Source of the DNA: a virus
Taxonomy: Duplodnaviria > Heunggongvirae > Uroviricota > Caudoviricetes
Length of the DNA: 9,102 bases
Direction: 5' to 3' (one strand)
IMG/VR virus record: IMGVR_UViG_2547132281_000003
Location: 1-9,102 of that record
Part shown: piece by piece, positions 1-9,102 of the stretch
Layout of the letters: each line of letters starts with the position of its first letter
Numbering within the stretch: position 1 is the stretch's first letter
Program-made: the position numbers and the translations under genes
The notes under the pieces: model-generated
The model's database searches: none
Seen by the model: the letters and a program-made list of their open reading frames with translations, nothing else
Told to the model about the DNA's origin: nothing

Positions 1-648
1 ATGAAACACCGGACCTGGATCACTGAAGCTTTACGTCTTCACTTTGAAGAACATTTACCCCGGGTTGTGGCCGGGCGTCGCCTGGGTGTACCAAAATCAA
101 CAGTTTGTAGTATGTTCGTGCGCTTTCGGAGAGCTGGCCTTTCGTGGCCTTTGCCCGCAGGCATGTCGGAGCAGGAACTTGATGCCTGCCTTTACGGACA
201 ATTTTCCACGGTACCAGTCGTACGTCCTGAAAGCACCGTTATATCCGAAGCCCCCGTGGTAAAAAAACGTCCCCGGCGGCCCAACTTCCCTTATGAGTTT
301 AAAATCGCCTTAGTGGAGCAGTCACTGCAGCCCGGAGCCTGTGTGGCGCAGATCGCCCGGGAAAACGGAATCAACGATAACCTGCTCTTCAACTGGCGCC
401 ATCAATACCGGAAAGGTGGCCTGCTGCCTTCCGGAAAAAATATGCCGGCACTGCTTCCCGTGACGTTAACGCCGGAGCCGGATAATAAAATCCCGGCCCC
501 CGCACAGGAACCAGAGCAGATAAATACACCGTCCGACAGTCTGTGTTGTGAGCTGGTTCTGCCGGCCGGAACTCTCAGGCTTAAAGGTAAACTGACGCCG
601 GCGTTATTACAGACACTTATCCGCGAAATAAAAGGGAGCAGCCACTGA
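1..648 (+). CDS. tnpA: IS66-family accessory protein TnpA (orf1) with an extra ~85-aa N-terminal helix-turn-helix-like region
   Basis: The C-terminal ~130 aa (PNFPYEFKIALVEQSL...ENGINDNLLFNWRHQYRKG) aligns with the orf1 of copy 2 at 2726..3127. Its TGA stop (646-648) overlaps the tnpB ATG (648-650). The N-terminal segment (GRRLGVPKSTVCSMFVRFRRAGLSWPLP) has no counterpart in copy 2. Confidence 0.75.
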   Translation: MKHRTWITEALRLHFEEHLPRVVAGRRLGVPKSTVCSMFVRFRRAGLSWPLPAGMSEQELDACLYGQFSTVPVVRPESTVISEAPVVKKRPRRPNFPYEFKIALVEQSLQPGACVAQIARENGINDNLLFNWRHQYRKGGLLPSGKNMPALLPVTLTPEPDNKIPAPAQEPEQINTPSDSLCCELVLPAGTLRLKGKLTPALLQTLIREIKGSSH

Positions 649-995
649 TGATATCTCTCCCTGCAGGTTCGCGTATCTGGCTGGTTGCAGGTATCACCGA
701 TATGCGAAATGGCTTTAACGGCCTGGCATCAAAAGTTCAGAACGTCCTGAAGGATGACCCGTTCTCCGGACACCTGTTCATCTTCCGCGGACGCCGGGGT
801 GACCAGATAAAAGTGTTGTGGGCTGACAGTGACGGACTGTGCCTCTTCACCAAACGCCTGGAGCGGGGCCGCTTCGTCTGGCCAGTCACCCGTGACGGCA
901 AGGTGCACCTTACTCCGGCTCAGTTATCCATGCTTCTTGAAGGTATCAACTGGAAGCACCCGAAACGAACGGAACGCGCTGGAATCCGCATATAA
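648..995 (+). CDS. tnpB: IS66-family TnpB (orf2), 115 aa
   Basis: Typical IS66 orf2 sequence ([16 protein letters not shown]...LFIFRGRRGDQIKVLW...KRLERGRF). It is highly similar to the 115-aa ORF at 3124..3471 and is start/stop coupled to tnpA. Confidence 0.9.
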   Translation: MISLPAGSRIWLVAGITDMRNGFNGLASKVQNVLKDDPFSGHLFIFRGRRGDQIKVLWADSDGLCLFTKRLERGRFVWPVTRDGKVHLTPAQLSMLLEGINWKHPKRTERAGIRI

Positions 996-1014
996 CCCGT
1001 TGTAAAGTGAGGAT

Positions 1015-2586
1015 ATGGACACCTCACTTGCTCATGAGAACGCCCGCCTGCGGGCACTGTTGCAGACGCAACAGGACACCATCCGCCAGATGGCTGAATA
1101 CAACCGCCTGCTCTCACAGCGGGTGGCGGCTTATGCTTCCGAAATCAACCGGCTGAAGGCGCTGGTTGCGAAACTGCAGCGCATGCAGTTCGGTAAAAGC
1201 TCAGAAAAACTTCGTGCAAAAACCGAACGGCAGATACAGGAAGCACAGGAGCGAATCAGCGCACTTCAGGAAGAAATGGCGGAAACGCTGGGTGAGCAAT
1301 ATGACCCGGTACTGCCATCCGCCCTGCGCCAGTCTTCAGCCCGTAAACCGTTACCGGCCTCACTTCCCCGTGAAACCCGGGTTATCCGGCCGGAAGAGGA
1401 ATGCTGTCCTGCCTGTGGTGGTGAACTCAGTTCTCTGGGATGTGATGTGTCAGAGCAACTGGAGCTTATCAGCAGCGCCTTTAAGGTTATCGAAACACAA
1501 CGTCCGAAACAGGCCTGTTGCCGGTGCGACCATATCGTGCAGGCACCAGTACCTTCAAAACCCATTGCACGCAGTTATGCCGGAGCGGGGCTTCTGGCCC
1601 ATGTTGTCACCGGGAAATATGCAGACCATCTGCCGTTATACCGCCAGTCAGAAATATACCGTCGTCAGGGAGTGGAGCTGAGCCGTGCCACACTGGGGCG
1701 CTGGACAGGTGCTGTTGCTGAACTGCTGGAGCCGCTGTATGACGTCCTGCGCCAGTATGTGCTGATGCCCGGTAAAGTCCATGCTGATGATATCCCCGTC
1801 CCGGTCCAGGAGCCGGGCAGCGGTAAAACCCGGACAGCCCGGCTGTGGGTCTACGTCCGTGATGACCGTAACGCCGGTTCACAGATGCCCCCGGCGGTCT
1901 GGTTCGCGTACAGTCCGGACCGGAAAGGTATCCATCCACAAAATCACCTGGCCGGTTACAGCGGTGTGCTTCAGGCCGATGCTTACGGTGGTTACCGGGC
2001 GTTATACGAATCCGGCAGAATAACGGAAGCCGCGTGTATGGCTCATGCCCGGAGAAAAATCCACGATGTGCATGCAAGAGCGCCCACCGACATCACCACG
2101 GAAGCCCTGCAGCGTATCGGTGAACTGTATGCCATCGAGGCAGAGGTCCGGGGCTGTTCAGCAGAACAGCGTCTGGCGGCAAGAAAAGCCAGAGCCGCGC
2201 CACTGATGCAGTCACTGTATGACTGGATACAGCAACAGATGAAAACACTGTCGCGTCACTCAGATACGGCAAAAGCGTTCGCATACCTGCTGAAACAGTG
2301 GGATGCACTGAACGTGTACTGCAGTAATGGCTGGGTGGAAATCGACAACAACATCGCAGAGAACGCCTTACGGGGAGTGGCCGTAGGCCGGAAAAACTGG
2401 ATGTTCGCGGGTTCCGACAGCGGTGGTGAACATGCGGCGGTGTTGTACTCGCTGATCGGCACATGCCGTCTGAACAATGTGGAGCCAGAAAAGTGGCTGC
2501 GTTACGTCATTGAACATATCCAGGACTGGCCGGCAAACCGGGTACGCGATCTGTTGCCCTGGAAAGTTGATCTGAGCTCTCAGTAA
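1015..2586 (+). CDS. tnpC: IS66-family DDE transposase TnpC (orf3), 523 aa, ISEc8-like
   Basis: N-terminal leucine-zipper-like coiled coil, CxxC...CxxC zinc finger (CCPACGG...CCRCDH), and DDE-region motifs [14 protein letters not shown] and [16 protein letters not shown] Shine-Dalgarno sits at 1007-1011. Confidence 0.92.
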
Positions 2587-2590
2587 ATAT

Positions 2591-2616
2591 CAATACGGTT
2601 CTGACGAGTCGCTTAC
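2591..2616. repeat. Right terminal inverted repeat of IS66 copy 1
   Basis: CAATACGGTTCTGACGAGTCGCTTAC closely matches the right end of copy 2 (5071..5096) and ends with CGCTTAC. Confidence 0.7.
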
Positions 2617-2646
2617 GATTATCAAGCTCAATTATAACTTTTTCCA

Positions 2647-2654
2647 TTTTCCAC
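2647..2654. repeat. Target-site duplication (left copy), TTTTCCAC
   Basis: The 8 bp immediately left of the GTAAGCG terminus at 2655 are identical to the 8 bp immediately right of the CGCTTAC terminus (5097..5104). An 8-bp duplication is characteristic of the IS66 family. Confidence 0.85.
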
Positions 2655-2680
2655 GTAAGCGTACAGCCTGAACCGTCTGG
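2655..2680. repeat. Left terminal inverted repeat of IS66 copy 2
   Basis: Starts GTAAGCGT; it pairs with the reverse complement of 5071..5096 (GTAAGCGTGCAGCAAGAACCGT...) with a few mismatches. Confidence 0.75.
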
Positions 2681-2746
2681 TCAGAATCTGACAAATTAGA
2701 CAAAGTGGTGTCCACCAAATAAGTAGTGGGAACCAAAGTGTCAGAT

Positions 2747-3127
2747 ATGCAGAAAAATGTGACTCCCGGCAGGCGAAAAGGCTGCCCTAATTATCCTCCC
2801 GAATTTAAACAGCAGCTCGTTGCTGCCTCCTGTGAACCCGGGATATCCATCTCAAAACTTGCTCTTGAAAATGGCATTAACGCCAATCTGTTGTTCAAAT
2901 GGCGACAACAATGGCGCGAGGGAAAGCTGCTATTACCTTCTTCAGAGAGCCCCCAGCTACTTCCTGTGACTCTCGATGCAGCTGCCGAACAGCCAGAATC
3001 GCTCGCAGAGGACCCGGAAACCCTCAGTATCAGCTGTGAGGTAACGTTCCGGCACGGGACGCTCCGCTTCAATGGCAATGTCAGCGAAAAGCTCCTGACT
3101 CTGCTGATACAGGAACTGAAGCGATGA
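2747..3127 (+). CDS. tnpA: IS66-family TnpA (orf1); the ORF track begins at GTG 2726, the first ATG is at 2747
   Basis: Conserved orf1 core (YPPEFKQQLVAASCEPGISISKLALENGINANLLFKWRQQWREGK) parallels the copy 1 orf1. The stop and the tnpB start overlap as ATGA (3124-3127). Confidence 0.8.
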   Translation: MQKNVTPGRRKGCPNYPPEFKQQLVAASCEPGISISKLALENGINANLLFKWRQQWREGKLLLPSSESPQLLPVTLDAAAEQPESLAEDPETLSISCEVTFRHGTLRFNGNVSEKLLTLLIQELKR

Positions 3128-3471
3128 TCCCGTTACCTTCCGGGACCAAAATTTGGCTGGTTGCCGGTATCACCGATATGAGAAATGGCTTCAACGGCCT
3201 GGCTGCGAAAGTACAAACGGCGCTGAAAGACGATCCCATGTCCGGCCATGTTTTCATTTTCCGGGGCCGCAGCGGCAGTCAGGTTAAACTGCTGTGGTCC
3301 ACCGGTGACGGACTGTGCCTCCTGACCAAACGGCTGGAGCGTGGGCGCTTCGCCTGGCCGTCAGCCCGTGATGGCAAAGTGTTCCTTACGCAGGCGCAGC
3401 TGGCGATGCTGCTGGAAGGTATCGACTGGCGACAGCCCAAGCGGTTGCTGACCTCCCTGACCATGCTGTAA
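3124..3471 (+). CDS. tnpB: IS66-family TnpB (orf2), 115 aa
   Basis: Same length as the copy 1 TnpB and similar over most of it ([18 protein letters not shown]...TKRLERGRF), with its ATG in the ATGA overlap with the tnpA stop. Confidence 0.9.
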
Positions 3472-3496
3472 ATCTCTTTATCCTGGTTGTCACAGA

Positions 3497-3522
3497 ATAA
3501 GCCCGGTAAAATACGGGCTTAT
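3497..3522 (+). promoter_or_regulatory. Stem-loop overlapping the tnpC start codon of IS copy 2 (possible translational control)
   Basis: ATAAGCCCG (3497-3505) and CGGGCTTAT (3514-3522) are perfect 9-bp inverted arms around an 8-nt loop. The second arm contains the AT of the tnpC ATG (3521-3523), and no obvious Shine-Dalgarno precedes it. Confidence 0.4.
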
Positions 3523-5059
3523 GAACGACATCTCTTCTGACGACATCTTCCTGCTGAAACAGCGCCTGGCCGAACAGGAAGCGCTGATCCACGCCCTGCA
3601 GGAAAAGCTGAGCAACCGGGAGCGCGAAATAGACCATCTGCAGGCGCAGCTGGATAAACTCCGCCGGATGAACTTCGGCAGTCGTTCCGAAAAAGTCTCC
3701 CGCCGTATCGCACAAATGGAAGCCGATCTGAACCGGCTTCAGAAAGAGAGCGATACGCTGACTGGTAGGGTGTATGACCCGGCTGTACAGCGTCCGTTGC
3801 GTCAGACCCGCACCCGTAAGCCGTTCCCTGAATCACTACCCCGTGACGAAAAGCGACTGTTGCCTGCGGCGCCGTGCTGCCCGAACTGCGGCGGTTCACT
3901 GAGCTATCTGGGCGAGGATACCGCCGAACAGCTGGAGTTGATGCGTAGTGCCTTCCGGGTTATCCGGACGGTACGGGAAAAACATGCCTGTACTCAGTGC
4001 GATGCCATCGTGCAGGCACCTGCACCTTCGCGGCCCATCGAGCGGGGTATCGCCGGACCGGGGCTGCTGGCCCGCGTGCTGACCTCGAAGTATGCAGAGC
4101 ACACCCCGCTGTATCGCCAGTCAGAAATATACGGCCGGCAAGGTGTGGAGCTGAGCCGTTCACTGCTGTCGGGCTGGGTGGATGCATGCTGCCGGCTGCT
4201 GTCTCCGCTGGAAGAGGCGCTTCATGGCTATGTCATGACTGACGGCAAACTCCATGCCGATGATACCCCGGTCCAGGTACTGCTGCCGGGTAATAAGAAG
4301 ACGAAGACCGGGCGGTTGTGGGCGTATGTTCGTGATGACCGCAATGCCGGGTCAGCGTTGGCACCTGCAGTGTGGTTCGCTTACAGCCCGGACAGAAAAG
4401 GCATCCATCCGCAGACTCATCTTGCCTGCTTCAGCGGTGTGCTGCAAGCGGATGCGTACGCCGGGTTCAACGAGCTGTATCGCAATGGTGGGATAACGGA
4501 AGCTGCCTGCTGGGCTCATGCCCGCCGAAAGATCCACGATGTGCACGTCCGCATCCCGTCAGCACTGACGGAAGAAGCCCTGGAGCAGATCGGTCAGTTG
4601 TACGCCATAGAGGCGGATATAAGGGGAATGCCGGCAGAGCAGCGGCTTGCTGAACGTCAGCGAAAAACGAAACCGCTGTTGAAATCCCTGGAAAGCTGGT
4701 TGCGTGAAAAGATGAAAACCCTGTCGCGACACTCAGAACTGGCGAAAGCGTTCGCATACGCCCTGAACCAGTGGCCGGCGCTGACGTACTATGCAGATGA
4801 TGGCTGGGCTGAGGCGGACAATAACATCGCTGAAAATGCGTTGCGGATGGTCAGTCTGGGCCGCAAAAACTACCTGTTCTTCGGTTCGGATCATGGAGGA
4901 GAGCGGGGAGCGCTGCTGTACAGCCTGATCGGGACGTGCAAACTGAACGGAGTGGAGCCAGAAAGCTACCTCCGCTATGTCCTTGACGTCATAGCCGACT
5001 GGCCGATAAACCGGGTCGGCGAACTGCTCCCCTGGCGCGTAGCACTGCCGACTGAATAA
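3521..5059 (+). CDS. tnpC: IS66-family DDE transposase TnpC (orf3), 512 aa
   Basis: Coiled-coil N-terminus, zinc finger (CCPNCGG...CTQCD), and motifs [14 protein letters not shown] and [10 protein letters not shown]. It is collinear with the copy 1 TnpC but clearly divergent from it. Confidence 0.92.
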
Positions 5060-5070
5060 CACATCCCCGT

Positions 5071-5096
5071 CAATACGGTTCTTGCTGCACGCTTAC
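5071..5096. repeat. Right terminal inverted repeat of IS66 copy 2
   Basis: CAATACGGTTCTTGCTGCACGCTTAC; ends with CGCTTAC and is followed directly by the TTTTCCAC duplication. Confidence 0.75.
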
Positions 5097-5104
5097 TTTT
5101 CCAC
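5097..5104. repeat. Target-site duplication (right copy), TTTTCCAC
   Basis: Identical to 2647..2654. Confidence 0.85.
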
Positions 5105-5197
5105 CAACCTGTCCAACTTTAAAAAGTTACTTTTAAGTATATGATAAACATAGTTTATTAAACGTGATCCACTACTTTTAATGAAGAATATTCCCCA

Positions 5198-5233
5198 AAA
5201 CAGAAAGCCCCTCGACTGAGGGGCTTTCTGTTT
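5198..5233 (-). terminator. Intrinsic (potentially bidirectional) terminator hairpin immediately downstream of ogr
   Basis: AAACAGAAAGCCCCTC-GACT-GAGGGGCTTTCTGTTT is a perfect 16-bp inverted repeat with a 4-nt loop and a GC-rich stem, flanked by A-rich and T-rich runs. It lies 4 nt beyond the ogr stop. Confidence 0.75.
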
Positions 5234-5237
5234 GTAA

Positions 5238-5456
5238 TTACATCCACATAATTTGCTGCCCTGACGGCAACGGGTGCGGCCTCACGGCGTGGACTTCTCC
5301 CGGCTTCACGATGTATCGCTGTACCGACTCATAAGTGATGAACGTGGCGCTGCAATTCACGTTCTGGCACTGGTGATAACGCTCTTTTGTCGTGTCAGTG
5401 ATATAGCGACTTGTACGCGCATGTGCGGCATGCTGGCATAAAGGACAATGAAACAT
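5238..5456 (-). CDS. ogr: Ogr/Delta-family zinc-finger late-gene transcriptional activator, 72 aa
   Basis: MFHCPLCQHAAHARTSRYITDTTKERYHQCQNVNCSATF... matches phage P2 Ogr as I remember it, with the four zinc-binding Cys. A GGAAGAGG Shine-Dalgarno precedes the ATG at 5456. The 99-aa ORF in the track (start 5537) is an upstream in-frame extension. Confidence 0.93.
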   Translation of the reverse strand: MFHCPLCQHAAHARTSRYITDTTKERYHQCQNVNCSATFITYESVQRYIVKPGEVHAVRPHPLPSGQQIMWM

Positions 5457-5536
5457 CGCGAGCACCTCTTCCGGTTTTGTTAATGGTGCCATTTTATTTA
5501 ATTTATCCTTATAAAACAAACAGATAAAACAAAGCA
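5457..5536 (-). promoter_or_regulatory. Probable ogr promoter and ribosome-binding region (D-ogr intergenic)
   Basis: AT-rich 80-bp spacer between the D stop and the ogr start, with TTGTTT...TATAAG-like elements on the minus strand. This is a by-eye assignment only. Confidence 0.35.
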
Positions 5537-6700
5537 TTAATCATCATCTTCTGTTTCGTACTCCACATCAGAAAGCCTGACCTCAAGCTCTAAGGACGTC
5601 GTGAAGCCGCTATTATTCAGAAAATGTGTCACCTTAGTGATTGTCCAGTCCTGCTCGTCTATGACGCGCTTAAAGCCTGACACTCTGACCGGTGTTTCCG
5701 TGTAAATATCAGCACGACCAGTGGCAAGGCTGATGGAGAACTCCGCAACGCCCCGTTGCAGTTTATCCCACTTCGCCTGAGCGGCGCGCATGGCCTGCGC
5801 TTTCGTGGCATATACCGTAGTCAGGGCAAAAACGTTGTCAGCCTCACCGGCCATGTATTCACCTTCGCGCGCTTCCGGTACTTTTGGCGCTTTCTTCTGC
5901 GTGACCGGTTTTGCTTTCGGGTGCTCCAGTGCGCGCAGGTGTTTTTCTTTCTTTTTGCGTTTCAGTTTTACCTTCTGCTTTTGTGGTTTCGGGTCTTTGG
6001 TGTGTAACCACTTTGCCGTTACGCCGGTATAGGCTCCACGGTCAGCAATCGCAAAATGATGGCGGTCGCCGTCGCTGCGGGTTATGGTGACCTGCGGGAT
6101 TTTTTTACCGCTGGCCGTCACCCCCTGCCCCGCTTTGAGAAACAACAGTTTTCCCATTTTTACCGAGACCTCACCGCCGTTGCGTTCTGCAAGACGGGTC
6201 AGGAATTTCGCATCAGACTCCTGCGACTGGTCGATGTGCGGGATTTTAATTCCGGCCAGTGACGGAGCGACACTGGCTTCCAGCCTGTTACGGGAGGCTA
6301 TCGCCTCAACAATCGCACCGAGCGTGGTGTCATGCCAGGAGCCTTCCCGGCGGGAATTGAGCGTCCCGCGAAAATCTGCACTCCGGGCGCGGATGGTGAC
6401 CACATCCGGAGCGCCCCGGTGTTCAACCTCATCAACGGTAAATTTCCCTTTGCATACCAGGGCAAAACCTTTCCAGCCGATATAAACCGTCAGGACAGCG
6501 CCACGAACCGGCAGCCCGACCTGCCCGTCGGCATCGTTCAGTTCAATATCAAGCTGGTCAGCCTCAAAGCCCCGGTTATCCGTCAGGGTCATACTCATCA
6601 GACGGTCGCTGATATTGCCGGTAATATCCCTGCTGTCGAGCATCAGCATGTAATCCGGCGTCAGCGTACTGCCTGCATCAAATGTCAGCGCATCCAGCAT
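5537..6700 (-). CDS. D: P2 gpD-like tail protein (late control gene D), 387 aa, apparently full length
   Basis: Length and sequence match P2 gpD as I remember it (MLDALTFDAGSTLTPDYMLMLDSRDITGNISDRLMSMTL...). Its start overlaps the stop of the upstream U-like ORF (TAATG). Confidence 0.92.
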   Translation of the reverse strand: MLDALTFDAGSTLTPDYMLMLDSRDITGNISDRLMSMTLTDNRGFEADQLDIELNDADGQVGLPVRGAVLTVYIGWKGFALVCKGKFTVDEVEHRGAPDVVTIRARSADFRGTLNSRREGSWHDTTLGAIVEAIASRNRLEASVAPSLAGIKIPHIDQSQESDAKFLTRLAERNGGEVSVKMGKLLFLKAGQGVTASGKKIPQVTITRSDGDRHHFAIADRGAYTGVTAKWLHTKDPKPQKQKVKLKRKKKEKHLRALEHPKAKPVTQKKAPKVPEAREGEYMAGEADNVFALTTVYATKAQAMRAAQAKWDKLQRGVAEFSISLATGRADIYTETPVRVSGFKRVIDEQDWTITKVTHFLNNSGFTTSLELEVRLSDVEYETEDDD

Positions 6701-7047
6701 TATCCCGCCCCCGTCATACCCGTGAATCTGGTCGCCATACTGCCAGCCTTACCGATGAGCGATTCCGCCTGTTTACCGATATCGCCATAAAGCGCGGCCA
6801 GTGATTCATCAACGCGGGTGAGTGACAGCGTAAAATCAATTTTCCGGGGTGTGCCGTCTGCAAAGAAAATACTCCCTGTTTCACTCACCCTGCTGATGAC
6901 ATACATGCCGTAAATCATGCCGGTGCCATCCAGCAACGGCCACGCCCGTCCCTCCTCTGCCATCAGCCTGAGCGTGGTCATCGTCAGCTTGCCGCCGGTC
7001 AGTTCGGGATAAAGCACACCGGCCAGCGTCATGTTTTCCTCACCCAC
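6700..7047 (-). CDS. U: P2 gpU-like tail protein, probably N-terminally truncated (possible pseudogene)
   Basis: The C-terminal ~110 aa (TLAGVLYPELTGGKLTMTTLRLMAEEGRAWPLLDGTGMIYG...) resemble gpU. The track start is a GTG at 7047; the first ATG is at 7030-7032. The same frame stays open upstream to a stop at 7108-7110. My recollection is that P2 gpU is about 159 aa, so roughly 25-50 N-terminal residues appear to be missing. Confidence 0.65.
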   Translation of the reverse strand: MGEENMTLAGVLYPELTGGKLTMTTLRLMAEEGRAWPLLDGTGMIYGMYVISRVSETGSIFFADGTPRKIDFTLSLTRVDESLAALYGDIGKQAESLIGKAGSMATRFTGMTGAG

Positions 7048-7637
7048 ACCGAGAAACTGGTAGGCATCCCGTTTGCAGAATATGCCTGCCTCGTGGTCAT
7101 CTGTCCTTTACGGTATTTTTTCCAGTAAAGCGGGGAAATATTGAAAGCACGTGCAGCGCCAGCAACATGACCATAGAGGTGAGCCTGCGCCTCATCCGTA
7201 AACAGCGATTCTTTCTCGCCATGCGCATCCACCCAGGCATCGCTGAGTTCCTCATACATCATGAAAAGCTGCGATGAGATACGGGCGGCAAACTTTTTCA
7301 GCTCCTTGTCATTCATTCCCGGCAGGCGCGCATAGTGGTCACGCTCAGCCAGAACCCCCATCCACAAAAGCCATGCATCACGCTGTTCAACCGGTCGGTT
7401 ATAAAACGCCTCACGTACAGCGCGATTAAACTCAGGAATGAAAACCCATTTTTCACCGGCACGAGCCTTCGGTTTGCAAGGATCACGCAATTCAATAATT
7501 GGTAATTTATTTGCCTTCACCATTTCACTGACAGCTGTCTTTGGCTTCCCTAATAAATCAGCAAATTTATCCACATGAACCGCATCAAGCGGATACTGAA
7601 TCACATAATTTTCAGCGTCCATATATGGTACCCTCAT
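7029..7637 (-). CDS. cox: Cox-like (P2 excisionase / early-promoter repressor family) N-terminal domain fused to a ~100-aa C-terminal extension of unknown origin, 202 aa
   Basis: Residues ~10-97 (YPLDAVHVDKFADLLGKPKTAVSEMVKANKLPIIELRDP...ARAGEKWVFIPEFN...QRDAWLLWMG) parallel P2 Cox (91 aa) as I remember it. Residues ~100-202 have no match I recognise. It is divergent from the C repressor gene, and its TGA overlaps the first ATG of the U fragment as ATGA. Confidence 0.6.
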   Translation of the reverse strand: MRVPYMDAENYVIQYPLDAVHVDKFADLLGKPKTAVSEMVKANKLPIIELRDPCKPKARAGEKWVFIPEFNRAVREAFYNRPVEQRDAWLLWMGVLAERDHYARLPGMNDKELKKFAARISSQLFMMYEELSDAWVDAHGEKESLFTDEAQAHLYGHVAGAARAFNISPLYWKKYRKGQMTTRQAYSANGMPTSFSVWVRKT

Positions 7638-7758
7638 AGGATCCAGCCCTTTCTAAACCACTCAAAACCGTTTAGACGCTGGTTTATTCTCAAATCAATG
7701 GAACCTATATAGGTTCCAGTTTTGAGGGAATTTAGTCCCTATATAGGCACCATGTCAA
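7638..7758. promoter_or_regulatory. Immunity switch region between the divergent cox-like and C genes, with candidate promoters and operators
   Basis: AT-rich 121-bp spacer containing an 18-bp perfect palindrome GGAACCTATATAGGTTCC (7700-7717), a second copy of its CCTATATAGG core (7738-7747), a related CCTCATAGG at the cox start (7632-7640), and a TAAACCA...TGGTTTA inverted pair (7653-7686). Confidence 0.5.
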
Positions 7759-8052
7759 ATGAAATTAAGCGAAAAGATTAAGGCCTTGCGTGAGGCTGAA
7801 GGGCTAAGCCAATCAAAATTCTGTGAAATCATAGAGTTACCGCTAAGCACACTTAAAAAATATGAAGGAGGAAACTTTGAACCCGGTGGCACAGCTTTGC
7901 TAAAAATCACTATGCATCCCACATTCCAAAAATATGCTCTATGGCTTATGACAGATAAAACCGCGCCGGACGCAGGACAAATCGCACCGGCTCTCGCGCA
8001 CATTGGGCCAGAGTCAACAGAGTCCAACCACTCCGCGAAAAGGATTGGCTAA
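7759..8052 (+). CDS. C: P2 C-type immunity repressor (helix-turn-helix), 97 aa
   Basis: LSEKI...LSQ..., the helix-turn-helix region, and the C-terminal ...TPxFxKYxLWxMT...APxxGQIAPALAH... segment match P2 repressor C as I remember it. It lies directly upstream of int, as in P2. Confidence 0.85.
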   Translation: MKLSEKIKALREAEGLSQSKFCEIIELPLSTLKKYEGGNFEPGGTALLKITMHPTFQKYALWLMTDKTAPDAGQIAPALAHIGPESTESNHSAKRIG

Positions 8053-8121
8053 CTCTATATAAAGATTACATTTTCACCATTTGCTACCAAGATGGTGAAT
8101 ACAGCGCCGGAGGGCTTTCTT

Positions 8122-9102
8122 ATGGCAATTAAGAAGCTCGATGATGGTCGCTATGAAGTGGACATTAGACCTCGCGGTCGCGACGGAAAACGCATCCGCA
8201 GGAAATTCGAAAGAAAAGCTGAAGCACTAGCATTTGAGCGATACACAATCGCCAATGCCAGTCAGAAAGAATGGGGAGGCCAGCGAGCAGACCGCCGGAC
8301 TTTGAGTGAGTTGCTGGACATCTGGTGGAAATATCACGGGCAAAACCACGAGCATGGAACAAAAGAGTTTAATCATCTACTCAAAACCATCAGCGGCATA
8401 GGTGATATACCAGTGAGCAGGATGAGCAAAAGGGCTTTGATGGATTATCGTTCCATGCGACTACGTGATGGTATCAGTGCCGCAACGATAAACCGTGACA
8501 TGTACCGATTATCCGGCATGTTCACAAAATTAATTCAATTGGATGAATTTTCCGGGCAACACCCAATTCACGGACTGCCGCCACTGGCGGAGGCCAACCC
8601 TGAAATGACGTTCCTGGAAAAAGCAGAAATCGAAAAACTGTTAAATGTTTTGGCTGGTGATGACTTACTTGTCGCGCTTTTATGTCTGAGCACTGGAGGA
8701 AGATGGACGGAAGTTGCCACGCTAAAACCAGCACAGATTACAAATTGCAGGGTTACCTTCCTGAAAACCAAAAACGGTAAAAAGCGAACCGTGCCGATTT
8801 CTGAGGAACTGGAGAAAAAAGTTAAAGAGGAGGCCAGCGCCAAATTATTCAAAGTTGATTATGAGAAATTTTGCGGGATTTTACGCAGAGTGAAACCTGA
8901 TATACCACCCAATCAGGCAACCCACATCCTGCGGCATACATTCGCAAGCCATTTCATGATGAATGGGGGCAATATAATCGCACTGCAACAGATTCTGGGA
9001 CATGCGAGCATTCAGCAGACGATGGCCTATGCGCACCTTGCGCCTGACTATCTGCAAAATGCCGTCGCTCTGAATCCACTAAAAGGCGGAGTGACGTTAT
9101 AA
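8122..9102 (+). CDS. int: P2-type tyrosine integrase (site-specific recombinase)
   Basis: MAIKKLDDGRYEVDIRP... matches the P2 Int N-terminus as I remember it. The catalytic region has HxLRH and a C-terminal Tyr (ATHILRHTFASHF...QTMAYAHL). A GGAGGG Shine-Dalgarno lies 7 nt upstream of ATG 8122; the track ORF starts 30 nt earlier at 8092. The stop is the last codon of the window. Confidence 0.93.
   Translation: MAIKKLDDGRYEVDIRPRGRDGKRIRRKFERKAEALAFERYTIANASQKEWGGQRADRRTLSELLDIWWKYHGQNHEHGTKEFNHLLKTISGIGDIPVSRMSKRALMDYRSMRLRDGISAATINRDMYRLSGMFTKLIQLDEFSGQHPIHGLPPLAEANPEMTFLEKAEIEKLLNVLAGDDLLVALLCLSTGGRWTEVATLKPAQITNCRVTFLKTKNGKKRTVPISEELEKKVKEEASAKLFKVDYEKFCGILRRVKPDIPPNQATHILRHTFASHFMMNGGNIIALQQILGHASIQQTMAYAHLAPDYLQNAVALNPLKGGVTL

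Follow-up and report, generated by a model that had tools for sequence, protein, structure and literature searches.

The window analysed here is a stretch of 9,102 nt from AELE01000001.1 (the source contig), part of the draft assembly GCA_000166615.2. All positions are window coordinates, negative values lying to the left of the window start within the source contig. Two IS66-family elements, labelled IS1 (the neighbouring ISCro1-type element) and IS2 (the element at 2655-5096), lie at one end of a P2-like prophage remnant, and the features are the following.

1..2616 in the window, + strand: IS1, ISCro1-type, IS66 family (Pfam, NCBIfam; source contig)
1-648 in the window: IS1 tnpA, annotated start 30 bp upstream
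648-995: IS1 tnpB
1015-2586: IS1 tnpC
ending at 2616: IS1 right inverted repeat
2617..2624, no strand: right copy of the 8-bp IS1 target duplication, GATTATCA; its left counterpart is found beyond the window edge and abuts the left end of IS1
2617..2647, - strand: start of a disrupted 213-aa accessory gene (WP_000416606.1, PD-T4-10_B-like), first 31 nt, i.e. ATG, 9 codons and 1 nt
2647..2654, no strand: left copy of the IS2 target duplication, TTTTCCAC
2655..5096, + strand: IS2, complete 2442-bp ISEc8-like IS66-family element (Pfam, NCBIfam and identical copies elsewhere)
2655-2676: IS2 left inverted repeat (IRL)
2747-3127: IS2 tnpA
3124-3471: IS2 tnpB
3521-5059: IS2 tnpC
5075-5096: IS2 right inverted repeat (IRR)
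5097..5104, no strand: right copy of the IS2 target duplication, TTTTCCAC
5105..5197, no strand: AT-rich phage intergenic DNA from the accessory gene to the ogr terminator, with no att core
5198..5233, no strand: ogr terminator hairpin, perfect 16-bp arms and 4-nt loop
5238..5456, - strand: ogr, 72 aa, Ogr/Delta zinc finger (Pfam; the collinear locus is annotated as ogrK)
5537-6700, - strand: gpD
up to the deletion junction 7074/7075, - strand: gpU, 5'-truncated (gpD and gpU block, 5537..7074)
7075-7354: fragment of replication gene A, 280 bp, fused in frame to cox
7029-7622, - strand: cox/A-fragment fusion ORF (Cox-A')
7759-8052, + strand: repressor C
8122-9102, + strand: integrase

Elements of the IS66 family have imperfect terminal inverted repeats of ~20-30 bp beginning with GTAAGCG and generate an 8-bp duplication. 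The terminal repeats of IS2 are 22 nt long and 86% complementary, each beginning with GTAAGCG (GTAAGCG…CGCTTAC ends), and TTTTCCAC is found on both sides of the element. Its tnpA, tnpB and tnpC genes are consecutive and all intact according to Pfam (HTH_Tnp_1; TnpB_IS66; LZ_Tnp_IS66, zf-IS66, DDE_Tnp_IS66 and DDE_Tnp_IS66_C) and NCBIfam (equivalogs IS66 TnpA, TnpB and transpos_IS66, each above its cutoff), with an IS66-type DDE transposase in TnpC. Copies 100% identical to IS2 are present in ETEC H10407 and other strains. A further copy, whose TnpC is labelled 'ISEc8 family' by PGAP, is 97.2% identical to IS2, with 496 of 512 TnpC residues the same. ISEc8, found in E. coli O157:H7 and many other E. 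coli, shares with IS2 the tnpA-tnpB-tnpC order, the GTAAGCG termini and the 8-bp duplication; the divergence of ~3% refers to the PGAP-labelled copy and not to the ISfinder reference. Unlike that of the ISEc8-labelled copy, the TnpC of the copies 100% identical to IS2 is named only 'IS66 family transposase' by PGAP.

The neighbouring IS1 has a full length of 2699 bp, its left end being located 82 bp to the left of the window in the source contig, and its ORFs are IS66 TnpA, TnpB and TnpC, all intact (Pfam, NCBIfam). It showed 0 mismatches over 2699 positions with another copy whose TnpC is annotated by PGAP as 'IS66-like element ISCro1 family transposase', and the IS1 TnpC is identical to WP_000381379.1, which bears the same name. 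TnpC identity and the 8-bp duplication are features that IS1 has in common with the ISCro1/IS679-type IS66 elements with a long TnpA, whereas its 2699 bp differ from the 2,824 bp given for ISCro1 in ST131 (PMC8764528). The IS1 TnpA is 225 aa long with an N-terminal extension, which is absent from the IS2 TnpA. In the source contig IS1 is flanked by ...CCCAACGATTATCA/GTAACCGG on the left and CGCTTAC/GATTATCAAGC on the right (the slash marking the junction), and two other IS1 copies are likewise flanked by 8-bp duplications. The source contig thus shows that IS1, too, entered by simple insertion and has GATTATCA as its duplication.

The initial annotation had described IS2 as bounded by GTAAGCG…CGCTTAC termini and a perfect direct repeat, and this was confirmed at 2655-5096, where the two TTTTCCAC copies are perfect and each abuts an IS2 end. 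The 8-mer occurs three times in the window, the third copy (202-209) being unrelated, and the chance identity of two 8-bp flanks at fixed positions is 4^-8, or ~1.5e-5. The proposed comparison with genomes lacking the element was made with a 194-bp empty-site query, in which 2617-2654 was joined to 5105-5260 with a single TTTTCCAC. The empty site was contiguous over the full query in 86 complete E. coli genomes, with 97.9-100% identity among the matches listed. In addition, six further IS2 copies, 100% identical and located at five other sites, have perfect 8-bp duplications and the same GTAAGCG/CGCTTAC boundaries. When IS1 and IS2 were removed together with one duplication each, the resulting 1200 bp were 99.83% identical to strain 504239 without gaps, and the 213-aa ORF was restored in a form identical to that of strain 504239. 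The empty site, this reconstruction and the six other copies bear out the earlier view of IS2 as a simple and recent transposition. The distances given there also hold, as IS1 ends at 2616 and is followed by 30 bp and then the duplication, and from the IS2 end at 5096 to the ogr terminator hairpin the distance is 101 bp.

On the strand of the accessory gene, TTTTCCAC reads GTGGAAAA, which corresponds to the RBS plus the A of the ATG, the ATG being the complement of 2645-2647 according to the annotation of the intact locus and the reconstruction. IS2 thus struck the RBS and the start codon of the phage accessory gene, which encodes 213 aa and lies between ogr and attR. Transposition would have followed the route of the IS66-family DDE transposase (TnpC), with a chemistry taken from what is known of the family, and an 8-bp staggered cut at the RBS/start codon would yield the TTTTCCAC duplication. 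IS1 inserted independently 30 bp from the IS2 site, inside codon 11 of the same gene, producing GATTATCA. Either insertion by itself inactivates the gene. IS2 may be active in transposition, as its ORFs and the duplications are intact and many identical copies occupy different sites.

In this phage lineage the accessory gene is 642 bp long and lies between ogr and attR; it was uninterrupted in all 159 genomes carrying it (159/159). A gpD look-up, which brought up many intact prophages, indicated that the gene accompanies those integrated next to fieF, between cpxP and fieF, and is missing from prophages at pflB and yegQ. Its 213-aa product matched the PADLOC PD-T4-10_B models over residues 3-201 of 213 (E 1.3e-34, 7e-23 and 3e-19) and is a homologue of the PD-T4-10B toxin. 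In experiments PD-T4-10B was toxic, an effect that PD-T4-10A neutralised (PMC9519451). No other plausible ORF that could represent the PD-T4-10A antitoxin partner was found in the intact 990-bp fieF-ogr interval. Unlike the PD-T4-10 system, the gene is therefore only a solitary B-like homologue lacking the A component, and it should not be filed as such a system. A promoter scan around its start was uninformative. P2-like prophages are known to carry defence genes, the named P2 hotspots being the region from the replication endonuclease to the portal gene and Z/fun (PMC9519451), and the accessory gene lies outside both. The locus resembles other cases of IS disruption of accessory (moron/defence) genes of P2-like prophages, in which a gene at the edge is inactivated by an IS during prophage decay.

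The prophage remnant is collinear with an intact prophage and has two large internal deletions. Phage_Cox, Phage_GPA, Phage_P2_GpU, Phage_GPD, Ogr_Delta and integrase were detected by Pfam, and the P2-like character is evident from the gene order int, C, cox, A ... U, D, ogr and from the direct repeat of the att core at the ends. The Cox-A' fusion ORF, taken as the 197-aa version from the second ATG, is on record only in the source contig. The att core of 47 bp is the 3' end of the cpxP/CpxQ terminator, its overlap with the CpxQ sRNA being based on the K-12 annotation, and a copy of the core is present at each end of the prophage, one separating the accessory gene from fieF and the other beside int. 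attL (9219-9265, in the source contig) is an exact match to the core, and attR (-830..-784, ~0.8 kb before the window start) agrees with it at 46 of 47 positions, the remaining one being an N in the draft sequence. The remnant thus retains its integrase and both att cores.

These positions bear on the earlier proposal that IS2 had landed in or next to a P2-type right attachment site and had perhaps disrupted it. Pfam and collinearity confirmed the insertion to be at the ogr-proximal end of the P2-like remnant, ~100 bp past the ogr terminator, and in phage P2 itself attP closely follows ogr; both points speak for the proposal. However, in this lineage a 642-bp gene separates ogr from attR, and both cores, the exact attL and attR with 46/47 positions, are outside the IS cluster. 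The suggested search of the empty site for att cores and tRNA or sRNA ends was negative: no other match to the core with <=6 mismatches was found in the source contig, hence none in the reconstructed empty site, and tRNA and Rfam scans of the window gave no matches; Rfam did not report CpxQ on the source contig. An insertion into the attachment site is thus extremely improbable and is already refuted by the location of the cores, and the attachment sites were therefore left untouched by the insertions. IS2 lies instead between ogr and attR, in a P2-like prophage that is integrated in the cpxP/CpxQ terminator.

As previously noted, the two IS66 elements are distinct and do not result from tandem duplication, with nucleotide identities of 68-78% where alignable and protein identities of 48% (TnpA), 70% (TnpB) and 58% (TnpC). 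The term 'nested cluster' was inexact, since IS1 and IS2 lie side by side in one gene as independent insertions, each with its own duplication, separated by 30 bp and then an 8-bp duplication (38-bp spacer). Further deletion by recombination between them, which had also been suggested, is unlikely because their longest common exact run is 18 bp. Neither junction was found in any of 5426 complete E. coli genomes. Both insertions and the two large internal prophage deletions are private to the source strain and are therefore recent.

The spacing might also be explained if IS1, spacer and IS2 had moved or been acquired as a composite unit, in which case the TTTTCCAC match would be no in-situ duplication. 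The two elements have related terminal repeats, and whole-window BLAST gave IS1-type and IS2-type sequences together in many genomes. On inspection, however, these co-occurrences were arranged otherwise, IS1 being nested in an IS2-type tnpA or tnpC or located 291-342 bp away, so that a widespread IS1+IS2 unit was rejected. Moreover, the junction is absent from the complete E. coli genomes searched, and the 38-bp spacer is native sequence that continues into the outer flank on either side, with a separate duplication for each element. A common origin as a unit is vanishingly improbable and is already refuted by the reconstruction.

It is very likely that an ISEc8-like IS2 jumped onto the start of the accessory gene and that an ISCro1-type element inserted independently 30 bp away, both recently, their proximity being neutral. 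Two insertions within 30 bp in a 5-Mb genome are improbable if insertion is uniformly random. The proximity may have arisen because insertions built up neutrally in a patch of the decaying prophage that was AT-rich and already dead, to which a mild AT-rich target preference would add. The target patch (5105..5197 plus the spacer) has 28% GC, and IS2-type flanks showed a mild AT bias, with GC contents of 40% for the duplication itself, 43% over the nearest 30 bp and 48% at greater distance. A CC/GT target motif, present at 3 of 5 sites at first, failed in ~80 flanks, leaving only a weak composition bias.

The alternative that resident IS66-family elements attract IS66-family transposition complexes to their ends is suggested by the 38-bp gap itself, by an independent pair in Escherichia sp. 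MOD1-EC7003, in which an ISEc8-type left end lies 23 bp from an ISCro1-type right end, and by ISCro1-type copies nested within ISEc8-type copies at two different positions. In a survey of ~135 unique IS2-type flanks, drawn from species-representative genomes and from IMG/VR, however, no general tendency to land beside IS66 ends was observed: an IS66-type end was present within 400 bp (<=400 bp) in only 2 of the ~135, both from one IS-flooded genome, and in none of the viral-contig flanks. Pairs in the same orientation in the BLAST results are ascertainment-biased, as joined pieces come from one strand only, and an apparent preference of IS1/IS2 pairs for the same orientation was dismissed as an artefact of this joining. 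In addition, neutrality alone predicts cases of IS within IS and IS beside IS. We therefore consider such targeting very unlikely as the explanation, while the MOD1-EC7003 pair leaves room for some local attraction between IS66-family elements. Neutral accumulation with a mild AT preference appears to be the best account of the proximity, with targeting between elements less likely.

Alternatively, the double insertion might reflect selection, the toxin being harmful once the prophage had decayed. If IS2 came first, the RBS and ATG would have been left behind the IS end, as the duplication regenerates GTGGAAAATG ahead of the gene stub, and the second insertion would have completed the silencing. 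The heavily deleted prophage, the PADLOC match at E 1.3e-34, the toxicity of PD-T4-10B, which PD-T4-10A neutralises (PMC9519451), and the lack of a partner ORF at the locus would fit such a scenario. However, the gene is intact and solitary in 159/159 other genomes and is thus tolerated without a neighbouring antitoxin, a single insertion in codon 11 is enough, and toxicity of the 213-aa protein is predicted by homology, which makes selection unlikely. There is a slim chance that the ogr-attR interval of cpxQ-integrating P2-like prophages is a third, unlisted accessory/defence slot carrying a solitary PD-T4-10B-like toxin, and that the double IS66-family insertion within 30 bp (<=30 bp) of the start codon then results from selection to silence the toxin or from end-proximal targeting, and not from chance.

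The preferred reading of two independent, neutral insertions makes the arrangement ordinary IS66-family biology, of little importance apart from getting the annotation right. The locus provides a clean textbook case for the family, with two elements, two intact 8-bp duplications and the exact empty site in relatives, and the loss concerns a candidate anti-phage toxin gene, the attachment site being spared. As by-products, the att core in the CpxQ/cpxP terminator is documented and the interval between ogr and attR emerges as a possible extra cargo slot of P2-like prophages.

The initial annotation described IS2, the ISEc8-like IS66-family element at window 2655-5096 (2442 bp), as a simple, probably recent insertion bounded by a perfect direct repeat, and this observation is confirmed; the locus reflects ordinary IS biology. 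At the left junction, CGCTTAC (ending at 2616) is followed by GATTATCAAGCTCAATTATAACTTTTTCCA, TTTTCCAC and the IS2 start GTAAGCGTACAG, and at the right junction the IS2 end GCACGCTTAC is followed by TTTTCCAC and CAACCTG. The terminal inverted repeat located by a repeat finder (2655-2676 and 5075-5096) is 22 nt long and 86% complementary. The window contains three copies of TTTTCCAC, two at the IS2 ends and an unrelated one at 202-209. The empty site was rebuilt by joining 2617-2654 to 5105-5260 with a single TTTTCCAC kept, and was searched against 5,426 complete E. coli genomes. Because this 194-bp sequence is unbroken from end to end in 86 of them, such as strain 504239 (97.9-100% identity among the matches shown), the IS2 boundaries are fixed and the duplication is real. 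Six further copies 100% identical to IS2, distributed over five sites, have the same GTAAGCG/CGCTTAC ends, and all six are flanked by perfect 8-bp duplications.

The window is contained exactly in contig AELE01000001.1 (GCA_000166615.2), where IS1, the neighbouring ISCro1-type element, is 2699 bp long in full, starts 82 bp before the left edge of the window and is flanked by a separate 8-bp duplication, GATTATCA. Removal of IS1, IS2 and one copy of each duplication yielded 1200 bp that align without gaps and with 99.83% identity to strain 504239, and restored an identical 213-aa ORF. The locus is only mildly unusual, by its double strike within 30 bp and by the kind of gene disrupted. The features discussed below are as follows, in window coordinates.

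-830 to -784: attR, 46 of 47 core positions, one draft N
2617-2647, minus strand: first 31 nt of the 213-aa gene (intact copy at L002 8390-9031)
5097-7074: intergenic region, ogr, D and the 3' part of U, collinear
7075-7354: piece of replication gene A, 280 bp
7356-9102: cox, C and int
9219-9265: attL, exact 47-bp core in the source contig

In the genomes with an empty site, a P2-like prophage is placed between cpxP and fieF, with a 642-bp gene between ogr and fieF that encodes a hypothetical protein of 213 aa (WP_000416606.1). The start codon of this gene, ATG, is complementary to window 2645-2647, and the IS2 duplication read on the gene strand, GTGGAAAA, comprises the RBS and the A of the ATG. 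The gene is phage-borne, since attR falls between it and fieF. In the prophages examined, it accompanies integration in the cpxP-fieF interval and is missing from those at pflB and yegQ. No family was found for the protein in Pfam or PHROG; residues 3-201 match the PADLOC PD-T4-10_B models (E 1.3e-34). In an abortive-infection toxin-antitoxin system of two genes, PD-T4-10B acts as the toxin and PD-T4-10A neutralises its toxicity (PMC9519451). As a partner ORF does not fit into this locus, the gene is a solitary B-like gene rather than a PD-T4-10 system. PMC9519451 names two P2 defence hotspots, and the slot of this gene, between ogr and attR, belongs to neither. An IS150 is inserted between the same gene and ogr in other strains (EC-16-35, L004 9176-10545; approximately window 5215), so this short AT-rich ogr-proximal interval is struck by other IS families too.

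IS2 had been proposed to lie at, and perhaps to disrupt, the right attachment site, which proved wrong. Comparison of both prophage ends of strain 504239 with the uninterrupted cpxP-fieF interval of K-12 yielded a 47-bp att core, GACACCATCCCTGTCTTCCCCCACATGATGTGGGGGTTTTTTTTATC, repeated at both ends. The core (K-12, L014 1845-1891) overlaps the last 44 nt, at the 3' end, of cpxQ, an annotated sRNA gene corresponding to the cpxP terminator, and integration thus duplicates the 3' end of the sRNA. A search of the source contig found attL and attR, and no third match at up to 6 mismatches. As both cores are present, the attachment sites are not disrupted; attR is about 0.7-0.8 kb away from the IS site.

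Int also survives in the remnant, which has undergone two internal deletions, one between cox and A that took out about 2.1 kb and one removing everything from A to U (junctions 7354/7356 and 7074/7075). Nearly the whole of cox is fused in frame to the 280-bp A fragment in a 197-aa Cox-GPA ORF (7029-7622, minus strand), and the other side of the fragment joins a 5'-truncated gpU. The ogr terminator hairpin (5198-5233) has perfect 16-bp arms. Mechanical ORF calling gives ogr 99 aa (5238-5537, minus strand), whereas collinear genomes carry an annotated 72-aa ogrK at 5238-5456, starting with MFHCPLCQ.

Both insertions and the prophage deletions are strain-private and recent, because the IS1-spacer and spacer-IS2 junctions were found in no complete genome, the 213-aa gene is uninterrupted in all 159 of the 5426 complete E. 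coli genomes that carry it at at least 99% identity, the Cox-GPA fusion ORF is recorded in AELE01000001.1 only in the whole assembly collection, and IS1 and IS2 are each identical to copies elsewhere.

IS1 and IS2 each carry a complete IS66 set, with an HTH-bearing TnpA, TnpB_IS66 and a TnpC with leucine-zipper, zinc-finger, DDE_Tnp_IS66 and C-terminal domains. They are indeed distinct elements, with 68-78% nucleotide identity in their alignable parts and protein identities of 48% (TnpA), 70% (TnpB) and 58% (TnpC). As their longest common exact run is 18 bp, the concern that the pair might recombine was overstated. Over its full 2442 bp, IS2 is 97.2% identical to a copy whose TnpC is annotated by PGAP as 'ISEc8 family', and IS1 shows 0 mismatches over 2699 positions to a copy with an 'ISCro1 family' TnpC. 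The IS1 TnpA (window 1-648) is annotated at 225 aa, or 215 aa when counted from the first ATG within the window. Its N terminus carries about 90 aa that the 126-aa IS2 TnpA lacks, and the NCBIfam equivalogs of the two proteins differ (NF038385 and NF047595, respectively).

A conserved IS1+IS2 module, suggested by whole-window BLAST, was rejected, as the matches were different arrangements. ISCro1-type elements are nested in an ISEc8-type tnpA in ETEC E7476 (duplication GGCATTAA) and in an ISEc8-type tnpC in strain 06_3288 (duplication GACTGGTA), and the two types lie side by side 291 bp apart in DE17 and 342 bp apart in GPEC996 (nested or neighbouring cases: L001 6227-8925, L016 2614-5312, L052, L053 and L054); most of these cases come from a biased search, in which BLAST pieces were joined only if near and on the same strand. 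A less biased sample, drawn from IMG/VR and a single genome of each species, comprised 76-80 left and 57-58 right unique flanks of IS2-type elements. An IS66-type end lay no more than 400 bp away in only two of these, both in Escherichia sp. MOD1-EC7003 and one with an ISCro1-type right end 23 bp away, and in none of the viral-contig flanks from IMG/VR. End-proximal targeting as a general property was therefore rejected, the two flanks belonging to a single IS-flooded genome. In this species-representative draft, about 24 contigs contain an ISEc8-like left end, mostly at or near contig ends, with 22 distinct left-flank junctions (L023-L052), which indicates that the element has greatly expanded there.

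The most economical reading is that of two independent insertions into one AT-rich patch, the second of which would have been neutral because gene and prophage were already dead. The patch struck by both elements has 28% GC. Across flanks taken without phylogenetic de-replication, the GC content of IS2-type targets rises from 40% within the duplication to 43% over the closest 30 bp and 48% at a distance of 30-100 bp, pointing to a mild preference for AT-rich targets. On the same basis, the 8-bp duplications (L017-L165) show a weak pattern, with G at position 1 in 45%, G at position 3 in 2 of 80, A at position 5 in 50% and S at position 8 in 70%, to which TTTTCCAC is a poor fit.

Follow-up and report, generated by a model that had tools for sequence, protein, structure and literature searches.

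A defective P2-type prophage remnant with both ends retained at the cpxP-fieF site of an enterotoxigenic Escherichia coli lineage

The P2-type prophage Wphi1 of E. coli W is listed between cpxP and fieF, and an "ogr-D'" P2 remnant is present in K-12 at cyaR (PMC3032704). Like the remnant described here, "ogr-D'" (ogrK-yegZ) is a deletion-reduced member of the P2 family that retains ogr at its attR-proximal end and D in part or in full, and its site is likewise P2-type and overlaps an sRNA gene (PMC3032704). Closer to the present locus are full-length WPhi-type prophages (Wphi1, PD4, AHM21C2872I and M10), which share its site and its 47-bp core and are 97-100% identical to it in int-C-cox, A' and U-D-ogr with the adjoining cargo gene, but which keep 26 kb that is absent here, comprising B, A, cos, the genes for head, lysis and tail, and a hotspot cargo that is a reverse transcriptase in PD4 and a helicase in AHM21C2872I. 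Of the sequenced phages L-413C matches best; it has the same C/cox immunity region and is 98-99% identical over the retained P2 genes but is a viable 30.7-kb phage without the 213-aa gene between ogr and attP. The K-12 remnant lies at a different site and has presumably lost its int-C-cox end, whereas the remnant described here keeps both ends, the full D, a fragment of A and the cargo gene. The ogr copies of K-12 and B are reportedly functional.

The stretch of DNA analysed here (the window, 9,102 bp) comes from enterotoxigenic E. coli (ETEC) TW14425 (strain according to PMC4309559) and, judged by homology and gene order, very probably represents most of a defective P2-family prophage of the WPhi/L-413C type. 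In blastn comparisons with L-413C, a Yersinia phage of the genus Peduovirus, ogr-D-U' (5205-7074) is 98.1% and cox-C-int (7356-9102) 99.4% identical, and three collinear blocks with 95-99% DNA identity are recovered overall. The products match the Pfam families Ogr_Delta, Phage_GPD, Phage_P2_GpU, Phage_Cox, HTH_3 and Int_N with Phage_integrase. Together with the full-length relatives, these matches bear out the original prediction that the int-C-cox and U'-D-ogr ends of a P2-like prophage stand side by side in their native orientations: the genes in 5205-9102 (ogr, D, U', cox, C, int) follow the order and orientations of an integrated prophage, and ~30 kb lies between ogr-D-U' and cox-C-int in full-length relatives. 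The lengths given for ogr and D, 72 and 387 aa, also hold (Table 1).

Both att sites are retained. The remnant is flanked by 47-bp direct repeats of the att core (8358-8404, attL, and 18407-18453 in the wider locus L003), which lie outside the window, ~117 bp past its right end (attL) and ~784 bp past its left end. Integration was at the 3' end of the cpxQ sRNA gene, with cpxP on one side and fieF on the other; in K-12 the site is empty and the single copy of the core forms the 3' end of cpxQ. WPhi-type phage inserts in, and restores, the 3' terminus of the gene for the CpxQ sRNA. Because the repeats lie outside the window, positions 1-5237, including both IS66-family elements, belong to the remnant, and host flank at 5097-5204 is ruled out, as this stretch lies between the repeats. 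The element had originally been placed at 5198-9102; P2-like sequence does occupy 5205-9102, but the remnant is larger, ~4.9 kb without the IS elements.

Table 1 Features of the remnant in the window
Feature	Position	Strand	Basis or details
IS66-family element no. 1, ISCro1-like, 2,699 bp	1..2616	+	tnpA 1-648, tnpB 648-995, tnpC 1015-2586
38-bp island between the IS elements	2617..2654	-	100% match to M10 and PD4
IS66-family element no. 2, 2,442 bp	2655..5096	+	tnpA 2726-3127, tnpB 3124-3471, tnpC 3521-5059; Pfam IS66 domains
Prophage DNA between cargo gene and ogr	5097..5237	.	Collinear with full-length prophages of M10 and PD4
ogr terminator hairpin	~5208-5229		Within 5097..5237
ogr, zinc-finger late-gene activator, 72 aa	5238..5456	-	Pfam Ogr_Delta, E=1e-21
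D, tail/baseplate hub protein, 387 aa, full length	5537..6700	-	Pfam Phage_GPD
U', tail gene without first 105 nt (35 codons)	6700..7074	-	blastn matches to L-413C and PD4 stop at 7074
A', internal piece of replication endonuclease gene, codons ~117-210	7075..7354	-	Pfam Phage_GPA 1-84/321
Junction 2 (A'/cox)	7355..7359	.	AA microhomology, C5 run
cox', excisionase/repressor gene	7356..7637	-	Pfam Phage_Cox 7-86/87; mapped on PD4 cox CDS
Divergent early control region, Pe/Pc type	7638..7758	.	0 mismatches to PD4
C, immunity repressor, 97 aa	7759..8052	+	Pfam HTH_3; DNA identical to PD4 and AHM21C2872I
int, tyrosine integrase, 326 aa as annotated	8122..9102	+	Pfam Int_N + Phage_integrase

L-413C homology begins at 5205. 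The ogr ORF is open as far as 5537, and relatives annotate ogrK with 219 nt. The exact D protein occurs in 1,223 index blocks, and the matches listed, full-length prophages among them, carry otherwise full sets of tail genes. In U', the Pfam GpU match begins at model position 31; A' is 95% identical to the A gene of L-413C and 100% identical to those of PD4 and AHM21C2872I. All that cox' lacks is its last codon and stop, and in TW14425 the reading frame continues into A' to form a Cox-A' ORF of 202/197 aa (7029-7637). The early control region contains a sigma-70-like site, TTGACA-18-TAAATT, on the minus strand (7758-7729). The int ORF is open from 8092 and ends exactly at 9102, and its DNA is identical to that of PD4.

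Comparison with intact relatives indicates how the remnant arose. Full-length prophages occupy the cpxP-fieF site in PD4, AHM21C2872I and M10, which answers the same-site comparison proposed with the original prediction, and they support reduction to the two ends by internal deletion in situ. The PD4 prophage, at the same cpxP/cpxQ-fieF site, has no mismatches to the window over 7073-9102 and two over 5097-7074; the retained prophage DNA thus differs from PD4 at 2 of ~4,000 positions, and the adjacent host DNA at 7 of 1,915. Relative to PD4, 26,056 bp are missing, in two portions of 2,100 bp and 23,956 bp with ~2 bp of microhomology at each joint. The two junctions, U'/A' (junction 1, at 7072-7075, with TT microhomology) and A'/cox, enclose 280-282 bp of gene A, a fragment at odds with the single large deletion originally envisaged; the proposed joining of cox' to U' is right as to the locus, but A' (7075-7354) intervenes.

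Outside the missing segments the remnant is collinear with the intact prophage, and there is no IS at either junction. IS-mediated deletion was considered and rejected: each IS element is a simple insertion, its 8-bp target duplication intact, and lies at least 2 kb from the junctions, so neither caused the deletions. With their microhomology, the junctions are explained by illegitimate recombination, without involvement of IS elements or site-specific recombination. In support of internal deletion, no missing P2 genes were found within 10 kb on either side of the remnant, and cos, present in PD4 and L-413C, is absent from the remnant and from the same flanks. In replication, packaging, head, lysis and tail genes the remnant falls short of a viable prophage, and it is defective.

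That the joints are chimeras of a 2010 draft assembly, and that the strain really has a complete prophage, is effectively refuted, and we give this reading next to no credence. The assembly does contain an N within a run of T at attR, the contig runs across two IS elements of multiple copies, and the C5 run at junction 2 is private, being C4 in all nine of the other carrier loci. Both junctions, however, are base-for-base equal in other assemblies and projects (prefixes PNVO and JAAP), and the uninterrupted PD4 sequence agrees exactly with the 38-bp island and with each target-site duplication. Because of the private +1 in the homopolymer, the in-frame Cox-A' ORF is seen in the TW14425 assembly only; exact look-up of the 202-aa version returned no match, and that of the 197-aa version matched TW14425 only.

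An exact look-up of the U' product identified at least 20 draft assemblies that carry both junctions, which excludes both an assembly join and a remnant unique to one strain; both junctions are present in 20 of the 23 longest contigs encoding this product, which stem from several sequencing projects. These carriers are near-clonal, with at most three SNPs in 4.2 kb, none of them coding. In megablast searches with the remnant and the junction region, 5,426 complete E. coli genomes contained neither of the junctions and no deletion intermediate, and PLSDB plasmids likewise contained neither junction; an exact 40-mer over junction 1 had no match among GTDB species representatives, which include one E. 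coli genome. The locus is usable as a lineage marker for an ETEC clone. Most carriers have int, C, D and ogr uninterrupted; in one, ISCro1 is inserted in int, and in others it interrupts the cargo gene or adjoins the attR core, with attR cut from its arm in five contigs.

We propose that a ~31-kb prophage, essentially identical to the intact one of PD4, lost these 26,056 bp in an ancestor of the ETEC lineage, either by illegitimate recombination at each of the two deletions given above or by one template-switching event that spared 282 bp of gene A. The losses comprise gene B, most of A, cos, all head and lysis genes and most tail genes; retained are attL, int, C, the early control region, cox without its last codon, A', U', D, ogr, the cargo gene and attR. 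These losses would abolish replication, lysis, virion assembly and packaging, and all four late promoters, judged by their positions on the P2 map, appear to have gone as well. Decay has since continued by IS66-family insertion, twice in the cargo gene of TW14425 and, in sister isolates, in int, in the cargo gene and at the attR core. The sole likely residual activity is that C, expressed from an unchanged promoter, could keep Pe silent and confer immunity to homoimmune P2-type phages; for Ogr, no late promoters are left in cis. The locus is an ordinary dead P2-type remnant in a diarrhoeal E. coli lineage, an element of a kind already known, and offers a clean, datable case of P2-type decay by microhomology deletions followed by IS insertions.

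Retention of attL, attR, int and, in most carriers, a nearly complete cox might suggest a mobilisable mini-element or satellite in which an int-att-cox unit is excised and then packaged or transferred by a complete P2-type helper. We regard this as wholly implausible. P4-like satellites have their own cos, primase-type replication genes and helper-manipulating genes; here there is no cos site, there are no satellite-type genes, and the only replication-gene sequence retained is codons ~117-210 of A, a stretch that we take to contain neither the ori nor the active site in P2. All bases outside the two IS elements are of P2-type prophage origin and collinear with an ordinary prophage, and the unit is known only from one site in one near-clonal set.

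The good condition of the retained genes had been read as a sign that function was kept rather than lost to random decay, and with it came the expectation that other isolates would carry no inactivating changes. Neither is borne out. Because the retained DNA is ~99.95% identical to that of an intact prophage, there has been no time to decay, and intact ORFs are the null expectation. Inactivation does occur elsewhere, in the carrier with ISCro1 in int and in E. coli 300081 (NZ_CM128587.1), from which C, cox and half of int are missing. The 300081 element, too, is an internally deleted P2-like prophage at cpxP-fieF with U-D-ogr at the attR end, but it has other endpoints, with half of int joined to FII', T partly deleted and no cargo gene, and it is independent of the TW14425 remnant.

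Domestication of int-C-cox and D-ogr as a useful module under purifying selection, for instance for C immunity to WPhi/L-413C-type phages or for Ogr action on the late promoters of incoming P2/P4, therefore seems unlikely to us. In its favour, the retained ORFs are full length except for U', A' and the last cox codon, the control region is unchanged, and the remnant persists in the at least 20 assemblies. Against it, the 300081 remnant retained another gene set, no role suggests itself for D in the absence of the other tail genes or for Ogr in the absence of late promoters, and where a domesticated module should be conserved across diverged lineages, with dN/dS <1 and without disruption, we find near-clonal carriers without coding differences, ISCro1 in int, and attR separated from its arm. 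Unbroken int, C, D and ogr in most carriers would also be expected under weak selection, and the carriers are too alike for drift and selection to be separated. Survival of both ends does not call for selection: with useful host genes to either side (cpxP/cpxQ and fieF/pfkA) setting the bounds, deletions in the interior would spare the two ends. Intact ORFs in a remnant are thus no sign of selection where a near-identical live prophage exists elsewhere. Outside annotation the significance of the remnant is slight, and the two side observations, on the cpxQ site and on the cargo gene, are possibly more useful.

The cargo gene adjoins ogr and was struck by IS66-family elements at three positions. 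Element no. 1, annotated in RefSeq as "IS66-like element ISCro1 family transposase", has its first 82 bp to the left of the window and entered after codon 11; set against the uninterrupted PD4 sequence, its ends are GTAACCGG...CGCTTAC and its 8-bp duplication is GATTATCA. Element no. 2 entered at the start codon; its terminal repeats are GTAAGCGT...ACGCTTAC, and the 8-bp duplication TTTTCCAC stands at 2647-2654 and again at 5097-5104. The island between them holds the start codon (2645-2647), the first 11 codons and copies of the target-site duplications, and the truncated ORF begins MEKVIIELDNR. A mobile composite formed by the tandem pair was rejected, as each element has its own duplication and the two are nested differently at another locus in ETEC E7476.

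It is conceivable, but quite improbable, that the remnant is kept by the ETEC lineage as a working immunity cassette in which C blocks WPhi/L-413C-type phages and that the IS insertions were selected to silence the cargo gene as a toxin-like abortive-infection gene; if the silencing were true, the clustered IS66 insertions at its 5' end would reflect selection after loss of the rest of the prophage and not a neutral hot spot. PD-T4-10 is a toxin-antitoxin-like defence system of two overlapping ORFs, the antitoxin A and the toxin B (PMC9519451). The 213-aa cargo product is PD-T4-10B-like, matching PD-T4-10_B models at E=1e-34 over the C-terminal two-thirds of a 353-position model. In PD4, judged from an ORF listing, no partner ORF of at least 25 aa is evident beside the gene, and tblastn found no match to the protein among 50,697 phage records. 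WPhi-type phage carries a defence-like gene in an unusual place, between ogr and attP.

The window lies on contig AELE01000001.1 of assembly GCA_000166615.2, as identified by exact protein match; AELE00000000 is listed as enterotoxigenic Escherichia coli (ETEC) strain TW14425, a 1996 isolate from Guinea-Bissau (PMC4309559). Its best matches among 50,697 phage records searched by megablast are Peduovirus genomes, with Yersinia phage L-413C at the top, covering 96% of window 5060-9102 at 98.5%. Blastn against the annotated L-413C record resolves three collinear blocks (Table), and each phage product is confirmed by Pfam. These blocks and domain matches show that the close spacing of P2-type ends recognized in the original prediction is real and far beyond chance. 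The direct union of cox' with U' that was claimed alongside it does not hold, as a fragment of the replication gene A (A') lies between the two and creates two novel joints.

In the 20.6-kb TW14425 locus (L003), of which the window is positions 8521-17622 in reverse complement, the gene order is rhaSRT, sodA, kdgT, yiiM, cpxA, cpxR and cpxP, then int, C, cox-A', U', D, ogr, the two IS66-family elements and a hypothetical gene, then fieF and pfkA, with no other P2 genes within 10 kb on either side of the remnant. A 47-bp direct repeat bounds the remnant, beside cpxP (attL, L003 8358-8404) and beside fieF (attR, L003 18407-18453). Because both att sites fall outside the window, and because there is a second joint, the proposal of a prophage cut down to its ends by internal deletion stands in its structure but not in its single joint or its boundaries. 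Window 5097-5237 and the 213-aa cargo gene split by the two IS elements are prophage DNA and lie between ogr and attR. In K-12 (locus L035) nothing is integrated at this site, where the one att core copy is made up of the 3'-terminal 44 nt of the cpxQ sRNA gene and 3 further nt. The attL copy restores a complete cpxQ with one terminator-loop change, CATGCTGTG to CATGATGTG (attL, L003 8344-8404, versus K-12, L035 1831-1891). A full-length P2-type prophage is present at this site in each of E. coli M10, AHM21C2872I and PD4, and cpxP-fieF is the site of the P2-type prophage Wphi1 in the E. coli W genome paper (PMC3032704). We note that cpxQ, from the cpxP 3' UTR, supplies 44 of the 47 nt of the WPhi/L-413C-type att core.

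On sequence identity, the PD4 prophage effectively represents the undeleted form of the remnant: there are no mismatches over window 7356-9102 and 7073-7354, two over 5097-7074 (at 5534 and 6167) and seven in 1,915 bp of adjoining host DNA. Relative to PD4, two segments are missing, amounting to 26,056 bp of about 30,950. Two base pairs are common to both parents at each joint (TT at 7073-7074, AA at 7353-7354) and no IS is present at either. The joints fit illegitimate recombination, whether by two deletions one after the other or by a single template switch; no deletion intermediate was found. The two IS66-family elements of the window were considered as the cause of the deletions and rejected because both are simple insertions. 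The remnant has no copy of the 19-nt P2 cos sequence, which was confirmed at the L-413C terminus and, in PD4, in the interval from the portal gene to the cargo gene. The TW14425 remnant derives by deletion from WPhi/L-413C-type prophages and belongs to the same type as the K-12 'ogr-D'' P2 remnant, which lies at cyaR (PMC3032704). It adds a new member, specific to its lineage, to a class that is already well known; the type of element itself is not new.

Features of the window, of the segments missing relative to PD4 and of cargo in full-length relatives
Feature	Position	Strand	Detail	Basis
Two IS66-family elements	left 5.1 kb of window		each tnpA + tnpB + tnpC	ORF list
IS no. 1, ISCro1-like, 2,699 bp	window -82 to 2616		duplication GATTATCA; after codon 11 of cargo gene	versus uninterrupted PD4
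IS no. 2, 2,442 bp	window 2655-5096		duplication TTTTCCAC; at cargo-gene start codon	versus uninterrupted PD4
ogr	right of IS elements	-	72 aa (ORF open for 99)	ORF list + Pfam
D	right of ogr	-	387 aa	ORF list + Pfam
Truncated U, then 202-aa ORF	right of D	-		ORF list + Pfam
C	right of 202-aa ORF	+	97 aa	ORF list + Pfam
int	stop exactly at base 9102	+		ORF list + Pfam
Block 1	window 5205-7074		ogr, D, U without first 105 nt	98.1% to L-413C
Block 2	window 7075-7354		280-bp stretch from within replication gene A	95% to L-413C
Block 3	window 7356-9102		cox without last codon, C, int	99.4% to L-413C
Missing segment 1, 2,100 bp			last cox codon, genes between cox and A (including B), A nt 1-349	versus PD4
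Missing segment 2, 23,956 bp			A from about nt 632 to its end, reverse-transcriptase cargo gene, cos, Q to T, U nt 1-105	versus PD4
RNA-directed DNA polymerase	L015 14779-16323		PD4	
DEAD/DEAH helicase-family protein	L014 9428-11911		AHM21C2872I	
SIR2_2-domain protein + neighbouring gene	L013 2411-3891		CP098984.1	

Neither joint occurs in any of 5,426 complete RefSeq E. coli genomes or in PLSDB plasmids. In an index of assemblies, 52 blocks hold the exact 110-aa U' product, and 20 of the 23 longest U' contigs read carry the int-C-cox'-A'-U'-D-ogr arrangement (prefixes AELE, PNVO and JAAP). Nine other carrier loci, in alignments of up to 4,226 bp, share both joints with TW14425, which rules out an assembly artefact. 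SNPs among carriers map to window coordinates 9159, 5508 and 7736, none of them in a conserved ORF, and the only other difference is one extra base in the TW14425 C-run at 7355-7359; being near-identical, the carriers represent one clone. All other aligned carriers have C4, a clean microhomology joint that leaves Cox' (102 aa) and A' (114 aa) as separate ORFs. The 202-aa in-frame Cox-A' fusion hinges on the one extra base and is thus confined to the TW14425 assembly. Together with an N in a T-run at attR (L003 18446), the private additional C suggests homopolymer errors typical of 454 sequencing, making such an error a plausible origin of the fusion.

The region of the 213-aa cargo gene is represented at window 2617-2654 and 5097-5237, and full copies of the gene are at L016 2782-3423 (PD4) and L014 36887-37528 (AHM21C2872I). 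Its position between ogr and attR is outside the three classical P2 moron regions. L-413C differs in having no such gene, its attP arm following directly after the ogr terminator. The 213-aa product has no Pfam match and no match in the 50,697 phage records; it matches the PADLOC PD-T4-10_B models (E=1e-34), and no partner ORF is evident beside it. PD-T4-10_B is the toxin of a TA-like abortive-infection system (PMC9519451). The 119-bp 5' flank of the gene is present in 159 of 5,426 complete E. coli genomes. Full-length relatives also differ in the cargo that separates gene A from the portal gene (Table). This region lies wholly in the interval deleted from the remnant, and its content fits the known P2 defence hotspot.

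The argument that the retained genes are intact because they were kept for function is unsupported. Their DNA is near-identical to that of PD4, and they remain intact because the deletion happened recently on the scale of the substitution rate; hundreds of assemblies, full prophages included, encode a D protein of identical sequence. Survival of both ends is expected if deletions must spare cpxP/cpxQ and fieF/pfkA. The C control region is unchanged, with a Pe-like site at 7758-7729, and we predict from sequence that C would hold Pe silent and could confer immunity against homoimmune phages. Where a sister strain has intact att sites, excision by Int and Cox' might still be possible; lacking ori and cos, the element would not survive it. 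On the P2 map the four late promoters fall in the deleted interval, which leaves Ogr none in cis. A reading in which selection maintains C and has the toxin-like cargo gene silenced seems to us very improbable.

Inactivating changes in other isolates, which the original prediction had named as evidence against retained function, are present for int: in GCA_049977925.1 the contig ends inside the gene with 77 bases of an ISCro1 terminus. Three carrier contigs end inside D. An independent remnant at the same site, in strain 300081, differs in its endpoints and has half of int joined to FII', T partly deleted, and no C or cox.

The remnant is still decaying. Across sister isolates, IS66-family elements, mostly ISCro1, occupy at least five distinct positions in the 4.9-kb remnant: window 1-5096 (two elements); about codon 33 of the cargo gene, where ISCro1 is in opposite orientation in four carrier loci (L023/L024, L030/L032); L029 9659; and L031 1-77. 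Three of the positions fall in the cargo gene (GC 40%), within its first ~100 bp, and another is 1 bp from the attR core, where ISCro1 parts core from arm in five contigs. Either a hot spot for insertion or selection against the cargo gene could account for the clustering there, and the data fit both. The two elements of the window are also adjacent near tibA in other ETEC genomes (L017, E7476, NZ_CP035817.1 2214273-2224421). A shared composite transposon was rejected as the source of the pair, the E7476 arrangement being nested and different: its second element is without tnpA and an IS100 copy is adjacent.

Follow-up and report, generated by a model that had tools for sequence, protein, structure and literature searches.

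An intact orphan ogr gene at the edge of a young P2-like prophage remnant in Escherichia coli TW14425

The DNA analysed here (the window, 9,102 nucleotides in full) very likely contains the canonical ogr gene of an L-413C/PD4-type prophage at the cpxP-fieF site of strain TW14425, left behind by two recent deletions and able to act only in trans. The gene is an orphan: it is intact and lies in P2-derived DNA from which the late promoters and, apart from D and part of U, the structural operons are missing. The window is 100% identical over its 9,102 bases to contig AELE01000001.1 (GCA_000166615.2), where the remnant sits between cpxP and fieF; the source strain is ETEC TW14425 (Guinea-Bissau, 1996; PMC4309559). 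We propose that the remnant arose by two recent illegitimate deletions, from cox to A and then from A to U. Ogr would be made from its weak sigma-70 promoter, P_ogr, as the read-through route from P_F is gone. With no target in cis, it would act in trans only, on a superinfecting or co-resident P2-like phage or on a P4-like satellite.

P2 Ogr is a small Cys4 zinc-binding activator whose site in the late promoters of P2 and P4 is an imperfect dyad near position -55. Activation of sigma-70 RNA polymerase goes through the alpha C-terminal domain, a contact defined by rpoA109 and by a suppressor at Ogr Tyr42. In the intact phage, Ogr is made from P_ogr and also by late read-through from P_F. The ogr gene of the window and its predicted expression signals are the following:

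5198 to 5233, minus strand: terminator of ogr and of the F operon, with a 16-bp perfect stem and a 4-nt loop.
5238 to 5456, minus strand: ogr coding sequence, 72 amino acids and a TAA stop, with zinc-finger cysteines C4, C7, C30, and C35; assigned by Pfam and by identity to the P2 and K-12 proteins.
5463 to 5470, minus strand: Shine-Dalgarno sequence AAGAGGTG, read from the sequence, 6 nt before the ogr ATG and invariant in the alignment.
5491 to 5519, minus strand: sigma-70 promoter P_ogr, with signals annotated in the P2 record and hexamers identical in the alignment.

The 72 amino acid protein begins MFHCPLCQ, with its start at 5456. It is identical to P2 Ogr at 72 of 72 positions (NP_046785.1), and to OgrK of E. 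coli K-12 at 71 of 72 (the difference is A57V). The match to the Pfam family Ogr_Delta (PF04606) covers profile positions 1-47 of 47 and places the protein in the family (E = 1.1e-21; 76.9 bits, curated cutoff 26.3). The cysteines of the CX2C-N22-CX4C motif are invariant in an alignment of the window, P2, L-413C, K-12, and M10 proteins, and Y42 is present in the window protein. A PDB search with Ogr returned no solved structure of Ogr (the best match was an NrdR zinc ribbon, E = 0.039), and a PADLOC scan of Ogr and D gave no match to a defence system. Given its identity to P2 Ogr, the protein would be expected to work by the same mechanism, binding the dyad at -55 and recruiting polymerase via the alpha C-terminal domain.

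The mechanical list of open reading frames contains a 99 amino acid frame at 5238-5537 on the minus strand, and an ogr of the same length appears in the L-413C record (22769-23068) and in the TW14425 gene calls. We rejected this frame as the real ogr, as its upstream ATG is out of frame in P2, K-12, and M10. The longer frame exists because of a 1-nt indel common to the window, L-413C, and PD4. The 99 amino acid version is evidently a frame artefact, and the true product is predicted to have 72 amino acids. The indel lies just past the stop codon of D (a TAATG overlap) and adds 27 upstream codons (window 5457-5537). Positions 5457-5536 are the D-ogr spacer, 80 non-coding nucleotides that hold the promoter and the 5′ leader.

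The original prediction described 5238-5536 as an intact ogr with its own promoter region, a good Shine-Dalgarno sequence, and a strong terminator. The gene is intact, although only 5238-5456 of that span is coding, and all three expression signals were recovered. P_ogr has a -35 hexamer TTGTTT at 5519-5514, a 17-nt spacer, and a -10 hexamer TAAAAT at 5496-5491; the P2 record annotates the same signals (-35 TTG.., -10 TAAAATG). Both hexamers are unchanged across the window, P2, L-413C, K-12, and M10, and substitutions occur in the spacer only. The terminator hairpin (5233-5198) has a predicted energy of -28.3 kcal/mol (z = -6.4) and is homologous to the terminator of ogr and the F operon in the P2 annotation. 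Unlike in P2, the U-run is broken up (UUUCUGUUUU), and for this reason a simple terminator scan missed the hairpin. The ogr gene therefore has a sigma-70 promoter of its own, between D and ogr, and a terminator in common with the F operon.

The strength of this promoter bears on whether ogr is anything more than an inert relic, intact yet effectively silent, inactive even in trans, and due to decay. P_ogr falls below the threshold of a 9-of-12 consensus promoter scan, and its -35 (TTGTTT) is poor. In P2, P_ogr is reportedly stimulated by an unidentified early phage function, which it is said to need for full activity, and is reportedly autoregulated. Given this need, basal expression of ogr in the quiescent remnant may be very low; its level in TW14425 is predicted here from the signals listed above. 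A superinfecting phage, on the other hand, would supply the stimulating early function. In addition, the promoter of K-12 ogrK is nearly identical to P_ogr of TW14425, binds the polymerase holoenzyme, and gives detectable mRNA. Sigma-70 holoenzyme alone binds the spacer between ogrK and yegZ in genomic SELEX (PMC3946193), and K-12 ogrK mRNA has been detected, at levels that change with conditions including stress (PMC5811628). An ogr RT-PCR product is also obtained from uninduced E. coli B cells (bioRxiv 10.1101/2022.11.09.515794). We consider it unlikely that the TW14425 gene is inert in this sense.

Upstream of ogr, the window retains the following parts of the prophage:

5537 to 6700, minus strand: gene D (tail/baseplate hub), intact, 387 amino acids, promoterless; Pfam Phage_GPD 5e-27, collinear with D of L-413C.
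6700 to 7074, minus strand: truncated gene U, with the first 35 codons gone; Pfam GpU, profile positions 41-120 only.
7075 to 7354, minus strand: internal fragment of the replication gene A, 280 bp, about nt 350-629 of A; L-413C 27468-27189, and 100% identical in PD4.
7029 to 7622, minus strand: chimeric open reading frame cox::A′; Pfam Phage_Cox 8e-23 and Phage_GPA 1e-8.
7729 to 7758, minus strand: early promoter Pe, TTGACA-18-TAAATT, 10/12 matches in the promoter scan, with the geometry of the Pe annotated in P2.
7759 to 8052, plus strand: immunity repressor C, 97 amino acids, helix-turn-helix; Pfam HTH_3.
8122 to 9102, plus strand: integrase, 326 amino acids; Pfam Int_N and Phage_integrase; the window ends at its stop codon.

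In a BLAST comparison with L-413C, the right half of the window falls into three segments (L-413C 21232-23099, 27189-27468, and 23342-25088). The first, window 5205-7074, carries ogr with its terminator, D, and U from codon 36, the A fragment lies in the middle, and window 7356-9102 carries cox (with only its last codons missing), C, and int. On the minus strand the genes run int-C-cox::A′-′U-D-ogr, the prophage order with two internal deletions. One deletion runs from about cox codon 94 to about nt 350 of A, with its junction at 7354-7356. The other runs from about nt 630 of A via cos to U codon 35, with its junction at 7074/7075 (BLAST breakpoint; 1-2 nt of microhomology), and took orf91, cos, Q, P, O-L, the lysis genes, R-S, V-G, and FI-T. 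Together they removed about 26 kb, and with it the genes for replication, the head, and lysis and most of those for the tail. Neither junction has more than 1-2 nt of microhomology, and an extra C is present at one of them. With so little microhomology, both deletions are consistent with illegitimate recombination.

At the first junction, a near-full-length Cox is fused in frame to residues ~117-210 of A and then runs into U out of frame; the longer frame of this chimera is 7029-7637. The A fragment does not include the P2 ori nick site, as ori is annotated much further into A. Beyond int, the contig continues into attL and cpxP. Since int, C, and the attR side look intact, the remnant might still be excisable. 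No match to Rfam was obtained in a scan of the window.

All four of the late promoters that depend on Ogr are deleted in cis: mapping to L-413C shows that P_P/P_O, P_V, and P_F are gone. Directly upstream of ogr remain two promoterless late genes of the F operon, the intact D and the truncated U. The statement that no late operons remain in cis thus stands for all of the late promoters and has to be qualified for these two genes. The check suggested with it, a search for TGT-N12-ACA dyads, proved to be flawed. A strict scan of this kind found one match in the window, a chance match inside an IS, and recovered none of the late promoters of the intact PD4 prophage, so the positive control fails. 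The activator site annotated for P_F of P2 itself reads TGT-N12-CCA (P2 P_F locus 1556-1584). We therefore rejected the strict dyad as evidence.

The sites at P_F, P_O, and P_V read TTGTG-N11-CCA or end in ACC, and we replaced the strict dyad with a relaxed motif taken from real sites, TTGTG-N11-MCM. This motif recovers P_O, P_V, and P_F in PD4 (3/4 late promoters) and P_V in L-413C, and has no match in the 9.1-kb window. A comparison of the PD4 late-promoter regions with the window likewise gave no meaningful similarity. We conclude that late promoters are absent in cis because the deletion map and the motif and similarity searches agree. The textbook dyad TGT-N12-ACA is too strict for late promoters of the P2 type, and genome scans that use it would give false negatives.

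The age of the remnant can be judged from full-length prophages (~30 kb) at the same cpxP-fieF site in strains M10 and PD4. The att core is the terminator region of cpxP and is duplicated at both prophage ends. Over the ~4,005 bases that the remnant retains, PD4 differs by two substitutions. The A fragment and cox-C-int match PD4 at 100%, and both mismatches fall in the 1,978 bp made up of the cargo-gene leader (described below), ogr, D, and what is left of U. They are at 5534 (upstream of the -35) and 6167 (in D), and neither falls in the ogr coding sequence or the promoter hexamers. From this similarity, the PD4 prophage would be essentially the parent.

Neither a set of 5,426 complete E. 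coli genomes nor the PLSDB plasmids contain the deletion junctions, and no record among them covers at least 80% of the whole remnant or of the junction region. An exact search for the A′/′U junction in 185,579 species-representative genomes gave 0 matches. The exact 197 amino acid product of cox::A′ (start MDAENY) occurs in one contig of the collection, AELE01000001.1; an exact-protein look-up with a 202 amino acid version of the chimera gave no match. Given so small a divergence from PD4, and junctions that none of the other genomes searched contains, the remnant is young and specific to this strain. The accessory cargo between A and Q differs between the two full-length prophages: PD4 has an RNA-directed DNA polymerase, retron-like (locus 14779-16323), and M10 has a gene of the DEAD/DEAH helicase family (11577-14060). 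This cargo fits a known defence hotspot of P2; the A-Q region is deleted in the window, and the parents are otherwise near-identical.

On the other side of ogr, the window contains two IS66-family elements and the start of a cargo gene:

1 to 2616, plus strand: second IS66-family element, with its left end outside the window, flanked by the TGATAATC duplication.
2655 to 5096, plus strand: complete IS66-family element, 2,442 bp, flanked by the GTGGAAAA duplication.
5097 to 5204, minus strand: leader of the cargo gene (PD-T4-10_B-like), 108 bp, carrying GTGGAAAA at 5104-5097.

In the complete element, Pfam HTH_Tnp_1 matches the first open reading frame, and the other two are IS66 TnpB and a DDE transposase in the TW14425 gene calls. 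The target duplications are 8 bp long, GTGGAAAA at 5104-5097 and 2654-2647 and TGATAATC at 2624-2617 and beyond the window. The 38 positions between the elements (2617-2654) hold the first codons of the cargo gene (MEKVIIELD). The elements appear to be two independent simple insertions, 24 bp apart, in these first codons. A deletion mediated by IS66 on the ogr side was ruled out, as both elements have intact 8-bp target duplications. The 108-bp leader is 100% identical in 86 complete genomes.

The cargo gene encodes 213 amino acids (WP_000416606.1, "hypothetical") and lies between the ogr terminator and the P arm of attP in prophages of the PD4/M10 type; it is absent from P2 and L-413C. Its product matches PADLOC PD-T4-10_B (1.3e-34) and has no Pfam match, which makes the gene a candidate anti-phage defence gene, in an unusual position between ogr and att. 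Both IS66-family insertions knock it out in TW14425 (locus 17700-18324), and an intact copy is present at the M10 locus (36546-37187).

The arrangement around ogr resembles that of several known prophages. As in P2, ogr follows D and precedes the attachment site, with the same P_ogr hexamers, Shine-Dalgarno sequence, and terminator stem. Unlike P2, TW14425 lacks the four late promoters, has the cargo gene and two IS66 elements between ogr and attR, and has an interrupted U-tract. PD4 has the same att core and the same cargo gene after ogr, but PD4, M10, and L-413C are of full length (about 30 kb) and retain every late operon.

The original prediction also pointed to ogrK of E. coli K-12 as a comparable orphan, and the comparison is apt. 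K-12 ogrK (b2082), in the cryptic prophage PR-X, is likewise an orphan ogr on the attR side of a decayed P2-like prophage, at its very edge, and is preceded by D sequence, in this case the adjoining D pseudogene yegZ. PR-X is a 629-bp stub (′D-ogrK) at another site, by cyaR/yegR (locus 7184-7812), and with its flanks it occurs in 884 of the 5,426 complete E. coli genomes. The TW14425 remnant, in contrast, has ~4 kb of phage DNA, keeps int, C, Pe, most of cox, and an intact D, and was found at cpxP-fieF in one strain only.

A further remnant, in strain 300081 (NZ_CM128587.1, locus 4001-8954), is at the cpxP-fieF site and has an intact ogrK with an identical protein, and it has also lost P_F. 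Unlike in TW14425, its deletion joins a truncated int to the tail tube gene; E, part of T, U, and D remain in it, while C and cox are gone. PR-X and the 300081 remnant are independent remnants with different deletions, both keeping ogr at the attR edge.

These comparisons help to explain why ogr has survived. It is the last core phage gene before attR and was spared for that reason by internal deletions, and we do not attribute its survival to selection; its position and the young age of the remnant are sufficient reasons. Deletions running past att would hit fieF and pfkA.

A selected role in trans would be a different explanation, in which the orphan is kept for a co-resident P4-like satellite or P2-family prophage, or because it benefits the host by premature triggering. 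The chromosomal ogr genes of K-12 and B reportedly complement P2 ogr mutants, which would favour such a role. It also finds support in the statement that Ogr, Delta, and Pag are interchangeable on P2 and P4 late promoters (bioRxiv 10.1101/2022.11.09.515794). However, P4-like satellites encode Delta and intact P2-like phages have their own Ogr, so an extra copy would be redundant, and the recency and rarity of the remnant likewise argue against selection of this kind. We regard a selected helper function as distinctly unlikely.

The deletions may also have placed ogr under new control. The palindrome CCTATATAGG occurs twice around Pe, within the spacer (7747-7738) and just downstream of the -10 (7713-7704). 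The downstream copy (7704-7713) is within a 20-bp perfect palindrome, TGGAACCTATATAGGTTCCA. The CCTATATAGG copies are probably the putative operators of C, which would be of a non-P2 immunity type. The cox-to-A deletion removed a hairpin after B, and the A-to-U deletion joined the early transcript to ′U-D-ogr. Pe, repressed by C, could now drive cox::A′-′U-D-ogr, and Ogr would be made when immunity lifts, for example through a satellite antirepressor.

Several features fit this arrangement. No difference from the intact parent occurs in Pe, the putative operators, or C (100% identity; for C, to the DNA of both the PD4 and M10 prophages), and the open reading frames from cox to ogr are all on one strand and overlap or abut. 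The hairpin after B, the only terminator-like hairpin in the early operon of the parent, falls in the deleted segment, and the terminator scan gave no strong minus-strand terminator between Pe and ogr. The idea is nevertheless drawn from geometry alone, and the arrangement would be an accidental product of recent deletions that carries no evidence of selection. With z = -1.0 the post-B hairpin is weak anyway, and we rejected it as a strong early terminator. We think it very unlikely that ogr has been rewired in this way.

There is a slight chance that the remnant goes further and works as an immunity-gated generator of Ogr, in which lifting C repression would yield Ogr without phage replication and fire the late promoters of satellites or P2-like phages prematurely. 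If true, immunity-gated Ogr would either help satellites or act against P2-like phages as an abortive trigger.

Domestication had been put forward in the original prediction and, understood as the host keeping ogr for the control of chromosomal genes, is extremely improbable. In its favour, ogr and its expression signals are intact, an orphan ogr is common in E. coli, and the K-12 ogrK transcript responds to stress while deletion of ogrK mildly alters the growth profile (PMC5811628). Against it, two substitutions in ~4 kb relative to an intact prophage leave no time for domestication, the junctions are found in one assembly only and the same remnant is not retained across a diverged lineage, the window has no site resembling a late promoter, and the position next to attR explains the repeated survival of ogr without selection.

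The reading that we prefer is therefore the canonical ogr of a recently deleted prophage. For TW14425 Ogr, action in trans on P2-like phages or P4-like satellites would be the only activity available, and we predict this activity from the identity of the protein to P2 Ogr; the chromosomal ogr genes of K-12 and B are reported to act in this way. An orphan ogr at the edge of a decayed P2-like prophage is already known, and has long been so from E. coli K-12. When a prophage decays by internal deletion, genes at its edges, such as ogr and int, stay intact, and an intact orphan regulator is not by itself a sign of domestication. In wild E. coli, experiments with late-promoter reporters of P2 and P4 or with phages defective in ogr can be confounded by a chromosomal source of Ogr of this kind, a complication already known from K-12 and B.

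Follow-up and report, generated by a model that had tools for sequence, protein, structure and literature searches.

The truncated U-like reading frame on the minus strand of the window (the whole stretch of DNA analysed, 9,102 nucleotides) is almost certainly the 3' remnant of a gpU gene, a pseudogene cut by a deletion of about 24 kb, in a cryptic P2-like prophage at the cpxP|fieF site of one ETEC clone (TW14425 and its relatives). The window is 100% identical, over all 9102 bases, to AELE01000001.1 of assembly GCA_000166615.2 (L002); AELE00000000 is ETEC strain TW14425 (Guinea-Bissau, 1996; PMC4309559). The source contig and sister assemblies show what remains at that site of a P2-like prophage of the WPhi/L-413C type, an element of 4.9 kb. 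Its genes, in descending order from 9102 to 5200 along the minus strand, are int and C (leftward), followed by cox, part of gene A, the truncated U, D and ogr (all rightward). This order, int-C-cox-A'-'U-D-ogr, is that of a P2-type prophage without its middle, and int, C, cox, D and ogr are near-identical and collinear with their counterparts in prophage order, as expected of a P2-like remnant. We used the intact 30,996-bp prophage of E. coli PD4 (NZ_CP074007.1), which occupies the same site, as the comparison reference, measured between its att cores. Nucleotide identity over int, C, cox, the 3' part of U, D and ogr is 99.9-100% to PD4 and 98-99% to Yersinia phage L-413C. Replication, cos, capsid and tail functions are lost: 280 bp of A are left, and nothing from A nt 630 to U nt 105. 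The features of the window are as follows.

Positions 1 to 2614, plus strand: ISEc8-like IS66-family element; left end outside the window, target duplication GATTATCA, inserted 33 nt into the cargo gene.
Positions 2655 to 5096, plus strand: ISCro1-like IS66-family element; 8-bp target duplication TTTTCCAC (2647-2654 and 5097-5104).
Positions 5238 to 5537, minus strand: ogr (late-gene activator, zinc finger), an ORF of 99 aa; Pfam Ogr_Delta; annotated in PD4 as 72 aa from an internal start.
Positions 5537 to 6700, minus strand: D (baseplate hub), full length at 387 aa; Pfam Phage_GPD, length as in L-413C and PD4.
Positions 6700 to 7074, minus strand: 'U, the 3' 375 nt of the gpU (tube initiator) gene, codons 36-159 and stop, 5'-truncated; from PD4 identity and Pfam.
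Positions 7030 to 7032, minus strand: earliest in-frame ATG of the truncated U; from the sequence and the ORF list.
Positions 7075 to 7110, minus strand: upper part of the "open U frame", 11 gene A codons read out of frame and the closing TAA, not U; from the junction comparison.
Positions 7075 to 7354, minus strand: A', an internal fragment of replication gene A (nt 350-629 of 2277, codons 117-210), between both deletions.
Positions 7029 to 7637, minus strand: chimeric ORF of 202 aa, made of Cox codons 1-94, A codons 117-210 and 15 U codons out of frame, closed by TGA; from Pfam and the junctions.
Positions 7729 to 7758, minus strand: candidate promoter of sigma-70 type (TTGACA-18-TAAATT), lying upstream of cox at the place expected for the early promoter Pe; from a consensus scan.
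Positions 7759 to 8052, plus strand: immunity repressor C, intact; HTH_3, 100% nucleotide identity to PD4, annotated as C in L-413C.
Positions 8092 to 9102, plus strand: integrase; Pfam Int_N and Phage_integrase; the start used in relatives is at 8122, giving 326 aa, and the window ends at the stop codon.

In the ORF list the U-like frame runs from a GTG at 7047 to 6700 (minus strand, 115 aa), and its earliest in-frame ATG, at 7032-7030, gives a product of 110 aa, both as the original prediction had them. The frame ends in a TAA (6702-6700) that shares one base with the start codon ATG of D (6700-6698), giving TAATG; this 1-nt overlap, likewise noted before, is the same in intact L-413C and PD4. 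Translation bore out that the frame is free of stops upward as far as the TAA at 7110-7108. The further claim, that this upstream open frame encodes U-like sequence, holds for its lower part and fails for its upper part. Nucleotide alignment against the intact relatives ends the U homology at 7074; the U-derived codons above the ATG number only 14 (7033-7074, codons 36-49 of PD4 gpU), and bases 7075-7107 (11 codons, 33 nt) belong to gene A, the replication endonuclease, read out of frame. By our arithmetic, 11 codons lack a stop with a chance of (61/64)^11, about 0.6; since such a run is expected by chance, the open frame alone is no signal and the similarity is what counts. That the top 33 nt are not U was absent from the original prediction, as were the partner breakpoint in gene A and a second deletion from cox to A. 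All 124 of the retained residues (U codons 36-159) are identical to PD4 gpU, in which the ATG at 7032 is the internal Met50.

The alignment and Pfam search that had been proposed as checks on the frame agree with a 5' truncation. In the 135-aa translation of 6703-7107, the Phage_P2_GpU match begins at residue 11 and at profile position 30 of 120 (E=1.4e-31, 109 bits against a cutoff of 27.5), which places the frame in the family; the 124 retained residues cover PF06995 profile positions 31-120 (E=2.7e-31), and the 110-aa product covers 45-120 only. The complete GpU domain (profile 1-120) is absent from the U of the window, which by its sequence is a gene fragment of a Phage_P2_GpU family member and not a complete member. 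The phrog_76 "tail protein" family is also matched (E=1.7e-59). Among the missing N-terminal residues, 8-35 of intact U align with PA0626 159-186, in the tube-initiator domain of this pyocin R2 protein (PDB 6u5b).

With L-413C as well as with the PD4 prophage, BLAST aligned the window in three collinear blocks that meet at 7074|7075 and at about 7355. The blocks and the two junctions between them are listed below.

Positions 5097 to 7074: flank, ogr, D and the 3' part of U, 99.9% identical to PD4.
Positions 7075 to 7354: gene A nt 350-629, 98.6% identical to PD4 (95% to A of L-413C).
Positions 7356 to 9102: cox codons 1-94, C and int, 100% identical to PD4.
Positions 7073 to 7074, no strand: J2 ('U::A'), 2-nt microhomology, TT on the plus strand; breakpoint 7074|7075, give or take 2 nt, from a three-way comparison of the window, PD4 U and PD4 A, with BLAST segments overlapping at 7073-7074.
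Positions 7355 to 7359, no strand: J1 (cox::A'), within a C run; from a comparison of the window, L002, L003, L006, L007, L008, PD4 cox and PD4 A.

With PD4 as a proxy parent (99.9-100% identical in the retained parts and 98.6% in the A fragment), from which the deleted length and cargo could differ, deletion 1 comes to 23,958 bp, from A nt 630 via cos and the late genes to U nt 105, with its junction at 7074|7075, and deletion 2 to 2,100 bp, from the last codon and stop of cox via orf78, B and orf80-83 to A nt 349, with its junction at about 7355. The remnant measures 4,938 bp between the att cores in L003, and 30,996 - 23,958 - 2,100 = 4,938 bp; the difference of 26,058 bp is the sum of both deletions, with nothing else changed. 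A deletion endpoint inside U, marking the late-gene side, had been proposed correctly: U nt 1-105 and the late region upstream are missing, and U nt 106 joins A nt 629. The sequence upstream of 7074 is gene A and not T, which in the intact relatives ends 14 nt above U. An intact tail operon would place T and a late promoter before U and couple U to D; here only the TAATG coupling is left.

On the plus strand, J2 reads ...CATCCCGTTT|GCAGAATATGCC... in the window; the parental sequences are ...CATCCCGTTT|ACCGAT in PD4 U and ...GGGCAATT|GCAGAATATGCC in PD4 A, with TT alone common to both. The C run at J1 has five residues (CCCCC) in the window and TW14425 and four in four other assemblies, which read GCCAGAA|CCCCATCC, A and cox being joined via AA (TT on the coding strand). 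The four-C form is a simple join with 2-nt microhomology, and the extra C in the window and TW14425 brings cox in frame with A'. The resulting 202-aa ORF matches Phage_Cox at residues 15-94 and positions 1-84 of the Phage_GPA profile at residues 111-198; gene calls in the four-C assemblies divide the chimeric region into products of 102 aa and 114 aa. Neither the 202-aa nor the 115-aa ORF has an exact match among recorded products, where only the 110-aa ATG-start product appears. An illegitimate deletion of about 24 kb via the 2-nt microhomology would have joined A nt 629 to U nt 106, with loss of the remainder of A, the lysogenic-conversion region, cos and late genes Q to T. Another deletion, of 2.1 kb and likewise through a 2-nt microhomology, would have joined the end of cox to A nt 350, and attL-int-C-cox::A'::'U-D-ogr-(cargo gene)-attR would be left over. 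The class of mechanism, microhomology-mediated and illegitimate, is suggested by the junctions; the order of the two deletions we can only infer, and separate events or one complex event would both fit.

The ends of the element are those of an integrated prophage. A 47-bp direct repeat bounds the remnant on a single contig in L003 (7769-7815 and 12660-12706), and the same repeat flanks the intact PD4 prophage at cpxP|fieF, as expected of an att repeat. Both copies lie outside the window; L002 has the cpxP-side copy only as an exact match. The classical P2 attP core was absent from every locus with up to 4 errors allowed, and the integrase type here uses a different, 47-bp core. J2 occurs in at least five draft assemblies with near-identical flanks (L002, L003, L006, L007 and L008); besides TW14425 these comprise at least four from other projects (GCA_049978225.1, GCA_003982855.1, GCA_049984705.1 and GCA_049977925.1); the carriers listed are a lower bound, with 16 more similar places. 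The flanks of the carriers are identical at 7929 of 7930 positions (the PD4 flank is 99.6% identical), and this near-identity shows the carriers to be a single clone that goes back to one ancestral series of events. Neither junction was present in 5,426 complete RefSeq E. coli genomes, and the exact 41-nt junction had 0 matches in the GTDB representative genomes, where E. coli has a single representative. The 20-nt junction core also occurs in two metagenome contigs (L010 and L011); these have no megablast homology to the window, and we discarded them as chance 20-mers.

We considered whether the ORF of 110-115 aa might be a genuine short gpU, by an alternative start or as a shorter family variant, and whether the A::U junction might be an assembly artefact, a chimeric contig of a 2010-era draft in which a complete prophage was collapsed. 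To the short gpU we give practically no credence. The exact 110-aa product does appear in 53 gene-collection blocks, including contigs with full tail operons (L004, L005 and L009), but each of these calls has another explanation. In L004, U is full length in the DNA and is split 49+110 by one T lost in a T run, a 1-nt frameshift; in the metagenome scaffold L005, divergence sets in above about codon 17; and the contig L009 ends inside the gene. No naturally 110-aa U was found among the eight carrier contigs listed. The original prediction had asked whether related intact phages have a natural U of about 110 aa, and what they have is a U of 159 aa covering profile positions 1-120, as in PD4 and L-413C. 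A tblastn search of 50,697 phage records with this full-length 159-aa U matched 465 records, at least 80% of the query being held in 260, and the alignment starts at residue 1 or 2 in 29 of 30 records sampled over the whole ranking (hosts from Escherichia to Pseudomonas, Ralstonia and Burkholderia). Above 7074, moreover, the DNA of the window is gene A and not U. A misassembly is likewise extremely improbable, even though TW14425 is an early draft, the C run of five versus four at J1 resembles a homopolymer error, and over-collapse of P2-like prophages is a known fault of assemblies (E. coli W paper, PMC3032704). The identical junction recurs in the other projects and similar places given above, the copies differ in their adjoining IS content (L003 has no IS, and L006 has an ISEc8-like element elsewhere and in the opposite orientation), and L003 holds both att cores around the 4.9-kb element on one contig. 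The same junction in differing IS contexts makes misassembly very unlikely.

It is also very unlikely that the remnant is kept because it is functional, either as an immunity and regulatory cassette (C, int, cox and ogr) or because truncated gpU with gpD poisons superinfecting P2-like phages at the stage of tail assembly. In favour of a function, four genes (int, C, ogr and D) are intact, the 110-aa frame has a plausible translation start in its ATGA overlap and GAGG-N5-ATG, and between the Pe-like promoter and D our scan found no strong terminator-like site on the minus strand. Against this, all carriers belong to one clone and a live prophage matches the retained DNA at 99.9-100% identity, so that the intactness reflects youth rather than selection. 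The late promoter is gone, and from P2 biology the remaining promoter would be repressed by the intact C. PADLOC gave no match for the 110-aa or the 202-aa product, and the remnant is absent from the complete genomes searched. In the most specific form of this idea, the 110-aa tube initiator would be translated by termination-reinitiation at ATGA on Pe read-through and would, together with intact gpD, act as a dominant-negative tail poison against superinfecting P2-like phages. We hold this form to be highly improbable; if it were true, a decayed prophage would be an accidental defence element.

The reading of 'U as a pseudogene left by the deletion therefore stands, because it lacks codons 1-35 (part of the conserved GpU domain), the late promoter and all partner tail genes but D. 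Nothing that we observed counts directly against this reading. No gene for tube, sheath, tape measure, wedge or capsid is present in the remnant. In P2 a late promoter normally serves FI-FII-E-T-U-D, and that promoter was lost with the deletion. The sole remaining candidate placed to read into A'-'U-D is the Pe-like site; the consensus scan gave 3 sites against 3.5 expected in shuffles, and the call is therefore made on position. As judged from P2 biology, this site is probably repressed by the intact C. With the late promoter deleted and Pe presumably repressed, 'U would be transcriptionally silent; Pe read-through with reinitiation at ATGA could nevertheless, from the sequence, yield a 110-aa fragment. 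The ATG (7030-7032) and the TGA (7029-7031) that closes the upstream fusion ORF run together as ATGA, with GAGG 5 nt upstream of the ATG, an accident owing to which gene callers annotate a 110-aa GpU product in public assemblies. A 2026 cryo-EM preprint identifies P2 gpU as the tube initiator: on the trimeric gpD hub, six copies start the tail tube and connect the hub with the inner tube (bioRxiv 10.64898/2026.09.14.750843). A scan of the whole window at Rfam gathering thresholds found no RNA family.

Remnants of this kind are known. The cyaR site holds an ogr-D' remnant in K-12 and P2*B in E. coli B, and E. coli W carries a P2-like prophage, Wphi1, at cpxP-fieF (PMC3032704). Like the K-12 and B remnants, which we compared by description, the element here is a cryptic P2-like prophage of which internal deletion has left a few kb: ogr and the D region survive next to attR, and the deletion ends within a tail gene. 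The genes of the K-12 remnant go by the names ogrK/yegZ. Unlike the K-12 and B remnants, this one lies at cpxP|fieF and has a different immunity and int type; D is intact and the cut is in U, the int-C-cox end is kept too, and a 280-bp piece of gene A stands between two deletions. The intact prophages PD4 and Wphi1 share its attachment site. In the intact relatives U has all of its 159 aa, and a further 26 kb or so is present (orf78 to A, cargo, cos, and Q to T); L-413C is without the 213-aa cargo gene between ogr and attP. Our literature search found no description of this cpxP|fieF remnant. It is an object of a well-known kind at another known P2-family site, with a different cut point and both regulatory ends kept; it is a young cryptic prophage, a product of ordinary prophage decay, and holds no new kind of gene.

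The finding has little importance beyond annotation. The 110-aa Phage_P2_GpU product and the 202-aa (or 102 + 114 aa) Cox/GPA products are deletion artefacts to be flagged as pseudogenes, and should not count as tail proteins or as signs of an inducible prophage. The remnant offers a base-resolved case of P2-type decay, with two deletions that appear microhomology-mediated and both att-proximal regulatory ends kept, and the A::U junction is a clonal marker for one ETEC lineage. A plasmid collection matches the window in the IS66 part only (1-5096), so the remnant is not plasmid-borne in that collection. The insertion point of the ISCro1-like element is the ATG of the prophage cargo gene downstream of ogr, and the ISEc8-like element lies in the same gene.

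A cargo gene of 213 aa sits between the ogr terminator and attR in this prophage lineage, whereas the related intact Yersinia phage L-413C is without it. The encoded protein gave no match in Pfam or PHROG; it matched the PADLOC profile PD-T4-10_B (E=1.3e-34, profile positions 139-346 of 353), and the gene may have an anti-phage role, at an ogr-att cargo site. Intact copies are found in a sister assembly that carries the same remnant (L003) and in E. coli PD4, whose intact prophage occupies the same cpxP|fieF site (loci L012 and L013). The copy in the window is interrupted by two insertion sequences.

Window 1-2614: ISEc8-like IS66-family element, within the first 33 nt of the cargo gene
Window 2655-5096: ISCro1-like IS66-family element, at the cargo gene ATG
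Window 2615-2654 and 5097-5237: cargo gene, interrupted copy
L003 11936-12577; PD4 L012 782-1423: cargo gene, intact copies
L003 7769-7815 and 12660-12706; PD4 L013 6703-6749 and L012 653-699: copies of the 47-bp att core
PD4 L013 1-324 (record 14779-16323): RNA-directed DNA polymerase gene, adjoining gene A in the intact prophage

The two elements are different members of the IS66 family with insertion points no more than 40 bp apart, and each has a separate 8-bp target duplication (GATTATCA; TTTTCCAC); their insertions are independent events. Sister assemblies either lack both elements or carry an IS66 element at another place. The ISEc8-ISCro1 neighbourhood is also found on many E. coli plasmids. 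The RNA-directed DNA polymerase gene of PD4, which falls within the stretch deleted from the window remnant, may be cargo of the retron type in the P2 hotspot next to A.

As att core, this integrase type uses the 47-bp direct repeat GACACCATCCCTGTCTTCCCCCACATGATGTGGGGGTTTTTTTTATC, which bears no relation to the classical P2 core. The repeat contains a hairpin with a run of T after it, shortly downstream of cpxP; together these look like a terminator. The source contig of the window (L002) has an exact match to the core on the cpxP side only.

At the cox::A' junction (window 7355-7359), the C run comprises five residues in the window and TW14425 versus four in four other carriers. Four C yield a 102-aa Cox-plus-tail product and a separate 114-aa A' ORF, and five a single in-frame Cox::A' fusion of 202 aa; the extra C could have arisen by genuine slippage or could be a homopolymer miscall of the 454 era. 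A U gene divided into 49 and 110 aa by the loss of one T from a TTT run was observed in an otherwise complete P2-like prophage (L004 9855-10333; GCA_900448885.1). Unless the missing T is a sequencing error, this is a second and independent way for a U pseudogene to arise. The 110-aa product of the split gene is the same as that of the window.

Follow-up and report, generated by a model that had tools for sequence, protein, structure and literature searches.

The open reading frame that reads on for more than a hundred residues beyond a Cox-type domain is, with high probability, a chimera of three genes, cox, A and U, produced by the decay of a P2-like prophage. It lies within a stretch of 9,102 nucleotides, referred to here as the window, and its composition was established by aligning the DNA with an intact prophage that shares its immunity type and lies between cpxP and fieF (L003, NZ_CP104629.1); this alignment accounts for every base across 7029-7400 save the one at 7355. 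From the N- to the C-terminus the product consists of Cox codons 1-89, one junction codon, gpA codons 118-210 and 14 codons of U read out of frame, closed by TGA. The features of the window are collected in Table 1.

Table 1. Features of the window that bear on the chimeric gene
Feature	Position	Strand	Details
Chimeric open reading frame	7029..7637	minus	202 aa, or 197 aa from ATG 7622
cox-derived part	7356..7637	minus	100% DNA identity to L003; junction alignment
Orphan base, cox-A junction	7355	minus	G here; T in gpA and in cox
gpA (replication endonuclease) fragment	7073..7354	minus	continues the cox frame; codons 117-210 of 759
4-bp microhomology GCAA, A-U junction	7073..7076	minus	window aligned to both parents
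U-derived DNA	6700..7076	minus	codon 34/35 to stop; native start and 33 codons missing
Possible U restart codons	ATG 7032 or GTG 7047	minus	in the U fragment; Met50, 110 aa (ATG) or 115 aa (GTG)
Tail gene D, intact, 387 aa	5537..6700	minus	directly downstream of U fragment
ogr, 72 aa from MFHCPLCQ...	5238..5456	minus	PF04606
Putative C operators, CCTATATAGG repeats	7704-7713 and 7738-7747		from sequence; role by analogy with P2 O1/O2
Pe-like early promoter	7729..7758	minus	-35 TTGACA 7758-7753, -10 TAAATT 7734-7729; 10/12 consensus matches
Immunity repressor C, intact, 97 aa	7759..8052	plus	PHROG 147, E=6e-39; identical to WP_000777029.1
P2-family integrase, intact, 326 aa as annotated in relatives	8122..9102	plus	window ends at stop codon

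Composition of the chimeric gene

The first-pass annotation had described a frame of 202 aa with a Cox domain at its N-terminus and an ATGA overlap with a U fragment, all of which we find on the minus strand, and had taken it for a deletion-junction chimera that keeps an intact Cox. The mapping of its pieces onto the intact prophage bears out the chimera and a near-complete Cox; the word intact holds for codons 1-89 of 90, and the last residue, Leu90, is lost together with the cox stop codon, with 108 foreign residues in their place. The frame begins with five in-frame codons that precede the cox start and that the annotation of Yersinia phage L-413C counts within cox. The form deposited in databases starts at 7622; an exact look-up of the 202-aa form returned no record, while the 197-aa form is on record.

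The 108 residues by which the frame is extended beyond the Cox domain had been regarded as unassignable to any P2 protein and possibly novel. This is no longer tenable: a tblastn search of 50,697 phage records with the chimeric protein aligned its residues 87-188 with gene A of P2 and of many relatives at 94-95% identity (E=1e-55; in P2, nucleotides 28367-28663, inside A at 28034-30319), and both Pfam PF05840 and PHROG 91 agree. It is this match, at 95% identity to P2 gpA, that argues against an extension by chance. Residues 95-188 of the frame correspond to gpA residues 117-210, so that 94 of the 108 extension residues are gpA in its native frame, with residue 117 changed from F to V. The suggestion that the extension might be out-of-frame sequence accordingly fails for these 94 residues and stands for the last 14 (NGMPTSFSVWVRKT), which are U DNA misread out of frame.

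A nearly complete Cox and its appendage

The window from 7356 to 9102, holding int, C and cox codons 1-89, corresponds to positions 5157-3411 of the intact prophage at 100% identity. Cox codons 1-89 occupy 7356-7622, and residues 6-94 of the chimera equal residues 1-89 of the L-413C-type Cox (NP_839880.1 in Yersinia phage L-413C; WP_001308179.1 in E. coli prophages). Profile searches agree. Pfam PF10743 (Cox), whose cut-off is 27.5 bits, scores 80.6 on residues 15-94; PHROG 272 ('Cox-like excisionase and repressor') is matched at E=2.9e-46, and the structure of P2 Cox, PDB 4LHF, on residues 16-95 at E=1.9e-19. In its position, too, the gene is that of a Cox protein: it is the first gene of the early operon, driven by Pe and divergent from C and int. 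The C-cox-int DNA of L-413C-type phages is 99.3-100% identical to that of the window, and in both cox lies in the same place and direction with respect to C, Pe and int. The difference lies in the length. Members of the family measure about 90 aa and end shortly past helix alpha4, the native protein having 90 aa in RefSeq prophages, or 95 aa in L-413C, where a longer start is annotated; the frame studied here encodes 197-202 aa and runs on into foreign residues where the L-413C-type Cox ends.

P2 Cox itself, a winged-helix excisionase and repressor that assembles into helical filaments, is homologous to the chimera over residues 16-95 of the latter, but belongs to another immunity type, and it is on the region of oligomerisation that the chimera bears its appendage. 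The Cox part of the chimera encodes the winged helix and all secondary-structure elements, including alpha3-alpha4. In P2 Cox these two helices drive the helical filament, in which 55% of the protein surface is buried, and removal of the last 20 residues abolishes activity (PMC3936717). By analogy, since alpha3-alpha4 mediate the filament and 108 residues now follow alpha4 directly, the appendage probably hinders filament formation and leaves Cox activity weakened or lost. [quoted passage not shown] A single-sequence structure model of the fusion reached a mean pLDDT of 56, that is, low confidence.

Fragments of gpA and U

The gpA fragment, which matches positions 7258-7539 of the intact prophage, is identical at 282 of 282 positions to the A genes of several E. 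coli prophages. Compared with gpA of P2 (NP_046795.1), a rolling-circle initiator of the HUH type, it shows 95% amino-acid identity, and it matches some E. coli alleles at 100% in DNA, but of the approximately 760 residues of that protein it holds only 94, and the HUH motif, Tyr450/454 and the origin are all missing. In full-length gpA the PF05840 domain spans residues 133-462; in the chimera the profile is matched on residues 111-198 over its positions 1-84 of 321 only (34.8 bits, cut-off 31.4), and PHROG 91, 'nicking at origin of replication', is matched on residues 86-188. The HUH motif of full gpA, HWH at residues 399-401, lies beyond the end of the fragment at residue 210 and is deleted here, as is the YxxxY motif (YIAKY) at 450-454, whose Tyr450 and Tyr454 we take to be the active-site tyrosines. 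The nick site of the P2 origin, at nucleotide 1859 of A (codon 620), falls in a region that is likewise deleted from the window. The fragment contains neither a complete GPA domain nor the origin within A, and we infer that it is incapable of nicking or replicating DNA.

A model of gpA residues 1-338 built on a 15-sequence alignment had a mean pLDDT of 49, and only residues ~130-230, predicted as helical, reached values of 64-80; the fragment, by ending at residue 210, cuts this helical region. Across gpA residues 124-197, 38 columns of aligned sequences are invariant. A further alignment, A1, in which Cox and gpA sequences were mixed and their non-homologous N-termini mis-aligned, was excluded from the modelling. 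The gpA piece would thus seem to be an incomplete fold, and this reading leans mainly on the coverage of the Pfam profile because the structure predictions are of low confidence (mean pLDDT 56 and 49).

Native U has 159 aa in intact relatives, with its own start and a place in the tail operon after T. Here PF06995 is matched over its positions 41-120 of 120, corresponding to the C-terminal two-thirds, and T is gone together with all the upstream tail genes. The TGA of the chimera, at 7029-7031, overlaps an ATG at 7030-7032 that opens a U-frame reading frame of 110 aa; the apparent ATGA coupling is in fact the codon for an internal methionine of U, Met50. Upstream of it the U reading frame does remain open for 25 codons, to 7107, as the first-pass annotation had observed (RTDDHEAGIFCKRDAYQFLGVGEEN). 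Its attribution to the N-terminus of U is correct in part, for KRDAYQFLGVGEEN alone (U residues 35-49); the rest is gpA DNA read in another frame.

Two junctions and two lost blocks

Instead of the single junction that had been supposed, the alignment to the intact prophage reveals two, cox-A and A-U. Sequence of T, Orf78 or B, for which a search of the region 7029-7400 had been suggested, was sought there, and by the same DNA alignment none remains. The cox-A junction is in frame, with the consequence that translation passes from Cox(1-89) on into gpA(117-210), and the A-U junction is out of frame, so that translation stops 14 codons into U DNA. At the cox-A junction a GTT is common to both parents, and without base 7355 the join would be a plain GTT-microhomology join. 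That base turns the TTT codon of gpA Phe117 into GTT (Val). It was considered as a natural allele of gpA and rejected: it occurs in 0 of 872 E. coli genomes that carry this stretch of gpA, and all aligned homologues have F. The orphan base would fit error-prone synthesis at the junction and would fit a later point mutation equally well.

Relative to the intact prophage, the cox-A junction has removed approximately 2.1 kb, from the last cox codon to gpA codon 116 (orf78, B, orf80-83 and the 5' part of A), and the A-U junction approximately 27 kb, beginning with gpA codon 211 and ending with U codon 34. The larger block comprises the rest of A with the origin, the cargo genes, and every gene for the head, lysis and the tail as far as U. 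The most likely scenario is the following: in enterotoxigenic E. coli TW14425, a prophage with an L-413C-type immunity region residing at the cpxP-fieF attachment site would have lost the ~2.1-kb and ~27-kb blocks by illegitimate, microhomology-mediated recombination, either through two successive deletions or in a single complex event of template switching, in which 282 bp of A were copied in between the two break-points. The chimeric gene still lies behind its native Pe, opposite an intact C repressor. Given this promoter and this repressor, it would be silent unless C repression lapses, and once this happens the transcript would also run into 'U and D.

Immunity region, neighbours and attachment site

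The immunity region of the window (C, Pe and cox) is 99.3-99.9% identical to those of Yersinia phage L-413C, the 'P2' from O157:H43 T22, R18C, FSLSP004 and others, and over cox and C there is no match at the DNA level to P2 itself. The switch region contains a perfect 20-bp palindrome, TGGAACCTATATAGGTTCCA, at 7699-7718, and two copies of CCTATATAGG set 34 bp apart, which bracket the -10 element of the Pe-like promoter, a strong promoter of the sigma-70 kind upstream of the chimeric frame. By analogy with P2, these repeats probably serve as operators for the C repressor in this immunity type.

On the other side of the junctions, the window from 7079 down to 5098 corresponds to U (from codon 34), D and ogr and is 97.2% identical to the intact prophage. 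The remnant is therefore a mosaic relative to that reference, int-C-cox and the A pieces being at 100% and U-D-ogr at 97.2%; from these two levels of identity we conclude that the late region of the ancestor came from a different P2-like lineage. The mechanically called ogr frame, 5238-5537, is 99 aa long because an in-frame ATG lies upstream of the real start, the conserved Ogr start being at 5456; the L-413C annotation likewise adopts the long form (300 bp).

Beside the remnant stand two different elements of the IS66 family in tandem, at 1-2617 and 2652-5089, each with tnpA, tnpB and tnpC. The window start truncates the first, an ISCro1-like element that shares 99.8% identity with its counterpart in the intact prophage; around the second, an 8-bp target sequence, TTTTCCAC, is duplicated (2644-2651 and 5090-5097). 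The 34 bases between the two elements (2618-2651, corresponding to 36887-36919 of the intact prophage) are the start of a hypothetical cargo gene of 642 bp, which in the intact prophage lies between ogr and attR and which is absent from phage L-413C. One insertion sequence sits just 5' of the ATG of this gene and the other some 11 codons inside it, a placement implying that the cargo gene is disrupted in TW14425.

Attachment sites had been credited to the remnant. They are found outside the window, where both att cores survive in the source contig. The core of this integrase type measures 47 nt (GACACCATCCCTGTCTTCCCCCACATGATGTGGGGGTTTTTTTTATC) and is located downstream of cpxP; its coordinates are 8358-8404 and 18407-18449 in the source contig (L004) and 1336-1382 in L005. 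The left and right cores share all 47 nt in the intact prophage and 43 nt in the source contig. Repeats of 19 nt (TGTGGACRCTATGTGGACA) that resemble arm-type sites flank the core in attP, and the source contig keeps the core and these repeats on both sides.

Occurrence

The exact 197-aa protein is found in one contig only, AELE01000001.1 (152 kb), of which the window is an exact piece. The corresponding genome record, AELE00000000.1, is listed in a published strain table as the enterotoxigenic isolate TW14425, collected in Guinea-Bissau in 1996 (PMC4309559). Among the 50,697 phage records searched by tblastn, 117 had matches, none of which joins both parts, and no place covers at least 80% of the reading frame. 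By megablast, none of 5,426 complete E. coli genomes has either cox joined to the A fragment or the A fragment joined to U, the best coverage of the two junction-spanning queries being 50% and 56%, in a species that carries a median of 2 P2-like places per genome. Exact 27-mers of both junctions had 0 matches in species-representative genomes, JGI metagenomes and IMG/VR, and the same 27-mers revealed no single-junction intermediate in genome, metagenome or viral contigs. Finally, among 5.8 billion protein clusters, no match extends over more than 61% of the query and none combines both Pfam domains. The chimera is a strain-specific decay product, and selection or function is without support.

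Alternative readings

The reading with most bearing on the behaviour of the remnant is that the chimera is a working Cox, acting as directionality factor, repressor of Pc and activator of P4 PLL, and thereby altering excision of the remnant or cross-talk with satellites. We regard this as possible but rather unlikely. The 89 of 90 codons that survive are identical to those of the Cox of functional phages, nothing is missing from Pe, C or int, the source contig retains both 47-nt att cores together with the arm repeats, and the extreme C-terminus of P2 Cox is disordered; yet a protein that acts as a tightly packed filament would here have to carry 108 residues on its oligomerisation helix, C should hold Pe off, the remnant is still in place, and the fusion is confined to one strain, which gives no sign of its maintenance. 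A related proposal gives the gpA segment a part to play. Upon infection by a related phage, or if C ceased to repress, the fusion would recruit this segment to cox-box DNA or to incoming gpA and serve as a dominant-negative or exclusion factor towards P2-like phages or P4-type satellites, or else as a directionality factor that locks the remnant; we consider it highly improbable. That the protein has acquired a new function outright, for instance as a decoy or dominant-negative gpA segment tethered to DNA by Cox and directed against superinfecting P2-like phages or P4-type satellites, is in our opinion extremely improbable. The conserved helical part of gpA kept in frame (38 invariant columns, pLDDT 64-80) is compatible with it, none of this being direct, but the gpA piece ends within the predicted helical region, one join in three would be in frame by chance, and a single strain in which the sequence shows no divergence from its parents leaves no time for selection to have acted.

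Two further explanations would do away with the chimera as a product of decay. The first-pass annotation had itself pointed out that the arrangement would be native if intact P2-like phages had a Cox of about 200 aa and a U of about 110 aa, and the uninterrupted frame, deposited as a gene product, may at first sight speak for a long Cox variant with a genuine C-terminal domain. Intact relatives, all of them, have a Cox of 90-95 aa, and their U has 159 aa; moreover, the extension is 100% identical in DNA to an internal piece of gene A that normally lies 2.1 kb downstream. A search for a second example of such a long Cox found none in the 50,697 phage records, the 5,426 E. coli genomes and the 5.8 billion protein clusters, and we give this reading practically no credence. 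The other explanation, that the junctions are artefacts of a draft assembly such as a collapsed or mis-joined P2-like prophage, takes its force from the source, a draft whole-genome shotgun contig, and from the several P2-like prophages that a strain often carries. Mis-joins, however, arise at long shared repeats, whereas the joins here lie at microhomologies of 3-4 bp, one of them with an orphan base; the contig measures 152 kb, shows the normal chromosome on either side, from cpxP to fieF, and was found in 2 samples, and many analogous chimeras are present in other assemblies. An artefact is very improbable, and we retain the three-part chimera left by prophage decay.

Related chimeras and P2-like prophage decay

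The search of protein clusters also brought up P0030, P0037, P0039, P0040, P0042 and P0046, almost all singletons, in which the same type of Cox is fused to fragments of distant P2 genes. In P0030 the partner is a virion-morphogenesis fragment (PF05069, S-like), and P0037 is itself a three-part chimera made of Cox, a tail-tube (FII) fragment and the C-terminus of D; P0040 looks by eye like Cox with a C-terminal fragment of the tape-measure protein T, its sole precomputed Pfam match being to Cox. In contrast to the present gene, which keeps 89 of 90 codons, these chimeras are mostly broken inside Cox, at residues 62-74, and none involves gpA. The existence of these other singleton fusions of Cox to late genes indicates that we are dealing with routine prophage decay, and suggests that P2-like prophages repeatedly decay through deletions that begin within cox or directly behind it, downstream of Pe. 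Cryptic P2-like remnants are known from laboratory E. coli, such as the ogrK/yegZ remnant of K-12 and the remnant of E. coli B that gives rise to P2 Hy dis. There, too, large internal deletions have left ogr/D, the immunity-int end, or both, at loci and with break-points that differ from those described here, and we know of no Cox-gpA fusion in the P2-like remnants of K-12 or E. coli B.

As far as annotation is concerned, the appropriate label for the frame is that of a cox::'A'::'U chimeric pseudogene product, and not that of a novel two-domain regulator or an overlong "Cox family DNA-binding protein". If the activity of Cox were kept in spite of the appendage, it could affect excision of the remnant or the activation of P4-like satellites. 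Taken as a whole, the locus offers a clean and datable case of the disarming of a P2-like prophage through microhomology-mediated deletions, which strip the genes for replication, lysis and morphogenesis and spare the immunity repressor, the integrase, the attachment sites, D and ogr.

Follow-up and report, generated by a model that had tools for sequence, protein, structure and literature searches.

Two palindromic sites as the probable operator pair of the C repressor in a P2-like prophage remnant of the L-413C immunity class

Introduction

Among P2-like phages, mapped operators are found in the accessible literature for P2, P2 Hy dis, and WPhi only. In P2 (class I), the promoters Pe and Pc stand face to face, the C-int operon is set against cox, and the C repressor recognizes two 8-bp nonpalindromic repeats (GTTTAGAT), 22 bp apart, which flank the −10 region of Pe. 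P2 Hy dis (class II) likewise has a P2-type repressor and two repeated half-sites, which in this phage flank the −35 region (PMC1904268). [quoted passage not shown] The mapped Pe and Pc transcripts of WPhi overlap by 82 nt, with O2 located 60 nt from the Pc start; the overlap in P2 is ∼35 nt, as against these ∼82 nt (PMC1904263). Cooperative binding of C and bending of the DNA have been measured for both P2 and WPhi (PMC1904263). In P2, Hy dis, and WPhi, repression is kept if one half-site is mutated, but is reduced or abolished if both are (PMC1904268).

The crystal structure of P2 C revealed a symmetric dimer positioned to contact two consecutive major grooves, with a helix spacing like that of the palindrome binder P22 c2; its authors proposed that one monomer alone reads the 8-bp repeat (PMC2995052). 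Structurally, P2 C was found to be closest to palindrome-binding HTH dimers (Massad et al., PMC2995052), among them P22 c2 and the controller protein C.Esp1396I, a tetramer when bound to its two palindromic sites. Phage 186 is also P2-like and has convergent promoters and inverted-repeat operators, but differs in its CI repressor (196 aa, two-domain, unrelated to C), its distal operators, and its CII function (PMC1904263, PMC3448106). Here, we compare these systems with the C-cox region of a P2-like prophage remnant, which carries two palindromic sites between the divergent C and cox-like genes.

Results

The window (i.e., the whole stretch of 9,102 nucleotides that was analyzed) contained a heavily deleted P2-like prophage adjoining two IS66-family elements. 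The following genes and elements were assigned:

1-2586: IS66-family element 1, three open reading frames (ORFs)
2726-5059: IS66-family element 2, three ORFs
5238-5537, minus strand: ogr
5537-6700, minus strand: gpD
6700-7047, minus strand: gpU, N terminus missing
7029-7622 (7637 with an alternative ATG), minus strand: cox-like ORF, a Cox::gpA' deletion fusion (Pfam Phage_Cox 10-89 and Phage_GPA 106-193)
7759-8052, plus strand: C, P2-type immunity repressor, 97 aa, helix-turn-helix (HTH), recognition-helix region LSTLKKYEGGN
8092-9102, plus strand: int, tyrosine integrase of the lysogenic operon C-int (Pfam Int_N and Phage_integrase); the listed ORF extends to the final base of the window

The ORF opposite to C had initially been annotated as cox-like. 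It does contain a Cox domain, but both Pfam and the comparison with an intact E. coli prophage (L004) identified it as a deletion fusion, in which an in-frame junction links Cox residues 1 to ∼89 (7356-7622) with an internal gpA segment (7073-7354), after which the ORF runs into the truncated gpU region. Positions 7356-7800 correspond to L004 3883-4327 and were 100% identical to the intact prophage from 6 nt inside the cox end, and positions 7073-7354 correspond to L004 1501-1782, located inside gpA, again with 100% identity. The deletion of ∼2.1 kb removed orf78, B, orf80-83, and the 5' part of A. The exact deletion architecture of the window was not found in complete E. coli genomes, in which no record covered at least 80% of positions 5000-9102. 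C, both palindromic sites, and the Pc-proximal DNA of the remnant were identical to those of intact prophages, and the only private change in the region was a synonymous cox change at 7533 (manual codon count). The integrase was 99 to 100% identical to integrases of L-413C-class phages. In intact prophages of the L-413C type, the end of int abuts cpxP, consistent with the WPhi attachment core reported for L-413C (PMC3448106); integrase and attachment-site type, next to cpxP, are thus shared with WPhi.

C was clearly of the P2 type. It matched the P2 C structures PDB 2XCJ/2L49 over residues 3-97 (phmmer E = 1.9e-21), was 43% identical to P2 C (BLASTP E = 7e-30), and carried a Pfam HTH_3 domain at residues 7-50. 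It was 56% identical to WPhi C and 100% identical to L-413C C, and the segment GQIAPALAH was invariant in the alignment of all three. The exact protein was present on at least 1000 contigs. Positions 7356-9102 were 99.1 to 99.9% identical to Yersinia phage L-413C, R18C, FSL SP-004, vB_YpM_50, P2_4B2, the cdt-carrying "P2" of O157:H43 strain T22, and others; against these six named phages, C showed no differences and the spacer 0 to 3. One immunity group comprises C proteins that are at least 95% identical (PMC3448106). Since C reached this identity with L-413C but not with P2 or WPhi, the sequence places the switch of the remnant in the L-413C-type immunity class, distinct from those of P2 (I) and WPhi (III). 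C identity together with the sequence and geometry of the sites ruled out the P2, Hy dis, and WPhi classes, and the distinct immunity specificity suggested initially was borne out with respect to P2 and WPhi. The L-413C-type class is very probably among the P2-like immunity classes already described (IV-VII), and a drawing or discussion of its repeats may already exist in Karlsson et al. 2006 (J Bacteriol 188:3923) and Garcia et al. 2008 (Virology 372:85). A full-text literature search for CCTATATAGG together with "phage" gave no relevant match.

Within the spacer between C and the cox-like ORF, the following sites were delineated:

7700-7717: site A, proposed operator O2; perfect 18-bp palindrome GGAACCTATATAGGTTCC with core CCTATATAGG at 7704-7713
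7735-7750: site B, proposed operator O1; GTCCCTATATAGGCAC, 7/8 symmetric pairs, with core CCTATATAGG at 7738-7747
7734-7729, minus strand: predicted Pe −10, TAAATT, between the two cores; predicted start near 7722
7758-7753, minus strand: predicted Pe −35, TTGACA, directly abutting the C start codon
7629-7641, plus strand: putative Pc region, TACCCT as −10, start near 7641; placed with low confidence, by the WPhi alignment alone

The initial annotation had described two copies of CCTATATAGG 24 bp apart, one of them within an 18-bp perfect palindrome, in the immunity region of a P2-type prophage. Motif and repeat searches confirmed this arrangement (gap, 7714-7737; start-to-start spacing, 34 bp), and the C family and the gene order supported its location in the C/Pe-Pc/cox region of such a remnant. 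The two copies were the sole matches with up to one mismatch on both strands of the 9.1-kb window, and both sites lie between the ATG of C (7759, plus strand) and that of the cox-like ORF (7622 or 7637, minus strand). The chance expectation for CCTATATAGG in the window was 0.12, and two or more copies occurred in 2 of 200 shuffles; a chance origin of the pair was excluded by these shuffles and because the palindromes are conserved across E. coli genomes (see below). A complete 31.2-kb phage of the same class had the motif again at these two positions only, and the absence of further copies from this genome ruled out distal operators of the 186 type. Site B is a 16-bp palindrome with one mismatched pair, and the pattern common to both sites in direct reading, G-N2-CCTATATAGG-N2-C, is wider than the core. 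The repeated unit is self-complementary (core, 10/10; site A, 18/18; site B, 7/8 pairs over 16 bp), and when the two sites were compared with each other, direct and inverted readings scored equally (12/16 each). For two HTH contacts on successive major grooves, the 10-bp core by itself does not offer enough length. Symmetry over 16 to 18 bp is perfect at site A only, where it is confounded with a conserved hairpin (see below).

Each core had also been proposed to contain a −10 candidate. This was not supported by a promoter scan, in which the sole sigma-70-like site in 7500-7900 was located on the minus strand (TTGACA-18-TAAATT, 10/12 matches) and directed toward cox, as expected for Pe. Its −10 lies between the cores, and neither core had a −35 partner on either strand at the scan threshold. 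Sites A and B bracket this predicted −10: relative to the predicted start, site A extends from about +6 to +23 (core, about +10 to +19), and site B extends from about −28 to −13 within the −35/−10 spacer (core, about −25 to −16). If the −10 assignment is wrong, these positions relative to the promoter shift. TGTCAA just 5' of the C ATG was kept in nearly all C-class loci, and the annotated −35 of P2 Pe occupies an equivalent position. In the alignment with WPhi, the predicted −10 coincided with the GGGAATATA −10 region, and the two sequences were alignable through the −10 (GGGAAT[T/A]TA), the −35 (TGTCAAATG), and a Pc-proximal GATCCAG/TACCCT block. In the Pc alignment, WPhi GTTACCCTTATTAGATCCAG was matched with GGTACCCTCATAGGATCCAG of the window. 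The promoter scan found no consensus promoter in the putative Pc region; with low confidence, Pc may be placed ∼60 bp left of site A, with a start near 7641.

Among the closest described switches, that of WPhi shared a P2-type C, two 10-bp elements of the same spacing on either side of the Pe −10, a −35 that abuts the C start codon, and alignable Pc-proximal sequence. The WPhi elements (GTCACCAATA; L002 1364-1373 and 1398-1407, 34 bp apart) are at positions homologous to those of the cores. However, GTCACCAATA is nonpalindromic and directly repeated, whereas CCTATATAGG is self-complementary, and the recognition-helix regions differ as well (LGTVKNYESGH in WPhi versus LSTLKKYEGGN). With P2, the locus shares the C family, two sites flanking the Pe −10, face-to-face promoters, and the opposition of C-int and cox, but differs in the length, asymmetry, and spacing of the repeats. 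Hy dis has half-sites around the −35 and a C protein closer to that of P2 (63% identity versus 43% here). Convergent promoters and inverted-repeat operators are common to 186, but the repressor here is a 97-aa P2-type C. The palindromes are the best operator candidates, with a geometry matching that of WPhi and a different sequence. The initial annotation had set the direct repeats of P2 against the inverted repeats of 186. That contrast proved inapplicable, as the copies are arranged like the direct-repeat half-sites of WPhi and the repressor is of the P2 type and not of the 186 type; the repeated unit is nevertheless self-complementary, as the annotation had noted. The trait of "nonpalindromic direct repeats" ascribed to the P2 C family (Massad 2010) is therefore absent here, and this is the one unusual trait of the switch: each site is palindromic, where the studied relatives use nonpalindromic direct repeats.

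The switch was otherwise an ordinary and widespread P2-type immunity switch, whose sequence was already represented by hundreds of genomes and roughly a dozen phage records. The 76-bp switch segment (7686-7761) was found once each in 419 of 5426 complete E. coli genomes (∼8%). Of these ∼419 prophages, 414 had an identical site A segment and 406 an identical site B segment, and both cores were intact in 35 of 36 IMG/VR loci, the exception being the R18C sequence. About one-quarter of the E. coli prophages (106 variant sequences) differed somewhere in the 76-bp segment, and the three sampled all carried 7729 A>G in the Pe −10. As judged from this conservation, sites A and B are under purifying selection.

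Eighty related loci were collected and reduced to 17 C classes (<90% identity between classes). In an anchored analysis, the 16-mer just upstream of the Pe −35 was used as a query in either orientation against the same locus. In all 17 classes, the site B 16-mer found its best match 29 to 34 bp further upstream in the same locus, and the similarity of the two sites averaged 12/16 within a locus versus 9.35/16 between classes (permutation P = 5e-5). Since every class had such a within-locus partner, and at this significance, the two-site architecture is general, with the two sites of one phage evolving together. The relative orientation of the sites varied between classes and appeared direct in WPhi and L072 and inverted in L007, L064, L073, and L061, the first three of these having an asymmetric site; in the window, L008, L011, and L057, the sites were palindromic and their orientation was therefore indeterminate.

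Loci with recombinant switch modules allowed the sites to be compared with C and Cox separately. Five loci (L059, L070, L072, L078, and L081) had a 110-bp Pc/cox-proximal module in common (95 to 100% identical) with a breakpoint just left of site A, and their Cox proteins, which were extracted in all but L070, were ≥93% identical. Their C proteins were 62 to 79% identical in most pairs (91% for L059/L081), and each was accompanied by its own sites. Conversely, L007 and L070 were similar in C (98% identity) and in the site regions (96% identity), while the lytic-side protein of L007 was only ∼30% identical to Cox of L059, L072, L078, and L081. L008 (Enterobacter) and L011 (Dryocola), which have an unrelated lytic-side protein, encoded a related C with nearly the same recognition-helix region (PLSTLKKYETGKF versus PLSTLKKYEGGNF in the window) and carried near-identical palindromes (GGAACCTATATGGGTTCC and CCCTATATAGGTTCC). 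These comparisons indicated that the sites track the type of C and not the type of Cox. Conservation of the palindromes next to unrelated repressors had been considered initially as a sign of an IHF or Cox role; the opposite was found, in that the sites travel with C, and the IHF consensus WATCAANNNNTTR had no match in the region. Protein-DNA correlation paired the helix signature ..TL.KYE.. with CCTAnATAGG-type palindromes, ..T[LV]KNYE.. with GTCAC/GGTTCT-type sites, and ..TLKK[LI]E.. with GGTTC-N7-8-GAACC; the correlation between recognition-helix signature and site type is suggestive only.

Exceptions to the near invariance of the intergenic region in prophages came from plaque-isolated phages, two of which had an intact C and changes in both sites. 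R18C, which has been described as virulent (PMC6823313), encodes a C identical to that of the window, and its intergenic region differed at exactly two positions, one per core (7713 G>A, core A; 7739 C>A, core B). Given 16 differences over the 1747 bp compared, a hit in each 10-bp core would arise by chance with a probability of ∼0.008 (Poisson estimate). L-413C, a clear-plaque mutant (PMC3448106), showed the changes 7701 G>T (the conserved G at −3 of site A), 7730 A>G (in the Pe −10), and 7747 G>T (the last G of core B); these are three of only four private changes that separate it, over 1747 bp, from P2_4B2, its closest backbone. The 7730 change in the −10 is not obviously an "up" mutation. 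A third phage, HQ103, which was propagated on Y. pestis, had wild-type sites and a C cut short by a stop at codon 61. Under the rule that both half-sites must be mutated, escape from a phage's own repressor would require double hits such as those of R18C and L-413C, and we infer that these operator changes cause the virulent or clear-plaque phenotypes given in the published descriptions.

Site A is also the center of a larger secondary structure element:

7689-7726: imperfect dyad/hairpin centered on site A; outer arms CTCAAA/TTTGAG (7689-7694/7721-7726)

On the minus strand, this dyad would form the 5' end of the Pe transcript, and on the plus strand, it lies within the C mRNA leader. The Pe-strand RNA of 7689-7726 folded with −16.4 kcal/mol (z = −4.9). 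A hairpin directly after the Pe −10 was present in 18 of 18 C classes, with differing stem sequences (for example, CCCTCATTGG/CCAATGAGGG, TCCCTAACTATCC/GGATGGTTAGGGA, and CAAAAGG/CCTTTTG) and a mean z of −3.7, versus −1.2 and +0.1 in flanking control segments. The plus-strand RNA was the more stable strand in 13 of the 18. RNAalifold reported changes on both sides for 8 of 10 pairs; the underlying MAFFT alignment was imperfectly registered, and the per-class fold z-scores are the more reliable evidence for the hairpin. In WPhi-like classes, the nonpalindromic O2 sits in the hairpin loop, and the hairpin is therefore not a mere by-product of operator symmetry. A terminator scan flagged 7718-7699 on the minus strand, with the tail TTGATTTGAG, at about +5 to +40 of the early operon (shuffles averaged 0.4 such sites). 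The dyad could act as a 5' stabilizer of the early mRNA, as a C-leader structure, or at the DNA level, and its conserved form around O2 could be a separate RNA element common to all classes.

Discussion

We consider it likely that the two palindromes are the operator pair O1 (7735-7750) and O2 (7700-7717) of the adjacent C in a P2-type lysis/lysogeny switch of the L-413C class. This assignment is based on the WPhi-like geometry, the C family, the covariation of sites and C, the natural mutants, the purifying selection, and the absence of the motif elsewhere in a complete phage of the class. One symmetric C dimer would bind each 16- to 18-bp palindrome through the consensus G-N2-CCTATATAGG-N2-C, so that two dimers would be positioned 34 bp, or about three helical turns, apart on either side of the Pe −10. 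By analogy with P2 and WPhi, cooperative binding and DNA bending by C would keep RNA polymerase off Pe, and Cox and the early lytic genes would remain off once Pe is occluded. The same C would repress Pe of an incoming phage with the same operators and would thereby confer superinfection immunity. Such a binding mode would be like that of P22 c2 and C.Esp1396I, where one dimer occupies each ∼18-bp palindrome and two adjacent sites are bound cooperatively; however, the C.Esp1396I sites are spaced by 15 bp versus 34 bp here, and the stoichiometry is one that we infer for the present switch. With palindromic sites, the asymmetric reading by one monomer proposed for P2 C would not be needed.

The most probable alternative is that the 18-bp palindrome mainly forms the top of the conserved hairpin, whether as a stem-loop at the 5' end of the Pe transcript, as a C-leader structure, or as a weak bidirectional attenuator, and that C binding is secondary. 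The reach of the dyad beyond site A, its stability, and the terminator-like signal on the minus strand all speak for this role, as do hairpins at the same position in 18 C classes, including WPhi with its nonpalindromic half-site in the loop, and the more stable plus-strand RNA in most of them. It would leave unexplained, however, why a second copy without an extended stem is present at 7738-7747 and why virulent phages carry one mutation per copy. The stem is followed by a poor T-run, and efficient termination as early as +40 in the essential early operon is unlikely. Moreover, symmetric protein sites also evolve apparent "compensatory" changes, so that covariation is no proof of an RNA role. 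On balance, a mainly structural role appears somewhat unlikely, and it could coexist with operator function.

That the TATATA centers are −10 hexamers, with the repeat reflecting two promoters instead of two operators, is very improbable. TATATA does resemble TATAAT, and face-to-face promoters are expected in the region, but the promoter scan assigned no −35 partner to either core, and its only match used the TAAATT between them; the best partner at a 17-bp spacing was TTTATT (3/6, manual reading). The mapped Pc start of WPhi is 60 nt from O2 in homologous sequence that is kept here (PMC1904263), and other classes have GTCACCAATA, GTTC-N7-GAAC, and further sequences in place of the cores, none of them −10-like, at an unchanged position. 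Binding of Cox or of a host factor such as IHF in place of C is barely tenable. Cox does act somewhere in the C-cox intergenic region. In the work of Liu and Haggard-Ljungquist from 1999, the Cox recognition sequence was reportedly not defined for WPhi-like phages. Yet loci with ≥93% identical Cox and ≥95% identical Pc-proximal DNA had different sites that matched different C proteins, L008 and L011 had near-identical palindromes with related C in the absence of a Cox homologue, and the region lacked an IHF consensus. The segregation of the sites with C across the recombinant modules led to the rejection of Cox binding.

The remnant matches intact prophages exactly in C, the proposed operators, and the Pc-proximal DNA. 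It is therefore plausible that C is expressed and that the remnant confers immunity against wild-type members of the class; mutants like R18C and L-413C are predicted to evade such immunity. We further propose, tentatively, that the palindromic reading may extend to a large clade of P2 C proteins with the helix ..TL.KYE.G.., comprising the L-413C class and relatives in Enterobacter, Dryocola, Hafnia, and Symbiopectobacterium. It is quite possible that in this clade each "half-site" is a full 16- to 20-bp palindromic operator read canonically by one symmetric dimer, in which case direct-repeat recognition would not be a family-wide property.

The analysis provides a concrete operator assignment for an immunity class of P2-like phages that is very common in E. 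coli, and the palindromic unit is relevant to site recognition by the symmetric dimer of P2 C. If the assignment is true, the range of direct, inverted, and palindromic sites would offer a natural set of cases in which to study the reading of asymmetric sites by a symmetric dimer, a puzzle raised by the P2 C crystal structure. Double-operator mutations would then be a simple explanation for the virulent or clear-plaque state of R18C and L-413C, the latter a plague-diagnostic phage, although both retain an intact repressor gene. This would be relevant for the use of such phages in diagnosis or therapy and for predicting immune hosts among carriers of remnants or prophages of this class.

Conserved dyad and orientation of the proposed operator copies

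The intergenic region upstream of the C repressor gene (7759-8052, +) carries the candidate operators, sites A (7700-7717) and B (7735-7750), and the following dyads.

7689-7726: hairpin or dyad centred on site A (1355-1390 in the WPhi locus, L002; equivalent positions in loci L006-L083)
7652-7676: perfect 7-bp inverted repeat, TCTAAAC ... GTTTAGA, in the half of the intergenic region proximal to Pc, the putative C promoter

The site-A dyad keeps its position across 18 repressor classes, with differing stem sequences. The hairpin had a mean fold z of -3.7, versus -1.2 and +0.1 in controls, and changes on both sides of the stem were found in 8 of its 10 consensus pairs. RNA of the + strand was the more stable one in 13 of the 18 classes. 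Since the hairpin begins directly after the -10 element of Pe, the predicted early promoter toward cox, the early transcript would have it at its 5' end.

The orientation of the two operator copies was compared among C classes within the 75-bp stretch that precedes C. In some classes (L007, L064, L073, and L061), the copies were best matched as inverted, with an asymmetric 16-18-bp site as the unit (for instance in L064, 13/16 inverted versus 9/16 direct), whereas the copies of WPhi and L072 matched directly (11/16 versus 8/16 inverted). The orientation of the second site seems to have flipped in the course of C family evolution. In the Pc-proximal repeat, GTTTAGA(C) resembled the P2 operator half-site GTTTAGAT, exact copies of which lay at the equivalent place in L008 (Enterobacter), L010, and L011 (Dryocola). 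This repeat could be a portion of the Cox target, or a coincidence.

Variation of the switch in prophages and isolated phages

About a quarter of the E. coli prophages with the switch (106 of 419) deviated from the window within 7686-7761; among the same 419, both site segments were near-invariant. All three sampled variants (L095, L096, and L097; position 444-445) shared an A>G change at 7729, and one of them additionally had 7730 A>G. The 7729 change converts the predicted Pe -10 from TAAATT to TAAATC, so that its conserved final T is lost, and may represent a widespread promoter-down allele of resident prophages.

Lesions of the switch, at positions equivalent to 7701-7747 and in the C gene, were present in plaque-isolated phages of the L-413C class. 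Each core of R18C (L085) had one mutation, both sites and the -10 were altered in L-413C itself (L001), and C of HQ103 (L087) was truncated (61 aa). Repressor and operators are unmentioned in the R18C paper (PMC6823313).

Deletions, insertion elements, and toxin-converting relatives

The window further contains insertion elements beside the prophage and a fused gene within it.

1-2586 and 2726-5059: tandem pair of distinct IS66-family elements
7029-7637 (-): "cox-like" ORF (202 aa), in which Cox (residues 1 to about 89) is fused in frame to gpA'

Each IS66-family element contains HTH_Tnp_1 and TnpB_IS66 ORFs together with a DDE_Tnp_IS66 transposase, and the pair directly adjoins ogr, at the expected place of the prophage attachment junction. 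The fusion, with junctions near 7355 and 7048-7073, arose by a deletion of ∼2.1 kb that removed orf78, B, orf80-83, and the 5' portion of A. Through another deletion, the gpA fragment is joined to a gpU devoid of about its first 40 residues. The prophage is without any replication, lysis, or head genes and without most tail genes. The overall arrangement of IS66-family elements and prophage was not found in any complete E. coli genome of the collection searched.

KC618326.1 (L098), a complete phage from E. coli O157:H43 strain T22, belongs to the immunity class of the window. Its genome includes cdtABC (6058-8200), the genes for cytolethal distending toxin, and the immunity type of the window therefore occurs on toxin-converting P2-like phages.
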